A DNA stretch of 64,000 nucleotides from an uncultured Vicinamibacterales bacterium (GCA_964396055.1 CAYNDV010000003.1:14423-78422); one strand, 5' to 3'; positions 1 through 64,000 are shown, counted from the stretch's first letter. Program-made: numbers and translations. The notes: generated by a model not told the origin, from the letters alone.

Positions 1-2391
1 CGCCTGCAACCGGCGGATACGCCCGCGATGGGCCGCGTAGGCCGAGCCGGACACCAGCCCGAGGGCGACCACCACCGCCAGCGTCAGGAACCAGACGGTC
101 TGATAGACGTGCGGCCGCAGCGTGACGTCCACGGCCGCTCCCGTCGCGCTCCAGTCGCCGTCGCGCGGCCTGGCCGACACGACGAACCGGTAGCGGCCCG
201 GCCGGATGTTCGTGTACCGCGCCTCACGCGACTTCCCGGCCGCCACCCAGCCGGGGTCCGAGCCTTCCAGGCGATAGCGGAACTCGATCTCTCCGGCCCC
301 GGTGAAACTCGGGGCCGTGTAACGGAACACCAGCGTGCCGCGGCCCTGCGGCGCGTCGAGCGGCGCCACCGTCGTGTAGGTCCGGTCGTTGACGGTGACG
401 CCCTCGATCCGGACCGGGAGCGTCAGGACAACGGCGCGCACCGTCGACGGATCGGCTTCCACCACGCCGCCGAGGGTCGCGAACCAGACACGGCCGTCCC
501 GGCTCGTCATGGCCACCGGATGGTGGCTCAGGGCGCACTGCGTGCTGGGCAGACCGTGCTCCAACCCGAAGACCTCGGCGGACACGCGGGGCACACGCCC
601 GTCCGCAACCGCGTGCAGGTCATCGCGGCGAACCGCGAACACCCCCCGGCCCGACGCCATCCAGAGACGGCCTGTCGCATCCGCCGTGATGCCGTAGATG
701 TAGTTCTCGTGCAGGCCGTCGAGGGCCCGGATCGACGCGAGGCGCCCGTGGGCGAGCCGGCTCAGGCCGCGCCGCGTGGCAATCCAGAGGACCCCGTCGG
801 GGTCTCGCAGCAGCGCCTGTACGTTGTCGTCGGCCAATCCCTCACGCGTCGTGTACCGCGTGACGCCGTCGTCACGCAGGTGCAGGAGTCCACTGCCCCG
901 GGTGCCGATCCAGAGCCCGTCGGCGCCGCCGCACACGAGGGCCCGCACATCGCCCGTCGACGCCCCCGGCGGAACGGTCTCGACTCCATTCGGGTGCACG
1001 CGTACGACGCCGTTCGCGTTGGTGCCGACGACCATCGCGCCGTCGGCCTCCGGGCACATCACCCGCACGTGCGTGCGCAGTCCCGCGTGGCGGCCGATGG
1101 GTTCGAAGCGTGTCGGGAATCGGCTGGCCCAGGGAGAAGCGGGACCGGCCGATCGGTACAGGCCCGCCTCGGTGCCGACCCACAGGCGGCCGGACCGGTC
1201 CTCGGCCAACGACGAAATCGCCCGGTCCGGCAGCCCGCTGGCGGCGGCGAATGACACCATCCGGCGATCCGACATCGCCACGAGTGCCGTGCCGCTGGCA
1301 GCCCAGATCGTCCCGTCGGACATCTCGAAGACGGCCGTGGCCGTTTTCGAGGGCAGGCCGGCGGCAGGATCCCACACCCGGAAGAGCGCCCGCTGCAGCC
1401 GGACCAGGCCGTAGCCGCGAAACCCGACCCAGATGCCGCCTTCGTTGTCCTGCCCCACCGTGGTGACGTCCACGCCGCTCAGGACGCTGGTGAACCGCAT
1501 GTGTGCGCCGGGTTCCCCGATCGAGTGGTCCAGCCCGTTGCTGGTGCCCACCCACAGCCGTCCGTCGGCGTCTTCCCGCACGGTCTGGACCGCCCGCGAC
1601 GACAGGCCGTGAGCGGGTCCGAACGCCACGGCGCCGCCGGGCGACACCAGGAGGAGGCCGTGTGAGGTGCCCGCCCAGAGGCGGCCTGCCCGATCGTGGG
1701 TGAGGGCATCCACCTGCACCGGTTCCCCGCCGGGCAGCAGGGGCACGGCTGAGAACCGGCTGCCGTCGAAACGCTGGAGGCCCGCGCGGGAGCCGACCAG
1801 GACGGCTCCGGCTGCGTCGATGGCCAGACTGCGCACGCCGGCGTCGGCCAGGCCGTCGCGCGTGGTGAAGTTGGTGAACACGCCCCCCGCATACCGGCTC
1901 AGGCCGCGGTCCGTGCCCACCCACAGGGTGCCGTGCCCATCGACGGCCAGGACCCTCACGAGGTCGTCCACGAGGCCGTCGGCGGCGGTCAGCGTCCTGA
2001 AGGCTCCCAGGTGGTAGCGTCCAAGTCCGCCGCCGTTCACGGCGATCCACAGGGCCCCGTCGGCCGCCTCGGCAAACGAATAGATCTCCCCCTCGGGCGG
2101 GGCGGATGGCTCGCGGCCGGTCCACACGGTGAATGTCAGTCCGTCGAATCTGGCGGCCCCTCCCCGCGTGCCCACCCAGAGGTAGCCGTCGCGGGCCTGA
2201 TGCAGGCTGATCACGCGATCGTGGGGCAGGCCCTGGCCCTGACGCCACGCGCCGGCGACGGTCCACTCGAGTTCCCCGGGATGCCGGACGGTCGAGATCT
2301 GCGCCGTCGTCGTCTGTGGCACCGCGGCCAGCATCATCACGGCGAGCATCGCCCGTCGGAGCGCGCCGGCGGTCGTCTGAGGACAGGTCAT
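1..2391 (-). CDS. Periplasmic sensor protein (partial). It has two-component-regulator propeller repeats, a Y_Y_Y domain and a TM helix. The output domain lies off-window.
   Basis: Hand translation of the reverse strand from ATG (2391-2389) is open to position 1. The ORF is absent from the track because it has no stop in the window. N-terminus is MTCPQTTAGALRRAMLAVMMLAAVPQTTTAQ (signal-like). The propeller motif recurs (LWVGTRGGAARFDG, LWVGTDRGLSRY, LWIGTRGSGLLHL, LWIATRRGLSRL). It is followed by EFRYRLEGSDPGWV...RYTNIRPGRYRFVV (Y_Y_Y-like) and the hydrophobic stretch VWFLTLAVVVALGLVSGSAY. GC3 is near saturation. Confidence 0.85.
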   Translation of the reverse strand, partial: MTCPQTTAGALRRAMLAVMMLAAVPQTTTAQISTVRHPGELEWTVAGAWRQGQGLPHDRVISLHQARDGYLWVGTRGGAARFDGLTFTVWTGREPSAPPEGEIYSFAEAADGALWIAVNGGGLGRYHLGAFRTLTAADGLVDDLVRVLAVDGHGTLWVGTDRGLSRYAGGVFTNFTTRDGLADAGVRSLAIDAAGAVLVGSRAGLQRFDGSRFSAVPLLPGGEPVQVDALTHDRAGRLWAGTSHGLLLVSPGGAVAFGPAHGLSSRAVQTVREDADGRLWVGTSNGLDHSIGEPGAHMRFTSVLSGVDVTTVGQDNEGGIWVGFRGYGLVRLQRALFRVWDPAAGLPSKTATAVFEMSDGTIWAASGTALVAMSDRRMVSFAAASGLPDRAISSLAEDRSGRLWVGTEAGLYRSAGPASPWASRFPTRFEPIGRHAGLRTHVRVMCPEADGAMVVGTNANGVVRVHPNGVETVPPGASTGDVRALVCGGADGLWIGTRGSGLLHLRDDGVTRYTTREGLADDNVQALLRDPDGVLWIATRRGLSRLAHGRLASIRALDGLHENYIYGITADATGRLWMASGRGVFAVRRDDLHAVADGRVPRVSAEVFGLEHGLPSTQCALSHHPVAMTSRDGRVWFATLGGVVEADPSTVRAVVLTLPVRIEGVTVNDRTYTTVAPLDAPQGRGTLVFRYTAPSFTGAGEIEFRYRLEGSDPGWVAAGKSREARYTNIRPGRYRFVVSARPRDGDWSATGAAVDVTLRPHVYQTVWFLTLAVVVALGLVSGSAYAAHRGRIRRLQA

Positions 2392-2448
2392 GGCATCCTC
2401 ATGGGCCCTTCCGCTCGATCGGCCCGCTCAGGAGTGCGCTCCGGGGGT

Positions 2449-2616
2449 TCACCACGCGGCCCCTGGGGCCGGCGCCATGCCGGCCATCTCGGCCACCGCG
2501 GTGAAGAACTCCCGCTTCCGCGCGGACGACAGCCCCCAGTTCACCGGGACGCTCTGGTAGCCCTCGTCAAACCCCTCGCCGGCCCGTCGGAAGTCGAAGA
2601 ACCCCCACGACGTCAT
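2449..2616 (-). CDS. Candidate 55-aa small protein, 57 nt upstream of the sensor gene (below the ORF-track length cut-off)
   Basis: Hand translation gives MTSWGFFDFRRAGEGFDEGYQSVPVNWGLSSARKREFFTAVAEMAGMAPAPGAAW*. 52 of 55 codons end in G/C, like genuine genes here. It has balanced, non-Arg/Pro-rich composition. No obvious Shine-Dalgarno sequence and no family recognised. Confidence 0.3.
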   Translation of the reverse strand: MTSWGFFDFRRAGEGFDEGYQSVPVNWGLSSARKREFFTAVAEMAGMAPAPGAAW

Positions 2617-2771
2617 GTCCGGGGAGCATAGCAGGGCCGGACGTGGTGGACCACCCCTGGGGCTCCTGCGCGAACCCGGCCCCCGGGGATGCGCCTGGCC
2701 GCAGGACGCCCTCAGGCCGAACGGCCGGTTCCGTTCGTCTAATCCGGTAGTCCCGGCGGAAGGGAGAGTTC

Positions 2772-3401
2772 ATGCGCCGCGTTCGCCGATACACGCTCGT
2801 CGCCCTGATTCTCGCAGCCCTGGCCGCCGGCGGCATCGCCGTGTCCGGCTACGGCAGCCGGGCCGTGTCGCTGGTCCGGGCGCTGGCCTGGAACCTCGAC
2901 ATCGACGCGGCCATGGACGTCGCGGGGATCGCCCCCGGCATGGTGGTCGGCGAAGCCGGCGCCGGTGACGGCTACTTCACCCTGCCGATGGCTCGGCGGG
3001 TCGGCGCATCGGGGGCCGTTTACGCCAACGACATCAGCGCCCGGGCGCTGCGGCAGCTCGCGGAGCGGGCCCGGCGCGACGGGCTGGCCCACGTGCACAC
3101 GATCGAAGGCGACATCGACGATCCCCGATTTCCCCGGCGCGATCTCGACCTGGTCGTCATCGTCCATGCGTTCCACGACTTCAGCCAGCCCGTCTCGTGG
3201 CTGCGCAACACCAGGAAGTACCTGAAGCCCGGCGCCGCGGTCGCCATCATCGACCGCGACCCGGCCCAGGGCGCCGAGGGCCATTTCTGGACCCGGGAGC
3301 GGATTCTCGGCTATGCCGCCGATGCCGGGTTCGAGCCGGTGAAGGTCGTCGACGGCATCTCGAAGCACCTCATCATCGTCCTCAGGCCGGGCCGCGGCTG
3401 A
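2772..3401 (+). CDS. Class I SAM-dependent methyltransferase with an N-terminal hydrophobic anchor
   Basis: Track ORF of 209 aa. Hydrophobic LVALILAALAAGGIAV is followed by motif-I-like VVGEAGAGDGYFT, then VYANDIS and DLVVIVHAFHD. Confidence 0.75.
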   Translation: MRRVRRYTLVALILAALAAGGIAVSGYGSRAVSLVRALAWNLDIDAAMDVAGIAPGMVVGEAGAGDGYFTLPMARRVGASGAVYANDISARALRQLAERARRDGLAHVHTIEGDIDDPRFPRRDLDLVVIVHAFHDFSQPVSWLRNTRKYLKPGAAVAIIDRDPAQGAEGHFWTRERILGYAADAGFEPVKVVDGISKHLIIVLRPGRG

Positions 3402-3542
3402 CGGGCGATGCTCCCGCGGATCTCCCGTCCGGGCACGCTTGCCGACGGCGGCGAGTGCTGCTAGTCTGCCCTCGCCCCCTGCGCCCGATCGGGGCGAAGG
3501 GCCGGCCGCAACCCACGCGGCCCCTGGAACGGGAGTCATACG

Positions 3543-4811
3543 ATGCATACGCCGGAACAGACACGACGGGATTTCCTGAAGGCCGTCACCGCGGCCACCG
3601 CGGTATCGTTCGTGGCGCCACGGGGCGTCGACGCCATCACCCAGCGGCGCAGCCTCGGCGCCAACGATCGTATCCGGATCGGCATCATCGGCTGCGGCAG
3701 CCGCGGCGTCGGGACCGAGATGGACAGCGTGCACAAGCACGCGCAGGCCGAGAACCTGGAAGTGATCGCCGTGTACGACCCCTGGCGCGTGGCCAGCGAG
3801 GAGGCGGCGGGCAAGGCGAAGGAGTGGTTCGGCACCGCCGCGCGGCAGTGCCGCAGCGTGGACGAACTGCTGGGCCTCCGCGAGGTCGACGCGGTGTTCA
3901 TCGCGTCGCCCGACCACTGGCATGCCGCCCACCTCGAGGCCGCCGCGAAGGCCGGCAAGCACATCTACGTCGAGAAGCCGATGGCCAACGAGATCGGCGA
4001 GCTGAACCGCGCCTACAAGGCGGCGAAGGCGTCGGGCGCCATCATCCAGGTGGGCACGCAGCTGCGCAGCACGCCCATCGCGGCGGGCTGCCGCGAGCTG
4101 CTCAAGTCGGGCAAGCTCGGGAAGATCTCGCGGATCGAGCAGATCCGCAACAGCGACAAGCCGTACTGGTACCAGTACCTCAAGCCCGACGTGAAGGCGG
4201 CGGATCTCGACTGGAAGACCTTCACCAAGGGTCGCACCAGGAAGGCGTTCGACCCGATCCTGTACTCGGGCTGGTACGGGTACTGGGAGTTCTCGCAGGG
4301 CCCGGTGCCCCAGTGGGGCGTGCATTTCCTCGACCTGGTGCACTTCATCGCCGACCTCGGCATCCCGCAGACGTGTGTGTGTCTCGGCGGCGTCTACACC
4401 TGGAGAGACGACCACCGCTTCACCGCCCCGGACCAGGTGCAGGCGCTCTGGCACTATCCCGAGGGGCTGATGATCAGCTACTCGACCAACTTCGGGAACA
4501 GCGCCGGTAACGTCACGCGGTTCGGCGGCGACAAGGGCATGCTCAGGCTGGACTGGTCGAACGCGACGTACACCGCCGATGGCGGCATCAACCGCGACGG
4601 TTCGATCCGGGGCGAGAACAAGATCGAGCCAATCGAACAGACCGACCACTGGGTGAACTGGTACCGGTGCATGCGCGACGGCAGGACGCCGCACGCGTCA
4701 CTCGACACCGGCTATCAGCACTCGGTGGCCAGCATCATGGCGACGATGTCCTACGAGACGGGCCGCCGAGCCCGGTTCGACGCCGGCAAACGCACGATCA
4801 CCCTCGACTGA
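3543..4811 (+). CDS. Gfo/Idh/MocA-family oxidoreductase with a twin-arginine (Tat) signal
   Basis: Track ORF of 422 aa. Tat motif in MHTPEQTRRDFLKAVTAATAVSF. Rossmann motif IRIGIIGCGSRG. SPDHWH and GKHIYVEKP are family signatures. Confidence 0.85.
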   Translation: MHTPEQTRRDFLKAVTAATAVSFVAPRGVDAITQRRSLGANDRIRIGIIGCGSRGVGTEMDSVHKHAQAENLEVIAVYDPWRVASEEAAGKAKEWFGTAARQCRSVDELLGLREVDAVFIASPDHWHAAHLEAAAKAGKHIYVEKPMANEIGELNRAYKAAKASGAIIQVGTQLRSTPIAAGCRELLKSGKLGKISRIEQIRNSDKPYWYQYLKPDVKAADLDWKTFTKGRTRKAFDPILYSGWYGYWEFSQGPVPQWGVHFLDLVHFIADLGIPQTCVCLGGVYTWRDDHRFTAPDQVQALWHYPEGLMISYSTNFGNSAGNVTRFGGDKGMLRLDWSNATYTADGGINRDGSIRGENKIEPIEQTDHWVNWYRCMRDGRTPHASLDTGYQHSVASIMATMSYETGRRARFDAGKRTITLD

Positions 4812-4840
4812 CGGTCTGGGGCCCGGATCCGAGGTTCTTC

Positions 4841-6028
4841 ATGTCCACTCACGATGTCGATCGGCGTCGGTTCCTGATGAGCGTGGCGGGGTCGGCGGCG
4901 GGCGCGGCGATGCTGCCGGCGGTGACGGCCGCCGGCGGGCCCTTCGGCGACAGCGACGACCAGACGGTGAGCCGCGGCGATGCAGGCGCCTCCGCCGTCA
5001 CGCAGCCCAAGGACCCCCTGCTCAGGTTCGCGGTGATCGGGTTGAACCACGGTCACATCAACGCCCAGACCAACGCGATCCTGAAGGCCCGCGGCGAACT
5101 CGCCTGGGTGTACGCCAGGGAGCCCGAGCTCGCGCAGGCTTTCCTCAAGCAGTACCCGTTCGCGAAGCTGGCGCGGAGCGAAGACGAGGTGCTGCAGGAC
5201 GCCAGCGTCAAGCTGGTGGTGAGTGCGGCCATCCCCGACGAGCGGGCGCCGCTCGGCATCCGCGTCATGCGGCACGGCAAGGACTTCATGTCCGACAAGC
5301 CCGGCGCCACCACCCTCGAGCAACTGGCCGAGGCGCGCCGGGTCCAGGCCGAGACCAAGCGCATCTACTCGATCATGTACAGCGAGCGCCTCGAGAACCG
5401 GGCGACGGTGCGGGCAGGCGAACTCGTGAAGGCCGGCGCCATCGGCCGTGTGCTCCAGACCGTGGGCCTGGGACCGCACCGCATGAACCCGAAGACGCGG
5501 CCCGCGTGGTTCTTCGAGCGCGCCCGCTACGGCGGCATCCTGTGCGACATCGCGTCGCACCAGGCCGACCAGTTCCTCTACTTCACCGGCTCGACGCAGG
5601 CCGAGGTCGTGGCGTCGCAGGTCGGCAACCTGAACAACCCCCAGTACCCGGGCCTCGAGGACTTTGGCGACGCCCTGGTCCGCGGCAATGGCGGCACGGG
5701 TTACATCCGCGTGGACTGGTTCACGCCCGACGGGCTCGCCACGTGGGGCGACGGCCGGCTGACCGTCATCGGCACCGACGGGTTCATCGAGATCCGGAAG
5801 AACATCGACATCGCCGGACGACCGGGCGGCAGCCACCTCTTCCTGGTGGACCGGAAAGAAACCCGCTACATCGACTGCGCGGACGTCGTGCTGCCCTACG
5901 GCGAGCAGTTGGTGGCGGATATCCTGAACCGCACCGAGACCGCGATGCCGCAGGCGCATTGTTTCCTGGCCACGGAGCTGATCCTGAAGGCCCAGGCGCA
6001 GGCGCGGCGGATCACTGCGTCAGCTTGA
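4841..6028 (+). CDS. Gfo/Idh/MocA-family oxidoreductase with a Tat-like signal
   Basis: In-frame ATG at codon 59 of track ORF 4667..6028 gives MSTHDVDRRRFLMSVAGSAAGAAML. LRFAVIGLNHGH (Rossmann) and KDFMSDKPG follow. The upstream 58 codons overlap the previous gene and look non-coding. Confidence 0.8.
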   Translation: MSTHDVDRRRFLMSVAGSAAGAAMLPAVTAAGGPFGDSDDQTVSRGDAGASAVTQPKDPLLRFAVIGLNHGHINAQTNAILKARGELAWVYAREPELAQAFLKQYPFAKLARSEDEVLQDASVKLVVSAAIPDERAPLGIRVMRHGKDFMSDKPGATTLEQLAEARRVQAETKRIYSIMYSERLENRATVRAGELVKAGAIGRVLQTVGLGPHRMNPKTRPAWFFERARYGGILCDIASHQADQFLYFTGSTQAEVVASQVGNLNNPQYPGLEDFGDALVRGNGGTGYIRVDWFTPDGLATWGDGRLTVIGTDGFIEIRKNIDIAGRPGGSHLFLVDRKETRYIDCADVVLPYGEQLVADILNRTETAMPQAHCFLATELILKAQAQARRITASA

Positions 6029-7487
6029 GCACCCACGCCGGCTGACCGAGCAGCGCTTCCGGGAGGGCCGGGAGCTCGATCGTGATCGTGCTCCCGGCCT
6101 TCGCGAAGCGGAGCGGGCCCGCCGCCCCGAGCAGCGTGGCGGCCTTCGGGCTGAGCGCGCCCGCGTCCTTCCACACGAACCGCGCCCCCGGCCATCGCGG
6201 CAGGATGGCGTACACCGCGTCGCCCTTCTTCGTGAAGAACGCCTCGATGGACGCCTTGCCGGCCGCCGGGGCCCGGGTGAGTTTCGAGACGTCGTACGCC
6301 GAGTCGTATTCCTTGTTGTAGTCGATCGAGGGCACCTGCCCCTCGCTCCACTGCTTGGCGACCGTGTGGGGCCGCGTGCCGTAGATGGCCTCGCCGTTCA
6401 CGCCGAGCCACGCGCCGATCTCGGCCAGGCGCTGCTCCATGATGACGGGTATCGTGCCGTCGGCGTCGGGTCCGATGTCCAGCAGCAGGTTGCCGCCCCG
6501 GCTCACGATGTCGACGAGGATCGTCACGAGTTCACGGCCCGTGCGGTAGTGTTCGAGACGCTCGGCGCGGTTGTAGCCGTACGAGAACCCCATCCCCCGG
6601 CTCTCTTCCCACGGGTGCGACGTGTCCGCCATGCCGGGCGTGTACTCGGTGGTCCAGTACCCGCCGTGGCGGTGGCGGCTGTCCTTGCCCCATCGGTCGT
6701 TGATGACGACCTCATCCTTCACGGCCGACTCGTTGAAGAGCCAGGCCAGCAGTTCCGGGCTCTTCCACTCGGCCGACGGCAGGTCCCACTCGCCATCCGC
6801 GAAGATGATCGAGGGCTCGTAGCGCGTGACGACGTCCTTGAACTGCGGAAACAGGTGCTCGCGCACGTAGCGCGGCTTATCCGCCAGCCAGAGCGGGTTG
6901 TACCACTCGTAGAGCGAGTAGTAGAACCCCATCTTCAGGCCCTTCGCGCGGACGGCCTTCGTCAGTTCGCCCAGCAGGTCGCGCTTCGGTCCGATCTCCA
7001 TCGCGTTCCAGGGCCGCCCCCACGTGGCCGACGCGTCGCGGCTGGGCCACAACGCGAACCCTTCGTGGTGCTTCGACGTGGGCACCACGTACTTCGCGCC
7101 GGAGGCGCGGAAGACCTCGGCCCAGTGGTCGGCATCGAACAACTCGGCGCGGAACTGCGGCGCGAAGTCCGCATACGCGAACTCCGGTCCGTACTGTCGC
7201 CGGTGATACTCCCACGTGCCCGCCTGGATGGGGCTGGGCTTCGGGCCCTTGCCGCCGGTCAGCGCGTTCCAGTACCACTCGGCGTACGCCAGCTTGCCCG
7301 GCAGCACGGGCGCATAGGCGGGCACCGAGTACACGCCCCAGTGGATGAAGATGCCGAACTTCGCGTCCTGGAACCACGCGGGCGTCGGGCGCCCGTCAAT
7401 CGACTCCCACGTCGGCTGATAGGGCTGGGCCGCCGCCGCCGCCGTCACACCCAGCACCGCCGCCAGCACGATCATCGTTTGTCGCAT
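6012..7487 (-). CDS. alpha-L-fucosidase, GH29 family
   Basis: Track ORF 6012..8504 is a read-through. The in-frame ATG at 7487 gives signal peptide MRQTMIVLAAVLGVTAAAAAQ, then AKFGIFIHWGVYSVPAY and TSKHHEGFALWPS (GH29 hallmarks). Confidence 0.85.
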   Translation of the reverse strand: MRQTMIVLAAVLGVTAAAAAQPYQPTWESIDGRPTPAWFQDAKFGIFIHWGVYSVPAYAPVLPGKLAYAEWYWNALTGGKGPKPSPIQAGTWEYHRRQYGPEFAYADFAPQFRAELFDADHWAEVFRASGAKYVVPTSKHHEGFALWPSRDASATWGRPWNAMEIGPKRDLLGELTKAVRAKGLKMGFYYSLYEWYNPLWLADKPRYVREHLFPQFKDVVTRYEPSIIFADGEWDLPSAEWKSPELLAWLFNESAVKDEVVINDRWGKDSRHRHGGYWTTEYTPGMADTSHPWEESRGMGFSYGYNRAERLEHYRTGRELVTILVDIVSRGGNLLLDIGPDADGTIPVIMEQRLAEIGAWLGVNGEAIYGTRPHTVAKQWSEGQVPSIDYNKEYDSAYDVSKLTRAPAAGKASIEAFFTKKGDAVYAILPRWPGARFVWKDAGALSPKAATLLGAAGPLRFAKAGSTITIELPALPEALLGQPAWVLKLTQ

Positions 7488-7513
7488 GCCGCCACTCCTC
7501 CGGCGCAACCGGG

Positions 7514-8176
7514 TCAATCCATCTCCCACAGGCGGAACCCGCCGGCAAACGCGTTGGCGTTGGCGCCGGCTCGGCACCCCTCCGGCAGGCTCGCCAGCTT
7601 CTTGACGTTGCCGCCGCCCAGCACGACGTCGTCCACCAGGAACGCCGCGACCAGCTCGCCGACGACCTTGGCGACCGCCCGCCTCCAACGGGCCCGGCCC
7701 AGGGCCTCGACGCCGCGGGTGCCGAGGTAGTCCTCGATCGTCTGCTTGCCGTAGGGAAAGTGGCCAAGCTCCATCGGGACGGCATGCCCGTTCACCACGA
7801 GGGCGGTGCCGAGGCCCGTGCCCAGGCCGAGGAACAGCATCGTGCCGCCGCGGTAGCTCCCGAGCGCCTGCATCACGGCATCGTTGACGACCCGCACCGG
7901 CCGGCGGAACGCCGCGCGGAAGCTGAAGCCGATCCAGCCCTTCCCCAGGTTGAACGGCTCGGCGGCGATACGCCCGTTGTGCACCACACCGGGGTACCCG
8001 ATGGCCACCGCGTCGTACTTCCAGTCCTTCGTGATCGCCTTCACGCCGCTCACCATGCGGCGCGGCGTCAATCGCGGACCCGACGGGAACTTCCGCGGCT
8101 CCTGCTCGCCGCTCAGGAGCACCTTGACGTTGTTCCCGCCAATGTCGATGACGAGCACCTTCTTCGGTGGTTTCAT
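7514..8176 (-). CDS. ROK-family sugar kinase, short polyphosphate-glucokinase-like form
   Basis: 220 aa. Motifs VLVIDIGGNNVKV, GYPGVVHNG, VVNDAVMQALG and LGLGTGLGTALV. Confidence 0.7.
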   Translation of the reverse strand: MKPPKKVLVIDIGGNNVKVLLSGEQEPRKFPSGPRLTPRRMVSGVKAITKDWKYDAVAIGYPGVVHNGRIAAEPFNLGKGWIGFSFRAAFRRPVRVVNDAVMQALGSYRGGTMLFLGLGTGLGTALVVNGHAVPMELGHFPYGKQTIEDYLGTRGVEALGRARWRRAVAKVVGELVAAFLVDDVVLGGGNVKKLASLPEGCRAGANANAFAGGFRLWEMD

Positions 8177-8280
8177 GGGAGCCTCCCTGTTCGCGGCCGG
8201 CCGCGTCCCGGAGAGTGTGCCACAGGATCCTGCGCCGCGCCCGGGTGAACTTTCGGCCGGGGATCGTCGTTACACTCTGT

Positions 8281-9534
8281 ATGGCCATGGCCCGGCAGAC
8301 CCTTCCTCTTTCCGTGCGGATCGGCGTCCAGACGCTGCGGGCAAATCCGATGCGCACGAGCCTGTCCACCCTCGGCGTCGTGATGGGGGCCGCGTCCCTC
8401 GTGGCCGTCCTGTCGGTGGGTGACGGTGCCGAACGTTTCGCGCGCGAGCAGATCGAGCGCCGCGGCCTGCAGGTGGTGGCGGTCGTGGCGAAGACCGCCG
8501 ACACGGTGGACGGCCTGCAGGTGCCCCGGGCCGACTACCCGCGCTTCACGCCCGACGACCTGCGAAGCCTGGCCGGCGCGGTGGGCCCGGGCACCGAGGT
8601 GCTGCTCACCATGGACGGCACCGGCCCGCTCACGCTGAAGGGACAACCTCGCGCCGCGCTGGTCCAGGGTCTCGACGTCGCGCACCCGCGCCGGATGAAC
8701 CTCCGCATCTGGAAGGGCCGGGCCTTCACGCCCGATGAGCTGGCGGATGGCGCGCCGGTGGCGGTCGTCGGGATGGCGCTGGCCACGCAGCTCGCCACCG
8801 AGGACAAGCCCGAGGACGCGCTCGACCGTGAACTGCCGTTCGCCGCCGGGCCGCTGCGCGTCATCGGCATCCAGGAGCCGCTGGCCGGCGAGCGGGTGCT
8901 CACGGTGACCGTCCCCTTCGCCCGGGCCGAGGCGCTGATGGTGCACGCCCCCCTGCCCCGGGCCCGCATGCTGGTCCTGAACCCCGCGCGCGTGGAGGAC
9001 GTCGTCGCCGTGAAGGGCGCCGCCGAGCAGTGGGCCGGCCGCCGGAACCCCGAGTGGCTCAGCCGCAAGCAGGTGACGATCGCCTCACAGGGCCTGGATC
9101 GCCTCCTGGCCATGAACCAGGGCATCCTGATCTTCAAGATTCTCATGGGCGCCTTCACCGCGATTTCGCTGATCGTCGGCGGCATCGGCATCATGAACGT
9201 GCTGCTCGCGTCCGTCGCGGAGCGCACGAAGGAGATCGGGGTGCGCAAGGCGGCGGGCGCCCGCCGACGCGACATCGTCGTGCAGTTCCTTGCCGAGTCC
9301 GTGGTCATCGCGACGGCGGGGGTGACGATTGGCGCGGCGCTCGGGATCGCGGGCGCCTATTTCGTCACGTGGATCATGCGGAAGCAGACGCTGGCGCTCG
9401 TGTACGCCGCCGTCACCTGGCAGACGCTCGCGGTGGCGATGGGCGCCGCCGCGGCCGTGGGACTGATCTTCGGCCTCTATCCCGCCCTGAAGGCCGCCCG
9501 GTTGTCGCCCGTCGAAGCGATGCGCTACGAATGA
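8281..9534 (+). CDS. ABC transporter permease, MacB/FtsX type, with no adjacent ATPase
   Basis: In-frame ATG at 8281 gives MAMARQTLPLSVRIGVQTLRANPMRTSLSTLGVVMGAASLV. A large periplasmic domain follows. C-terminal FtsX motifs are GGIGIMNVLLASVAERTKEIGVRKAAGA and YPALKAARLSPVEAMRYE. Confidence 0.8.
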   Translation: MAMARQTLPLSVRIGVQTLRANPMRTSLSTLGVVMGAASLVAVLSVGDGAERFAREQIERRGLQVVAVVAKTADTVDGLQVPRADYPRFTPDDLRSLAGAVGPGTEVLLTMDGTGPLTLKGQPRAALVQGLDVAHPRRMNLRIWKGRAFTPDELADGAPVAVVGMALATQLATEDKPEDALDRELPFAAGPLRVIGIQEPLAGERVLTVTVPFARAEALMVHAPLPRARMLVLNPARVEDVVAVKGAAEQWAGRRNPEWLSRKQVTIASQGLDRLLAMNQGILIFKILMGAFTAISLIVGGIGIMNVLLASVAERTKEIGVRKAAGARRRDIVVQFLAESVVIATAGVTIGAALGIAGAYFVTWIMRKQTLALVYAAVTWQTLAVAMGAAAAVGLIFGLYPALKAARLSPVEAMRYE

Positions 9535-9622
9535 CCGGCGCGGACCCGCCGCCGGGGGCCTGGTGCCGCCCAGCGCAGGACGGCACCGGGCCCACGGCGT
9601 GTGCCCGCTGGTGCAGCGGTGC

Positions 9623-10102
9623 CTACATGTCCATGTACGGCATCGGCGGGACGGCCCCCTTGAGGCGCGCGTACACCGTCAGCGCACCCCGGTGGTGCGC
9701 CGTGTGATCGACGATGGCGCCGAAGATGGCCATGCGGGGCACGCCGCCCATGATCGGGCCTTCCGGCAGCGGCGTCAGCAGGTCGGCGTCGCTCGACGCC
9801 TCAACCTTGGCGGTGGCGGCAGCCACCGCGCGCTCGAACCACTCGCGCGCCTTCGCCAGTGACGTGTACCCGTTGATGACCTTCGCGTGTTCCTCCCAGT
9901 TGAGGTCGAAGCCCTCGGGCCGGAACGCGCCTTCCAGGAACCAGTCGATCGTATGCGCGACGTGCGCCACCTGCTGGGCGGCACTCATCATCCCCTCGGC
10001 GGGGACGAACGTGGAATGGGCCTCCGTCAGGTTGCGGGTGGAGCGGTTGAAGTACTCGTGGGCGGACTTCAGCTCGATCAGGGCCTGCTGCGCCAGCGAC
10101 AT
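9623..10102 (-). CDS. DinB-family (DinB_2-like) protein
   Basis: 159 aa. Four-helix pattern with conserved His residues: AQQVAHVAHTIDW and IVDHTAHHRGAL. Confidence 0.7.
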   Translation of the reverse strand: MSLAQQALIELKSAHEYFNRSTRNLTEAHSTFVPAEGMMSAAQQVAHVAHTIDWFLEGAFRPEGFDLNWEEHAKVINGYTSLAKAREWFERAVAAATAKVEASSDADLLTPLPEGPIMGGVPRMAIFGAIVDHTAHHRGALTVYARLKGAVPPMPYMDM

Positions 10103-10143
10103 CGTGACCTCCAGTTGTTGAGAGAGGACACAGTATTCGCTTT

Positions 10144-11514
10144 TTATTCGCCATCTGTCAAGCGTGAATCCAGCGGCAGCCGGATTTCGATGGCCAGTCC
10201 TCCGCCCGCCCGGTTCGTGGCCCGGACGGTGCCGCCGTGCGCCTCGACGGCCCGCCGGGCAATCGCCAGGCCCAGGCCGAAACCGGGGCCCTGGGGACTC
10301 GCCGCGCTGCGGTAGAACGGCTGGAAGATCGCGTCGAGTTCGGCCGCCGGCACCCCGGGGCCCTGGTCGAGCACCCGGACCACGAAGGTGCGGCCGCCGG
10401 CGTCGGGGCCGGCAGTGACCTCAACCGCGCTGCCGGGCCTGGTGAACTTCACCGCGTTGCGCACGACGTTCTCGAAGGCGCGGTGCAGCAGTTCCACGCG
10501 CACGCTGGCGGTCACCTCGCCTGCGGCCTCCAGGTGCACGGCCTTGCCCGCCGCCTGCGCCTCGAAGTGCGCGTCCTCCGCGATCGACGCCAGCAGATCG
10601 ACGAGGTCGGCCTGCTCGACGCGGTCGCGCGAGCGGTCGGCCACGTTGGCCTCGAGGCGCGACAGCGTGAGCACCTGCGCCACGAGGTCGTCCACGCGCT
10701 GGGCTTCCTGTTCGATGCGCTCCAGCGACGCCTCGACCCGCTGAGGGTTCTGGCGGGCGAGGCCGATGGCCGCCTGCAGCCGCGCCAGCGGCGATCGCAG
10801 CTCATGGGACACGTCGTGCAGCAACGACTGCCGGGCGGCCATCAGGGCCTGCAGTTGTGCCGCCATGTGGTCGAAGTGACGCCCCAGGTCCGCGACTTCG
10901 TCACGGCGGCGCCCCATCCGCGGCGCCACGCGCGTGTCGAGATGGCCCTGCGACAGGCGGCTGAACGCGGTCCGCAGGTCCCGGATGGGCCGCGTGACGT
11001 ACCAGGCCGCCAGGGCCCCGAAGATCAGGCTCGCGACCACCCCGGCGGTGATGGGCACCAGCGGCGACGGCGGCCCCGGGCGCAGGACGCGGCTGACGAG
11101 CGAGCGGTCGCGCTGGGGCACGAACAGCAGGTAGGTGACGCCGGCGTCCGTCGACACCAGCCGCGCGCCGTCGGCGCGGCGGCCGCCGGCCGTCATGGCC
11201 CGCGCGTCGGCCAGCGCGTCGGCCGGGATCGGCCGGCCCAGCAACTCCCGGCCCGAGGCCTCGACGGCAAGCACGGTGGTGTCGCCGTGCTGCCGCCAGT
11301 CCTCCATCAGCATCAGCAGGGCGTCGGGGCCGCCGTACGTCAGGGTGGCGGCCGCCGATCCCACGATGGAAGCCGCGCGCGGGCCACCCTCGATCGACGG
11401 CTCCAGTCCCTGGTCAGCCGTCCGGACGAAGTAGGCGGCTGCCAGGACGCCGGTGAACCCGACGAGCAACGCGGTCCAGTAGGAGAAGAAGAACTTCCAG
11501 AACAGGCGGCCCAT
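10144..11514 (-). CDS. Sensor histidine kinase (TM-periplasmic-TM-HAMP-HisKA-HATPase, CpxA-like)
   Basis: In-frame ATG at 11514 gives MGRLFWKFFFSYWTALLVGF. H-box is LLHDVSHELRSPLARL. N/G boxes are VVRNAVKFT, DQGPGVP and GFGLGLAIA. Confidence 0.85.
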   Translation of the reverse strand: MGRLFWKFFFSYWTALLVGFTGVLAAAYFVRTADQGLEPSIEGGPRAASIVGSAAATLTYGGPDALLMLMEDWRQHGDTTVLAVEASGRELLGRPIPADALADARAMTAGGRRADGARLVSTDAGVTYLLFVPQRDRSLVSRVLRPGPPSPLVPITAGVVASLIFGALAAWYVTRPIRDLRTAFSRLSQGHLDTRVAPRMGRRRDEVADLGRHFDHMAAQLQALMAARQSLLHDVSHELRSPLARLQAAIGLARQNPQRVEASLERIEQEAQRVDDLVAQVLTLSRLEANVADRSRDRVEQADLVDLLASIAEDAHFEAQAAGKAVHLEAAGEVTASVRVELLHRAFENVVRNAVKFTRPGSAVEVTAGPDAGGRTFVVRVLDQGPGVPAAELDAIFQPFYRSAASPQGPGFGLGLAIARRAVEAHGGTVRATNRAGGGLAIEIRLPLDSRLTDGE

Positions 11515-11519
11515 CGGGA

Positions 11520-12206
11520 TCACTCCTCGACGAACTGGTAACCCTGGCCGCGCACGGTCTGGATGCACGACCGGCCATCGGCCAGCGTGCCGATCTTCTG
11601 GCGCAGGCTGCTCACGTGCACGTCGATGCTGCGGTCGAAACGCGCCAGCGCGCGCCCCAGGCCCAAATCGGACAACTCGGCCTTGCTGACGACCCGTCCC
11701 GCGCGACCCGCCAGCACCGCCAGCAGATTGAACTCGGTGCTGGTCAGGTCCAGCGGCTGTCCCCGCCACTCGGCGCGGCGCTTCTCAGGCCACATCGCGA
11801 GCGCGCCCGCCAGGATGGGCGCCGCCGCCCCGGCCGAGGCGGCGGCATCGGCGCGACGGAGGATGGCGCGCAGCCGGGCCACCAGCTCGCGCGGGGTGCA
11901 CGGCTTCGGCACGTAGTCGTCGGCTCCCAGTTCCAGGCCGACGATTCGATCCACGTCGTCGCCGCGGGCCGTGAGCATCAGGACCGGCACGCGGCTGCGC
12001 GCGCGGATACGCCGGAGGGCCTCCACGCCGTTCAGGCCCGGCAGCATCACGTCGAGCACGACGATGGCGTAGCGGCCGGAGAGGGCCTCGGCCACGCCCG
12101 ACTCGCCGTCGTGGACGGCGGAGGTGTCGAAGCCTTCCTGCTGGAGGTACTCGCGCAGGAGGCCGGCCAGCTCCACGTCATCGTCGATCAACAGCACCCG
12201 GGTCAT
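11520..12206 (-). CDS. OmpR/PhoB-family response regulator (CpxR-like)
   Basis: In-frame ATG at 12206 gives MTRVLLIDDDVELAGLLREYLQQEGF. Other motifs are VLDVMLPGLNG, LGADDYVPKP, and the winged-helix segments RSIDVHVSSLRQKI and VRGQGYQF. Its stop lies 5 nt before the kinase start. Confidence 0.9.
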   Translation of the reverse strand: MTRVLLIDDDVELAGLLREYLQQEGFDTSAVHDGESGVAEALSGRYAIVVLDVMLPGLNGVEALRRIRARSRVPVLMLTARGDDVDRIVGLELGADDYVPKPCTPRELVARLRAILRRADAAASAGAAAPILAGALAMWPEKRRAEWRGQPLDLTSTEFNLLAVLAGRAGRVVSKAELSDLGLGRALARFDRSIDVHVSSLRQKIGTLADGRSCIQTVRGQGYQFVEE

Positions 12207-12359
12207 CTCGGCCGGCGGCTCCTCCCGTTCCCGGCAGCCATGATACGCCCGCGCGGGAGGCGCCACGGCGGGCTTTACGTTTCTTTGCGGAACTTTGCGC
12301 GGGCCGAACCTCGCCTTACGCGGCGGCTGCGTATCGTCAGAGTGACGGAGGACGACGAG

Positions 12360-13814
12360 ATGCGGCAGGCGGGTCGGGCAACGGCGGTGGTACTGGCGCT
12401 GGCGGTGACGGCAGGCTGTGCCGCGGTGACGCAGAAGCCGCTGCCGCTGGGCGTCACGGTGCCGCAGGGGTGGCAACAGGCGGCGGAGGCACCGGGGACA
12501 GCGGCGGCGGCTGGCGCCGGGGACCTCGCGCAGTGGTGGGGACAGTTCGGTGATGCCACGCTGAGCGGGCTCGTGGCCACGGCCCTCGAGTCGAATCACG
12601 ACCTGCGCACCGCCGCCACCCGGCTGCGCGACGCGCGGGCCCGCCGCGGCCTCGCGGCCAAGGACCTGCTGCCATCGGTCACGGTGTCCGCAACGGCCAG
12701 CACCAGCAAGACGACCGGCGGGCAGGCGGAGAGCCCGGCGCGCGGGTTGTTCGACGCGGGTTTCGACGCGAGCTGGGAGCCCGACGTCTTCGGCGGCACC
12801 CGTCAGGCCGTCAACGCGGCCCAGGCCGATCTCGAGGCCAGTGAAGCGGACCTGCGCGCGACGCGCGTCTCGCTGGTCGCCGAACTCGCGTTGAACTACA
12901 TCGAGCTGCGGGGGTACCGGGCCCGGCTCGGGATTGCGCGCGACAACCTGGCGCAGCAGGAAGAGACGCTCCAGCTGACCACGTGGCGCGCCCGGGCGGG
13001 CCTGGTGTCAGACCTCGACGTCCAGCAGGCGCGCACGAACGTCGAGCAGACGCGTGCGGCGATCCCCGCGCTCGAGACCGCGGCGGCGGCGGCGGAACAC
13101 CGGCTCGCGGTGCTCACGGGCCAGCCCCCCGCGGCGCTGCACACCAGGCTGGCGGATACGGCCCCGATTCCCTCGCTGCCCGACCGCGTCCTGGTCGCAA
13201 TCCCGGCCGACACGCTTCGGCAGCGTCCGGACGTGCTCGCCGCCGAGCGGCGTCTGGCGGCGGAGACCGCGCGGCTGGGCCAGGCCGAAGCCGCGCGCTA
13301 TCCCTCGATCCGGCTGTCGGGGTCGCTCGGATTGCAGACGGTGACGGGCGGCGGTTTGGGCGCCGTCGAGTCGTTCAGCCGATCGTTGCTGGCCGGCCTC
13401 ACCGCCCCGATCTTCGACCGGGGTCGTATCCGGCAGCAGATCGAGATCCAGAGCGCCGCGCAGGAGCGGGCCCTGATTGCGGTCGAGCAGGCGGTGCTGA
13501 CGGCGCTCGAGGAGGTCGAGAACGCGCTGGTCGGGCTCGACAATGCCCGGCGCCGGCTGGCGGCTCTCACCAGCGCCGCCGAGGCGGCACGCAGCGCGGC
13601 GGATATGGCGCGCAGTCGGTACACCGCCGGCCTGGTCAGCTACCAGACGGTCCTGGACACGGAACGTTCGCGGCTGTCTGCCGAGGACAACGTGAAGGCC
13701 ACCGAGGCGGACGGCGCCTCTGCGCTGGTCCGGCTCTACAAGGCCCTGGGCGGAGGCTGGACGAAAGAGGCCGCACCCACGGCCGGCACGCACCCCGAGA
13801 GCGAGGCATCATGA
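12360..13814 (+). CDS. Efflux outer-membrane-factor lipoprotein, NodT family
   Basis: In-frame ATG at 12360 gives MRQAGRATAVVLALAVTAGCAAV (lipobox). WWGQFGD..L..LV is typical of the OMF N-terminus. C-terminus is LVRLYKALGGGW. Confidence 0.85.
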   Translation: MRQAGRATAVVLALAVTAGCAAVTQKPLPLGVTVPQGWQQAAEAPGTAAAAGAGDLAQWWGQFGDATLSGLVATALESNHDLRTAATRLRDARARRGLAAKDLLPSVTVSATASTSKTTGGQAESPARGLFDAGFDASWEPDVFGGTRQAVNAAQADLEASEADLRATRVSLVAELALNYIELRGYRARLGIARDNLAQQEETLQLTTWRARAGLVSDLDVQQARTNVEQTRAAIPALETAAAAAEHRLAVLTGQPPAALHTRLADTAPIPSLPDRVLVAIPADTLRQRPDVLAAERRLAAETARLGQAEAARYPSIRLSGSLGLQTVTGGGLGAVESFSRSLLAGLTAPIFDRGRIRQQIEIQSAAQERALIAVEQAVLTALEEVENALVGLDNARRRLAALTSAAEAARSAADMARSRYTAGLVSYQTVLDTERSRLSAEDNVKATEADGASALVRLYKALGGGWTKEAAPTAGTHPESEAS

Positions 13815-15103
13815 ACCCGACACCCTCATCGCCGGGCGACACGCTCGCCCGCATCGTCAGCGACAGCTCGAGCCGGAGCCGGTTGCGCCGATCGTGGCCC
13901 CTCGCCCTCGCGGCGCTGGTCGTCGCGGCGGCGGCGGTGCTCGCGCTTGCGGCGCGATCGAGCAGCGCGTCCGCCAACCTGCAGTACCGCACCGAACCCC
14001 TCACGCAGGGCACGCTGACCGTCAAGGTGTCGGCCACCGGGAACCTGCAGCCGACCAACGAGGTGGACGTCGGCAGCGAGGTGTCCGGCCTGGTCGAGGC
14101 GGTGCTGGTGGACGACAACGACCACGTGAAGGCCGGCCAGGTGCTGGCCCGCCTGGACACGTCGAAACTCCAGGACCAGGTGATCAACGCCCGGGCCGCG
14201 CTGGCCTCGGCCGAGGCACGCGTCCTGCAGGCCGCGGCCAGCGTCAAGGAGGCCCGGGCCAACCTGGCGCGCCTCCGGCAGGTGTCCGAGTTGTCCGGCG
14301 GCAAGGTGCCCTCCAGGGCCGAGATGGAGACGGCCGAGGCGGCGGCCGCCCGGGCCGACGCCGATGAGGCCAGCGCGAAGGCGTCGGTGGATCAGGCGCG
14401 CGCCTCGCTGAGTTCGGCCGAAACCAATCTCGCGAAGGCGTCGATCCGGTCGCCCATCGACGGGGTCGTGCTGTCGCGCCAGATCGAGCCGGGCCAGACC
14501 GTCGCGGCCTCGTTCCAGGCGCCCACGTTGTTCACGCTGGCGGAGGACCTGGCCGAGATGGAACTCGAAGTGGACGTCGATGAGGCGGACGTGGGCCAGG
14601 TGCGCGAGGGCCAGTCGGCAATCTTCACGGTGGACGCGTACGCGGGACGGCGTTACCCCGCGCGAATCACCCGGGTCGGCTACGGTTCGCAGACGAAGGA
14701 CGGCGTCGTGTTCTACCAGGCGGTGCTCACGGTGGACAACGACGACCTGAGCCTGAGGCCGGGCATGACCGCCAGCGCCGAGGTGACCACACTCGAGCGC
14801 ACCGATGTGCTGCTGGTGCCGAACGCCGCGCTGCGCTTCTCCCCGCCCGCCGCGACTGGCGACGCGGAGCGCAGCGGAGGCGTGGTGTCCAGCCTGCTGC
14901 CCCGCCCCCCGGGCATGGGCGCGCGACCGACGGCGGCTAACGGGCCGAAGAACGGCGCGGGCCAGGTGTGGGTTCTGCGCAATGGCCTGCCGGTGGCGCT
15001 GGACGTCGTGGTGGGCCACACCAATGGCCAGGTGACCGAGGTGTCCGGCGCGGGCCTGCAGGCGGGGCTGGCCGTGATCGTCGAGACCGCAGGAGCGTTG
15101 TGA
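13811..15103 (+). CDS. HlyD/MacA-type periplasmic adaptor
   Basis: The ATG overlaps the previous stop (ATGA). TM anchor, then LTVKVSATGNLQP. A coiled-coil is followed by IRSPIDGVVLSRQIEPGQTV. Confidence 0.85.
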   Translation: MNPTPSSPGDTLARIVSDSSSRSRLRRSWPLALAALVVAAAAVLALAARSSSASANLQYRTEPLTQGTLTVKVSATGNLQPTNEVDVGSEVSGLVEAVLVDDNDHVKAGQVLARLDTSKLQDQVINARAALASAEARVLQAAASVKEARANLARLRQVSELSGGKVPSRAEMETAEAAAARADADEASAKASVDQARASLSSAETNLAKASIRSPIDGVVLSRQIEPGQTVAASFQAPTLFTLAEDLAEMELEVDVDEADVGQVREGQSAIFTVDAYAGRRYPARITRVGYGSQTKDGVVFYQAVLTVDNDDLSLRPGMTASAEVTTLERTDVLLVPNAALRFSPPAATGDAERSGGVVSSLLPRPPGMGARPTAANGPKNGAGQVWVLRNGLPVALDVVVGHTNGQVTEVSGAGLQAGLAVIVETAGAL

Positions 15104-15831
15104 TGGACACTGCAGCCCGCCCCGTTGACGTGGCGCCGCCGCTACTCGAACTGCAGGCCGTCACCAAGGTCTACGGCCAGGGCCAGGCTGCGTTTCCGGC
15201 CCTGCGCGGTATCGACCTGTCGATCCGCGAGGGCGAGATGGTGGCCATCATGGGGCCGAGCGGGTCGGGCAAGTCGACGGTCATGAACATCCTCGGGTGC
15301 CTCGATACCCCGACGGCCGGCCACTACCTGTTCCGCGGCACGAAGGTCGACGAGTTGTCCCGACGGCAGCGCGCCCTGCTGCGGCGCCACTTCCTGGGTT
15401 TCGTGTTCCAGGGGTTCAACCTGCTGTCGCGCACGTCGGCGCTCGAGAACGTGGAACTGCCGCTGCTCTACCGGGGCGAGCCGCTGCGCGTCCGCCGTGA
15501 GGCGGCGCTGGGTGCCCTCAACCTGGTGGGCCTCTCGGGCTGGGAGCGGCACACGCCGGCCGAACTCTCGGGCGGGCAGCAGCAACGCGTCGCCATTGCC
15601 CGCGCTATCGTCACGCACCCGTCTCTCCTGCTGGCGGACGAGCCGACGGGCAACCTCGATACGCAGCGCAGCCGCGAGATCATGGACCTGCTCTGCGCGC
15701 TCAACCGGGAGCGCGGCATCACCGTGCTGCTCGTCACGCACGAGGCCGAGATGGCCGCGTACGCGCGGCGCATCATCCGGTTCGTGGACGGGCTCGTGGA
15801 CCAGGATCACCGGAACGGAGGGCCGCACTGA
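15103..15831 (+). CDS. ABC transporter ATP-binding protein (MacB/LolD-type)
   Basis: The start overlaps the previous stop. Walker A is GPSGSGKST, signature is LSGGQQQRVAIARA, Walker B is LLLADEPTGNLD. Confidence 0.9.
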   Translation: MDTAARPVDVAPPLLELQAVTKVYGQGQAAFPALRGIDLSIREGEMVAIMGPSGSGKSTVMNILGCLDTPTAGHYLFRGTKVDELSRRQRALLRRHFLGFVFQGFNLLSRTSALENVELPLLYRGEPLRVRREAALGALNLVGLSGWERHTPAELSGGQQQRVAIARAIVTHPSLLLADEPTGNLDTQRSREIMDLLCALNRERGITVLLVTHEAEMAAYARRIIRFVDGLVDQDHRNGGPH

Positions 15832-17036
15832 TGGTCTGGAACAGCGTTCTCCTCGCCGTGCGCGCGATCCGGCGCAACGTGCTCCGGTCGTTCCTCACCA
15901 TCCTCGGCATCGTCATCGGCGTCAGCGCGGTGATCGTCATGATGACCCTGGGCGACGGCGCCACGCAGTCGGTGAAGGACCAGATCTCGAGCCTGGGCAG
16001 CAACCTGCTCCAGGTGCGTCCCGGGCAGCGGCTGGGGCCCGGTCGCGAGGCGGCCAGGCCGCCGGATTTCAAGCTGGGGGACGCGGACGCGATTGCGAGC
16101 CAGGTGACGTCCGTGAAGACCGTCGTGCCGACGGCCGGCGCGACGGCGACCGTCGTCTACCAGGCCGAGAACTGGTCGACGAGCGTGGTCGGCACCACCG
16201 GCGAGTACTTTACCGCCGGGAGCTGGCGGCTCGCCTCGGGCCGCGTGTTCACCGAGTCCGAGCAGCGGTCCGGTGCCGCGGTGTGCGTCGTCGGCCAGAC
16301 GGTCCGCAAGGAACTGTTCGGCGCCGCCAACCCCGTGGGCTCCGAGATTCGCGTGAAGCGGTTCGGGTGCGAGGTCGTCGGCCTGCTCGCCGCGAAAGGC
16401 AGCTCCTTCGGTCCCGACCCCGATGACACCGTGGTCATGCCGCTGCGCACTGTCCAGCGCAGGCTCCGGGGCGACGATGACGTGAGCGGGATCATGGTGG
16501 CGGTGCGCGACGGGGCGTCGGCCGAGCGGGTGATCGCCGAGATTTCTGCGGTGCTGCGGGAACGCCGCAATATCGCCGAAGGCGAGGACGACAACTTCTC
16601 GGTGTTCGACACGAAGCAGATCGCCGACACGTTGTCGGGCACGATCCGGGTGATGACGATGCTGCTCGGCGCAGTGGCGGCAATCAGCCTGCTGGTGGGC
16701 GGGATCGGCATCATGAACATCATGCTGGTGTCGGTGACCGAGCGGACGCGGGAGATCGGGGTGCGGCTGGCCATCGGCGCGCTGGAGCAGGAGGTGCTGC
16801 TGCAGTTCCTCGTGGAAGCGGTCGCCCTGGCGTCCTTTGGTGGCATCGTCGGCGTGATCGTGGCCAACGTGGTCTCGGTGGCGGCTGCGCGGCTGATCGA
16901 CGTGCCGTTCCTGTTCAACCTGCAGGTGAACCTGCTCTCGTTCGGCTTCTCGGCCCTGATCGGGGTGGTGTTCGGCTACTTCCCGGCGCGGCGGGCGGCG
17001 CAGCTCGATCCCATCGAGGCGTTGCGGTACGAGTAG
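15831..17036 (+). CDS. ABC transporter permease, MacB/FtsX type
   Basis: 401 aa. Motifs IRRNVLRSFLTILGIVIGVSAV, GGIGIMNIMLVSVTERTREIGVRLAIGA and YFPARRAAQLDPIEALRYE. There is a 1-nt start/stop overlap with the ATPase gene. Confidence 0.9.
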   Translation: MVWNSVLLAVRAIRRNVLRSFLTILGIVIGVSAVIVMMTLGDGATQSVKDQISSLGSNLLQVRPGQRLGPGREAARPPDFKLGDADAIASQVTSVKTVVPTAGATATVVYQAENWSTSVVGTTGEYFTAGSWRLASGRVFTESEQRSGAAVCVVGQTVRKELFGAANPVGSEIRVKRFGCEVVGLLAAKGSSFGPDPDDTVVMPLRTVQRRLRGDDDVSGIMVAVRDGASAERVIAEISAVLRERRNIAEGEDDNFSVFDTKQIADTLSGTIRVMTMLLGAVAAISLLVGGIGIMNIMLVSVTERTREIGVRLAIGALEQEVLLQFLVEAVALASFGGIVGVIVANVVSVAAARLIDVPFLFNLQVNLLSFGFSALIGVVFGYFPARRAAQLDPIEALRYE

Positions 17037-17061
17037 ATCGCCGTGGCGGGGGGTAGGGGAC

Positions 17062-17090
17062 TTGCAATTGGGTGTGACAACACATATAAT
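17062..17090 (+). promoter_or_regulatory. Near-consensus sigma70-type promoter TTGCAA-N17-TATAAT upstream of, or inside the long form of, marR
   Basis: TTGCAA at 17062-17067, exactly 17 nt of spacer, TATAAT at 17085-17090. It is an AT-rich island in a GC-rich context. The in-frame GTG at 17097 lies 7 nt downstream of the -10 element. Confidence 0.55.
17072..17083. promoter_or_regulatory. 12-bp box GTGTGACAACAC inside the promoter spacer (candidate MarR operator, copy 1)
   Basis: The exact reverse complement (GTGTTGTCACAC) recurs at 17589-17600, upstream of yceI. Confidence 0.45.
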
Positions 17091-17096
17091 CTTCGT

Positions 17097-17564
17097 GTGG
17101 CCAACGAACTGCTCGCCGAACTCAAGCAGAGCAAGCCGTATCCGAGCCTGTCGCAGGAGGCGCACATCAGCATCCTGCGGACGGCCGCGGTCGTGGCCCA
17201 CGCGTTCGAGGAGTTCCTGAAGCCTCACGGCATCACCGCCACGCAGTACAACGTGCTGCGCATCCTGCGGGGCGCGGGGTCCGACGGCCTGTGCCGCAAC
17301 GAGATCCGCGACCGGATGGTGACGCCGGTGCCGGACGTGACCCGGTTGCTGGATCGCCTCGAGGCCCAGCACCTGATTGTGCGATCGCGGGGCCTGGCGG
17401 ATCGCCGCCAGATGACCACGCGGATCACGAAGGACGGACTGAGGCTGCTCGACAAGCTGGATCAGCCCGTCGTCGCGATGCACGAGCGACTGCTGGGCCA
17501 CGTCAGCGCCAGGCAGATGCAGACGTTGCTGGCACTCCTGGCTGAAATCAGGCGTGCAACCTAG
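17097..17564 (+). CDS. MarR-family transcriptional regulator
   Basis: Track ORF is 17043..17564. Winged-helix segment is ATQYNVLRILRGAGSDGLCRNEIRDRM...TRLLDRLEAQHLIVRSR..DRRQ. The start is ambiguous: the ATG at 17043 lies upstream of the predicted promoter, and the GTG at 17097 (VANELLAELK) fits the promoter. Confidence 0.85.
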   Translation: MANELLAELKQSKPYPSLSQEAHISILRTAAVVAHAFEEFLKPHGITATQYNVLRILRGAGSDGLCRNEIRDRMVTPVPDVTRLLDRLEAQHLIVRSRGLADRRQMTTRITKDGLRLLDKLDQPVVAMHERLLGHVSARQMQTLLALLAEIRRAT

Positions 17565-17588
17565 TCGCCTTTTTTTGTGTCTAAAAGA

Positions 17589-17600
17589 GTGTTGTCACAC
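17589..17600. promoter_or_regulatory. 12-bp box GTGTTGTCACAC (inverted copy 2) upstream of yceI
   Basis: Perfect reverse complement of 17072-17083. It lies 10 nt upstream of the AAGGAG ribosome-binding site (17610-17615) of the YceI gene. Confidence 0.45.
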
Positions 17601-17621
17601 GCAAATACAAAGGAGCGTCCC

Positions 17622-18164
17622 ATGACCGCCGCCACCACCACCGCCGCCGTCCGTACCCTGCAGTTCGACACGGCCCACTCCGAGGTCGCCTTCCAGGTGC
17701 GCCACCTGCTGACGCGGGTGCGCGGCCGGTTCGCCGACTTCGCGGGCACCATCCAGCTCGACGAGTCGGCCCCGGAGCGCTCGTCCGTATCGCTGACCAT
17801 TCAGGCCGCCAGCATCGACACCAACCAGGCCCAGCGCGACGAGCACCTGCGTTCGGCCGACTTCTTCGAGACGGAGAAGTACCCGACGCTGACCTTCACG
17901 AGTGCGTCGGTGACGAAGACCGGCGAGGGCACGTACGCCGTGGCCGGCGACCTGACGATCCACGGGGTGGCGAAGCCCGTCACCGTGTCCGTGAGCTACA
18001 TGGGTATCGCCAAGGATCCCTGGGGCAACGCCAAGCACGGGTTCGAGGCCGAGGCGACGATCAACCGCAAGGACTTCGGCCTCAACTGGAACGCCGCGCT
18101 CGAGACGGGCGGCTTCCTGGTGGGCGACGAGGTGAAGATCAGCTGCTCGATCCAGGCGGCGTAG
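17622..18164 (+). CDS. YceI-family polyisoprenoid-binding protein
   Basis: The ATG at 17622 is preceded by AAGGAG. Family motifs are FDTAHSEVAFQVRHL...VRGRF, TNQAQRDEHLRSADFFE..KYPT.TF and INRKDFGLNWN. Confidence 0.85.
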   Translation: MTAATTTAAVRTLQFDTAHSEVAFQVRHLLTRVRGRFADFAGTIQLDESAPERSSVSLTIQAASIDTNQAQRDEHLRSADFFETEKYPTLTFTSASVTKTGEGTYAVAGDLTIHGVAKPVTVSVSYMGIAKDPWGNAKHGFEAEATINRKDFGLNWNAALETGGFLVGDEVKISCSIQAA

Positions 18165-19557
18165 GCGGTTCCGGGTACTGATCGAAGCGCCGGGCCACGG
18201 GCTTGCCGAGCAACTGCTGATCGGCGTAGTCGAGCAGCGCCGCCCAGTCGTCGGCGGTGAGCCCGTGGCGGTGGTTCGCGTAGTGCACGCCCAGCCGGCC
18301 GCGCGCGCCCAGCAGTTCGTAGGCCGGCGCCGCCCCGGCAACGGCCTGCCGCAGCGCGTTGGGCACGCAGTTCTGATCGTCGCTACCCTCCAGCGAGACG
18401 AACGCCCGCGGCGCCGCCAGCGCGATCAGCCAGTGCTGGTCGAACGGCAGCCGGTCCACGTCGGCCGCAAACGGGTACAGGTTCGGCGAGAACCAGTTCG
18501 GGTACTTCCGCATCATGTCGGCCAGGCCCTCGCGGCCGCCGCCGCGCGCCCCATTGAACCGGTACGCGCCCGTACCGCCGGCACCGCTGCCCGCCGGCGC
18601 CACGAGCGCGATCCGCTCGTCGAACGCACCGGCCACCAGCACGGCCTTGCCGATGCGCGAGTGGCCGGTGACGATGAACCGCGCAGGGTCGGCGAAGGCC
18701 TGCGTCTCGAGATAGTCGAGCACGCGCGACATCCCCCACGCCCAGCCGGCGGCCAGTCCCCAGTCGTGGCCCGGGTACGCCGGGTAGTAACGAGTCTTCC
18801 GGAACGACCAGCTGCCGTCGGCCTCGCGGCCGATGGTGTCTTCGCCCGTGTCCTGGTAGTGGTACGTCGCCAGGGCGTAGCCGCGGGCGAAGACCGCCGC
18901 GTGAGTGGCCGCCACCGACTCGGGATCCGATGGCAGCATCAGTGGAGGAGCAGGCGTGGCGGCGGGTCGGGCCGCCCGTGCGGCGGCTGCGGCTTCAGCG
19001 GTCCGCGCCGTCTGATCGCCAAGTGGCACCGACAGCGCGTCGAGGCCCTTGCCCTGCTCGGGCGGCCGCGCCATCACAGGCAGCACGTCGGCGCCAGGCG
19101 TCAGTGAGAACGACGGGAAGACGATCACCGGCATGCGCCCGTTCGCGGAGGCGGGCGTGAAGATCGCGACGTCGAACCCGTACGCCGCACGTGGACCGAA
19201 CGACAGCCGGACCAGTGTGTAGCGGACGGTGCCCTTCGCCACGACAGCCGACGTCAGTTCGCGGCCCTGCACGTTCCCGGGCGGCGGCGGCATCAGGCCG
19301 GTCGCGTACCAGGCCAGCCGTCGCTGCATCTCGCTCCGCCGCTGCCGCCACTGCCCGGCGGTGGTCACCCTCCGCCCGTCCGCGAACGTCAGCACGTCCG
19401 GCATCTCGACCCGGACCGGCAACTCCGCCACGCCGGGCATCGTCCCGAGGGCGGTCCTGATGGGTGGCACCGGCACGCGAGAAGGCGTCCCTTGTGCCGC
19501 CATCGTGGCGGTGACGCAGGAGAGAATGGCGGCCACGCCGGCCCGTCCGCGAATCAT
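18139..19557 (-). CDS. alpha/beta hydrolase, glucuronoyl-esterase (CE15)-like
   Basis: Nucleophile elbow VTGHSRIGKAVLVAGAFDERIALV resembles the bacterial CE15 G-H-S-R-x-G-K motif. Signal peptide is MIRGRAGVAAILSCVTATMAAQG from the in-frame ATG at 19557. The track start at 19584 overlaps a palindromic repeat. The 3' end overlaps yceI convergently by 26 nt. Confidence 0.6.
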   Translation of the reverse strand: MIRGRAGVAAILSCVTATMAAQGTPSRVPVPPIRTALGTMPGVAELPVRVEMPDVLTFADGRRVTTAGQWRQRRSEMQRRLAWYATGLMPPPPGNVQGRELTSAVVAKGTVRYTLVRLSFGPRAAYGFDVAIFTPASANGRMPVIVFPSFSLTPGADVLPVMARPPEQGKGLDALSVPLGDQTARTAEAAAAARAARPAATPAPPLMLPSDPESVAATHAAVFARGYALATYHYQDTGEDTIGREADGSWSFRKTRYYPAYPGHDWGLAAGWAWGMSRVLDYLETQAFADPARFIVTGHSRIGKAVLVAGAFDERIALVAPAGSGAGGTGAYRFNGARGGGREGLADMMRKYPNWFSPNLYPFAADVDRLPFDQHWLIALAAPRAFVSLEGSDDQNCVPNALRQAVAGAAPAYELLGARGRLGVHYANHRHGLTADDWAALLDYADQQLLGKPVARRFDQYPEPPTPPGSSS

Positions 19558-19577
19558 GCCGAGAGCATACCAGCCCC

Positions 19578-19598
19578 AAATCAATCCCGGATTGATTT
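19578..19598. repeat. AT-rich 21-bp perfect palindrome AAATCAATCC-C-GGATTGATTT (family copy 1)
   Basis: Read directly from the sequence. 10-bp arms around one central base. Intergenic. Confidence 0.9.
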
Positions 19599-19622
19599 AT
19601 GCAGTCCGCGTGCGCCGTGTAT

Positions 19623-19643
19623 AAATCAATCCGGGATTGATTT
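19623..19643. repeat. 21-bp palindrome AAATCAATCC-G-GGATTGATTT (copy 2)
   Basis: 24 nt from copy 1. Overlaps the stop codon of the gene at 19642..20379. Confidence 0.9.
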
Positions 19644-20379
19644 ACGCGGAGCCGCGGTGGTGCTGCCGAAGCCACGCGCGCGACGCCTCGTAGTCCGGGC
19701 ACATGCCGGCCACCTCGGCCCAGAACCGGCGCGAGTGGTTGAGGTGCTTCAGGTGAGCCAGTTCGTGGACGATGACGTAGTCGGCCACCGCGGCGGGGAA
19801 CTGGATCAGGCGCCAGTTGAGCGAGATGCGCCCGCTGGCCGAACACGATCCCCAGCGCGACCGCTGGTTGCGGATGCTGACCGCCGTGACCGTCAGCCCG
19901 TGGCGGCCGGCCAACTCCATCAGCCGCGCAGGCAGCTGCCGTGCCGCCACCTGCCGCATATGGTGCTCGACCGGACCGCGCAGGTTCGTCGCCGCCTCGG
20001 CGGGCGCGAGCAACGAGTGGTCGCCGTAGGTGACGCGGAGGCGCGAGGCTCCGACGGGTGCGACGGTGAGCGCCAGCGTTTCTCCCGCGAAGAGCACCTC
20101 GGTCCCCGCCACCCACGCCCGGCGTGTCGACACGGCCACCATCTGCTTGTAGCGCTGCTGCTCGATCCAGGCCCGCCGTTCGTCGACCAGGCGCAGCGCC
20201 TCGGCGCGTGACCCGCCCCGCGGCACGGTCACCCGAAGACTGCCATCCTCCGCCACGCGCAGGATGTAGTGCCGCGCGCGCCGGTGCCGGACGAACCGAA
20301 TCGCCACGGGATGGCCCGCCACGGTGACCACACCATCCCCGGGCGCGGGCGGCCGGCGGAACGGAAGCCCAAGCTGCAT
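19642..20379 (-). CDS. M48/YgjP-like (DUF45) zinc metallopeptidase
   Basis: 245 aa. Motifs SIRNQRSRWGSCS and YVIVHELAHLKHLNHS (HExxH), then FW..V. Confidence 0.8.
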   Translation of the reverse strand: MQLGLPFRRPPAPGDGVVTVAGHPVAIRFVRHRRARHYILRVAEDGSLRVTVPRGGSRAEALRLVDERRAWIEQQRYKQMVAVSTRRAWVAGTEVLFAGETLALTVAPVGASRLRVTYGDHSLLAPAEAATNLRGPVEHHMRQVAARQLPARLMELAGRHGLTVTAVSIRNQRSRWGSCSASGRISLNWRLIQFPAAVADYVIVHELAHLKHLNHSRRFWAEVAGMCPDYEASRAWLRQHHRGSA

Positions 20380-20449
20380 GCACTGCCAGTGTAGCGTCGG
20401 TCCTCCTCAGGTGTATGCTCTGGGGGACTGTTTTCAACAGGGAGGAACC

Positions 20450-21421
20450 ATGATGCGTCGCGCCGTGGTGTGCCTGGTGTGTGCCGTTGTGCTCATGTTG
20501 GTGTCAGTCCCGGACTCGGTCGCCCAGTCGGCCCGTCCGGACGAAGTGCGTCCGGCCGCCATCGTGGCGCCGCCCGTTGGCCTGAGCGATGAGGACCCCC
20601 TGGCCGTGCCCAGCGTGTACGTGCCCGCGAAGTACCGGGCGCGCGTCCCGTCTGCGCCGGTGCCGGGGGCGAACGCCGGCCTGTTGTTCACGCCGATGGA
20701 CAACAACGGCAACGCGACCATCATCATCTTCACCAACAGCAAGCCCAGGGCGGCGGTCATGCGTATCCTGTTCTGGGACCTCACCGGCGCGCTGGTGTCG
20801 GACACCAGCATCGCGGTGCCGGCCCTCGGTCAGGTCCGTGTCTGCACGGACGATCTGACGGCTGGGTTCCCGGCGAGCTGGGACGACATGATCCTGATCA
20901 ACACCACGGACTTCGTGTCGCGGGGCCAGATCATCGGCCCGACGTCCGTCAAGGTGGACGCCTACGTCGCGTGGAGCGGCACGTCCACCCATGACCCGCG
21001 CGCGCAGATTCCCACGTACCGAATCCGCTTCAAGGAACCGAGCAATGCCGGGCTCGCCCGGCGCTGGGTGTCCGTGCAGGACAATAACGAAAACGGGACG
21101 GCGCTGTTCTTCTACAACACGACGGGCACCGCTGCGACCGTGCAGGTTGCCGGGTACACGCTCGCGGGCGTGAAGATGGTCGACTTCACCATTCCGGTCC
21201 CAGCCGGGCAGGTGGTGCGCTGGTTCTGCGATACGCTCGCCGTGGCGCTGCCGCCCAGCTGGGTTGGCACCATCACGACGAACCTGGGCGACGACGTGAG
21301 CCACGTCCTCCTGACGCTGCCGACGGGCGTCAAGGTGGATGGGTACATCGCCTGGACCGCCGGCGCAGCCTACGATCCGAACGTGGCCGTGCCGGTGACC
21401 GAACTGGTCTTCATCAAGTAG
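20450..21421 (+). CDS. Secreted hypothetical protein made of two homologous ~120-aa domains
   Basis: GGAGG precedes the ATG at 20450. Signal peptide is MMRRAVVCLVCAVVLMLVSVPDSVAQS. The two halves share NAGL, DNN(G/E)N(A/G)T, I.VPA.GQV.R..CD.L....P.SW and PT.VKVD.Y.AW....DP. No known family recognised. Confidence 0.7.
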   Translation: MMRRAVVCLVCAVVLMLVSVPDSVAQSARPDEVRPAAIVAPPVGLSDEDPLAVPSVYVPAKYRARVPSAPVPGANAGLLFTPMDNNGNATIIIFTNSKPRAAVMRILFWDLTGALVSDTSIAVPALGQVRVCTDDLTAGFPASWDDMILINTTDFVSRGQIIGPTSVKVDAYVAWSGTSTHDPRAQIPTYRIRFKEPSNAGLARRWVSVQDNNENGTALFFYNTTGTAATVQVAGYTLAGVKMVDFTIPVPAGQVVRWFCDTLAVALPPSWVGTITTNLGDDVSHVLLTLPTGVKVDGYIAWTAGAAYDPNVAVPVTELVFIK

Positions 21422-21482
21422 CGCCGGCCCGAGACACGCCCGGGCCGGTCGACGCGTTCCCGCGCCGGCCGGCCCGGATCGC

Positions 21483-22298
21483 CTACAGATCCTTCCTGCC
21501 GAATACCACGAAGGCCGTGGTGGCGCCCACGGCGCCGATCGCCAGCAGCGTCGCGACGCTCGCCGTCGACAGCGGCGCGCCGGTGACGATTTCGAGCGGC
21601 GAGTAGAAGTGGAAGGGCGACACCCACGCGACCTGCCGGATCGTCGTCCAGGCTCGGGCAAGGTAGTCGATCAGGACGGTCACCAGGGCGGCGGCCGCAA
21701 CGAGGCCCACGGCCTGGCCGCGACGGCGCACGACACTCGCCACGGCCATCGCGATTCCGCCCCAGGCGATGAGCAGCGCCCACAGGTTCACCATGATGGC
21801 CGCGATGGTGGCCGGATCGGGCGCCGGCAGATCACTCCGCAGCATCCAGCGCACGCCGGCCGCCGTGCCCGCGCCCATGGCCGGCACCACGATCGTCGGG
21901 CACAGCACCACCAGCAGCAGCGTCCGGCCCATGACCGCCGTGCGAGGCACCGACCGGCTCAACACCAGGTCCGTGAAGCCGGCTTCCTGCTCGCCGACCG
22001 GTTCGGTGCCCGCCACGATCATCAGCGCCACGAGGGCGGCTTCCACCGCCGTGTGATAGTAGCCCAGCGCCACGATGCCCGACACCGACATCATGGTGAG
22101 GAACGACGGGCCCATCAGGGCCTTCACGTTCGGCGGGACGAGTGCGGCGATCTGGCCAAAGGCCGACGACGAGGCCAGCCAGTCGGCCAGGGCGGCCACG
22201 AGCACCTGGAAACCGGCCAGGATTCCCGTCATCGCCAGCAGCAGCGTCCGCAAACGCCGGAGCGAGTGACCCGTCAGGACGAGGGTGACGCGCGTCAT
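21483..22298 (-). CDS. ABC-2-type transporter permease
   Basis: 271 aa and about 6 hydrophobic helices. 4-nt overlap with the upstream ATPase gene. Confidence 0.7.
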   Translation of the reverse strand: MTRVTLVLTGHSLRRLRTLLLAMTGILAGFQVLVAALADWLASSSAFGQIAALVPPNVKALMGPSFLTMMSVSGIVALGYYHTAVEAALVALMIVAGTEPVGEQEAGFTDLVLSRSVPRTAVMGRTLLLVVLCPTIVVPAMGAGTAAGVRWMLRSDLPAPDPATIAAIMVNLWALLIAWGGIAMAVASVVRRRGQAVGLVAAAALVTVLIDYLARAWTTIRQVAWVSPFHFYSPLEIVTGAPLSTASVATLLAIGAVGATTAFVVFGRKDL

Positions 22299-23194
22299 GC
22301 GCGCCCCCGGTAGTAGTCGATGACGACGTCTTCGAGGCGGCGCTCCGCGATCTCGAGATCCGCGACCGGCAGGGTGCCCAGCAGGCGGACCAGCGGTCCC
22401 ATGTCATCGACCGTCCGCAGTTCCCATCGCCGAGGCCCGATGGCCGATGGCGCGAACCCGTCGGGCCACTCGCCGGGGGCCGCCACGTCGCGCTCGAACG
22501 TCACCCGGACGACGCGGGGGGCCAGCCGCCGCACGTCGGACACCGTCGCGTCGAGCACCAGTTCCCCGCGGCGGAGGAGGCCGATGCGGTCGCACACCCG
22601 TTCCACCTCGGACAGGACGTGCGACGACATGAAGACCGTCCGCCCGCGCGCCCGCACACCGTCGACGAGGCCGTAGAACGCCTCCTGCACGAGCGGGTCG
22701 AGGCCCTCGGTCGGTTCGTCGAGGATCAGCAGGGCGGGGTCCGACTGAAACGCCTGAACGATGCCCAGCTTGCGTTTCATGCCGGTGCTGTATTCGCGCA
22801 CGCGGCGGTCGAGATCGCCAGGCGCGAACGACAGGGTGTCGAGCAACTGCGCCTGATACGCAGGGTCGACGCGCGCCGACAGCCGGCCGAGCACCTCGAG
22901 CACCTGCCGACCGGTCATGTCCGGGTAGAGGCGCATCTCACCGGGGAGGTACCCGACGGAGGCACGCGCGGCGAGGCCGTCGCGCTGGCAGTCGTGGCCG
23001 AGGATCGACGCGCGGCCGCCGGTGGGCCGCAGCAGGTCGAGCAGGAGACGGATGGTGGTGGTCTTGCCCGCGCCGTTGAGACCAAGAAAGCCGAACACTT
23101 CGCCGGCCGGCACGCGCAGGGACAGGTGCTTGACCGCCACCAGGCGGCCGAAACGCTTCGTGAGCCCGTCGATGACGACTGGATCTTCGGTCAT
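22295..23194 (-). CDS. ABC transporter ATP-binding protein (ABC-2/DrrA-like)
   Basis: Walker A is GLNGAGKTTT, signature is YSTGMKRKLGIVQA, Walker B is LLILDEPTEGLD. Confidence 0.9.
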   Translation of the reverse strand: MTEDPVVIDGLTKRFGRLVAVKHLSLRVPAGEVFGFLGLNGAGKTTTIRLLLDLLRPTGGRASILGHDCQRDGLAARASVGYLPGEMRLYPDMTGRQVLEVLGRLSARVDPAYQAQLLDTLSFAPGDLDRRVREYSTGMKRKLGIVQAFQSDPALLILDEPTEGLDPLVQEAFYGLVDGVRARGRTVFMSSHVLSEVERVCDRIGLLRRGELVLDATVSDVRRLAPRVVRVTFERDVAAPGEWPDGFAPSAIGPRRWELRTVDDMGPLVRLLGTLPVADLEIAERRLEDVVIDYYRGRA

Positions 23195-23207
23195 CGGGCT
23201 GTCGAAC

Positions 23208-23249
23208 GGCCCGCAGCCGCCAGGAGTGGTTTCCCGGCGGCTGCGGGCC
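23208..23249 (-). other. Intercistronic stem-loop with a perfect 14-bp stem
   Basis: GGCCCGCAGCCGCC (23208-23221) pairs with GGCGGCTGCGGGCC (23236-23249), with a 14-nt loop. It sits between the BNR gene stop (23258) and the ABC ATPase start (23194). No U-tract. Confidence 0.5.
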
Positions 23250-23257
23250 CCACCCCG

Positions 23258-26200
23258 TTACTTGAACAACGGGTCAGGCGCGATCGTGAGCTTCTTCGTC
23301 GCGACGTCCTTGCCGTCCACGTTCAGCGTGACCGTGTAGACCCCGGGGTCCACCTGCGGAACCCGGGCGAACCGCCCGCCGCCGCCGGCCGGCACGGGCG
23401 GCTGGTTCTGCGGCGCCTGGCGGTTGAGATTCCAGAAGATCTTCTGGAGCCCCTTCTTCGCGCTCGGCGTCAGTTCCTGGACGGAGGTGCCATCCAGTTC
23501 CTTGATCGTGAGCTTCACGTTCTTGGCGTCGGCCTGCAGGTAGTAGTAGACGTTGGCCCCGACCGGCGGATTGTCGGCCTTCACCAGTTCGCCGTAGGTC
23601 TCGCCGCGGCGGTCGAAGCGGTTCCACTTCACGGCGGCCTGGGGCTCGAACAGGTACGCCGCCTGCTGGAACACCTCAGGCTTGAACTCCCGGATCGGCG
23701 CGATGTCCACCACCCAGAAGCCGCGGGCGTAGCTGCCGATGGCCATCTCGCGGTCGCGTTTCTGAATCGCCAGGTCCCGGATCACCATCGTCGGCTGCGA
23801 CGTGCTGAAGGCGGTCCACGTTCGGCCCTGGTCGATGGTCACCCAGATGCCGTAGTCGGTGCCCAGGTACAGCACGTTCGGGTTGGCCGGATCCTCTTCC
23901 ACGTCCCAGATCGGGTTGTTCATGCCCGCCGAGATGTCGGTCCACGTCTTGCCGAGGTCCTTCGTGACGAACAGCCACGTCTTGTCCTCGTTGTGGGTCC
24001 GGTAGCCGCTGAAGGCGACGTAACACGTCTGCTCGTCGTGCATCGACGGCACCACGCGCTTCACCCAGCGGTCGTACGGGATGAGGTCGCCCTTGACGCC
24101 GGGCTTCGGCTTGCCCGTGGCGTCGTAGAACTGGGCCGTGATGTTCGTCCAGTTCACCCCGCCGTCCGTCGTCACCTGCACGTTGCCGTCGTCGGTGCCC
24201 GCCCAGTAGAGACCGGCCTTCCTGGCCGATTCGGCGAACGAGTAGACCGTGGCCCACTGGAGGTTCGTCTTGCGCGACAGCCGGATCTTCTCCTTGTCCG
24301 CCTTCGTCAGGTCCGGGCTGATCTTCTGGAACGATCCCGTGGCACCGCGGCTGAGCGACCGCCACACGTACTGGTTCGCGATGTACACGATGCCCGGGTT
24401 GTGCGGCGAGAGGACGATGGGCGCGTTCCACTGATAGCGGTACGCCGGCTCGCCCCCAGCCGCCTGCTCGGGCGTGAGCCGCACGGCCAGCGGCTGGGTC
24501 TCGCCGGTGTTCAGGTTCTGCCGGCTGGACGAACCGAACTGGCTCTCGTAGTAGATGTACTCCGGGTTCCACCAGTCGCGCACCACGTAGAAGCCGTCGC
24601 CGGTGGGCAGGTACTTCCAGTCGGTCGGGAAGATGCCGTAGCTGTTGCGGTTCTGGGACGGGCCGATCCACGAGCCGTTGTCCTGCGTGCCGCCCATCAC
24701 GTTGTAGGGCTGCTCGTGGTCCACCGACACGTCGTAGAACTGCTGGGCCCTGATGCCGTTCTTCTGGCTCCAGTTCTTCCCGCCGTTCCAGGTCTCCGAC
24801 ACGGCGCCGTCGTTGCCGCTGAGGATGTGGTTCGAGTTGAGTGGGTCCACCCACACCACGCGGTGGTCGACGTGCGTCTTGCCCTGGCCGTCCCAGCCGG
24901 TCACGGCAAACGTCTTGCCGCCGTCCTTCGACACCGTGGTGTTCGTGTCGCCGCAGTAGAGCACCTGGTCGTTGTTCGGGTCGATGACGATGCGCCCGTA
25001 GTAGCCGCCCTCGGTCTGGTTCACCTGGGTGCTGCCGCCGACCAGCTTGTACTCCGTCATCGCCTTCCAGGTCTCGCCCTGATCCTCCGACCGGTACACC
25101 ACGCCGCTGCGCTTCGTCGGCTGCAGGATGGTCAACTGGCCCGCGTAGATCAGCTCGAGCGCGTGGCGGTTGATGATCTGCTGGCGCCCTTTCGCCTCGG
25201 TCGAGTCCGGCTTGGCCGGCTCCTTCTTCGTGAGCGCCTCGATCTCGGCGATCGAGGCAATGACGTCCTCGTCCTTCGCGTGCAGCTTTTTCGCCAGGCC
25301 CTGCAGCTTGGCAAGGTCGATGTTGTTCTTGACCAGGAAGTCCTTGTCGGCGATCTGATCGTTGAACGCCTTGACGACGTCTGCTTCCTTGTCTGCCGTC
25401 ACCAGCGTGAACTTCGGCAGCAGCTTCGCCATCTCCAGCGGCAGCTTGTAGGTCTTCAGCGTCGCCAGGCTGACGTCGGGCCGGAAGAGCGGCGTGCCCG
25501 CCGCCATCGCGCCGCCCCCGCCCATGCCAGGCCCCGCGGGCGTGGCGCGGAAGTTCGCGATGCCGTCACGCTCGGCGAACCCGAGGTTCACTTCCTCGTC
25601 CATGCGCGCGTACACGATCTTCGGGTTCTTCTCGAAGATGGCGAGGCCCGTGCGGCCGCGGGCCACGTTCTCGGCGAGGCCGTTCGTCAGCTTCTTCCAG
25701 GTCTTGCCGCCGTCGATCGTCTTGTAGAGATCGTTGCCGGCGTGGCGGTCGATGTAGGTCCAGGCCCGCCGGAACAGCTTGTAGGACGCGGCGATGACGA
25801 TGTCGGAGTTGGCCGGGTCGATCACGAAGTCGGCCACGCCGCGGTCCTTCGCCACCGACGCGAAGACGTTGGTCCACGTCTTGCCGCCGTCGGTGGTCTT
25901 GTAGAGCCCGCGCTCGCAGTCCATCTCGTTGTCGTACAGCTTGCCCTCGGCCGCCACGTAGACGATGTCGGGGTTCTTCGCGTCGATCTCGACCTTCGGG
26001 ATGAAGTAGCTCTTCTCGAGGCCCACCTTCGTCCACGTCTTCCCGGCGTCCGTGGACTTCCACACCCCGTTGCCGTGGGTGCTCGAGCGGGCGTGCATCG
26101 GCTCGCCGGTGCCCAGGTAGAAGACGTTCGGATTCGACGGGGCGATGGCCATCCAGCCCACGCTCAGCGTGCCGCCCTTCTCGAAGATCGGCTCGAAGTG

Positions 26201-26557
26201 GATGCCGCCGTCCTCGGTCTTCCACACGCCGCTCGAGGCCATCAGGGCGTAGTAGGTCTGGCTCTGGCCGCGCGGGACGGCAAAGCCCGTGACGCGGCCC
26301 GAGAAGGTCGTCGGGCCAATCCAGCGCCACGTGAACTGGTTGAAGTCGTCGGCGGTGAGCGCCGGGGCCGCCGCTGTGGCGGCGGGTGCGGGAGCCGGCG
26401 CCTGGGCCGGCGCGGCGGCCGGCTGGGCCGCAGCGGGCTTGGGCGGGGCCTGGGGAGCCTGCGCGGCGCCAATCACGCCCATCAGGCCCACCAACGCCGC
26501 CACCATCACGACACGCGATCTGGCGAATGAGTTCGACACGGTTCCTCCCCGGGACAT
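23258..26557 (-). CDS. BNR/Asp-box repeat (sortilin/VPS10-like) double-propeller protein, secreted
   Basis: In-frame ATG at 26557 (the track ORF extends to 27079). Signal segment is VVMVAALVGLMGVIGAAQA. At least 10 Asp-box-like motifs are present: STDAGKTWTK, TTDGGKTWTN, TIDGGKTWKK, SEDQGETWKA, SKDGGKTFAV, WNGGKNWSQ, TTDGGVNWTN, TKDLGKTWTD, TIDQGRTWTA. Confidence 0.8.
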   Translation of the reverse strand: MSRGGTVSNSFARSRVVMVAALVGLMGVIGAAQAPQAPPKPAAAQPAAAPAQAPAPAPAATAAAPALTADDFNQFTWRWIGPTTFSGRVTGFAVPRGQSQTYYALMASSGVWKTEDGGIHFEPIFEKGGTLSVGWMAIAPSNPNVFYLGTGEPMHARSSTHGNGVWKSTDAGKTWTKVGLEKSYFIPKVEIDAKNPDIVYVAAEGKLYDNEMDCERGLYKTTDGGKTWTNVFASVAKDRGVADFVIDPANSDIVIAASYKLFRRAWTYIDRHAGNDLYKTIDGGKTWKKLTNGLAENVARGRTGLAIFEKNPKIVYARMDEEVNLGFAERDGIANFRATPAGPGMGGGGAMAAGTPLFRPDVSLATLKTYKLPLEMAKLLPKFTLVTADKEADVVKAFNDQIADKDFLVKNNIDLAKLQGLAKKLHAKDEDVIASIAEIEALTKKEPAKPDSTEAKGRQQIINRHALELIYAGQLTILQPTKRSGVVYRSEDQGETWKAMTEYKLVGGSTQVNQTEGGYYGRIVIDPNNDQVLYCGDTNTTVSKDGGKTFAVTGWDGQGKTHVDHRVVWVDPLNSNHILSGNDGAVSETWNGGKNWSQKNGIRAQQFYDVSVDHEQPYNVMGGTQDNGSWIGPSQNRNSYGIFPTDWKYLPTGDGFYVVRDWWNPEYIYYESQFGSSSRQNLNTGETQPLAVRLTPEQAAGGEPAYRYQWNAPIVLSPHNPGIVYIANQYVWRSLSRGATGSFQKISPDLTKADKEKIRLSRKTNLQWATVYSFAESARKAGLYWAGTDDGNVQVTTDGGVNWTNITAQFYDATGKPKPGVKGDLIPYDRWVKRVVPSMHDEQTCYVAFSGYRTHNEDKTWLFVTKDLGKTWTDISAGMNNPIWDVEEDPANPNVLYLGTDYGIWVTIDQGRTWTAFSTSQPTMVIRDLAIQKRDREMAIGSYARGFWVVDIAPIREFKPEVFQQAAYLFEPQAAVKWNRFDRRGETYGELVKADNPPVGANVYYYLQADAKNVKLTIKELDGTSVQELTPSAKKGLQKIFWNLNRQAPQNQPPVPAGGGGRFARVPQVDPGVYTVTLNVDGKDVATKKLTIAPDPLFK

Positions 26558-26577
26558 GGCAAGAGCGACGATGTAGT

Positions 26578-27900
26578 TCAACTGCGCAGCAGGCCGGACG
26601 GTGTTGACCGGTGCCGCAGCCGTGGCCAGGCGGCCGCGTACCCCAGCACCACCACAAAGCAGACGAGCGGCACGCCGAACCCGGCCCGCATCGACCAGCG
26701 GTCGGCCATCGCGCCCATCACCAGCGGCATGACGGCACCGCCCACGATGGCCATCACGATGTAGGCGGCGGCCCGCTTGGCTTCGGCGCCGAGCCCGTCG
26801 ATCCCGAGGGCGAAGATCGTCGGGAACATGATCGACATGAAGAAAAACGTCGCGAAGAGCGCCGCCACCGACGCCCACCCCGCGGGCAGCATCACGACGG
26901 CCGTCACCACCACGTTGACCAGCGCGAAGGCCGACAGCATCGCATGCGCGCGGAAGCGGCGCAGCAACGCGGCGCCGATGAACCGCCCGGCCAGGAACAG
27001 GCCGAAGCCGCCGAACGACAGCAACTGCGACGCGGCCCGCTCCGTGATGCGCCGGCCCTCGGGCGTCTCGTGCGTCCACGCCGCCGGCAGCGCCGACGCG
27101 GCCTCAGCGCCGAGCACGGGCATGTCCGCCACGATGTAGTTGATGAAGAAGCTGAAGATGCCCGTCTGGGCGGCCACGTAGAAGAACTGGGCCACCACCG
27201 CCAGGACGAAGTGCGGGTGGCTCCAGATCGAACGGGCCGGCCCCGCCTGCGCGCCTCCGCCGTCGTCTTCACCCACCAGGTCGGGCATCTCGGCCCGGCT
27301 GAAGAGCAGCGCCAGCACCACCACCACGATGCCGATGCCCAGGTAGGGGAGGTAGAGGGTCTCGTTGCTGCGGTTTATCTCGCCCGTGGCCGACAACACG
27401 AACTGGCCGCCGATGAGGGGCCCCAGGATCCAGCCGACGCCATTGCAGCTCTGCGCCAGGTTGATGCGGGCCGCGCCGTACTCGGGCGGACCCAGGACCG
27501 TGGTGTACGGGTTCGCGACCGTCTCGAGGCAGGTCAGGCCGGTCGCCAGGATGAACAGACCGGTCAGGAACGCGCCGAACGTCCCGATGCGCGTCGCCGG
27601 AATGAACCAGAACGCGCCCACCGCAATGAGGCCGAGCCCCGTCACGATGGCCGCCTTGTAGCCGAAGCGGCGCGCGAGGCGCCCCGCCGGGATGGCCATC
27701 AGGAAGTAGCCCATGTAGTTGGCGAACTGCACGAACGCCGACTGGGCCTTGGTCACCTCCAGCGAGTTCTGGAAGTGCTTGTTCAGGACGTCGATCAGGC
27801 CGTTGCACAGGCCCCACAGCAGGAACAGGCTGCTGACCAGCGCGAAGGTGAAGGCATGATTGCGGCCGTCCCGGGTCCGGAACATCCCTGCCAGGCTCAT
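26578..27900 (-). CDS. fucP: MFS L-fucose:H+ symporter-family permease (FucP/GluP-like)
   Basis: In-frame ATG at 27900 gives MSLAGMFRTRDGRNHAFTFALVSSLFLLWGLCNGLIDVLNKHFQ (a FucP-type N-terminus). About 12 TM segments. Confidence 0.8.
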   Translation of the reverse strand: MSLAGMFRTRDGRNHAFTFALVSSLFLLWGLCNGLIDVLNKHFQNSLEVTKAQSAFVQFANYMGYFLMAIPAGRLARRFGYKAAIVTGLGLIAVGAFWFIPATRIGTFGAFLTGLFILATGLTCLETVANPYTTVLGPPEYGAARINLAQSCNGVGWILGPLIGGQFVLSATGEINRSNETLYLPYLGIGIVVVVLALLFSRAEMPDLVGEDDGGGAQAGPARSIWSHPHFVLAVVAQFFYVAAQTGIFSFFINYIVADMPVLGAEAASALPAAWTHETPEGRRITERAASQLLSFGGFGLFLAGRFIGAALLRRFRAHAMLSAFALVNVVVTAVVMLPAGWASVAALFATFFFMSIMFPTIFALGIDGLGAEAKRAAAYIVMAIVGGAVMPLVMGAMADRWSMRAGFGVPLVCFVVVLGYAAAWPRLRHRSTPSGLLRS

Positions 27901-27982
27901 GGCCGGGCATCTTACTCGGGGCCAGGGCCCGGGGGCTAGGGGCGACCCGGAGCACGGTCGAAGGGTCGGGGCTGGCGGCTCG

Positions 27983-29611
27983 TTATCGGAGCGCCCGGTA
28001 CGTGAAGCCCCTGAAGCGTACCTCACCCTGGCCCGCCGCGTAGAGCGCCGGCCGCAGGCTGAGGAAGTCGTACGCCACGTTGTGGTGATAGCCGGACACC
28101 TCCATCCGTGTGCCGAACCGCTCCCACGCCTTCCCGTCGGCGCTGTACTCGATGGTGACGATGTGCTCGTCGTTCGTCAGGCGCAGGTGCAGGGTGCGCC
28201 CCAGGTGACCGGGCTTCCCGCTGACCCGCTCGGTGCCGTAGCGGTGCATGACGAAATCCTTGTCCGAGTACCCGAGGCCCGCGTACAGGCGGCTGTTGTA
28301 GAACGTCAAGATGCCGGCCGTGGCTCCGGGGTCGATCTCAACCTCCACCTGAATCTGGTAGGCATGGTCGCCGGTCACGAACCACAGCGGCGAACTGTCG
28401 GCGGGCGTCGTGCCGCGGGCCTTCAGCACCAGCGTGCCGAGGTCGAACCGGTACCGCTCCCGATCCGTGTCGGTGCCCTTGTAGAAGCTCCACTGCACGC
28501 CCATCTTCTCCGGCGTGAACGGCCCGCTGAACGGGAACCCGTGGGGCCCCGCCGTGGGCGCCGGCATCCGGATCGGCCGCGCCACGTCCTCCCCCGCGGC
28601 CTTGAACCAGCCATCGTCGGTCCACACCACGGGCTCCAGGATCGTCTGCCGCCCGAGGTTGTAGAAGCCGTTCTCGTACGCGTGATAGACGACGTACCAC
28701 CGGCCGTCCGGGCCTTCGACCAGGGTGGCGTGACCCTTGGACCACCAGCGTTCGTCGCGTGAGACCGTGCGGATGATGGGGTTGTACGGCGAGTTCTCCC
28801 ACGGGCCCTCGATGGTCTTCGATCGCGCCGCAATCACCATGTGGCTGGTGGGCGGTCCGGCCGTGCCGCCCTCGGCCAGCACCATGTAGTAGTAGTCGCC
28901 CCGCTTGAGCATCTTCGGGCCTTCCTGGGCAAAGCCTTCCACCACCCAGTCGGCGGGGTACTGCCAGCCGTCGTAGACCTTCTTCATGGGCGCGGTCACC
29001 GACAGGCCATCCGAGGCCAGCGGCACCATGAAACCGCCGCTGAGGAACAGGTACCGTGCACCGTCCGGGCCGACGACGTGGCCCGGGTCGATGCGGCCGA
29101 CCTTGAGGTCGATGGGGTCGCTCCACGGCCCGCGGATGTCGTCGGCCCAGATGACGTAGTTCGATCGGTACGGCGACCCGATGCCCGGGAAGTAGATGTA
29201 GTAGCGGCCCCGGTGCTTCACGAGATCCGGGGCCCACACCGAGCCGACGTTTCGGGCGAGCGCCGGGCCGATCGGCTGCCAGTTCACCAGGTCGCGCGAG
29301 TGCCAGATGACGAGGCCGGGGTAGGCATCGAACGACGAGAACGTCATGTAGTAGTCGGCGCCGTCCTTCAGGATTGAGGGGTCGGGATGATCGCCGGCGA
29401 CGATCGGATTCAGGAAGGAGCCGTTGCCGAGGTCGGCCTTGCGCTGGCCTTCGACCCCGCGGGCCCAGGGCGAGCCGGGTGATGGCGGGTCCTGGCTGGC
29501 GTGTGGCAGAGACGACACCAGGAAAGCCGCCGTCAGTATCAGCGCCATAGAGGACATACCACTGATCTTGCGTGGATGGCCGGGTGTGTTCCCAATCGGT
29601 TCCTGGGTCAT
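27983..29611 (-). CDS. GH43-family glycoside hydrolase (beta-xylosidase/alpha-L-arabinofuranosidase type) with a C-terminal beta-sandwich
   Basis: Motifs NPIVAGDHPDPSILKDGADYYMTFSSF, WAPDLVKHRGRYYIYF and EGPKMLKRGDYYYM. An alternative start at 29557 (MSSMALILTAAFLV) gives a cleaner signal peptide. Confidence 0.85.
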   Translation of the reverse strand: MTQEPIGNTPGHPRKISGMSSMALILTAAFLVSSLPHASQDPPSPGSPWARGVEGQRKADLGNGSFLNPIVAGDHPDPSILKDGADYYMTFSSFDAYPGLVIWHSRDLVNWQPIGPALARNVGSVWAPDLVKHRGRYYIYFPGIGSPYRSNYVIWADDIRGPWSDPIDLKVGRIDPGHVVGPDGARYLFLSGGFMVPLASDGLSVTAPMKKVYDGWQYPADWVVEGFAQEGPKMLKRGDYYYMVLAEGGTAGPPTSHMVIAARSKTIEGPWENSPYNPIIRTVSRDERWWSKGHATLVEGPDGRWYVVYHAYENGFYNLGRQTILEPVVWTDDGWFKAAGEDVARPIRMPAPTAGPHGFPFSGPFTPEKMGVQWSFYKGTDTDRERYRFDLGTLVLKARGTTPADSSPLWFVTGDHAYQIQVEVEIDPGATAGILTFYNSRLYAGLGYSDKDFVMHRYGTERVSGKPGHLGRTLHLRLTNDEHIVTIEYSADGKAWERFGTRMEVSGYHHNVAYDFLSLRPALYAAGQGEVRFRGFTYRALR

Positions 29612-29660
29612 GGCGGGGTCCTGTGGTCGATTTCGGCTGAGATTGCGTTCTGTTCGGGTA

Positions 29661-29700
29661 TTGACCCCTGGATTTCACAATAGATCTTGACATCCGTCAA
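29661..29700. promoter_or_regulatory. AT-rich divergent control region with TTGACC and TTGACA hexamers and a TTGAC-N4-GTCAA palindrome
   Basis: TTGACC at 29661-66. TTGACatccGTCAA at 29687-29700. The region sits in the 283-bp gap between divergent GH43 and the TonB-dependent receptor. No clean -10 element could be assigned. Confidence 0.3.
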
Positions 29701-29894
29701 GGAATGGTTTTTTCTAGTGCCAGCGCCGATTGGATTGTCCACTTTGCGTCTGGCTGAGATAGTTGTCAGGCGGATCGAGACGGCCTCCTGGACAAGGGTT
29801 CGACGGCGCCCGCCGCACTTACGTTGGTAGGGGGAAACCGGTTCACGCCGCAGCGTCCGCGTCGCCCGACGCGTCCGTGTCCCAGGAGGATCGT

Positions 29895-32800
29895 ATGAGG
29901 AAGTTGGTTGTGAGGCTCGCGATCGTCGCGGTCCTCGTCGCGCTGGCCTCGATGGGCGTCAGCGCCCAGGACTACCGCGCCCGCGTGCAGGGCTCCATCG
30001 TCGACAGCAGCCAGGCGGCCCTGCCGGGCGCCACCGTCGAACTGATCAACGAGGCCACGGGTATCAAGGCGTTCAGGGTCGCCGACGGCGAAGGCCGGTA
30101 CCTGTTCGACTTCGTGGAACCCGGCACCTACACGGTGACGGCCGAACTCGCCGGCTTCAAGAAGGCCGAGCGCAAGGGCATCCGCGTGCAGCAGCGCGGG
30201 GACGTCACCGCCGACCTGGCCCTGGAGATCGGCACGCTGGCCGAGACCGTCACGGTCCAGGCGGAGGCCACGCAGGTCCAGCTCAACAGCAGCAACGCGC
30301 AGATCACGCTGGAGCGCCAGCTCATCGACCAGATGCCGCTCAGCGGGCGCAATCCCTACAACCTGGCGATGCTCGACCCGACGCTGAACCCCGGCGTGGG
30401 CAGCACGGCGAACGAGAACCGGCCGTACCACCACGCCTTCGCCAACGACTACGACGCGGGCGGCGGCACGCGGCGGGCCAACGACGTGCTGCTCGACGGC
30501 GTGCCGCTCAACGCCAGCTACAAGACGGCGTACACGCCGGCGATGGACGCGGTCGAGGAAATCACGGTGTCCAAGGCCAGCGCGGACGCCGAGAACGGCA
30601 ACAGCCTGGGCGGCATCATCAGCCTGAACATGAAGTCGGGCACCAACACCCTCAAGGGCAGCGGCTACTACTTCATGCGCGACCCCAGCATGAACGCCAT
30701 TGCCGATCCGACGCTGGTCATCCCGCCCGGCACCGACACGGCGACGCGGCGGGGCGCGAAGCTCAAGATGTACGGCGGCACGGCGGGCCTGCCCATCAAG
30801 AAGAACCGGCTGTTCAGCTTCACGTCCTTCGAGCAGTGGGACGACAACCGGCCGCTCACCATCGTCCGGACGGTGCCGACCGCGGCCGAGCGCGGCGGTG
30901 ATTTCAGCCAGTCGACCCTCAGCGGCCGCGTGCGGACCATCTACAACCCGTACACGTCGGTGGTCAACCCCGCCACGAACCGGGTGATCCGCGATCCGTT
31001 CGCCGGCAACGTGATTCCGTCGTCGATGATCGACCCCACCGCGCAGAAGATCATGCAGGAGCTGCCGATGCCCAACCTGCCGGGCTTCCAGGACAACCTG
31101 CAGTACGGCATCTACGAGAAGACCGACTACTGGAACTTCTCGGAACGCGTGGACTGGAACATCACGGACAACTGGAAGATCTTCGCGCGGTACGGCCAGT
31201 TCAAGGCCAACCTGTACCAGCAGAACCCGACCGACGCGGGCTACTTCCCGCTCTCGGGCAGCAACCGCTACGGCATGAGCTCGGCCGCCGACGCCGTGTG
31301 GGTGATGTCGAACAAGGCCACCCTCAACATCCGCGGCAGCTACTACAACATGACCGACGAGTACTACAATCCGTCGCTGCTGCTGGGCGCCGACGGCCTC
31401 GCCGGCTACTGGCCCAACAACCCGTGGTACTCGTCGCTCTACAACAGCGGCTACGTCTACTACCCTGCGCTGGACGTGACCAGCGGCAGCGGCACCGGCA
31501 CCACCAACCGCCTCGGCCGCCAGGGACGCGAATGGTTCCAGCATCCCAACGCCTGGACGGCGTCGGCCCGCATGAACTGGTACGAGGGCCGGCACAATAT
31601 GAAGTGGGGCGCGGAAGTTCGCTCCTACTACGGCGAGGCCGCCCGGTTCGAGCCGATCAACCTCGTCTTCAACTCCACCCTGACCGCCAACAGTTCCGAC
31701 TCGCCCGACATCGTCAACACGGGCAACCAGTGGGCGACGTTCCTCCTGGGCACGCTCGACGGTCAGACCAGCGCGCGGCTGGTGCCGCTGCAGACGCCGG
31801 ACTCGCGCGGCTACGGCGCGTACTTCCAGGACGACTGGCGCGTCAACGAGCGCCTGACGCTCAACCTGGGACTGCGCTGGGAGTACGAGCCGGGCGCCAC
31901 CGATGCGGACAACCGGCTGTCGGTGCGCTACGACCTGACGCAGCCGATCCCCGAGATGGTGGCCACACCGCCGGCGATGCCGGCCCAGGCCCTGGCACTG
32001 ATGGCCAGCAAGGGCTACGGGTACACCTATAACGGGGCCTGGGTGTTCGCCAGCGACGACGACCCCAACGTCGTGAACATCACGCCGTGGAACTTCCTGC
32101 CGCGTTTCGGGGCGGTCTACAACCTCGGCGGCGACAAGGTCATCCGGTTCGCCTACGGCCGCTACCTGCGGTCCTACAGCGCGGTCCGTGAGACCCTGGG
32201 CGACTACGTCAATCAGTACACGGGCTACGCCCAGACCACCAACACGCTCGGCCTGGCCAGCGGCGTGCCACGCCAGGTGCTGGCCAACCCGTATCCGGCC
32301 GGCGTCAACCCCGTCATCGAGGGTTACGGGCAGGCCTACGGACGCTACACCGGCCTCGGCGGCGCGATCAGCCTGGACGAGTGGGAGCAGCGGCCGCAGA
32401 TCAACGACCGGTTCAACGTGTCCTACCAGCAGAAGATCTGGCTCGGCATCGTGGCCGACATCAGCTACTTCTTCAACTACGGATCGCGGGTGCCGTACGA
32501 CGTCAACCTGAACATGATGGACCCGGCGTTCCGGTACGAGCTGAAGACCGGCATCACGACGCAGGTGGCCAACCCCTTCCGCAACTACCTGACCGTGGAC
32601 AAGTTCCCGGGCGCCCTGCGCAACGCGTCCACCGTGACGATGGGCAGCCTGCTGGTGCCGTACCCGCAGTACACCTCCATCACCCAGACCAACACCAACG
32701 GGCGCGTCGCTAAGACGCACACCTTCGAGGCCCGTCTGCAGCGGCCGTTCGTCCACGGCCTGAGCTTCCTCGCGTCCTACGCGTACAACAACGAGAAGCG

Positions 32801-33401
32801 CCAGGAGTGGTTCGACGACATCGCCAACTACAAGGTCCTGACCAGCGGCGGCACGGACGGCTGGGAGTGGCGGCCGGTGGCCGACGTGCCGTTCCACCGC
32901 TTCACCGCCGCCCTGACGTGGCAGATCCCCGTGGGTAAGGAGCGCAAGTACGGGTCGTCGATGCCCACGGCCCTAGACTGGGTGGTCGGCGGCTGGCAGT
33001 ACTCGCTCTCGACGCGCACCTACTCGGGCCGTCCGATTCTCTTCAACACCAGCTACGTCGTGTCGGGGAACCCGAAGCTCGACAACCCGACGCGCGGCAA
33101 ATGGTTCGACACCTCGATGTTCAAGGTGGCCGACACCTACACGCCACGGTCGAACCCGTGGTACTACAGCGGCCTGAACGGTCCGGGCTGGTCGCTGACG
33201 GACATGACCCTGACAAAGAACTTCGCCTTCTCCAACCGGTACCGGCTGGAGGCACGTATCGAGGCCTATAACGCGTTCAACCAGGTCATCTGGGACAACC
33301 CTGACCTCTCCATCTCGAGCTCGAACTTCGGCAAAGTGACGCGCAAGCGCGTCGACGGCAACGGGCGCGAGATCCAGATCGGCGTGCGGTTCGTGTTCTA
33401 A
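29895..33401 (+). CDS. TonB-dependent receptor with an N-terminal carboxypeptidase-regulatory-like domain
   Basis: AGGAGGA precedes the ATG at 29895. Signal peptide is MRKLVVRLAIVAVLVALASMGVSAQ. The CarbopepD_reg-like segment is RVQGSIVDSSQAALPGATVELINEATG...YLFDFVEPGTYTVT. The C-terminus is the beta-barrel end GREIQIGVRFVF. Confidence 0.85.
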   Translation: MRKLVVRLAIVAVLVALASMGVSAQDYRARVQGSIVDSSQAALPGATVELINEATGIKAFRVADGEGRYLFDFVEPGTYTVTAELAGFKKAERKGIRVQQRGDVTADLALEIGTLAETVTVQAEATQVQLNSSNAQITLERQLIDQMPLSGRNPYNLAMLDPTLNPGVGSTANENRPYHHAFANDYDAGGGTRRANDVLLDGVPLNASYKTAYTPAMDAVEEITVSKASADAENGNSLGGIISLNMKSGTNTLKGSGYYFMRDPSMNAIADPTLVIPPGTDTATRRGAKLKMYGGTAGLPIKKNRLFSFTSFEQWDDNRPLTIVRTVPTAAERGGDFSQSTLSGRVRTIYNPYTSVVNPATNRVIRDPFAGNVIPSSMIDPTAQKIMQELPMPNLPGFQDNLQYGIYEKTDYWNFSERVDWNITDNWKIFARYGQFKANLYQQNPTDAGYFPLSGSNRYGMSSAADAVWVMSNKATLNIRGSYYNMTDEYYNPSLLLGADGLAGYWPNNPWYSSLYNSGYVYYPALDVTSGSGTGTTNRLGRQGREWFQHPNAWTASARMNWYEGRHNMKWGAEVRSYYGEAARFEPINLVFNSTLTANSSDSPDIVNTGNQWATFLLGTLDGQTSARLVPLQTPDSRGYGAYFQDDWRVNERLTLNLGLRWEYEPGATDADNRLSVRYDLTQPIPEMVATPPAMPAQALALMASKGYGYTYNGAWVFASDDDPNVVNITPWNFLPRFGAVYNLGGDKVIRFAYGRYLRSYSAVRETLGDYVNQYTGYAQTTNTLGLASGVPRQVLANPYPAGVNPVIEGYGQAYGRYTGLGGAISLDEWEQRPQINDRFNVSYQQKIWLGIVADISYFFNYGSRVPYDVNLNMMDPAFRYELKTGITTQVANPFRNYLTVDKFPGALRNASTVTMGSLLVPYPQYTSITQTNTNGRVAKTHTFEARLQRPFVHGLSFLASYAYNNEKRQEWFDDIANYKVLTSGGTDGWEWRPVADVPFHRFTAALTWQIPVGKERKYGSSMPTALDWVVGGWQYSLSTRTYSGRPILFNTSYVVSGNPKLDNPTRGKWFDTSMFKVADTYTPRSNPWYYSGLNGPGWSLTDMTLTKNFAFSNRYRLEARIEAYNAFNQVIWDNPDLSISSSNFGKVTRKRVDGNGREIQIGVRFVF

Positions 33402-33419
33402 CTCCTCTCCTCCGCTGTC

Positions 33420-33455
33420 GCCGGGGCGAGGCCCACTCGCCCCGGCTTCTTTTTT
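33420..33455 (+). terminator. Rho-independent terminator after the TonB-dependent receptor gene
   Basis: GCCGGGGCGAG-gccca-CTCGCCCCGGC (11-bp stem, 5-nt loop), followed by TTCTTTTTT. Confidence 0.8.
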
Positions 33456-33464
33456 CCCTCCGCC

Positions 33465-36400
33465 ATGACAACCAGGACCCGACTCTCCGGCACCAGGCCC
33501 CGCTTCGGGCGGACGGCGCGGATGTTCTTCGGGCCGGCCTTCATGCTGGGGACGCTGGTCGTCGGCCCGGGGCAGGGACCGGACGGCAAGGTCTGCGCCG
33601 CCGCACCTCAGGATGCCCCGAGGCCTGCTGTCTCGGTGCACGCCGGCGCCGATGGACGCCTCGTCTACACGACGGACGCCGCCGGCACGCGCGTCCTCGA
33701 CTTCTCGCACGCGGGCTACGGCGGCGGCGGCGCGGCCATCCCGGATGTTCCGGTACGGATCGTCGTTTCGCCTGACGGCCGGCGGGACGCCGCCCGCATC
33801 CAGGCGGCACTCGATCTGGTGGCCGACATGCCGGCCGACGCCCGCGGCCTGCGCGGCGCCGTGCTCCTGACCGGCGGCCGGTTTTCTATCGACACGGACG
33901 TGCGCGTACGCGCCAGCGGGGTGGTGTTGCGCGGCTCCGGCACCGGAGACGCGGGCACCGTGCTGGTGGCGGCCGGTACGGACCGCCGATCACTCGTGGT
34001 CGTGGCCGGCAGCGGCGAGCGGACGGTGGACGCCGCATCGCGGGTGCAGGTGGCCGACGACTACGTGCCGTCCGGGGCCCGATCGTTCACGCTCGCCGTG
34101 GCCGGCACGTTCGCCGTCGGTGACCGGGTCATCGTGCACCGGCCGTCCACCGCGGCGTGGATTGCGCGGCTGGGCATGAACCTGTTCGCGGGCTGGCGGC
34201 CCGAGAACCGCCTGCACTGGCAGCCGGGCTCGCGTGACCTCGAGTGGGATCGCACCATCACGGCCGTTGACGGGGCCCGCGTGACCCTCGATGCCCCCAT
34301 CACAACGGCCCTGGATCGCCGCTACGGCGGCGGGTCGCTGGCGAGGTACACGTTCCCGGGCCGGATTCGCCACGCCGGCGTGGAGCACCTGCGGCTCGAG
34401 TCGGCGTACGATCCCGCGCGGCCGCTCGACGAGGACCATGCCTGGTTCGGGATCACCCTGGACCGCGTCGAGCACACGTGGATCCGTCAGGTCACCCTGA
34501 AGCATTTCGCCGGATCGGCCGTCTACGTCGCGCCGGGCGCGACGGCCGTCACGGTTGAGGAGGTGGCGGCGGCGGCGCCAGTGTCCGAGATCGGCGGGTT
34601 CCGGCGGCGCGTATTCGACATTGCCGGCCAACTCGTCCTGGTCCGCCGCTGCCGGAGCGAGCAGGGCATCCACGATTTCGTGGCGGGGTTCGCCAGTGCG
34701 GGCCCGAACGTCTTCCTCGAGTCGCGTGCGGATGGCGCCCTGGATTTCAGCGGGCCGCTGGAGAGCTGGGCGTCCGGCGTGCTCTACGACAACGTCATCA
34801 TCCGCGGCAACGCGATCCGCCTCACGAATGTGGGCACCGCCGGACAGGGACAGGGCTGGGCGGCCGCGAACTCGGTGGTCTGGAACAGCGAAGCCACCGA
34901 CGTGGAAGTGCAGAGCCCGCCGGATGCCGTCAACCAGGCGTACGGCACCAAGGGCGTCGTGACCGGCGATGGCATCGTCTGGGATCCCCGGACCATGCCG
35001 TTCCGCGACTTCTATCGCGGCATGCCGGTCGCGCCGCGGAGCCTGTATCTCACGCAGCTCGCCGAGCGCCTCGGGGCGGACGCCGTCGCCGCCATCGAGC
35101 GGAGGCCGATCGGGACCGATCCAGGCTCCAGCCGCCGGCTGAGCGAGGCCGACGTCGACGCCTTCGAAGCCCGCGTGGCCGCTTCGGCAGCGGGAAGGCC
35201 GGCGCCGCCCCTGCGCGTCGAAGCCGGTGCCTTCATGCTCGGCCCGGACCGGGCCTGGACGGCGCGCACCGGATACTCGTGGTTCCAGGCGCAGATGCCG
35301 CCGGCGCTCGCGAAGATCTTCGGCCCGGCGCTCACGCGCTTCGCGCCGGGCCGGATCGGGATCGGGCTGACCGACGACATCGCCGCCGTGGCCGCCGCGA
35401 TGCCGCCACGGTCCGCGTTCTACCAGCACTACGGTCTGTGGTACGACCGGCGGCGGGTCGATCACAACTACTACGGATCGCCGGAGCAGCGCACCGGCGA
35501 CGTCTGGGCGCCGTTCATGGAACTGCCATGGGCGCGCAGCGGGCAGGGCAAGGCCTGGGACGGATTGAGCCGCTACGACCTCACCCGGTTCAACCCCTGG
35601 TATTTCGATCGCGTGGCGGCGTTCGCCCGCGAAGCCGACCGGCGCGGGTTGATCCTGTACCACCACTTCTACTTCCAGCACTGGCTGCTGGAGAGCCGGT
35701 CGCACTATGTCGACTTCCCGTGGCGGCCGGTCAATGCGATCCAGGACACCGGGTTGCCTGACGAGGTGCCGGCCGCCGACGTGTTCTACGACCTGTCGAG
35801 CCCGCTGCGCCGCGACCTGCACCGCCGCTACATCCGCCACACGCTGGATGTGCTGGGTGATCGGACCAACGTGGTCTTCGGGATCGACCGCGAATACACC
35901 GGGCCGCTGCCGTTCGTGCAGTTCTGGCTCGACACCATCGCCGAGTGGCAGCGGGAGCGCGGAAAGACCGTGTTGGTGGCGCTGGAGATCCCGAAGGACC
36001 AGATGGACACCATCCTCGACGACCCCGTGCGCGGTCCCCTGATTGCGGCGATCGACGTCCTGGGGTGGGTGTACCGGGCGGATGGCTCGTTGTTCGCCGC
36101 ACGGGGCGGCATCAACCGCGCGCCCCGTGAGCAGCGGCCAGACATCGCCACCGCCGCCGAACTCGACGCGCTGAAGACGAAGCTCGGCATTGCGCCAACG
36201 GACCAGAAGGACTTCCTGAGCGGGCCCGAGTTCCAGCGGCTGTTCGACACGCTCTGGGCTGGCTCGAAACCGATGAAGTACCGCGCGTGGCGGGAGTACC
36301 GCGACGCGCATCCCCGCGTGGTCGCGCTGTGGGAGGCCGATGAGTACCCGGCGGTCACGGCGGCCGTCGAACGGCTCGTCCCGACGGAGGCCCGCGCCGC

Positions 36401-36674
36401 CACCAGGCCTGCGGACCTGGTGCGGGCGCCCCGCGCCACCGCGTGGTGTCTGGCGAGGCCGGGAGGCGCGTACCTCGTCTACACGATGGCCGGCGAGCCC
36501 GTGGTGCTCGATCTCCGCGGCGATCCGTCCTCGTACGCCGTCCGCTGGATCGACAGCGCGGACGGCCGCGTGATCGCATCGCTAACCGCGGTGAAAGGCG
36601 GCACAATGGTCACGCTCGAGCCCCCCTTGCCGGGTACGGCCCGTCCGTGGATCGCGTGGATGGAGAAACGGTAA
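33465..36674 (+). CDS. Large secreted two-module protein: N-terminal pectate-lyase-fold (right-handed beta-helix)-like module plus a C-terminal glycoside-hydrolase-like module (family uncertain)
   Basis: 1069 aa. The N-terminal part, DFSHAGYGGGGAAIPDVPV...ARIQAALDLVA...LRGAVLLTGGRFSI...SGVVLRGSG, resembles beta-helix glycanase N-termini. The C-terminal part, LILYHHFYFQHWLLES...VFGIDREYTGP, is TIM-barrel-like. These are assignments from memory of motifs only. Confidence 0.45.
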   Translation: MTTRTRLSGTRPRFGRTARMFFGPAFMLGTLVVGPGQGPDGKVCAAAPQDAPRPAVSVHAGADGRLVYTTDAAGTRVLDFSHAGYGGGGAAIPDVPVRIVVSPDGRRDAARIQAALDLVADMPADARGLRGAVLLTGGRFSIDTDVRVRASGVVLRGSGTGDAGTVLVAAGTDRRSLVVVAGSGERTVDAASRVQVADDYVPSGARSFTLAVAGTFAVGDRVIVHRPSTAAWIARLGMNLFAGWRPENRLHWQPGSRDLEWDRTITAVDGARVTLDAPITTALDRRYGGGSLARYTFPGRIRHAGVEHLRLESAYDPARPLDEDHAWFGITLDRVEHTWIRQVTLKHFAGSAVYVAPGATAVTVEEVAAAAPVSEIGGFRRRVFDIAGQLVLVRRCRSEQGIHDFVAGFASAGPNVFLESRADGALDFSGPLESWASGVLYDNVIIRGNAIRLTNVGTAGQGQGWAAANSVVWNSEATDVEVQSPPDAVNQAYGTKGVVTGDGIVWDPRTMPFRDFYRGMPVAPRSLYLTQLAERLGADAVAAIERRPIGTDPGSSRRLSEADVDAFEARVAASAAGRPAPPLRVEAGAFMLGPDRAWTARTGYSWFQAQMPPALAKIFGPALTRFAPGRIGIGLTDDIAAVAAAMPPRSAFYQHYGLWYDRRRVDHNYYGSPEQRTGDVWAPFMELPWARSGQGKAWDGLSRYDLTRFNPWYFDRVAAFAREADRRGLILYHHFYFQHWLLESRSHYVDFPWRPVNAIQDTGLPDEVPAADVFYDLSSPLRRDLHRRYIRHTLDVLGDRTNVVFGIDREYTGPLPFVQFWLDTIAEWQRERGKTVLVALEIPKDQMDTILDDPVRGPLIAAIDVLGWVYRADGSLFAARGGINRAPREQRPDIATAAELDALKTKLGIAPTDQKDFLSGPEFQRLFDTLWAGSKPMKYRAWREYRDAHPRVVALWEADEYPAVTAAVERLVPTEARAATRPADLVRAPRATAWCLARPGGAYLVYTMAGEPVVLDLRGDPSSYAVRWIDSADGRVIASLTAVKGGTMVTLEPPLPGTARPWIAWMEKR

Positions 36675-36733
36675 CGGGAGCCGTCCCGCTCGCTGTTGGC
36701 ACAACTTTCGCGCCGCTGTTTTAGGTCATTCGC

Positions 36734-36754
36734 AAAAGGGGCCTGGCCCCTTTT
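36734..36754. terminator. AAAAGGGGCC-T-GGCCCCTTTT palindromic hairpin (bidirectional-terminator-like), family copy 1
   Basis: Lies between the stop at 36674 and the next ATG at 36767. A near-identical copy is at 56425-56446. Confidence 0.45.
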
Positions 36755-36766
36755 CGGGAGGCGGAC

Positions 36767-39700
36767 ATGCGTCGGACGTGGGGGCGGTGGGCGCTCGTCG
36801 TGGCGGGGGGCCTGTGGCTGACGGCCACCGGCGGCCAGACGGCCACCCAGGAGCCGGGGCTGCTGTTCTATCTCTCCGGGTCGCGCGGCCTGACGGCGGA
36901 CGTCTCGGCTGGCGGCACGCCTGAACCGAACTTCGCCAGCGACGTGCACCCGATCCCGGATGGCGCCCACGGGCCCGCCCTCGAATGCGGCCACACGCAG
37001 CTGCTCTCGTACTGGGCGCCCGGCAACATCTACGCCCAGCGGGGAACGGTGGCGTTTTTCTGGCGGGCGCGCGAACCTGTCGGCCCGACGGCGTTCCCGA
37101 TCTTCCGCGTGGGGTACGCCGACCACAGCAGCTGGGACATGGTGTGGCTGCGCATCGACTACAACGGCCGCGGCTTCGACGCGTTTGTCACCGACGCCAG
37201 CCTCGCGCGCACGCGGGTGTCGGTCGCGCTGCCGGTCTTCCCGGGACCGAAGACGTGGACGCACCTGGCGTTCTCGTGGGACGAGACCACGGGCGTCCGC
37301 TTCTACGTCGATGGAGCGCTTGCAGCGCAGCAGGACGGCGCGGCCATCCTCGACGCGGCGCTCGATCAGTTCGGCCCGCACTCGCGCATCATCAGCCCGT
37401 ACCAGGTCCAGAGCGCCTATAACTTCGTGCGCGGGGGCGACATCGACGAACTGCGCATCTACGATCGGATGCTCGGCGACGATCAGGTGGCCTCGCTCGC
37501 GCGCGGCGTCGCACCAGGCACCGTGCCGCCGATCGTCCGCGCGCTCGATCGCCCCCGGTGGCGCGACGAGTGGTGGTGGCGGAACGGCTGGAACCGCCCC
37601 GGAGACGCGCCGCCGCCGCTCGACGCGCCCGTGGTCGGCATCCGCAAGGTGGAGATCCGTGATGCCTACGACCTGAAGCGGTGGTACTGGAAGGGCACCG
37701 ACGGCATCCGCGAGACGACGTGGCCCGGCGTCTACAACCGGTCGCGCCTGCCGGGTCGCAACGACTACTTCCAGTTGCCCGACTGGGACTGTTACTCCAC
37801 CTCCGGACAGGCCGTCACCTTCTCGATGCCCGATGAGCCCTGGAACCACGTCGAGATTGCCGGGGCTGCGTTCGGATCGGCGCGCCTGGCCGCCACGGTC
37901 GGGTCCGCCTCCGCGTCCGGCGTGGCCCTGTTCGATCGGCCGAGGGGTCAGGAACGGACGTATCACCGCCTGCCGCAGCCGGTCCGCGGCAGGGCCGTCA
38001 CCTTCACGAACGTGGAGCAGGAGACGCCCATCGGCGAGTTCGGCGCGTACTACGTGGCGGCGGGCCGCGAACCGGACGGCATTGGCAAGCTGGCGTACCG
38101 CCTGACGGCGCAGGCCGCGGCCGATCAGCCCAGCGTGCAGGTCGCGCGCGCCTTCATCGATGGCCGTCACCCGCCCGACGAGCGCGCCACGCTCGTGGCG
38201 CTGCCGGCCGGCGTGCCTCGCGCGCGCGGACTTGTCGCGCCCGGGTCCGCGACGGCCGCCGGCCTCCCGATCGTGCACATCCTGGTGCCGTCCGACTTCC
38301 GTGACACGAACCCCGGGCCCGGTCGCGCCGACAGCGTGTTCTCGTGGGCGAACCTGCCGGGCGGCCTCGACGGCATCGCGCTCGATCTGCCTCCGCTCAG
38401 GGTGCAACCCACCCACGGCGCCCTCTTCCCGCTGCGTATCCAGGTGAAGGACCCGATCTGGCCCCTGCGCAACATGCTCGACGTGAGCCTCTCGGTGAAG
38501 CCCGGCGAAGCGCACACCGTGTGGCTCGACACGCGGGATCGCATCCTGCCCGGCGACAGGGGTTTCTATCTCAGCGTGAGCGGCGCGGGCCGGGATTTCG
38601 GTCCGGCCTCGCTCGAAGGCGCCGCCCTGCGCCTGGTCTTCAAGGCCCGGCAGGAGGCCCTCGCCGAACACACGCAGGATCGATTCACGCAGGTCCGCGA
38701 CAACTACGCGCACCTCGTCGAGGAATCGCCCCGCACCCGCCGCCTGCGCCTCTTCGCGCGATGGGAGGGCGACATCACCGACCTGCTCCGCGTGGATCCC
38801 GATCACGTGCTCGGCCGCCAGTACTGGTACGACTACAACCGCGAGCAACCGGCGCCGCCGGTCGCGCTCGCGCCGGTCCCCGACGGCGTCCCGGCGTGGG
38901 CCTTCCGGCAGGTCGACCTGCTGCGCGCCCTCAAGCGGTTCGTCGGCTACTACATCGACCGCCGGCAGATCGAGAACGGCGAGTTCGGCGGCGGACTCTC
39001 CGACGACGGCGACCTGACCAACGCGTGGCCGGGCGTCGCGCTGATGGGCGCGATGCCGGAGACGATCCGGCACTCGCTGCACCGCCACATGGAGGCGTTC
39101 TACGAACAGGGCCTGTTCACGAAGGGGCTCTCGACCATCCAGACCGACGAACTGCACAGCTACGAAGAAGGCATCCAGGTGCTGGGACAGTCGCTGCTGC
39201 TCGAACACGGGAGCCCGCGGCAGATCGAGCGGGCCTTCGAGACGGCCGCGGCGCTCGAGCGCGTCACCGGGGTCAACGCCGCCGGCCACCGGCACATCCG
39301 GTCGACGTACTTCAGCGGCACTGTGATGGCCACCGAGGGCGTGTGGGGCTGGCAGAAGACGAACTCCCTGCTGGCGCTGCACCCGGCCATCGCCCTCGTG
39401 GACTACAACGGCTCGCCCGGCGTCCGACGCTGGCTGCTCGAGGTGGCCGACGGCCTGCTCGCGCACGACACGCCGGATGCGGACGGTCCACGCACGCTCC
39501 ACACCAACATCGAGTTCGCCACGGACCGGGCACCCGCCCCGGCACAGGACCGCGGCTTCAATGCCGACCGCGCCTGGCCCCTGCTCTGGGCCGCGTACCG
39601 CTGGACGGGCGATCGGAAGTACGTGCAGCCGATGCTCGATGCGGGCCCGCGCTCGCTCGCCGGCCTGGCGGCGAATGCCCTCGATCACCTGGCGCTCCGG

Positions 39701-40597
39701 GAATCCTGGCAGGCGCCGCTCCAGGCCTACAGCACGGCCGCCCGCGGCGACGGCGCCCGCCACCTGGCGTGGCAGTTGTCGGGAGACACGAAGGTGCTCG
39801 CCGGTCTGTACGAGGACCAGGCGCGCGCTGCGGCCCTGCGCGAGTACATCAACACCGAGGGCAGCCTCTGGATCGACCGGGTGAACGTCCCGCTCGCCGA
39901 GATCCAGCGCGCCCGCCTCGGCGGCATCGCGCTCGTCCGCAATCAGTACGTACCGGGCCACGCGGTGAGCTGGCGCTTCGAGGGCCGCGACGCCGACGAA
40001 CAGGTGGCGGTCCTCGTGCGGGACGCCACACCACAGCGCTTCACCGTGGTCGCGTACAACCTCGACCGCCGGCCCGTGGTCGCCCGGATGACTACCTGGG
40101 ATGTCGAACCGGGGACGTGGCAGATGACCATCGGGACGCGGGCGTCGGCCGACACAGGGCCGCTCACCGGCGCCACCACGAGCACGATCGACGTCGACCG
40201 CGGCGGAGCCATCCCGCTCACGCTGGCGCCCGGGGTCTGCACGGTGATCGAGGTGCGCCTCGTCACGAAGGGATCGTCCGTTTGGTCGCGCCCCGACCTC
40301 GGGATCTCGACTGACGATGTGCGGACGAGCGGCCGGACGATGACCGTCACCGTGCACAGCCTGGGGTCGGTTCCGGCGCCGGCCGCGCGCCTCGTGGTGC
40401 GCGACCGTCAGGGCCGTGAGTTGGCGAAGGCCACGGTGCCGGCGCTGCAGGCGCCCACGGATCTCCGGCCGCGCATTGCCCTCGTCCGGCTCATCCTGCC
40501 GCCGCGCGCGGACCTATCGGGTGGACGGGTATCGATGGAAGCCCCGCGCGGAACCAGGGAGATTACCACCCTCAACAACGACGCGACGCTCCGGTAG
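36767..40597 (+). CDS. Giant secreted protein (1276 aa) with an N-terminal LamG/concanavalin-A-like lectin domain; the remainder is uncharacterised
   Basis: LamG-like segment is GTVAFFWRA...WTHLAFSWDETTGVRFYVDGAL...GDIDELRIYDRML. About 1000 further residues have no motif I can name. Confidence 0.55.
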   Translation: MRRTWGRWALVVAGGLWLTATGGQTATQEPGLLFYLSGSRGLTADVSAGGTPEPNFASDVHPIPDGAHGPALECGHTQLLSYWAPGNIYAQRGTVAFFWRAREPVGPTAFPIFRVGYADHSSWDMVWLRIDYNGRGFDAFVTDASLARTRVSVALPVFPGPKTWTHLAFSWDETTGVRFYVDGALAAQQDGAAILDAALDQFGPHSRIISPYQVQSAYNFVRGGDIDELRIYDRMLGDDQVASLARGVAPGTVPPIVRALDRPRWRDEWWWRNGWNRPGDAPPPLDAPVVGIRKVEIRDAYDLKRWYWKGTDGIRETTWPGVYNRSRLPGRNDYFQLPDWDCYSTSGQAVTFSMPDEPWNHVEIAGAAFGSARLAATVGSASASGVALFDRPRGQERTYHRLPQPVRGRAVTFTNVEQETPIGEFGAYYVAAGREPDGIGKLAYRLTAQAAADQPSVQVARAFIDGRHPPDERATLVALPAGVPRARGLVAPGSATAAGLPIVHILVPSDFRDTNPGPGRADSVFSWANLPGGLDGIALDLPPLRVQPTHGALFPLRIQVKDPIWPLRNMLDVSLSVKPGEAHTVWLDTRDRILPGDRGFYLSVSGAGRDFGPASLEGAALRLVFKARQEALAEHTQDRFTQVRDNYAHLVEESPRTRRLRLFARWEGDITDLLRVDPDHVLGRQYWYDYNREQPAPPVALAPVPDGVPAWAFRQVDLLRALKRFVGYYIDRRQIENGEFGGGLSDDGDLTNAWPGVALMGAMPETIRHSLHRHMEAFYEQGLFTKGLSTIQTDELHSYEEGIQVLGQSLLLEHGSPRQIERAFETAAALERVTGVNAAGHRHIRSTYFSGTVMATEGVWGWQKTNSLLALHPAIALVDYNGSPGVRRWLLEVADGLLAHDTPDADGPRTLHTNIEFATDRAPAPAQDRGFNADRAWPLLWAAYRWTGDRKYVQPMLDAGPRSLAGLAANALDHLALRESWQAPLQAYSTAARGDGARHLAWQLSGDTKVLAGLYEDQARAAALREYINTEGSLWIDRVNVPLAEIQRARLGGIALVRNQYVPGHAVSWRFEGRDADEQVAVLVRDATPQRFTVVAYNLDRRPVVARMTTWDVEPGTWQMTIGTRASADTGPLTGATTSTIDVDRGGAIPLTLAPGVCTVIEVRLVTKGSSVWSRPDLGISTDDVRTSGRTMTVTVHSLGSVPAPAARLVVRDRQGRELAKATVPALQAPTDLRPRIALVRLILPPRADLSGGRVSMEAPRGTREITTLNNDATLR

Positions 40598-40609
40598 GGG
40601 CGTGCGAGG

Positions 40610-42073
40610 ATGGCCATTATGCGACGACCGATCGTGTCACTCCTCCTGTTGCTGTGCTGTGCACTCCCGGCGGCCGCGCAGCCCTCCAATGACGAGGTGA
40701 AGGCCGCCATGAAGAAGGCCGCCGCGTTCATGGTGGACCACGTCGCGCTGCGGGGCGGGTACGTCTGGACCGTCTCGGAGGATCTGTCGAAGCGGTGGGG
40801 CGAGATCCCGGCGCGGCCGAGCCAGATCTGGGTCCAGGGCGGGACCCCGACGGCAGGCATGGCGTTTCTCGACGCCTACGACGCCACCCACGATCTGCAG
40901 TTCCTCGATGCGGCGCGTCGGGCCGCAGACGCCCTCATCTTCGGCCAGCATCCGCTGGGCGGCTGGCACTACTTCGTGGACTTCGATCCCGCCGGCCTGC
41001 CGGAGTGGTACGAGAAGAGCGCGTCGAGGTTCGACTACGGCTACGAGGAGTACCGCCATTACTACGGGAACGCGACCAACGACGATCAGGTCACGTCGGA
41101 CAGCACCGGGTTCCTGTTACGGCTCTACGAGACGACGCTCGACCCTGCCTACCGGGCTCCGTTGCTGAAGGCCCTCGACTTCGTCCTGCTGGCCCAGTAC
41201 CCGAATGGCGCGTGGCCGCAGCGTTACCCGCTGCGCTACGAGTTCGTGCACGACGGCCTGCCGGACTACACGTCGTACTACACGCTCAATGACGGTGCCC
41301 ACCAGGGTTACGTGGAACTGCTCGTCAAGGCGTACCGCACGCTGGGGGACGCGCGTTACCTGGAGGCGGCCCGGCGGGGCGTCGACTTCATCATCGCCGT
41401 GCAGGGGCCCGACGGCGAGGCGGCCTGGGCCGAGCAGTACGGAATGGACATGCGCCCCGCCCCCGCGCGCACGCACGAACCCACGGGCTACGTCACGCGC
41501 GAGAGCCGCGACATGCTGCGGGTGCTGCAGCTCTTCTACGCCCTCACCGGCGATCCGCGGTACCTGACGCCGATCCCGCGGTGCCTGGCGTGGTTCGACC
41601 GGATCAACCGCGAGGCCGTCGAGCTCAAGCGGCCGCCGGCGCGTTACTGGCAGCCCGGCACGGACCTGCCGGTGTACAACGTCCGCACGGGCACCTACAA
41701 CGCCGAGGGCTACGGTCTCTACACGTGGACGACGGAACCGCCGCCCGGCCTGGAAGTCCGCCCGGCCATCGACGTGGTGCCCATCCGCGCCGACTACGAA
41801 CGCGTGGCCGCGATGCGGACGCCGGACGCCCGCGCCGCCTACGTGCGTGAGTACTTCGCGCCACGACGGATGGCGCCGACGGCTGAGCAGGTAACCGCCG
41901 TCGTGCAGTCCCTCGATGCGCGCGGCGCCTGGGTCACCGACAACATCCGCGTCCACCGGATCGTCGCTCCCGGGGTGATGAACTCGGAGACGCAGGTGCC
42001 GGTGCGCGGCATCTCCACCGGTGTCTTCGTCCGCAATCTCGCCACGCTGACGGCCTGGCTGGCGCAGCGTTAA
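40610..42073 (+). CDS. Pectate lyase, PL10 (PelA/Pel-15E, pectic-acid-lyase) family
   Basis: Signal peptide is MAIMRRPIVSLLLLLCCALPAAAQ. Family motifs are GGYVW, HPLGGWHYF, NATNDDQVT, AQYPNGAWPQRYP, YYTLNDGA and AWAEQY. Confidence 0.7.
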   Translation: MAIMRRPIVSLLLLLCCALPAAAQPSNDEVKAAMKKAAAFMVDHVALRGGYVWTVSEDLSKRWGEIPARPSQIWVQGGTPTAGMAFLDAYDATHDLQFLDAARRAADALIFGQHPLGGWHYFVDFDPAGLPEWYEKSASRFDYGYEEYRHYYGNATNDDQVTSDSTGFLLRLYETTLDPAYRAPLLKALDFVLLAQYPNGAWPQRYPLRYEFVHDGLPDYTSYYTLNDGAHQGYVELLVKAYRTLGDARYLEAARRGVDFIIAVQGPDGEAAWAEQYGMDMRPAPARTHEPTGYVTRESRDMLRVLQLFYALTGDPRYLTPIPRCLAWFDRINREAVELKRPPARYWQPGTDLPVYNVRTGTYNAEGYGLYTWTTEPPPGLEVRPAIDVVPIRADYERVAAMRTPDARAAYVREYFAPRRMAPTAEQVTAVVQSLDARGAWVTDNIRVHRIVAPGVMNSETQVPVRGISTGVFVRNLATLTAWLAQR

Positions 42074-42091
42074 TCAATCCGGGATTGATTT
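42072..42091. repeat. Palindrome family copy 3 (AATCAATCCGGGATTGATTT, 20 of 21)
   Basis: Sits in the 22-nt gap between convergent PL10 and GH95. Overlaps the PL10 TAA stop. Confidence 0.9.
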
Positions 42092-42095
42092 GCGG

Positions 42096-44528
42096 CTACC
42101 AGTCGATCTCCACGCGCAGGCCGGCGGTGGTCGGCATCTCCCAGAGGTCGGGTCCCAGCTGCTTCGCGGCCACGGCGCGGCCGGCGGCGGTCGCGCGGAT
42201 CGGTCCTGTCGCGCGCACGCGCAGCAGCCCGCCCAGCCGGGACGTGACGACCGCCCGACGGGGGCGGCCGCCGGCCCACTCGAGATCGATGTCGAATCCG
42301 CCCCGGGCGCGGAGGCCCGTCACCGAGCCGGATGGCCAGACCGACGGCAGAGCGGGCAGCAGGACCAGTTCGTCATCCTGCGATTGCAGCAGCATCTCGG
42401 CGATGGCCGCCGTCATCCCGAAGGCCCCGTCCACCTGCATGGCGCGCGAACAGATCGAGAAGAGGCTGTCGGTCGTGTAGGTCCGCACCGCGTAGCGGAT
42501 GTTCTCCATCGCCTTCTCGCCGTCGTTGAGGCGCGCCCAGCTCGCCGCCTTCCAGGCGGAAGCCCACCCGTTACCCACGAGGCCGCGCTGGTCGAGCACG
42601 ACGCGGGCGCCGGCCGCCAGGTCGGGCGTGCGCCGCGGCGAGATCTGGTTGCCCGGGAACAGCCCGTATAGGTGCGAGATGTGACGGTGGCTCTGCTCCC
42701 GCTGCCCCCAGTCCTCGAGCCATTCCTGCAGGTCGCCGCCGCGGCCAATTTTCATCGGCGCCAGCTTCGACCGGGCGCCGAGGGCCCGCGCACGCAGGTC
42801 CTCGTCCACGCCGAGGATGGCCGACGCCTCCGCCACCTGGCCGAGGACCTCGCGCACAATCTGCGTGTCGATGGTCGATCCCGCCACGAGCGCGGTGCCG
42901 TTGCTCATCGACCCGGTCACCTCGTCGAAGAACCGGTCGTTGCCGGGCGCGAGCGGGAAATTCTCGGGCGAGGTGGAGGGATTGGTGACCAGCCAGCCGT
43001 ACCTCGGGTGCGGCACGAGGAAGTCGAGGAAGAACTCGGCGGCCCCGCGCATCACGGGGTAGTACTCCCGCAGGAACGCCAGGTCTCCCGTGAAGCGATA
43101 GTGCTCCCAGAGGTGCGTGGTCAGCCAGCCGCCGCCCGTGGCGAACCCGCCCCAGTTCGGGCCGTCCATCGGCGCCGCCACGCGCCACAGGTCGGTGTTC
43201 TGGTGGAACGCCCAGCCGCGCGCGCCGTACAGCTCGCGCGCCACGCCGGCGCCCTGCTCGCTCAGTTCGCGGATCATCCGGAACAGCGGGTCCGCGCACT
43301 CGCTCAGGTTGGCCACCTCGGCGGGCCAGTAGTTCATCTCCGTGTTGATGTTCGTCGTGTACTTCGAATCCCACATGGGATTCATGTCCTTGTTCCAGAT
43401 GCCCTGCAGGTTGGCCGGCTGGGTGCCGGGCCGCGACGACGAAATCAGCAGGTAGCGGCCGAACTGGAACAGCAGCGCGGCCAGCGCCGGGTCGTTGGCG
43501 CCGTCGTACTTCCGCAGGCGCTCGTCGGTGGGCAGGGCGCTGTCCGGGCCGGAGCCCAGATCGAGCGCCACGCGCCGGAACAGGCGCCGGTGCTCCGCCA
43601 CGTGCGCGGCCCGCAGGGCGTCGAACGACCGCCCGCGCCCGGCCGCCATGGTGTCATCCACCCGCGAGTCCGGGTTTGCGCTGACGTCCGCGTAGTTCAC
43701 GAAACTGGTCGCCGCCGCGATGCGGAGCGTCACAGCCGCGGCGTCCCGGATGATCAGCCGATCGTCGCCGGCGGACACCGTGCCGCCGTCGGTCTCGGCC
43801 CGGAGCCTGACCGTGTACCTCAGGCGCCCAGGCACGCCGAGGTAATCCGCTGATCGGCCGCGCACGACGAGGCTGTCCGGACCGTCCACGTCCATGCGGA
43901 AGTAGTCCGTCGCGTAGTTCGAGTGCGCCTGGTTGCGGTCACCGCGCAACTGCGCGTCCAGCGACAGCCGGCCGGGCGGCTCCGCCGTGACGCGCACGAC
44001 GATGACCTGGTCGACCGGCGAACTGAAGACCTCGCGCCGGTAGCGGACACCGCCCTGGTCGTACGTGGTGGACGCGACGGCGGCATCGAGATCGAGCTGA
44101 TGGCGATAGTTCGTCACGGGTCCCCGCCCGCCCAGCGTCAGGACAAGGTTGCCCAGCGACTGATACTTCTGCTGTTCCACCGGGTAGCCCATCAGGTGCC
44201 GGCCGAACAGGCGGTGCGCGCGGATCAGTTCGCCGTCGAACAGCAGGCGCCGGATCTCGGGCAGCGCCTTGACGCCGCCGGGCACCGTCGTCGAGTACGG
44301 CCCGCCCGACCAGTAGGTGTCCTCGTTGAGCTGGATCACTTCTTCGTCCGTGCGGCCGAAGACCATCGCGCCCAGGCGCCCGTTGCCCACGGGAAGGGCA
44401 TGCTCCCAGGACGCGGCCGGGTGCGTGTACCACAGGACCGGGGCCTGCGGTTCCCCGCGCAGGACGTCGGGACACGCGAACAGGACCACGGCACACAGCA
44501 GGACGGCGAATCGGGGGCGGTCTCCCAT
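42096..44528 (-). CDS. GH95-family alpha-L-fucosidase/alpha-L-galactosidase
   Basis: 810 aa. [27 protein letters not shown]...[13 protein letters not shown] is the GH95 N-terminal signature. NLQGIWN and [14 protein letters not shown] are also present. Confidence 0.9.
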
Positions 44529-44608
44529 CGGGTCTCCTTTCGGCCATGGGCATCATATCGCCGGCCGGCCGGTCTATACTCTGCCGACAGTCACGATTGG
44601 AGGTTCCG

Positions 44609-46861
44609 GTGAGGCGTCGTCTCGTGCTCGCATCCGTCGCGTTCATCCTGGCGTGGGCGCCTGCGGCCAGGCTGCAGTCGGGGCCGCCGGCGCTGCCGCC
44701 GTCGCTCGACGCCCGGCTCGCGGCGTTGTTCGGGGGCGGCGAGTTCACGGCGCAGGGCATGGGCCCGATGGCCTGGCTCGACGGTGGCCGCCGCTACACC
44801 GCCATCCCCCGCGGGTCGAAGGACATCGTGGCCTTCAACACCGCGACGGGCGCCAGCGAGGTGCTCGTGCCATCAACGGCCCTGACCCCGCCCGGCGCGG
44901 CGGGTCCCCTCGAGGTGGATGACTACGCCTGGTCGGCCGACCGCGCGAAACTGCTCGTCTTCACCAATACGCGGCGGGTCTGGCGTCAGAACACCCGGGG
45001 CGACTACTGGGTGCTGGATGTCGCCGCCCGCACGCTGCGCAAGCTGGGTGGCGACGCTCCCGAGTCGTCGCTGATGTTCGCGAAGTTCTCGCCGGACGGC
45101 TCGCGCGTAGCCTACGTGCGTGCGCAGAACCTCTACGTCGAGACGCTGGCCACCGGCGCCATCCGCGCGGTGACGACCGACGGCGGGGGCGACATCATCA
45201 ACGGCACTTCGGACTGGGTGAACGAGGAGGAGTTCTCGATCCGGGACGGTTTCCGCTGGAGCCCGGACGGCCGGCGGCTGGCGTTCTGGCAGTTCGACAC
45301 CCGCGGCGTCGAGCGCTTCACGCTCATCAACAACACGGACGCCCTCTATCCGCGCACCACCGTGTTCCCCTACCCCAAGCCGGGCACTACGAATTCGGCC
45401 GTGCGCGTGGGCATCGCCGACCTGCAGGCCGCGGCGACGACGTGGGTGAAGACGGACGGAGACGCGCGCGATCACTACATCCCGTGGATCGCCTGGGCCG
45501 ACGCCGGCACCCTGGCGCTCCAGCACATGAACCGCCTGCAGAACCGGAACGACTTCCTGCTGGCGGACGCCGCCACGGGTGACGTGCGGCGCCTGTTCCG
45601 GGACGAGTCGGCCACGTGGCTCGACACGGGTGATCCCGTGGAGCCGCTCGCCGGCGGTCGGGAGTTCACCTGGGTCAGCGAGGCAAGCGGCTGGCGGCAC
45701 GTCCACGCGATCGCGCGGGCCGACGGGCAGTCGCGGGACCTCACGCCGTTCGCGGCCGACATCGTCGACGTGGCCGCCGTCGATGCGGCCGGCGACCGCG
45801 TGTACGTCACCGCGTCGCCGCGCGACGCCACGCAACGGTACTTGTACGTCGTCCGGACGACGCCCGGCAGCCAGCCGGTGCGCATCACGCCGTCCGATCA
45901 GCCGGGGTGGCACAGCTACAACATCTCGCCTGATGGGCGCTGGGCGGTGCATACGTGGTCCCGCTTCGACACGCCGCCGCGGGTGGACATCGTCAGCCTG
46001 CCGACGCATCGGCGTATCCGGATGGTGGTCGACAACGCCGAACTGGCGGCCCGCGTGGCGCCGCTGGTGACGCCGCCGGTGGAGTTCGTCAAGGTGGACG
46101 TGGGCGGGGGCGTCAGCCTGGATGGCTGGGTGCTGAAGCCGCGCGCGTTCGACCCGACGCGGAAGTATCCCCTGTTCGTCCACGTCTACGGCGAGCCCGC
46201 CAGCACGACGGTCACGGACCGGTGGGGCGGGTCGGGCATGCTGTTCCACCGGGCGCTCGCGGACCAGGGCTATATCGTGGCGTCGTTCGACAACCGCGGC
46301 ACGCCCGCGCCGAAAGGCGCCGCCTGGCGCAAGGTGGTGTACGGCGCCGTCGGCGAGTTGTCGGCGAAGGAACAGGCGGCGGCGGTGGCCGCGCTGGCGG
46401 CCGCGCGGCCCTACATCGATCTCTCCCGCGTCGGCATCTGGGGCTGGAGCGGCGGCGGATCGAACACCCTGAACGCCCTCTTCCGCTACCCGGACGTGTA
46501 CGCCGTGGGCATCTCGGTGGCTCCGGTGCCCGACCAGACGTTGTACGACACGATCTACCAGGAACGGTACATGGGCCTGCCTGGCACGAATGCCGACGGG
46601 TACCGCCGCGGATCGCCGATCTCGTTCGCGGACGGGCTGAAGGGCCGTTTGCTCGTCATCCATGGCACCGGCGACGACAACGTCCACTACCAGGGCGTGG
46701 AGCGCCTGATCAACCGGCTGGTGGAACTCGGGAAGCACTTCGACGTGATGGTGTACCCGAACCGCAGCCATTCCATCTCGGAGGGGCCGGGCACCACGCT
46801 GCACGTGCGGCGGCTCGTGGCCCGGTACCTGCTCGAACACCTGCCGGCGGGACCGCGGTGA
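44609..46861 (+). CDS. S9B-family serine peptidase (dipeptidyl-peptidase IV-like propeller plus alpha/beta hydrolase)
   Basis: An in-frame GTG at 44609 follows GGAGG and gives VRRRLVLASVAFILAWAPAA. DPPIV_N-like segment is SPDG..VAYVR..NLYV and WSPDGRRLAFWQFD. Catalytic motifs are GIWGWSGGGSNTL and VIHGTGDDNVH. Confidence 0.85.
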   Translation: MRRRLVLASVAFILAWAPAARLQSGPPALPPSLDARLAALFGGGEFTAQGMGPMAWLDGGRRYTAIPRGSKDIVAFNTATGASEVLVPSTALTPPGAAGPLEVDDYAWSADRAKLLVFTNTRRVWRQNTRGDYWVLDVAARTLRKLGGDAPESSLMFAKFSPDGSRVAYVRAQNLYVETLATGAIRAVTTDGGGDIINGTSDWVNEEEFSIRDGFRWSPDGRRLAFWQFDTRGVERFTLINNTDALYPRTTVFPYPKPGTTNSAVRVGIADLQAAATTWVKTDGDARDHYIPWIAWADAGTLALQHMNRLQNRNDFLLADAATGDVRRLFRDESATWLDTGDPVEPLAGGREFTWVSEASGWRHVHAIARADGQSRDLTPFAADIVDVAAVDAAGDRVYVTASPRDATQRYLYVVRTTPGSQPVRITPSDQPGWHSYNISPDGRWAVHTWSRFDTPPRVDIVSLPTHRRIRMVVDNAELAARVAPLVTPPVEFVKVDVGGGVSLDGWVLKPRAFDPTRKYPLFVHVYGEPASTTVTDRWGGSGMLFHRALADQGYIVASFDNRGTPAPKGAAWRKVVYGAVGELSAKEQAAAVAALAAARPYIDLSRVGIWGWSGGGSNTLNALFRYPDVYAVGISVAPVPDQTLYDTIYQERYMGLPGTNADGYRRGSPISFADGLKGRLLVIHGTGDDNVHYQGVERLINRLVELGKHFDVMVYPNRSHSISEGPGTTLHVRRLVARYLLEHLPAGPR

Positions 46862-46893
46862 TGCGGCCCGGACGGCGCCTCAGAGAGGGACTC

Positions 46894-47688
46894 ATGAAGA
46901 AGCTGCTGTGCCTCGTGCTAGTGGCCCTGGTGTGGGCCGCGCCGGCATCCGGCCAGAACACCACCGTGCCGCTCACCGGACCGTGCGCCGATGTCGTGGC
47001 CCTGCAGAGAGCCCTCGACCGCGACGAGGGCATCCTGCGCGACTGGCCGAACCTGGGCCGCTTCCGCGAAGCCAATCAGGAACTGCCGCCACCCGCGCCG
47101 GGTCAGGCACGCGTCGTGTTCCTGGGTGACTCGATCACCGACAACTGGAACAACGCCGGGTTCGGCGGCTTCTTCCCGGGCAAGCCGTACATCAACCGCG
47201 GCATCAGCGGCCAGACGACGCCGCAGATGCTGCTGCGCTTCCGCCACGACGTGATCGCACTGAAGCCCGCCGCCGTCGTCATCCTGGCCGGCACCAACGA
47301 CATCGCCGGCAACACCGGCCCGATGTCCCTGGAGATGATCCAGGACAACTTCGCAACGATGGGTGAACTCGCCAGGGCCCACGGCATCCGCTTCGTGATC
47401 GCCTCCGTGCTGCCCATCCACGACGCCGGGCGCGGCGCCGACGGGAACCCCGTGGTGCAGTCACGCCGCCGGCCGCCGGAGAAGATCAACGCCCTCAATG
47501 CCTGGCTGGCCGACTTCGCGAAACGCGCCGGGCACGTCTACCTCGATTACGCGTCGGCGTTGACCGACGCGCAGGGCTTCCTCAAGTCGGACCTGGCGGA
47601 TGACGGCCTGCATCCGAACGCGAAGGGGTACGCGGTGATGGTCCCGCTGGTGGAGCAGGCGATCCAACAGGCGCTGCAGAAGCGCTGA
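46894..47688 (+). CDS. SGNH/GDSL-family hydrolase (probable carbohydrate esterase)
   Basis: In-frame ATG at 46894 gives signal peptide MKKLLCLVLVALVWAAPASG. Block I is VVFLGDSITDNW, followed by GISGQT, GTNDI and DGLHPNAKGY. Confidence 0.85.
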   Translation: MKKLLCLVLVALVWAAPASGQNTTVPLTGPCADVVALQRALDRDEGILRDWPNLGRFREANQELPPPAPGQARVVFLGDSITDNWNNAGFGGFFPGKPYINRGISGQTTPQMLLRFRHDVIALKPAAVVILAGTNDIAGNTGPMSLEMIQDNFATMGELARAHGIRFVIASVLPIHDAGRGADGNPVVQSRRRPPEKINALNAWLADFAKRAGHVYLDYASALTDAQGFLKSDLADDGLHPNAKGYAVMVPLVEQAIQQALQKR

Positions 47689-47748
47689 TCAGGCGAGGGC
47701 GGCAGCCGCGGCCGAAGCGCCGCCACGCATCGCGGGCGGGCTGTTGGC

Positions 47749-48444
47749 CTACTGGTACTGGAAGTTCGCGCAGGGCACGAGCGTCTCGAGGACCTCCCAC
47801 TTGGCGCTCGATCGCATCCCGCCCATGAGTTCGACGTCCGGCAGTTGCCGTGTGTCGCCCATGCGGTTCAGCTTGACGCTGCCGCTGTACTGCGAGCGGC
47901 TGAAGATCTGGAGCAGTTGCGGGATCGACGTCCCGTAATCCGACGAGGAACCCGGCCGTCCGCCCTCGCACCGCACCTGGTAGGTCACGGGCGGAGCCGT
48001 GGGCTGGGTCTTCATCAGCATGTCGAACTGGTCCGACACCGACGTCACCTTCTGGTTGGCGTCTTCGGCCACCACCAGGTCGACGCCGAGGCTCGCCCAC
48101 ACCGTGAACGGCCGCGGCGTCATCGCCTCCGCCGACAGCGTGTTGGTGCAGTCCCGCGCGCCGCCGAAGGCGTAGCTCCTGAGGCGCGTCAACGTGACGG
48201 TGTTCTGCTGGTAGCGGACCTCGCCCCCCTGCTCCGGGAAGATGAGGTCCATCTTGAATGCGCCTTCCGCAGCGTTGACGGTGCCCCGGAATCCCGGTTT
48301 CGGCGCTGGCGTGACCACGATCGTGCCGGTCAACTGCACCCGGCGGCACCGCGCGCCCGCCTGCCCGTCGACGTCGGCCGGCGCCAGCCACGCCAGAAAT
48401 GCCGCCATCACCACCGCTGCTGTCGCCGCGCGTCCGAACGCCAT
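47749..48444 (-). CDS. Secreted hypothetical protein (231 aa, 4 Cys)
   Basis: In-frame ATG at 48444 gives MAFGRAATAAVVMAAFLAWLAPADV. The remainder of the 482-aa track ORF is Arg/Pro-rich junk. No family recognised. Confidence 0.5.
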   Translation of the reverse strand: MAFGRAATAAVVMAAFLAWLAPADVDGQAGARCRRVQLTGTIVVTPAPKPGFRGTVNAAEGAFKMDLIFPEQGGEVRYQQNTVTLTRLRSYAFGGARDCTNTLSAEAMTPRPFTVWASLGVDLVVAEDANQKVTSVSDQFDMLMKTQPTAPPVTYQVRCEGGRPGSSSDYGTSIPQLLQIFSRSQYSGSVKLNRMGDTRQLPDVELMGGMRSSAKWEVLETLVPCANFQYQ

Positions 48445-48500
48445 CTTGGCCCGCTCCCCCGCGCCGGGCCTGGGCCGTCCCGGCGCAAGCGGATCATAGA

Positions 48501-50741
48501 TCAGAACGTCCAGGCGTACCCGATCTTGGCGAACACGGTCCGGTCCTGCTGGACGAGGACGTCCGGATCGACGCCCTCGCGGGTGTCCGTGTAGCCGAGG
48601 AAGAAGACGGTGCGCGGATTCACCTTGTAGGACAGGAGCATCTGCGTGAACGTACCGGCAAACGATCGGTCGCGGCCGTCGGCGTAGCGCGCCGGATCGT
48701 ACGTGTAGTCCGTGAACTGGACCGTGCCGCGGACGAAGAAGCGCGACGTGAACTGCCAGGTCAGACGCACGTCGGCCATGCGCGCGTCGTACAACTGCCC
48801 CTCGTCGACCCGCATACGTTCCCAGGTCGGTGCAACCGCCAGCTGCAGGCGGCGCCCGAGGCGCTGCTGCAGTTCGCCCTGCAGCCGCGTCCGTTCTCCG
48901 GGCCTGGCCTGGGCGTAGTCGATGCGATCGCCAAGCCAGAGGTTGATGAAGTAGCTGGTGGCGCCGGTCGGCTGTCCGCAGTGGTGCACGTACCACGTCG
49001 TCTGGTCGAAGACCTGCCCGCCATACGCCTCGCGCTTCCGGGTGAACTGGACGCCGATGTGGGACTGCAGCGGACCCTGGTAGTTGGCCCCGGCGATGGC
49101 GGTGCGCACCAGGAAGCTGCCGCGCTGTGTCTGATCGTGCGTCACGTCGGCAAAGACGTTGATGTTCGTGAACCACGTGCGCGCACCGGGCAGCCATTGA
49201 TAGCGGGCGTAGCCCCGCGCGCGCTGGTAGTCCACCTGCGGCATGAAGCCGAGGTCGGCCCGGAACCCGTCCCCAACGGACGAATACGAGGCTGTCGCGT
49301 ACACGTGGCGCGTGGAGCGGATGTAGGACACCGTGGCGGCCGCGTCACTGAAGGCTCCGTCCGGCTGCCGATACCGGAACGCGACCGGCGCGGGATACGT
49401 GGTGGTCGAGCCGAGCACCTGGAACGACACCCGGTCCTTGCGCGTGAACCGCAGGTTGCCATCCACGCCGGCCACCCGGTTCGAGTAGTCGCCGCCTTCG
49501 CGCACCGTGGCCATGGCGCCCACGGTGTACTGCGTGCCGATGTCGTGCTTGTAGCGGAAGACGCCGGAGGTGGACGCCTGGTCCAGCGTCGCGGCGGCCG
49601 AACCCTGGCTGCCGGGGATGATCAGGTTCGTGATGTCGTCGCGGACCGAGAAGGCCCCCACGGTCTCGCGGCCGATCTTCCCGGTCAGCTTCGCGCCCCA
49701 CGCGGGCTCACGCAGGGTCCTGGTGTACACCGCCGTGAATGGCGTCGAGAAATAGTCCGACGCCTCCATGAAGAAGGGGCGCTTCTCGGGATACGCCAGC
49801 GCGAACGGCTCGTTGATGTCCAGTTGCAGCGCGTCAGCCTCCACCTGCGAGAAGTCGGGGTTCACGGTGCCGCTGAACACGAGGTTCGGCGTGATGCCCC
49901 AGCGGCCGGACACCCCGGCTTCCGCGTCCCGATCGGGCTCACCCAGGCCGGCGTCCACGCTCCCTTCGCGGGTGGCCGTGCTGACGCCCGTCACCGTGGG
50001 CGCCAGCTCGATGTTCCTGCCGGGCTTGATGCCCTCGAACCCCGAGATCCTGATCGCCTGGCAGAGGTAGCAGTTGTTGTTGCGGTCACGGGAAAAGGCG
50101 CCCATCTGCCGGAAGATCGTCCGCGGGTATCCGCGGATCGCGTCGAAGCCCCACACCTGCGGGCCGTCCACACGCTGGAAGCTCAGGCTCGAGAACGGCA
50201 CCTTGAACTCGGCGGCCCATCCCCAGTCGGTGATCCGCGCGGCGGAGTGCCAGATCCCGTCCCATTCCTGGCTGTCGGCGTTGGTCACCTCGATGTTGTC
50301 GATCTGCACGCCGAGCGGGTTGACCAGCAGCAGATAGTCGCGGCGCTGATCGTTGAAGGTGTCGAGGACGATGCCGATCCAGTCGTCGCCCCAGGCGTTG
50401 TCGCGATCGGCCAGGTGGGCGCGAATGGCGCCGGGGTCCGGATCGTAAGCCCGGAACCCGACGTACAGCGCCTCCCGGTCGTAGGTGAGCAGCACGACCG
50501 TCCTGACCGGGGCGGGCGTGTTCTCGCCCGGCGTCACCTCGACCGGCAGATCCTGCGACCAGGCCGTCTCCCAGGCGGCTTCGTCCAGGACCCCATCGAT
50601 GCGGATGGGCTGCGTGGTGGTGCGGATCTCGTGGAGCGCGGGTGCCGGCGCAGGCGGGTCTGCCGCCCGCCGGGCTGGGCCCGCTCCCGCCACCGGTGCC
50701 GCCGCCAGGAAGACCAGGAGTGCTGTCAGGACCGAGCGCAT
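48501..50741 (-). CDS. CBM9-like/DUF5916 domain protein (predicted outer-membrane-associated)
   Basis: In-frame ATG at 50741 gives signal peptide MRSVLTALLVFLAAAPVAGA. The CBM9-like N-terminus is IRIDGVLDEAAWE...YDREALYVGFRAYD...DDWIGIVLDTFND. The protein is long and beta-rich, and ends in GYAWTF. Confidence 0.65.
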   Translation of the reverse strand: MRSVLTALLVFLAAAPVAGAGPARRAADPPAPAPALHEIRTTTQPIRIDGVLDEAAWETAWSQDLPVEVTPGENTPAPVRTVVLLTYDREALYVGFRAYDPDPGAIRAHLADRDNAWGDDWIGIVLDTFNDQRRDYLLLVNPLGVQIDNIEVTNADSQEWDGIWHSAARITDWGWAAEFKVPFSSLSFQRVDGPQVWGFDAIRGYPRTIFRQMGAFSRDRNNNCYLCQAIRISGFEGIKPGRNIELAPTVTGVSTATREGSVDAGLGEPDRDAEAGVSGRWGITPNLVFSGTVNPDFSQVEADALQLDINEPFALAYPEKRPFFMEASDYFSTPFTAVYTRTLREPAWGAKLTGKIGRETVGAFSVRDDITNLIIPGSQGSAAATLDQASTSGVFRYKHDIGTQYTVGAMATVREGGDYSNRVAGVDGNLRFTRKDRVSFQVLGSTTTYPAPVAFRYRQPDGAFSDAAATVSYIRSTRHVYATASYSSVGDGFRADLGFMPQVDYQRARGYARYQWLPGARTWFTNINVFADVTHDQTQRGSFLVRTAIAGANYQGPLQSHIGVQFTRKREAYGGQVFDQTTWYVHHCGQPTGATSYFINLWLGDRIDYAQARPGERTRLQGELQQRLGRRLQLAVAPTWERMRVDEGQLYDARMADVRLTWQFTSRFFVRGTVQFTDYTYDPARYADGRDRSFAGTFTQMLLSYKVNPRTVFFLGYTDTREGVDPDVLVQQDRTVFAKIGYAWTF

Positions 50742-50875
50742 ATGCCGCCCCCTCGTGTGGTGGGGGGCGTCACACATGTGGTGAGACGGGATCGCGGCCG
50801 GCGGCGCTGCGAGATTCGGGTTCGAATCTCCTTACGGCAGGCCAGCCCGTGGCGATCCGGCGGCGGCAGACAGGG

Positions 50876-51868
50876 TCAGGGGGCGAAGACGAGGCACAAC
50901 TCCAGGGGCAGCTCCCGGTCGTTGTGCTTCTGCTCGACGAGGATGCGCGCGTGGGGCCCCTGCCAGAGGGCGGCGAAGTCCGCCCACTGGTCCTGCGGGA
51001 AGCCGTGCTCGCCCGACGCGCCGGCGAAGACGGGCTCGCCCAGCAGTGAGCGGGCCGCGTGGACGGCTGACGAGAAGAGCGCCTCGAACTCCCGCTGTTT
51101 CCGATCGAAGGCGGGTTCGTCGAGCAGGTGCGGATCGGGGTGTTCGAGGAGGATGAACTCGATCCACCGCACGCGGGCGCCTTCCGTCATGAGGCGCAGC
51201 GCCGGACGGCCGGGCGCGGCGAACCGTTCTCCCCCGGGTTCGCGGCCCGCCAGCAGATAACCCAGGCCGACGATCTGACGCCTCACACCCGCCGCGTCCC
51301 ACAGCCACGCGGTCGTCCGGTGGCTGGTGAGGAGCGTGAGCAGGTCCGTCACCATCGCGTTGGCGACCAGGCCGGTGGCCGGCGGAGCCAGTTCAGCCGG
51401 GGGCCTTGGAGGCGCAGGCTGGGTCGCCGGCCGCTGCACCGTCTCGGCTGCGGCGACGACGACGGTGAAGGAGGCATCGACCAGGCCTGCCAGGGGCGTG
51501 TCGCCGGTTGACGCGCTGAACGAACCCTTCAAGCCGTTGAAGGTCTGGGCGCTGCGGGCCCGATCGACCTCTCCGGCCGGATACCCTCCCTGGGGCGCCG
51601 GCGTGAAGCCGGGCCACATCACGGCCCAGCCGCGGCCCAGGCGATGGGCTTTCGTGAGGCAGGACAAGGCGATCTCGCCAGCATCGCGCTCCGCCTCGGG
51701 TTCGACAAACAGGTGGTCGCTCAGGCCATGCTCGCGGAAGATGGCGCCGTAGTCGGACGGGCGTTCGATGCGGCTGATCGGCGCCAGTAGTTCTTTGGCA
51801 CGCATCAGGAGATCGTCCTTGGGCACGGAGCTGAAGCCAAGACGCCAGGTGACGGTCGATCGTGCCAT
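50876..51868 (-). CDS. Hypothetical two-domain protein with a Pro-rich linker
   Basis: In-frame ATG at 51868 (MARSTVTWRLGF...). The linker RPATQPAPPRPPAELAPPATG separates two globular halves. No family recognised. Confidence 0.45.
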   Translation of the reverse strand: MARSTVTWRLGFSSVPKDDLLMRAKELLAPISRIERPSDYGAIFREHGLSDHLFVEPEAERDAGEIALSCLTKAHRLGRGWAVMWPGFTPAPQGGYPAGEVDRARSAQTFNGLKGSFSASTGDTPLAGLVDASFTVVVAAAETVQRPATQPAPPRPPAELAPPATGLVANAMVTDLLTLLTSHRTTAWLWDAAGVRRQIVGLGYLLAGREPGGERFAAPGRPALRLMTEGARVRWIEFILLEHPDPHLLDEPAFDRKQREFEALFSSAVHAARSLLGEPVFAGASGEHGFPQDQWADFAALWQGPHARILVEQKHNDRELPLELCLVFAP

Positions 51869-52077
51869 GGGCGTGCCCCCGGGATCGATTACAGGCCGAC
51901 AGTCAGGATGCGGCGGTTCGCGGGAACAGTATACGGTGATCGGGGTCCGGGGCCAGGGCCGGGTATGGCGAGTGCAGGCCCGGGGGCGAGCGGGGGGACG
52001 CCGAGCGGCGGCGCGGGTACAATGATGTGTCGCCCGGCGTGCGCCGCAGGAGCCCGGGCCTGCCGATTCGAGGTTGT

Positions 52078-52653
52078 ATGGCCGCCCTGATTGAAGCAAT
52101 CGCCCTGAAACGCAAGATGTTCTTCGAGTTCGAGAACGCGCCGTTCCACGTCCTCGACGTCGAGGTGTCGACCCCCACGGCGCGCGGCGGCCAGACGCTG
52201 GTGCGCCTGAAGATGCGGAACCTGCTGACGCGGGCGGTCTTCGACAAGACCTTCAAGGCCGGCGAGAAGTTCAAGGAACCCGACCTGTCGGTGGCTCAGG
52301 CCACGTACCTCTACACCGATGGCAGCGGGCATCACTTCATGGATCAGGAAACGTACGACACCCTCACGCTGAACGAGGACATGGTGGGTGACGACCGGTT
52401 CTTCCTGGTGGAGAACCTGCTGGTGCAGGTGCAGAAGTACAACGGCAACCCCATCGGCCTGCAGTTTCCCCCTCACGTCGAACTCACCATCACCTACACC
52501 GAGCCCGGCACGCGCGGCGACACGGCCAGCGGCAGCGTGACGAAGGCGGCGACCCTCGAGACGGGCATGGAGATCCGCGTGCCGCTCTTCATCAAGGAAG
52601 GCGAGAAGGTGAAGGTGCACACCGAGACGCGCGAGTTCGCCGGACGGGCGTAG
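52078..52653 (+). CDS. yeiP: Elongation factor P-like protein EfpL (YeiP)
   Basis: In-frame ATG at 52078. The loop EVSTPTARGGQTLVRLKMRNLLT matches my recollection of the extended Arg-tipped loop (SPTARGAATL) of E. coli YeiP. The C-terminus is TREFAGRA. Confidence 0.8.
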   Translation: MAALIEAIALKRKMFFEFENAPFHVLDVEVSTPTARGGQTLVRLKMRNLLTRAVFDKTFKAGEKFKEPDLSVAQATYLYTDGSGHHFMDQETYDTLTLNEDMVGDDRFFLVENLLVQVQKYNGNPIGLQFPPHVELTITYTEPGTRGDTASGSVTKAATLETGMEIRVPLFIKEGEKVKVHTETREFAGRA

Positions 52654-52746
52654 CTCGGTCACGCCGGGCGCCTTCGCGCGCGAGCACGGCGCCGTGGTGA
52701 TCCCGCTGGGAACCTCGGCCACGACGGTGGAACTGCGGGGGCGGTA

Positions 52747-52814
52747 GGGGCGTGGGACGTGGGGCGTGGGACGTGGGGTTCGTCAGAAGCAAGAAGCAGG
52801 AATCCAGAAGGAAC
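52747..52814 (+). repeat. Composite heptamer-repeat element, copy A: (GGGGCGTGGGACGT)x2+GGGG, then CAGAAGCAAGAAGCAGGAATCCAGAAGGAAC
   Basis: Read directly from the sequence. The G-tracts satisfy G3+N3-4 spacing and so are G-quadruplex-prone. The AAG arm (52784-52802) is the perfect 19-bp inverted partner of 52855-52873. Confidence 0.85.
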
Positions 52815-52833
52815 AACTCGCCCGCTGACAGCG

Positions 52834-52876
52834 TGATCCCTTCTTGCTTCTTGCTTCCTGCTTCTTGCTTCTGTCC
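52834..52876 (-). repeat. Heptamer-repeat element, copy B (AAGAAGC-type arm, inverted)
   Basis: TGATCCCTTCTTGCTTCTTGCTTCCTGCTTCTTGCTTCTGTCC. Forms a 19-bp perfect inverted repeat with copy A, with a 52-nt loop. Confidence 0.85.
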
Positions 52877-52981
52877 CGCACGCACGGGCGCGCCGGACAT
52901 ACGCCAGCGCGCCCGCTCCGCCCTCACCCGCTGCCAGTATCGTGCTGGGTTTCAGCTCGGCAGCGTTGTCAGCGTGACCGC

Positions 52982-53018
52982 GTGATCCCTTCTTGCTTCT
53001 TGCTTCTTGCTTCTGTCA
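52982..53018 (-). repeat. Heptamer-repeat element, copy C
   Basis: GTGATCCCTTCTTGCTTCTTGCTTCTTGCTTCTGTCAG. Overlaps the stop codon (53016-18) of the PEGA gene. Confidence 0.85.
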
Positions 53019-53879
53019 GTACCCGTAGTACCCCGCCCCATAGAGCTGGCCCCGGTACGGAATCACCTGTCCGGGCAGGACGTTCACGTTGAAGCCGACC
53101 GGCTCGTAGCCGGGCGCGTAGAGCTCGATGCGGCGGTAGCCCGCGGCAATCGGCACCGGCTGGCCGCGGAAGTCGCCCGCCACGCCCACGTAAACACCGT
53201 CCACGAACACCTGCGTCTGGGGCGGATCCACCATGAACGCCATGCCGCCGTATGCGACGCCGACCCGCATCGGGTAGTGATACGTGAAGGGCGCCCGCCA
53301 CCCGTAGCTGAAGTGGAAGCGGAACGGCGAGCCGGCGAACACCGAGATGCCCAGGCCGAACCGGATGTGGCTCCGCCACGCGTACGAGCCGTCGTAGCGG
53401 CCGCCGTAGTAACGGTAGTCGTTGCGTCCGTTGCCGTAGCGGCCGTCGTACCGGCTGTCATACCGGGAGTTGCCACGGTTCCGGTCGTCGTACCGGTTGT
53501 CATACCGATAGTCGCCGCGATTCCGCGTGTCGTACCGGTTGTCGTACCCGCCGCTGCGCCCGTCCCGGTTCACGCGCCAGTCGTCACCGCTCCGGCCGCC
53601 GCGGCTGTTGCGATCGTCCTGGCGGCCCGCGTTCCACGACGGAGCGCTGGAGCGGTTGCCGTCGTTGCGCGCCTGGTCCGATCGAGGTTCGGAGCGGCGC
53701 ACGGCGGTGCCGCTGCGCGTGCCGCGGTCCGAGCGGTCCTGCGAATCGGCCCGCGCGGCGCTCTCGTGCGAGCGGCGCCGGCTCTCCTGATCGGCGTCCT
53801 GCGCCCACGCGGCGGTGGCTCCGGTGATGGTGAGCACCGCCAGCATGGCTGCTGCTGTCGTGCTGTGTTGCCGTCTCAT
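53016..53879 (-). CDS. Secreted protein with an R/D/N/Y/G low-complexity region and a C-terminal PEGA domain
   Basis: In-frame ATG at 53879 gives MRRQHSTTAAAMLAVLTITGATAAWAQ. The low-complexity tract is RSGGYDNRYDTRNRGDYRYDNRYDDRNRGNSRYDSRYDGRYGNGRNDYRYYGGRYDG. The PEGA-like segment is VFVDGVYVGV....VPIAAGYRRIELYAPGYEPVGFNVNV. Confidence 0.7.
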   Translation of the reverse strand: MRRQHSTTAAAMLAVLTITGATAAWAQDADQESRRRSHESAARADSQDRSDRGTRSGTAVRRSEPRSDQARNDGNRSSAPSWNAGRQDDRNSRGGRSGDDWRVNRDGRSGGYDNRYDTRNRGDYRYDNRYDDRNRGNSRYDSRYDGRYGNGRNDYRYYGGRYDGSYAWRSHIRFGLGISVFAGSPFRFHFSYGWRAPFTYHYPMRVGVAYGGMAFMVDPPQTQVFVDGVYVGVAGDFRGQPVPIAAGYRRIELYAPGYEPVGFNVNVLPGQVIPYRGQLYGAGYYGY

Positions 53880-54120
53880 GGTGACCCTCCGTGGCGCGCG
53901 GGACCACTCAGGGCAGGCGTCTGTCCCCGGGTCAGGGGGTGCAGCACCGCGCGTCACCATGGAGATAGCAACCTGCCTGCCAGATCCGGATCGCAAAAAT
54001 CTGGCCTGATTTCCGCGATGCATGCGTCAGGGTGATGTTGGTGTCCTGAATTAGAGACGGTCGCGAGGGCCGGCACGGCCCGAGTTCCGGGCTTCGCGCT
54101 CCGCGCTTCGTGTATCGTGC

Positions 54121-54194
54121 CCCTTCTTGCTTCTTGATTCTTGCTTCTGACAATCCCCTACATCCCCTGCCCCAAGCCCCACGTCCCACGTCCC
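54121..54194 (-). repeat. Composite heptamer-repeat element, copy D (full, inverted relative to copy A)
   Basis: CCCTTCTTGCTTCTTGATTCTTGCTTCTGACAATCCCCTACATCCCCTGCCCCAAGCCCCACGTCCCACGTCCC. This reads as a C-rich strand plus a CTT-rich strand. It abuts the stop of the ada-alkA gene. Confidence 0.85.
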
Positions 54195-55651
54195 TAAGAA
54201 GCCCCCCACAGCCACAGCGCCGCGTAGGCCCGCCACGGACGCCAGCGTTCGGCACGGGCGAGCAGTTCGGCTGCAGTGGGACGGCGGCCCGTGAGGCGTT
54301 CGACCGCGCGCAGCAGGCCGGCGTCGGCGGCCGGAAACGCGTCGGGTTCCTGGAGGGCGCGCATGGCGATGTACTGCGCGGTCCATTCGCCGATGCCGGG
54401 CAGCGCTCGAAGCGCGCCCACCGTGGCGTCGAGGTCGCGGCCGGCAGCGAGGATATCGGGCCGCTTCGAGACCGCCGCGGCGAGCGCCTGGATGGCGGCC
54501 TTGCGCGCCCCGGGCATGCGCAGCGCGGCCAGATCGGCGCGCGCCAGCCGGTCCGCCGACGGGAAGACGTGTGTGAGGCCTTGTACCGGCGACGCGTGGG
54601 CAGCCACAGGCGCGCCGTAGGAGGCAACCAGTTGTCCGGCCAGTTTCACCGCAGCCGCCACAGAGACCTGCTGGCCCAGGATAGCTCGCACGGCGAGCTC
54701 GAACGGATCCCATGCGCCGGGCACACGCCGCCCCGGCCGCGCAGCCACGAGCGGCGCCAGCAGGGAGTCTTCGCCGAGGTGGCTGGCGATCGCGTCGGGG
54801 TCCGCCGCGAGGTCGAAGACGCGCCGCAGCCGGGCCACGACGAGCGGAAGCGCCGAGACGACCGGGAACAACACGGAGGCCTCCAGTGCGTGACCGGCAA
54901 CAGGCCGCACGGACACGACGCCGTGCCGGCCGTCCATGGCAAACGTTCTCGCGTACGTGTCGCCGTGCACCGCCTCGACGCCGGGGATCGCGCGCGCCGC
55001 CAGGAAAGATCGGATGCCGTCCCAGTCGCAGGGCGGCCGGTACCGCAGCCGCACCGAGATGCCCCCGCCCGGTTCGGCGTGTTCCGTCGTCTGTGCAGTG
55101 GCGCGCAGCGCGCTCGGCGGCCGGCCGAACAGATCGTGAAACGCCTCGTTGAACCGCCGCACGCTGCTGTAGCCGGAGGCCAGGGCCACCTGGGTCATCG
55201 GCAGCGTGGTGTCGTGTATCAGCTGTTTGGCCAGGTGCACGCGGCGCGCCTGGGCCACGGCCACCGGCGTGGCGCCGAGGTGGCGGAGGAACAGGCGTCG
55301 CAGTTGTCGGTCGCCAACGCCGAGCCGCGCGGCCAGCGCGTCGACGTTGCCGTCGTCGAGCGCGCCGGCCTCGATGAGCGGCAGCGCGCGGGCAATCGTA
55401 TTCGAGGTGCCGCGCCAGGCATTCAGGTCGGGCGCCGTTTCGGGTCGGCACCGCAGGCACGGCCGGAAGCCGGCGGTCTGCGCGGCGGCGGCCGAGGGGT
55501 AGAACGTTACGCGGTCGCGCCTCGGCGTGCGCGACGGACAGATGGGGCGGCAGTAGATGCCGGTGCTGCTGACGCCGACGAAGAAACGTCCGTCGAACCG
55601 GGGATCGCGGGTGCGCAGCGCGCGGTAGCACGCGTCGGAAGCAAGGTCCAT
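54194..55651 (-). CDS. Fused Ada-N (Zn methylphosphotriester sensor), AraC HTH and AlkA (DNA-3-methyladenine glycosylase II, HhH-GPD)
   Basis: 485 aa. The Cys4 Ada zinc site is FFVGVSSTGIYCRPICPSR...FRPCLRCRPE. The AraC HTH is ALASGYSSVRRFNEAF. The HhH segment is LRALPGIGEWTAQYIAMRAL. As I recall, the same fusion architecture occurs in mycobacterial Ada-AlkA. Confidence 0.85.
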   Translation of the reverse strand: MDLASDACYRALRTRDPRFDGRFFVGVSSTGIYCRPICPSRTPRRDRVTFYPSAAAAQTAGFRPCLRCRPETAPDLNAWRGTSNTIARALPLIEAGALDDGNVDALAARLGVGDRQLRRLFLRHLGATPVAVAQARRVHLAKQLIHDTTLPMTQVALASGYSSVRRFNEAFHDLFGRPPSALRATAQTTEHAEPGGGISVRLRYRPPCDWDGIRSFLAARAIPGVEAVHGDTYARTFAMDGRHGVVSVRPVAGHALEASVLFPVVSALPLVVARLRRVFDLAADPDAIASHLGEDSLLAPLVAARPGRRVPGAWDPFELAVRAILGQQVSVAAAVKLAGQLVASYGAPVAAHASPVQGLTHVFPSADRLARADLAALRMPGARKAAIQALAAAVSKRPDILAAGRDLDATVGALRALPGIGEWTAQYIAMRALQEPDAFPAADAGLLRAVERLTGRRPTAAELLARAERWRPWRAYAALWLWGAS

Positions 55652-55686
55652 GTCGTCATGCTGACGCGGGGAGCCCGGGCTGTCTA

Positions 55687-55735
55687 GCGGTTTTCGGACA
55701 TGCTGGTGAGTTTGGCCGACAGGTCCGAAAACCGC
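55687..55735. promoter_or_regulatory. 13-bp perfect inverted repeat GCGGTTTTCGGAC-N23-GTCCGAAAACCGC in the ada-alkA/ogt divergent region
   Basis: Arms at 55687-55699 and 55723-55735. Lies 36 nt upstream of the ada-alkA ATG (55651). Confidence 0.4.
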
Positions 55736-55765
55736 GAGCGATTACCCAGCGCACCTGTCACGATC

Positions 55766-55838
55766 TTCCGTGGCGTCCGGCCTTGAACCGGACGTCGCCC
55801 GTTCCTTCGTGGCGTCCGGCTTCAGCCGGACGCGACTT
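55766..55838. repeat. Two tandem REP-like hairpin units (GTGGCGTCCGGC..loop..GCCGGACG)
   Basis: The units are TTCCGTGGCGTCCGGCCTTGAACCGGACGTCGCC and TTCGTGGCGTCCGGCTTCAGCCGGACGCGAC. A related GCGGGGCTTCAGCCCCGC hairpin is at 59552-59569. Confidence 0.7.
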
Positions 55839-55853
55839 TCCCGAGGAGGCTCC

Positions 55854-56474
55854 ATGCCGTTCGTGCTCCCGTTGTTTTGCGAACGTCTCTCCACTCCGGC
55901 GGGTCCCTTACTCGTGATCACCGACGACTCCGGCGCGTTGCGTGCGGTCGAATGGGAAGACCACGAACCACGCCTGCGACGCCTGCTGGATCGGCACTAC
56001 GGGCGGCGCGGATACCTCCTGTCCGGGCATCCGGCCTCGGCTGAGTCCGGCGCGCTGCGGACCGGGGCGCTCGGAGCAGGCCCGGTCAGCGCGGCGCCGG
56101 CCTTGTCTGCGGCCGCGCGCGCGTTGACCGCGTACTTCTCGGGTGATCTGCACGCGGTCGACGCCCTGCCCGTGACCACGGGCGGCAGTCCGTTTCAGCA
56201 GTCCGTGTGGGCTGCACTGAGGACCATTCCGGCGGGTCGCACGACGACGTACGGCGAGTTAGCGGCTGCGATCGGCCGGCCTGACGCCGCCCGCGCCGTC
56301 GGGGCCGCCAACGGCGCCAATCCGGTGTCCATCGTCGTCCCATGTCACCGGGTGGTGGGCGCAGGCGGTTCGCTCACGGGCTACGCCGGCGGCCTGGAAC
56401 GCAAGCGCTGGCTGCTCGCCCACGAAAAAGGGGCCAGGCCCCTTTTCAGAGACGCGGCCGAAGCGCGTCGATGA
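55854..56474 (+). CDS. ogt: Methylated-DNA--protein-cysteine methyltransferase (Ogt/Ada-C type)
   Basis: GGAGG precedes the in-frame ATG at 55854. The active-site PCHR motif is in TTYGELAAAIGRPDAARAVGAANGANPVSIVVPCHRVVG. Confidence 0.9.
   Translation: MPFVLPLFCERLSTPAGPLLVITDDSGALRAVEWEDHEPRLRRLLDRHYGRRGYLLSGHPASAESGALRTGALGAGPVSAAPALSAAARALTAYFSGDLHAVDALPVTTGGSPFQQSVWAALRTIPAGRTTTYGELAAAIGRPDAARAVGAANGANPVSIVVPCHRVVGAGGSLTGYAGGLERKRWLLAHEKGARPLFRDAAEARR
56425..56446. repeat. AAAAAGGGGCC-A-GGCCCCTTTT hairpin, family copy 2, inside the last 16 codons of ogt
   Basis: Near-identical to 36734-36754. Lies about 30 nt from the convergent SYLF gene stop (56479). Confidence 0.7.
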
Positions 56475-56478
56475 GCGA

Positions 56479-57159
56479 TCAGTGCTTCGCGAGCGCCGCG
56501 AGCAGGCGGGCGGCCGATTCGGGGGCCTTGGCTTCGCCGTTCAGGATCTTCCGGTTCGACGTGGCCTGGCCGTACATCGCGTCGTTGGCGTCGCCGTCCT
56601 CGCGCAGCGTCGATCCCTCGAGCGCCACGCCGGCAAACACGCCGCGCGACCGCGAGTAGCCGAGGATCTCGGCCGTCATCAACGCGTCGGTCTTGGCCTC
56701 GGCCGATCGCCCGAGGGGCCCGGCGGCGACGCTCGCGTCGGCGCCGAGCGTGAACCTGCTCGACAGGAGCTTGTCCATACCCTTGCGGTTCATCACGAGC
56801 ATCACGACGTCGGTGGCGCTGCCGCCGATCTGGAAGCCGATGCTGCCGCCTTCGACGCGGACGCCGGCCGGCGCCGACCAGCCGGTGGCGGTACGGCACA
56901 CGGCGAACCCGCGTCCGTATTCGCCGCCCAGGCCGAACGCCGCCTTCTTCAGCGAGGGAATGACGATGACGCACTGGGCCTTGCCGAAGAGGCTGGCCGG
57001 AATACCCTGTTCAGGAATGGCGACGAGGTCGTTCACCACGTCAGCGGCGTCGTTCAGGCGGTCGCGTGTGTTGGCCGTCGCAGCCGGCGGCCACACGGCC
57101 AGACCAATGGCACAAGCCAGGGCCGCGACTCCGGTCCATCTCGACATGAATGCCTCCAC
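56479..57159 (-). CDS. SYLF (DUF500/Ysc84-like) lipid-binding domain protein, secreted
   Basis: 226 aa (alternative start at 57147). Motifs IPSLKKAAFGLGGEYGRGF, GGSIGFQIGG, TLGADASVAAGP and GVFAGVALEGS. Confidence 0.8.
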   Translation of the reverse strand: MEAFMSRWTGVAALACAIGLAVWPPAATANTRDRLNDAADVVNDLVAIPEQGIPASLFGKAQCVIVIPSLKKAAFGLGGEYGRGFAVCRTATGWSAPAGVRVEGGSIGFQIGGSATDVVMLVMNRKGMDKLLSSRFTLGADASVAAGPLGRSAEAKTDALMTAEILGYSRSRGVFAGVALEGSTLREDGDANDAMYGQATSNRKILNGEAKAPESAARLLAALAKH

Positions 57160-57183
57160 TTCGAGTATGCACCGAGTCGCCGC

Positions 57184-57204
57184 AAATCAATCCGGGATTG
57201 ATTT
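57184..57204. repeat. Palindrome family copy 4 (AAATCAATCCGGGATTGATTT, extended arms CGC...GCG)
   Basis: Supplies the stop codon (TCA at 57187-89) of the methyltransferase gene. Confidence 0.9.
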
Positions 57205-57870
57205 GCGCGGCGCGGGGGCCGCCAGGAGCAGCCGGTTCCTGGGGGTGATCTCGGCCGGGATCGTCTGCGTCCACACTTCGTAGCCGCGCGCGCGGACGCG
57301 GCCGGCGCGCACGACGTCGATGGCCAGCGGGCCGTCGAGCCAGCCGGTCAGGGCGCCGGTGTCGCTGCGGTGCACGTCGTGGCAGCACGGCAGCACGGCG
57401 ACCCGGGCGCCTGCCGCCATCGCGCGATCGAGTACTTCGTCCGTCAGGCCGCCGCACGCGTGGCTCGACACCACCACGTCGGTCGGCTCCAGCGTGACCT
57501 CTGCCAGGGGCGCCACCGCGTGGCTGATGCGTCCTGCCAGGCGGGGCCACTCGCCCACCACTGCCTCGGCGAGTCTCTCACTCGACGGCGGCACCTGCGT
57601 ATCGACGACGAGCGCCGAGGGCGAAGAGTTGTCGAGGATGAGCATCACGTGGCCGAGCAGGCCGTGGCCGCCGCCGACGTCGACGACGCGGCCGCCGCGG
57701 AAGATCCGCCGGACGCGACGGGCCATCTCCCAGGCTTCGTAAAGTTCCTTGCGCGGCAGGCACCCGGCGCGGCAGACCGCGCGGGCAACGCGGTCGAACA
57801 GGGTGGTGCCGGCGAACCGGCCTAGGTCGTGGCTGGTGAGGCGCGCCTTGGACGAATGGGAGAAGGCCAC
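57187..57870 (-). CDS. SAM-dependent methyltransferase-like protein
   Basis: 227 aa. The glycine motif is VVDVGGGHGLLG. The acidic residue lies after beta-2 (LVVDTQ). Another motif is VVSSHACGGLTD. Confidence 0.55.
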   Translation of the reverse strand: MAFSHSSKARLTSHDLGRFAGTTLFDRVARAVCRAGCLPRKELYEAWEMARRVRRIFRGGRVVDVGGGHGLLGHVMLILDNSSPSALVVDTQVPPSSERLAEAVVGEWPRLAGRISHAVAPLAEVTLEPTDVVVSSHACGGLTDEVLDRAMAAGARVAVLPCCHDVHRSDTGALTGWLDGPLAIDVVRAGRVRARGYEVWTQTIPAEITPRNRLLLAAPAPRKSIPD

Positions 57871-57882
57871 GTGCGGAGTGTA

Positions 57883-58914
57883 TTACTGTCGCACGGTCCG
57901 TGCGAACGCTTCGTACTGATCGGTGGCCACGAAGTCGACGCCGGCGCGGCGCGCGGCATCCCAGCGCACGGCTGCCGCCTCGAGGGATCCGAAGTTGTAG
58001 GAATCCGACCAGCCACGGCTCTCCGCGGGCGCGTGCCCGTTGAGCGTGTAGAACCGAATCCACAGGCCGAGGTCGTGGGCGCGGGCCACGAGGGCGGCCA
58101 GGCGGGCGGCGTCGGCGTCGGTCCACGCGCCGGCTTCGTCCGGTCCCCCGCGTTCGACGGCGGCCCACGGGAAGTTGGCCCAACGCCGGTAGTCTGTCAC
58201 GCCGGAGGGGATCAGCCGCCTGACTGGAAGTTCGTGCACGCGTTTCTTCGTGTCGTCGTCCAGGTCGGGTGGCGGCACGGTTCCGAAGATCCGTAAGGTC
58301 GCGCCTGCGGGCAGGCGCTCGAAGAAGTCGCGCTCCTGTCCCTCGCCGCTTTCGGTCAGGACGAGCAGCGGGCCGACCCGAAGCGGCGACGGCAGGCCCG
58401 GCCGCCCGAGTTTGACGGCGGTCGTCAGGTAGCGCTCGTAGCGGCCCAGCAGGTCCCAGACCGCCAGGTGGTGCTCGCGTTCGTTGGTCTTGAAGTCGAA
58501 CGACACGACCACGCGGGGCCACGTGCCGGGCTCGTTCTCGGCGAGGGCGCGATCGAGCAGCGGTTGCACGCGCTGGAAGAAGTGTGCGTCGAGTGTCGGC
58601 TCGTCGCCGGTCGCCGGGGTCTCGTGCGCCACCACCACCCTGCCGCCAGCACCGGAGTTCCCTCTAGCGGGGGGCACCCAGACCAGGTCCTGTTCGATCG
58701 CGATCCAGGGCAGTTCCGTGCCGAGGGCGCGGTCCAGGCGGTCGCGCCACGCGCCGGCTTCCGGATAGCAATTGTGCGCGTGCAACCACATGCGCGCGCC
58801 GGGGGCCAGCGGATCCGCCGGCGTCGATGCGCCCTGCCGGACCGCCGGCATGGAGGGGGACATGGCCAGCCAGGCGAGCAGCAGCGCGAGCACTCGAATC
58901 GACAACGTCTCCAC
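57883..58914 (-). CDS. PLC-like phosphodiesterase (bacterial PI-PLC/GDPD superfamily), secreted
   Basis: 343 aa with a signal peptide. Motifs HAHNCY and IEQDL resemble catalytic His/Asp motifs of PLC-like TIM barrels. This is an assignment from memory. Confidence 0.45.
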   Translation of the reverse strand: METLSIRVLALLLAWLAMSPSMPAVRQGASTPADPLAPGARMWLHAHNCYPEAGAWRDRLDRALGTELPWIAIEQDLVWVPPARGNSGAGGRVVVAHETPATGDEPTLDAHFFQRVQPLLDRALAENEPGTWPRVVVSFDFKTNEREHHLAVWDLLGRYERYLTTAVKLGRPGLPSPLRVGPLLVLTESGEGQERDFFERLPAGATLRIFGTVPPPDLDDDTKKRVHELPVRRLIPSGVTDYRRWANFPWAAVERGGPDEAGAWTDADAARLAALVARAHDLGLWIRFYTLNGHAPAESRGWSDSYNFGSLEAAAVRWDAARRAGVDFVATDQYEAFARTVRQ

Positions 58915-58916
58915 CT

Positions 58917-59408
58917 TCAGAAGTAGGCCACGGTCACGCCCGGGTTCTTCTCGTCCTGGGCGGCGAGCGTCACTGCGGGTGTCTCTGTCAGGAACTTCCG
59001 GACGGCGGCGCGCAGTTTGCCCCCGCTGATGCCATGGATGATGGAGACCTGGGTCAGCCCCGCGCGGATCGCGCGGTCGAGGAACGGACCGAGGGCTGCC
59101 AGTGCCTCGGGCACGGTCATGCCGTGGAGGTCGATCGATTGGAGCCGGTCCGTGGCTGCGGCTGACGCACGGGCGAGGGCATCAGCGGCAGCGTCAGCGG
59201 TGGCCCTGGCGGCGGTCTGTGCGGCCGCTTCGCGTTCCCGTTTCTGTTCTTTCTTCGAGTGCGAGATGGTCTCCAGTTCATCCTCGCGGCACACCATCGT
59301 CATTGCGCCGACGACGACGCGGTAGCGGCCGCCCGGAAGGACCTCGAGCACGCGACCGTGCTTGCGGAGGCGGACGACGCCGACGGCGGAGCCGGAGAGG
59401 AAGGGCAT
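58917..59408 (-). CDS. Smr-domain protein
   Basis: In-frame ATG at 59408 (MPFLSGSAVGVV...). The Smr segment is IDLHGMTVPEALAALGPFLDRAIRAGLTQVSIIHGISGG.LR. The upstream part of the track ORF reads through a heptamer repeat. Confidence 0.8.
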   Translation of the reverse strand: MPFLSGSAVGVVRLRKHGRVLEVLPGGRYRVVVGAMTMVCREDELETISHSKKEQKREREAAAQTAARATADAAADALARASAAATDRLQSIDLHGMTVPEALAALGPFLDRAIRAGLTQVSIIHGISGGKLRAAVRKFLTETPAVTLAAQDEKNPGVTVAYF

Positions 59409-59454
59409 GGCTTCATGGTGCCGCCTGGGGGCGTTGGGAATCAACAGGGGGCTC

Positions 59455-59530
59455 GGGACGTGGGACGTGGGGCATGGGGCATGGGGCATGGGAGGGACAA
59501 GGGGCATGGGGCGTGGGGCATGGGGCATGG
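59455..59530 (+). repeat. Heptamer microsatellite (GGGACGT)2(GGGGCAT)3...(GGGGCRT)4, G-quadruplex-prone (element copy E, G-arm only)
   Basis: Read directly from the sequence. It sits in the gap between the smr start and tRNA-Gln. Confidence 0.85.
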
Positions 59531-59709
59531 AGAACGACGCTGACGGGTAGTGCGGGGCTTCAGCCCCGCCGGACGGGCGAGGTTCCAGGTTCCAGGGGGT
59601 CACGGGACCGAGGACACGGGAGGGGCAAGGCACAGGGATGAGAAAGGGGTGAAGTGGGCGGCGGGTTTTGATAAACTAGGCAGGTTCCGCCGGTCGCGGC
59701 CCTTCTTGC

Positions 59710-59783
59710 TGGGAGGTCGTTCAACGGTAGGACACGTGGCTCTGGACCACGTTATCGGGGTTCGAATCCCTGCCTCCCAGCCA
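59710..59783 (+). tRNA. tRNA-Gln (anticodon CUG), CCA encoded
   Basis: Hand-folded cloverleaf. Acceptor is TGGGAGG/CCTCCCA. D arm is GTTC-AACGGTA-GGAC. Anticodon arm is CGTGG-CTCTGGA-CCACG. T arm is CGGGG-TTCGAAT-CCCTG. Discriminator is G, followed by CCA. The U1-A72 pair is typical of bacterial tRNA-Gln. Confidence 0.9.
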
Positions 59784-59958
59784 ACTCACTCACATCTCAG
59801 CTCGTTCGGTGCCTGGTCGGCAGGCTTCCAGGTGCTCCACGGCTCGCGCCGTTCCGGACACGAATCCCTGCCTCCCAGCCAACTCATTCACATCTCAGCT
59901 CGTTCGTTGCCTGGTCGGCAAGTCTCCAGGTGCTCCGCGCCTCGCGCCAATTCGGATA
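59763..59958 (+). repeat. 98-bp tandem direct repeat (2 units, about 90% identical) that duplicates the last 21 nt of tRNA-Gln plus 77 nt downstream
   Basis: Unit 1 (59763-59860) and unit 2 (59861-59958) both begin CGAATCCCTGCCTCCCAGCCAACTCA. A third CGAAT at 59959 starts another unit and then diverges. Confidence 0.9.
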
Positions 59959-60062
59959 CGAATGACAAGTCTCGCACCCTGACTCGCTTGGTGCGTCGGC
60001 CACGCTTCAGACTAACGCGAACCCCACGGCGGCGTAGAACGCATGCGGTAGACTACCCGCAG

Positions 60063-60845
60063 TTGGTCTTGAAGGGCGGGAATGCGCTGGACCTCGTGCA
60101 CGGCCTCTCGGCCCGGGGCTCGCTCGACATTGATTTCTCGATCGAGGGTGACTTCCACAACCTGCCAGAGATCGAAGCTCGGTGCTTGCGGGCGCTCCGC
60201 GATCGCTTCGACTCGGCCGGGTTTCTGCTATTCGACGAGAAGTTCAGTCGGAAGCCGAGTTCTCCGAGACCCGGACAGGACGATCGATGGGGCGGCTACC
60301 GGATCGAATTCAAGCTGCTGGCGAAAAACAAGGCCGCTCGGTTGGGTAATGACTTCGGAGCGCGGCAGCGCAATGCCGAAGTCATCGGTTACGCTCAAGA
60401 GAAGGTTTTCAAGATCGAGATCAGCAAGTTCGAGTTCTGTGCGCCAAAGATCCGCAAGGACTTCGACGACTACACGATCTACGTCTATCCGCTCGAACTG
60501 ATCGCCGCCGAGAAGCTAAGGGCCATTTGCCAGCAGATGGCCGAGTACGTGCCGGTCCGGAACAAGCGGGCGCGGGCGCGCGATTTCTACGACATCCACA
60601 CAGTTGTGACGAGTGCGCACCTGAACTTCGGCAGTTCGCAGTTTCAGGAACTGGTTCGCGCCGTCTTCGAGGCGAAGGCAGTGCCCCTGTCGTTGCTCAG
60701 CAGGATAGAGGGGCAACGTGAATTCCACCGCCTGGACTGGCCGGCGGTCTTGGAGACGCTTTCTGTGCCGGCGCGGGAGTACGACTTCTACTTCAACTTC
60801 GTTGTCACCGAGGTTGAGAAGCTAGAACCCCTTTGGCACGAATAG
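60063..60845 (+). CDS. Nucleotidyltransferase AbiEii/AbiGii-family toxin-like protein, apparently lacking the usual N-terminal ~40-50 aa
   Basis: The family core is LKGGNALDLVHGLSARGSLDIDFS. There is no in-frame ATG upstream. Only TTG (60063, 60069) or GTG (59991, giving an Arg-rich leader) are available. The track ORF 59550..60845 reads through the tRNA and repeat. Confidence 0.6.
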   Translation: MVLKGGNALDLVHGLSARGSLDIDFSIEGDFHNLPEIEARCLRALRDRFDSAGFLLFDEKFSRKPSSPRPGQDDRWGGYRIEFKLLAKNKAARLGNDFGARQRNAEVIGYAQEKVFKIEISKFEFCAPKIRKDFDDYTIYVYPLELIAAEKLRAICQQMAEYVPVRNKRARARDFYDIHTVVTSAHLNFGSSQFQELVRAVFEAKAVPLSLLSRIEGQREFHRLDWPAVLETLSVPAREYDFYFNFVVTEVEKLEPLWHE

Positions 60846-61283
60846 GCGCCAATCCGAAATGAACTCCTTCTCGCGCATGCCGTACGTGAGGTAGAAATCA
60901 AACTCGAGGCCCAGTCTCTGAAGTGCCTCGAGCGAGGTGACCGGAAAGTCGGCGCGCTGCATGTAGAACCCGACCACCTGATGGTACGGGTACACGTATT
61001 CGAGCTTCTTGAGCGTCGCGATCAGCACGTTGACGGACGCACGACCGCGGGCCGTTCGATAGGCCTCCAGCACCTGGTATGGACCTCCGGCATACCCTGG
61101 CCTGACGGCGATATCGATCAAGGTCCGTTCGAGTTTCGTCGCGTCGACGAGGCTTCCGTCCAGCGCCGTCTGCTGGCTGACCTCAAGTCGGCCAGTGTGC
61201 TTGCCCGCAATCGTAACGATTCGCAACCCGCCAACAGAGTATGTCGCGCGAGACGATCGTTGACTGCCGCAGGCTCGTGCCAT
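60822..61283 (-). CDS. AbiEi-family antitoxin-like protein, C-terminal domain only (no recognisable wHTH)
   Basis: From the in-frame ATG at 61283. Motifs are TKLERTLIDIAVRPGYAGGPYQVLEAY and YVYPYHQVVGFYMQ. It is convergent with the AbiEii-like gene and overlaps its 3' end by 24 nt. GC3 is lower than in host genes. Confidence 0.5.
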   Translation of the reverse strand: MARACGSQRSSRATYSVGGLRIVTIAGKHTGRLEVSQQTALDGSLVDATKLERTLIDIAVRPGYAGGPYQVLEAYRTARGRASVNVLIATLKKLEYVYPYHQVVGFYMQRADFPVTSLEALQRLGLEFDFYLTYGMREKEFISDWRLFVPKGF

Positions 61284-61293
61284 CTGCCGCTGC

Positions 61294-61316
61294 TGTGTAG
61301 TATATACACCTACACA
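61294..61316. promoter_or_regulatory. Palindrome TGTGTAG-TATATACAC-CTACACA abutting the ATG of the small ORF (candidate operator/-10 region)
   Basis: 7-bp arms flank an AT-rich TATATA core. The last A of the right arm is the A of the ATG at 61316. This is the divergent gap between the AbiEi-like gene and the plus-strand cassette. Confidence 0.4.
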
Positions 61317-61483
61317 TGAAGGACCCCAAGAAGGTCCGGGATGAGCCGTACAAGCGACTGGCTCCAGCGGTGATCGAGGCCGGCGGGACAATCGACGTGT
61401 GGGTGAGACCGTCCACCGTCGCCAAGTGCAGAGGAGAGGTGAAGGAGCTTACAGTTCTCTTCACACCGGAGTGGGCAGGATAG
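61316..61483 (+). CDS. Candidate 55-aa protein, first gene of the plus-strand cassette (below the ORF-track cut-off)
   Basis: MKDPKKVRDEPYKRLAPAVIEAGGTIDVWVRPSTVAKCRGEVKELTVLFTPEWAG*. It has balanced composition, and roughly 80% of codons end in G/C. The competing minus-strand reading here (MSRRPRSPLEPVACTAHPG...) looks like antisense junk. Confidence 0.45.
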   Translation: MKDPKKVRDEPYKRLAPAVIEAGGTIDVWVRPSTVAKCRGEVKELTVLFTPEWAG

Positions 61484-61523
61484 TGCTTTCGGGAGTAGAT
61501 TCCGAGACGGTTACAGACGCACG

Positions 61524-62375
61524 ATGAAGACCCTGCTCGTCGGCTTCGATTCGGCCTGGACGCCAGCAAACGCCGGCGCCCTGGTGGGGATCTTGTGTCT
61601 TGAGGACGGCACCTATCAAGAGCTTGGGCCGCCCGAGATCGCGACATTCGGCGAGGCGCAGCGCCTGGTCGAGGACTGGCAGGCAGTCCACAATCCCAGC
61701 TCGACTCTCGTGCTACTCGACCAACCTACGGTCGTTGTGAATCCGACGGGTTGCAGGCCGGTTGAACGCATCGCCGGGGCGGCCATCAGCCGACGCTACG
61801 GCGGCATGCAACCCGCCAGCAGGGCGAAGGCAACCATGTTCGGCCCGGAGGCGCCAGTCTGGAGGTTCATCGATCGATTTGGTGGACCGGCTGTCCCTCA
61901 GGATCGCTACGCGACGAGCCGAGTCCTTGAAACCTACCCCGCCTTGGCGCTCATTGCTCTGGGGTGGTGCCTCCCGGACCGTCCCGAGACTGGGCGGGGA
62001 CGACCCGCAGGCCGTCTACCGAAGTACAACCCCGCCAACCGGAAGAAGTTCAACCAAGATGACTGGCGCCATGTCTGTGCCAAGGTCCGCGACCAACTCC
62101 TTCGCCGCAGCCTCGTTGAACTCGCCAGATGGGCCGACGGAGCACGAACTGCGGACCGACCGCGCAAGGCGGACCAGGACAAGCTAGACGCCTGCCTCTG
62201 CCTGCTCGTGGCGTTGCATCTGGCGGAAGGGAAGGAGTGTCTCGTCGTCGGAAACTACCAGTCAGGCTACATCCTCGTCCCAGACAGCGAGGAACTTCGG
62301 GGCGAGTTGACGAACCGCTGCCGCGATATCAGCTACACGCCGGGCGACTGGTTGGCTATCGCGTCATTGGGGTAG
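61524..62375 (+). CDS. DUF429-like (RNase-H-fold, predicted nuclease) protein
   Basis: 283 aa. LLVGFDSAW (N-terminal acidic motif), VLETYPALALIALG and DKLDACLCLLVALHLAEG match the DUF429 pattern as I recall it. Confidence 0.5.
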   Translation: MKTLLVGFDSAWTPANAGALVGILCLEDGTYQELGPPEIATFGEAQRLVEDWQAVHNPSSTLVLLDQPTVVVNPTGCRPVERIAGAAISRRYGGMQPASRAKATMFGPEAPVWRFIDRFGGPAVPQDRYATSRVLETYPALALIALGWCLPDRPETGRGRPAGRLPKYNPANRKKFNQDDWRHVCAKVRDQLLRRSLVELARWADGARTADRPRKADQDKLDACLCLLVALHLAEGKECLVVGNYQSGYILVPDSEELRGELTNRCRDISYTPGDWLAIASLG

Positions 62376-62426
62376 GAGTGGGAGCACGATGGTCTATACC
62401 CGCCCGCCGAAATAGGACCACGCGCA

Positions 62427-63497
62427 ATGCTGTACGCCGAACTGCACGGGAAGTTGGACGACAGCGCGTCCAACCACGAACGCATCGAGGACATCCTCAC
62501 TTCGACCGTGTTCGGCACCCTGTTCCTGGCCGACACGGGAGTTCAGGTTCTCTGCGAATGGCTTGGTTGCGCCAGGCGAATGGCATCAGACGGAAGAATC
62601 GCCGAGGAAATCCCTGCCATCCCCGCCGACTCCGCGATGCAGCACTGGTTCTGGCCCAGCCTTGCAGAGGCCGAGCCGGATCTCCTGATCAGGCTCGGTC
62701 ACAAGTTGTTCGTGATCGAGGTCAAGTATCAGTCAGCGATGGGCCAAGGTGACGAAGACGGCGTCGCAGCTGTGGGCCATGTCGAGGTTCCAACGAAGTT
62801 CGGCAACCAACTGGCTCGACAGTGGCGGTCCTGTTCCGTTGACTCACCACGGTTCGACCGATACGCACCGGATCTGCAGGCGGCAATTGCCGAGTGTGAG
62901 TTGACCCTCGTGTACCTTGTCTCAAGCCAGCACTATCGGCGTGCTACGAGAGAGTTGCACGGGTCGTGGGCCGAGATAGGACCGTCCGCTGGGAAGGCCG
63001 CCAGTCTGTGCCTCCTGACTTGGCAGGACCTCCATCGAGTCCTGGTGCTCCGGCACCGGCGCCTGGGCGGAGTCACCCCACGTTGGGTCCCGGATCTGGC
63101 CGCCTTGCTTGCCGACAGGCGCAAGCTGGCGGCGTTCATCGGGTTTCCACAGTCGATGGGTCAACAGTTGGGGGGAGCCGCGGCCCAGGTGTCCGCGTGG
63201 GGGACTAGGTGGAACACACCAAGAGCTGAACTGCCGTTTCAGGCGCTCACGAAACTGGACCTGTCCGCTGTCCACGAACTGGCACAAGCGATGTCGGCGT
63301 ATGCGGTTGCGCGGAAGCCAAGAGCACCGCGGGCGCTGGACGGGCTCGACTGCCGGGCCATCCACGCGGTCGCGGCCGGCGACTGGCCGCTAACGAAGTC
63401 AGCGACCCGCGAACGTTGGCTGGCGGGACTGGATCTGGCCGCGATCCGACTCGTTGCGGGAAACTGGCAATCGGTAATCGGAGGCACTGATGACTGA
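62427..63497 (+). CDS. PD-(D/E)XK-type nuclease-like N-terminal domain plus a C-terminal triple ~30-aa repeat
   Basis: 356 aa. Nuclease-like motifs are ERIEDILTSTVFGTL, EAEPDLLIRLG, LFVIEVKY and NQLARQW. The C-terminus carries three copies of an LD..A(V/I)(H/R)..A...W motif: KLDLSAVHELAQAM, GLDCRAIHAVAAGDW, GLDLAAIRLVAGNW. Confidence 0.5.
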   Translation: MLYAELHGKLDDSASNHERIEDILTSTVFGTLFLADTGVQVLCEWLGCARRMASDGRIAEEIPAIPADSAMQHWFWPSLAEAEPDLLIRLGHKLFVIEVKYQSAMGQGDEDGVAAVGHVEVPTKFGNQLARQWRSCSVDSPRFDRYAPDLQAAIAECELTLVYLVSSQHYRRATRELHGSWAEIGPSAGKAASLCLLTWQDLHRVLVLRHRRLGGVTPRWVPDLAALLADRRKLAAFIGFPQSMGQQLGGAAAQVSAWGTRWNTPRAELPFQALTKLDLSAVHELAQAMSAYAVARKPRAPRALDGLDCRAIHAVAAGDWPLTKSATRERWLAGLDLAAIRLVAGNWQSVIGGTDD

Positions 63498-64000
63498 GTT
63501 GGATGCGAAGACATTCGCGGTCGGCGTTCACGACGCCATCCGTGCGGCACGGAACGTCTATGGCGCCGTGCGGCAGATGCGCGAGGAAATCAAGGTGGCG
63601 CTTGAACAACCACCGACGCCGCCGTTGTTTGATCTCGGGATCCGGGCTGAAGCTTCAAACCGCCACCACCCTGAAGAGAAGATCCTGCGCTCGTGGGAGG
63701 GCCGATTCTACGGCGACAACCCAGCCGAGGCAGACGGTGAACCGGAAGACGAGGACGATGACCTGGATGGCGAACCGGACGAAGAGGAGTCACCGAAGCG
63801 ACGGGGACCGCTGGTCATCGTCGCAGGACAGCGGCTGGCTTACATCAAGACCGTGATCTTCCAGGCTGGCGGGGAAGCAGCAGAACCTCACATTCTCTAC
63901 GGTGTACTTCACAACGCCCGCGTCGGGTGTGGCTGGCCTGAGATTGAGGTGCGTCGCTACAAACTGCAGGAAGTCTTCGCGTTGATCAACGCTGGCCGCA
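63490..64000 (+). CDS. Hypothetical protein with a strongly acidic linker (partial; runs off the window and is not in the ORF track)
   Basis: The ATG at 63490 overlaps the previous gene by 8 nt. Hand translation is open for 170 codons: MTELDAKTFAVGVHDAIRAARNVYGAVRQMREEIKVALEQ...DNPAEADGEPEDEDDDLDGEPDEEESPKRRGPLVIVAGQRLAYIKTVIFQ... Confidence 0.55.
   Translation, partial: MTELDAKTFAVGVHDAIRAARNVYGAVRQMREEIKVALEQPPTPPLFDLGIRAEASNRHHPEEKILRSWEGRFYGDNPAEADGEPEDEDDDLDGEPDEEESPKRRGPLVIVAGQRLAYIKTVIFQAGGEAAEPHILYGVLHNARVGCGWPEIEVRRYKLQEVFALINAGR

Follow-up and report, generated by a model that had tools for sequence, protein, structure and literature searches.

A predicted PD-(D/E)XK nuclease and its acidic-loop partner as a candidate defence pair in a decayed tRNA-Gln islet of an uncultured Vicinamibacterales bacterium

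Layout of the islet

The window, a stretch of 64,000 nucleotides from an uncultured Vicinamibacterales bacterium, ends in a low-GC island in which the GC content drops from about 0.70 to 0.59-0.66 and whose left limit is a tRNA-Gln gene with the anticodon CTG (Table 1). The tRNA gene runs into an att-like scar of two tandem copies of a 98-nt unit (59763-59860 and 59861-59958, 89% identical), each unit spanning the final 21 nt of the tRNA gene and 77 nt downstream of it; then follow two genes of the AbiE type and four plus-strand open reading frames, named g1 to g4, which are separated by 40 nt and 51 nt and finally overlap by 8 nt (g3/g4), just as first described. No non-coding RNA other than tRNA-Gln is found in the island. 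The defence-island context proposed in the initial annotation was built from the tRNA gene, the duplication, the lower GC content and the AbiE pieces; all four are present, and the context holds.

Table 1. Features of the islet, in window coordinates
Feature	Position	Strand	Basis
tRNA-Gln, anticodon CTG	59710..59783	+	ARAGORN; Rfam tRNA 58 bits
Two tandem 98-nt copies, att-like scar	59763..59958	+	repeat search
AbiEii-type nucleotidyltransferase toxin gene	60045..60845	+	Pfam PF08843 E 1.1e-25; PADLOC AbiEii
AbiEi-like fragment, C-terminal domain only	60822..61283	-	PADLOC AbiEi E 8e-8
Palindrome TGTGTAG-N9-CTACACA	61294..61316	.	read from sequence
g1, 55-aa orphan ORF	61316..61483	+	ORF call
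g2, DUF429 / RNase H-like, 283 aa	61524..62375	+	PADLOC, Pfam
g3, 356 aa, first gene of the conserved pair	62427..63497	+	motif, AF2 model, homologues
g4, second gene of the pair (236 aa when complete)	63490..64000 (in window)	+	ORF and contig L001

The AbiE genes are the debris of a broken pair. AbiEii is nearly full length (PF08843 profile positions 13-227 of 238, with an uncertain start codon), while the AbiEi fragment, which is also called as a gene on an identical metagenome contig (L001, 1077-1538), matches only positions 138-255 of 265 of its PADLOC profile and lacks approximately the first 100 residues, which form its DNA-binding end. In an intact AbiE system (type IV toxin-antitoxin / abortive infection), abiEi and abiEii would make up a co-directional operon, and AbiEi would have its full length, with an N-terminal winged helix and a C-terminal domain; here the two genes converge, their ends overlapping by 24 nt.

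The contig L001 is 100% identical to the window and extends it rightward. It carries the whole of g4 (3745-4455), whose final 66 codons lie past the window, and beyond the end of g4, at a window-equivalent position of about 64200, a convergent high-GC esterase gene. The last gene does run off the window, as had been noted, but the further suspicion that more of the system might follow is not borne out, since the esterase gene comes directly after g4, which is the last gene of the island. An attR site and an integrase had also been expected to the right, and neither turned up: the island's right end in L001 has no third 98-nt copy, which would be the attR of the tRNA end, and no integrase is encoded between tRNA-Gln and the esterase gene. 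Of the signs of an integrative island at a tRNA gene, flanking direct repeats (attL/attR) and an integrase, the tandem duplication at the left end is the sole repeat. Taken jointly with the mechanism proposed below for g3-g4, it seems rather probable that this is a decayed islet of about 4.4 kb, flanked by tRNA-Gln on the left and a core esterase gene on the right, in which independent modules are stacked; the four-gene stretch makes up its right-hand part and is a patchwork of separate units.

The palindrome at the left edge of this stretch has its arms at 61294-61300 (TGTGTAG) and 61310-61316 (CTACACA), with the AT-rich TATATACAC as the spacer; it is situated at the breakpoint that ends the AbiEi fragment and, as initially reported, is fused to the first ATG, its final A being the A of the g1 start codon. 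Perfect inverted repeats with 7-nt arms and 3-12 nt spacers number 146 in the window against 106 +/- 10 in shuffled sequences; the palindrome is statistically unremarkable, as a class not above chance, and any function is putative. No sigma-70-like promoter was scored at the site, and on the count of the inverted-repeat class and the missing promoter consensus the palindrome was rejected as a significant regulatory signal. The status of g1 as a gene is doubtful. Its codon-position GC values (0.61/0.46/0.73) are gene-like; it has no ribosome binding site, is not called by the gene caller on the identical L001, has no Pfam, PADLOC, NCBIfam or plasmid match, and has no homologue in any of the 32 g2 loci or of the g3-g4 loci described below. 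It belongs to no conserved module and is probably an orphan reading frame, part of nothing.

In comparison, g2 can be given a name. It matches the PADLOC model of the candidate PDC-S44 (PDLC05020) over its full length, residues 2-270 aligning with profile positions 5-268 of 277 (E 3.1e-88, 294 bits), and its initial assignment as a DUF429-like protein with an RNase H fold holds, with 38 bits against Pfam PF04250 (E 2e-9; gathering cut-off 23) and carboxylates D9, D66, E136 and D217/D219/D222 conserved among 21 sequences. A sequence search of solved structures gave nothing meaningful for g2. DUF429 has been placed in clade D of the RNase H-like proteins, together with the RuvC-type resolvases (Majorek et al. 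2014, PMC3985635). Across 32 other loci with a g2 homologue, the only common gene is g2 itself: no conserved neighbour, partner or small upstream reading frame is found, and g1, g3 and g4 never occur beside it. By sequence, g2 is the already catalogued single-gene phage-defence candidate PDC-S44 and an independent unit; the two are alike end to end, single-domain, DUF429/RNase H-like and partnerless, with no feature that sets g2 apart from the family. PDCs are candidates recognised by being embedded within BREX, DISARM and type I restriction-modification (RM) systems (Payne et al., bioRxiv 10.1101/2024.01.29.577857); as PDC-S44 is a candidate only, its name supplies no mechanism for g2, and no functional study of PDC-S44, or of the PDC-M15 discussed below, was found in the literature.

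The g3-g4 pair

The protein encoded by g3 consists of an N-terminal PD-(D/E)XK domain of the RecB/Cas4-like type (residues 1 to about 235) followed by three C-terminal helical repeats with the pattern 'LDLxAIxxVA..W'. The threefold repeat seen in the initial reading is genuine: of 2000 shuffles, none reached the similarity between the second and third repeats, and 4 of 2000 reached that between the first and second. Residues E21, D22, P84, D85, E98, K100 and Q128 are invariant in 31 homologues, forming the E/D...PD...ExK...Q signature, and in the AlphaFold2 (AF2) model, with a pLDDT above 90 across most of residues 1-235, D85 precedes a strand (86-90) and the ExK motif lies in the next one (93-100). 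The order of the motif residues along the secondary structure is the one that the PD-(D/E)XK fold, with its alpha-beta-beta-beta-alpha-beta core, would predict. The top Foldseek matches are mostly PD-(D/E)XK proteins (McrC, R.BspD6I, LmuA, SfsA and SduA), all of them non-significant at E >= 0.04; a PDB search with the g3 profile was empty, and g3 has no Pfam match. The nuclease call, which agrees with the initial one, is thus drawn from the motif and from the enrichment of nucleases among non-significant fold matches, and g3 is a predicted nuclease with an intact catalytic motif. It is rare, with 56 clusters at 90% identity among billions of proteins.

The partner g4, which starts behind a GGAGG ribosome binding site within the end of g3, carries the acidic tract EADGEPEDEDDDLDGEPDEE at residues 80-99, and is as unusual as it first appeared. 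In its AF2 model (pLDDT 80.9, pTM 0.79), a long helix at the N terminus is accompanied by a beta-sheet domain, and a disordered polyacidic loop at residues 80-103 interrupts this arrangement. This loop is kept in 96% of 101 representatives of the g4 family, with a median of 14 D/E per 20 residues near residue 80, and is conserved by composition and position, not by sequence; its net charge is -13, that of the C-terminal domain +8. The family has almost no invariant polar residues. No match at E < 0.3 was obtained in fold searches against the PDB and the viral BFVD, and no PADLOC, Pfam or NCBIfam entry was matched; g4 joins a confident yet unmatched predicted structure to a polyacidic loop conserved in composition. 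With 179 clusters at 50% identity among billions of proteins, g4 too is rare.

Shared genes were sought by tblastn and by all-against-all clustering of neighbours. The overlapping pair recurs in about 20 independent loci in several phyla (Acidobacteriota, Myxococcota (Kofleriaceae), Gammaproteobacteria, Planctomycetota and others): a g4 homologue follows g3 in every locus with an intact downstream region and, starting from the g4 homologues, a g3-like gene is always found just upstream, overlapping by 4-16 nt. The gene upstream of g3 differs in every locus. In three of them (L003, L005 and L006) the genes 5' of g3 show no relationship with one another or with g2; in L003, the closest relative with a g4 that is 63% identical, this place is taken by a 256-aa gene that is unrelated. 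Conservation in other genomes is thus seen for g3-g4 and missing for g1 and g2. A third conserved gene was also looked for and discarded, all-against-all clustering within +/-5 kb returning only g3, g4 and antisense shadow reading frames; no close match to g3 or g4 was found on phages or plasmids. We take g3-g4 to be a conserved, translationally coupled two-gene module.

The neighbours of the pair elsewhere include HEPN_AbiU2, HicAB and PDC-S15; McrBC; an MmeI-type RM enzyme with HNH; Prok-E2/Ub with ResIII; HEPN-UvrD with Gp49/HTH; and SNF2 with an MmeI-like methyltransferase. BREX is represented by PglX/PglZ and by PglZ-BrxL, the latter directly upstream of the pair; a pooled scan of 10 further loci from metagenome-assembled genomes (MAGs) adds DruE (Druantia), NsnB and GajA/AriA-type ATPases. 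Known defence or toxin-antitoxin genes occur within about 8 kb in 10 of the 11 loci annotated gene by gene with Pfam and PADLOC, the window included; in L062, none of the genes beside g3-g4 can be recognised as a defence gene. Guilt by association thus points to a candidate defence role for g3-g4. The ordinary part of the islet is g2, already listed, and the AbiE debris; the useful part is this rare, cleanly delimited two-gene module, spread across phyla, with BREX, RM, McrBC and Druantia genes as recurrent neighbours. As a system, the pair goes unrecognised by the PADLOC 2023 models; it may have a name in DefenseFinder or in a later PADLOC release.

Possible modes of action

From what is observed (a conserved module of known structure in a defence-island context, the intact catalytic motif and the conserved acidic loop) we infer a mechanism in which complex formation, loop gating, trigger and target would act as follows. 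The g3 and g4 proteins would form a complex, in which a catalytically inert g4 would hold the nuclease off in uninfected cells. The polyanionic loop, mimicking nucleic acid, would cover a surface that binds DNA, belonging to g3 (a contact that is speculative) or to the basic C-terminal domain of g4 itself. A phage cue, such as foreign DNA ends, a phage protein or the loss of a neighbouring BREX or RM function, would displace the loop, and the freed nuclease would cut DNA, restricting the phage or aborting the infection. It is probable that the acidic loop gates nuclease activity. The broader reading, in which g3-g4 is an uncatalogued two-component anti-phage system with a partner of novel fold (as compared with the PDB and BFVD), a loop-gated nuclease and the character of a portable add-on, joined time and again to BREX- or RM-type systems, is put forward tentatively, as possible. 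Loop-gated activation is a concrete hypothesis that is cheap to test; if true, it would add a minimal nuclease-regulator architecture to the known defence systems and give a functional context to the related candidate PDC-M15.

This raises the question as to whether the pair is instead a type II toxin-antitoxin or addiction module, with g3 as nuclease toxin and g4 as its direct blocker, a labile acidic antitoxin, stabilising a mobile island rather than sensing phage specifically. Such a module would have the gene order seen here, a nuclease and then a small non-catalytic acidic partner, with an overlap that implies fixed stoichiometry, and the pair does lie among other toxin-antitoxin pairs (HicAB, DUF433/DUF5615, Gp49/HTH, AbiE) and mobile-element genes. 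However, g4 has no recognisable HTH or RHH DNA-binding domain for autoregulation, and is large for an antitoxin with its 236 residues and large folded domain; the pair, moreover, repeatedly adjoins BREX and RM operons or closes them, which is the pattern used for finding defence candidates. An addiction module is therefore a doubtful reading; as toxin-antitoxin action and abortive-infection defence are compatible, it overlaps with the loop-gated defence pair.

It is unlikely that g3-g4 is an accessory restriction module, either type IV-like or an add-on to BREX and RM, in which g4 as a specificity subunit would read modified or foreign DNA and direct g3 to cut the invader. The pair adjoins BREX, MmeI-type enzymes, McrBC and a gene with an MrcB_N domain, and the basic, beta-rich C-terminal domain of g4 would suit DNA reading, as would a weak fold match to the archaeal small beta-barrel PH1033/1wmm (E 2.0, not significant). 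Against this, g4 resembles EVE, SRA, ASCH and other modified-base readers significantly neither by sequence nor by structure, no NTPase is present, and the acidic loop is left unexplained unless it is autoinhibitory.

The single four-gene defence system of the initial annotation, in which two nucleases are joined by a small protein and an acidic partner, is very improbable and largely refuted by the missing synteny, from the side of g2 as from that of g3-g4: its co-directional, closely spaced genes with no terminator-like site among them, and a left edge (61294) at the AbiEi truncation point such that the block could have arrived together, are set against the absence of g1 and g2 homologues from all of the roughly 20 g3-g4 loci, the absence of g3 and g4 from the 32 g2 loci, the different upstream gene in L003, and the fit of g2 to a model defined as a single-gene candidate. 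As no terminator-like site is found between g2, g3 and g4, these close-packed genes may nonetheless be co-transcribed, and may even cooperate locally.

Related systems

The initial statement that no named system fits the cassette stands for g4; it falls for g2, which is PDC-S44, and is weakened for g3 by a distant relationship to PDC-M15A, as far as profile matches tell. PDC-M15 is a two-gene candidate cassette, FAM_00087>>FAM_00103, with 241 occurrences in RefSeq v209 (bioRxiv 10.1101/2024.01.29.577857). Its A models are matched weakly by 31 of 31 g3 homologues (best E 5e-9), and by g3 of the window over residues 18-107 only (E 5e-6). Like g3-g4, it is an A>>B cassette beside or inside BREX- and RM-type systems; unlike its A component, g3 has an additional C-terminal repeat region. 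The proposal that g4 is PDC-M15B by transitivity was dropped: PADLOC gave no match at E <= 1 for g4, three g4 homologues and the partners in the short pairs described below, and 10 remote members of the g4 family had none at E <= 0.1 save an insignificant one to BrxA (E 0.035), so that no relationship to PDC-M15B is detected.

In McrBC, Lamassu (LmuA), Shedu (SduA), HerA-DUF4297 and Hachiman (HamA), an effector of the PD-(D/E)XK type is likewise restrained by a partner or by its oligomeric state, and McrC, LmuA and SduA types are among the non-significant top fold matches of g3. By comparison with these systems, g3-g4 lacks an NTPase, SMC or helicase partner, g4 being small and non-enzymatic. 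The analogy proposed for the acidic loop is the trigger loop of DISARM DrmA, a disordered segment that occludes the DNA-binding site and autoinhibits the complex until foreign DNA displaces it (PMC9142583); the two proteins are unrelated, and the DrmA loop lies inside the helicase itself.

Unnamed short A+B pairs show a similar organisation, with a g3-like nuclease of 219-290 aa and an overlapping partner of 177-200 aa that shares with g4 an N-terminal helix, 'P..W...Y' and a C-terminal 'PL(M/F)D(I/L)T...I.E.I'. In contrast to g3-g4, the partners have no acidic loop and the A proteins no C-terminal repeats; homology of g4 to these partners was rejected, hhalign giving a probability of 3% (E 0.013, not significant), and the resemblance is one of motifs seen by eye. 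These pairs occur on plasmids of the Bacillus cereus group and Niallia and in WOR-1/Elusimicrobiota MAGs.

Organisation of the tRNA-Gln islet

The four plus-strand ORFs at the right-hand end of the window, a short ORF (g1), a DUF429-like gene (g2), a PD-(D/E)XK nuclease gene (g3) and the gene of a partner with an acidic loop (g4), had been read in the initial annotation as one uncharacterised four-gene defence system; they are present with the spacing it described, gaps of 40 nt and 51 nt followed by an 8-nt g3/g4 overlap. To the right of the tRNA-Gln gene the GC content drops from ~0.70 to 0.59-0.66, in agreement with the lower-GC block noted there, and the att-like duplication consists of two tandem 98-nt copies (89% identity) of the last 21 nt of the tRNA gene plus 77 nt of downstream sequence. 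This duplication looks as if integration or excision at the tRNA gene had happened twice in succession and left a scar.

Features of the islet and of homologous loci (L numbers)
Feature	Position	Strand	Remarks
tRNA-Gln(CTG)	59710-59783
Tandem duplication	59763-59860 / 59861-59958
AbiEii	60045-60845	+	nearly full length, Pfam E 1e-25
AbiEi fragment	60822-61283	-	matches C-terminal half of AbiEi models only
Palindrome	61294-61316		TGTGTAG-N9-CTACACA
g1	61316-61483	+	55 aa
g2	61524-62375	+	283 aa
g3	62427-63497	+	356 aa
g4	63490 to window end	+	236 aa in full (L001)
g4 residues 106-236	63805-64000 + L001 4060-4455		C-terminal domain
L003	7820-8599	+	FRG-domain gene
L007	2298-7847	-	DruE-like helicase, 1849 aa
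L013	7881-8858		g3 homologue
L013	8780-10087	-	transposase-like ORF, 435 aa
L013	10556-11569		g4 homologue
L024	776-2891	-	Prok-E2_D / Prok_Ub cluster
L025	1-9580		BREX-like operon end with pair
L060 (NZ_CP095745.1)	6001-7360		Niallia plasmid pair
L061 (CP009368.1)	6001-7369		B. cereus plasmid pair
L064	1470-7741		BREX-like operon end with pair

AbiE genes are usually co-directional with abiEi first. In the islet, the expected AbiE-type remnants are a convergent AbiEii gene and AbiEi fragment overlapping by 24 nt, the latter lacking ~100 N-terminal residues; the pair is thus broken and rearranged. The palindrome reported next to them exists, its last base doubling as the A of the g1 ATG, and is statistically unremarkable; inverted repeats with perfect 7-nt arms and 3-12 nt spacers number 146 in the window against 106 +/- 10 in composition-preserving shuffles, and no sigma-70-like promoter was scored at the palindrome. 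Because AbiEi is cut only 10 nt away, at about 61283, the palindrome may be the site of a recombination breakpoint instead of an operator.

The exact g3 protein is present on two Logan metagenome contigs. On the metagenome contig L001, 100% identical to the window across a 601-nt overlap, g4, which indeed runs off the window, is completed at a window-equivalent position of about 64200. It is followed by a convergent esterase gene (PF00756) and a return of GC to 0.70-0.74 just past its stop codon; the island is therefore only ~4.4 kb long with g4 as its final gene, contrary to the suggestion that more of the system might lie further right. Neither an integrase nor an attR site in the form of a third copy of the tRNA-Gln 3' end, both of which had been anticipated, was found at the right end of the island on L001. 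The locus is a small decayed defence islet beside a tRNA gene, made of AbiE debris, the catalogued candidate PDC-S44 (a single-gene PADLOC phage defence candidate) and a candidate nuclease-partner module in a form that is not catalogued.

Independent units within the cassette

Querying a 5.8-billion-protein set with g3 returned only 56 clusters, and a scan of species-representative genomes 17 loci. According to tBLASTn and neighbour clustering, these loci share nothing but g3 and, directly downstream of it and usually overlapping, a g4 homologue. L003, L005 and L006 each have a different gene upstream of g3, none of them related to g2, and within this set g1 and g2 are limited to the window's own locus. 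Out of 1.84 billion, an exhaustive profile search with g4 picked 179 representatives, almost all of them stand-alone proteins ~230-250 aa long, and in every g4 locus examined a g3-like gene lies just upstream with a 4-16 nt overlap. As for g2, homologues at 35-40% identity occur in 32 metagenomic loci, in which neither g1, g3, g4 nor any conserved neighbour was found. Seen from the g3, g4 and g2 sides, synteny thus splits the cassette into two or more independent units, of which g2 is one and g3-g4 another, and a single four-gene system is rejected; lack of synteny in other genomes, named beforehand as an argument against such a system, applies to g1 and g2 and not to g3-g4.

No homologue of g1 was found in Pfam, PADLOC, NCBIfam, the 32 g2 loci, the g3-g4 loci or plasmids, and the gene caller left it uncalled on L001; despite this its codon-position GC is gene-like, and it is kept as a doubtful orphan ORF.

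The RNase-H-fold assignment of g2 is borne out by its match to Pfam DUF429 (38 bits, cut-off 23), a family placed in clade D of the RNase H-like superfamily with RuvC-type resolvases (Majorek et al. 2014, PMC3985635). Across 21 aligned family members the conserved acidic residues are D9 (in GFDSAW), D66, E136 and D217/D219/D222, a pattern that fits an active enzyme. The match of g2 to PADLOC model PDLC05020 (PDC-S44) extends from end to end (E 3.1e-88), and g2 stands as a single-gene unit; these are the two defining features of PDC-S44, to which the profile match assigns it. The PDC systems are 145 "phage defence candidates" compiled from genes that lie inside BREX, DISARM and type I RM systems (bioRxiv 10.1101/2024.01.29.577857). 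The earlier view that no named system fits is thereby overturned for g2 and stands for g3-g4, a pair that appears uncatalogued in a PADLOC release no later than 2023, a newer name being possible. Half of the four-gene cassette is already named; the g3-g4 pair, with its unusual partner protein, remains a well-delimited, testable candidate.

The nuclease and its partner

Although g3 has no match in Pfam or NCBIfam, residues E21, D22, P84, D85, E98, K100 and Q128 are invariant among 31 aligned sequences, and read as a textbook PD-(D/E)XK signature, accompanied by a Q motif of RecB/Cas4 type, the predicted catalytic motif being intact. The AlphaFold model is confident across most of residues 1-235, with a disordered insert at 106-122; D85 precedes strand 86-90 and ExK lies inside strand 93-100. 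Foldseek against the PDB gave nothing significant (best E 0.04), the top of the list being rich in PD-(D/E)XK proteins (McrC, R.BspD6I, LmuA, SfsA, AF1548, SduA, HerA-DUF4297, Can2, Hjc); the nuclease call is based on the invariant motif together with this enrichment. The C-terminal 120 residues form, as first described, three "LDLxAIxxVA..W" helical repeats, whose copy number differs between homologues.

The partner g4 has no match in Pfam, NCBIfam or PADLOC. It is modelled with confidence (pLDDT 80.9, pTM 0.79) as an N-terminal helix of 34 residues plus a beta-sheet domain, residues 84-103 forming a disordered insertion, and searches of the PDB and BFVD with this model returned no structural neighbour. 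Invariant polar residues are almost absent from the family, which makes an enzymatic role for g4 unlikely. The acidic tract singled out in the initial annotation is a family trait: 96% of 101 full-length representatives have 10 or more D/E within a stretch of 20 residues (median 14), conserved in position (about residue 80) and not in sequence. Conserved in composition and not in sequence, disordered and encoded next to a nuclease, the loop is suggestive of a polyanion that mimics nucleic acid. In the window protein its net charge is -13, and the folded C-terminal domain, with a lysine-rich segment (PPKGVAKPKGK), carries +8; such a combination would suit an intramolecular, autoinhibited nucleic-acid-binding surface.

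In DISARM, a disordered loop of DrmA occludes the DNA-binding site and autoinhibits the defence complex (PMC9142583); occlusion is documented there, and for the g4 loop, which may be comparable, it is proposed by analogy. We propose that g3 and g4 would form a complex in which the loop masks a DNA-binding surface, either on g3 or on the basic domain of g4 itself, thereby holding the nuclease inactive; a cue derived from the phage would displace the loop, and the released g3 would cut DNA. Alternatively, the pair could be a type IV-like restriction add-on, with g4 as the reader of foreign DNA, or a plain toxin-antitoxin or addiction module; both rivals overlap with the loop-gating model, and differ from it mainly in trigger and target.

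The closest catalogued arrangement is PDC-M15, a two-gene cassette (FAM_00087>>FAM_00103) with 241 occurrences (bioRxiv 10.1101/2024.01.29.577857). Like it, g3-g4 is a two-gene pair, and 31/31 g3 homologues match PDC-M15A; however, this match is weak and partial (best E 5e-9) and g4 has no PDC-M15B match even with its remote relatives, so the pair cannot be filed as a PDC-M15 member. Bacillus/Niallia plasmid pairs and some MAG pairs form a further branch of g3's A family, with shorter partners devoid of the acidic loop. Shared motifs suggest that these partners are homologous to g4; hhalign between them was not significant. The Niallia and B. cereus plasmid pairs are distant two-gene relatives (g3-like protein of 258-260 aa, overlapping partner of 198-200 aa, both annotated as hypothetical), the former flanked by HNH and GIY-YIG nuclease genes.

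Genomic neighbourhood and turnover of the pair

The proposed defence-island context is supported: among loci with per-gene Pfam/PADLOC annotation, 10/11, the window included, have defence or toxin-antitoxin genes within ~8 kb of the pair, L062 alone having no recognisable defence neighbour. The neighbours are HEPN_AbiU2, HicAB and PDC-S15; EVE-McrB/McrC; an MmeI-type enzyme, HNH and DUF433/DUF5615; Prok-E2/Prok-Ub and ResIII; a BREX operon (PglX, helicase, PglZ), then an MrcB_N gene, then the pair; HEPN-UvrD and Gp49/HTH; Peptidase M78 and DUF4238; PglZ-BrxL with the pair directly after; SNF2 and an MmeI-like methyltransferase with the pair directly after; and, in the window, AbiE and PDC-S44. 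Among the neighbours in ten more MAG loci are a DruE helicase (E 4e-100), NsnB, GajA/AriA/HEC-01A-type ATPases, mad3, integrases and transposases. The pair g3-g4 is a conserved, translationally coupled nuclease-partner pair in a defence-island context.

In L064, L025 and the locus of P0071, the pair is the last, co-directional element of BREX-like operons (PglZ-BrxL; PglX-helicase-PglZ; SNF2 plus MmeI-like methyltransferase) after small gaps (~50 nt in L064), and gives the impression of an accessory joined to the operon. In the gammaproteobacterial MAG locus L007, the pair is directly preceded by the DruE-like (Druantia) helicase gene (PADLOC E 4e-100), which is oriented divergently. In L003, whose pair is the nearest to that of the window among long contigs (g4 63% identical), an FRG-domain protein gene matching PDC-S15 (E 1e-56) follows directly 3', so that a different PDC candidate adjoins the same pair. 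In L024, a cluster of bacterial ubiquitin-like conjugation genes lies ~4 kb from the pair, and Rad52-like and SSB genes on the contig hint at a prophage-like or ICE-like element as the possible carrier of this copy.

Several copies are decaying, as expected of the turnover of defence-island cargo: both genes are frameshifted in L019, g3 is truncated in L014 and L018, and in the Vicinamibacterales MAG locus L013 an ORF resembling an IS256/Mutator-type transposase is inserted between the homologues of g3 and g4, with a duplicated short peptide-coding repeat, VRWRTHPRLPRLRQTMS, around it.
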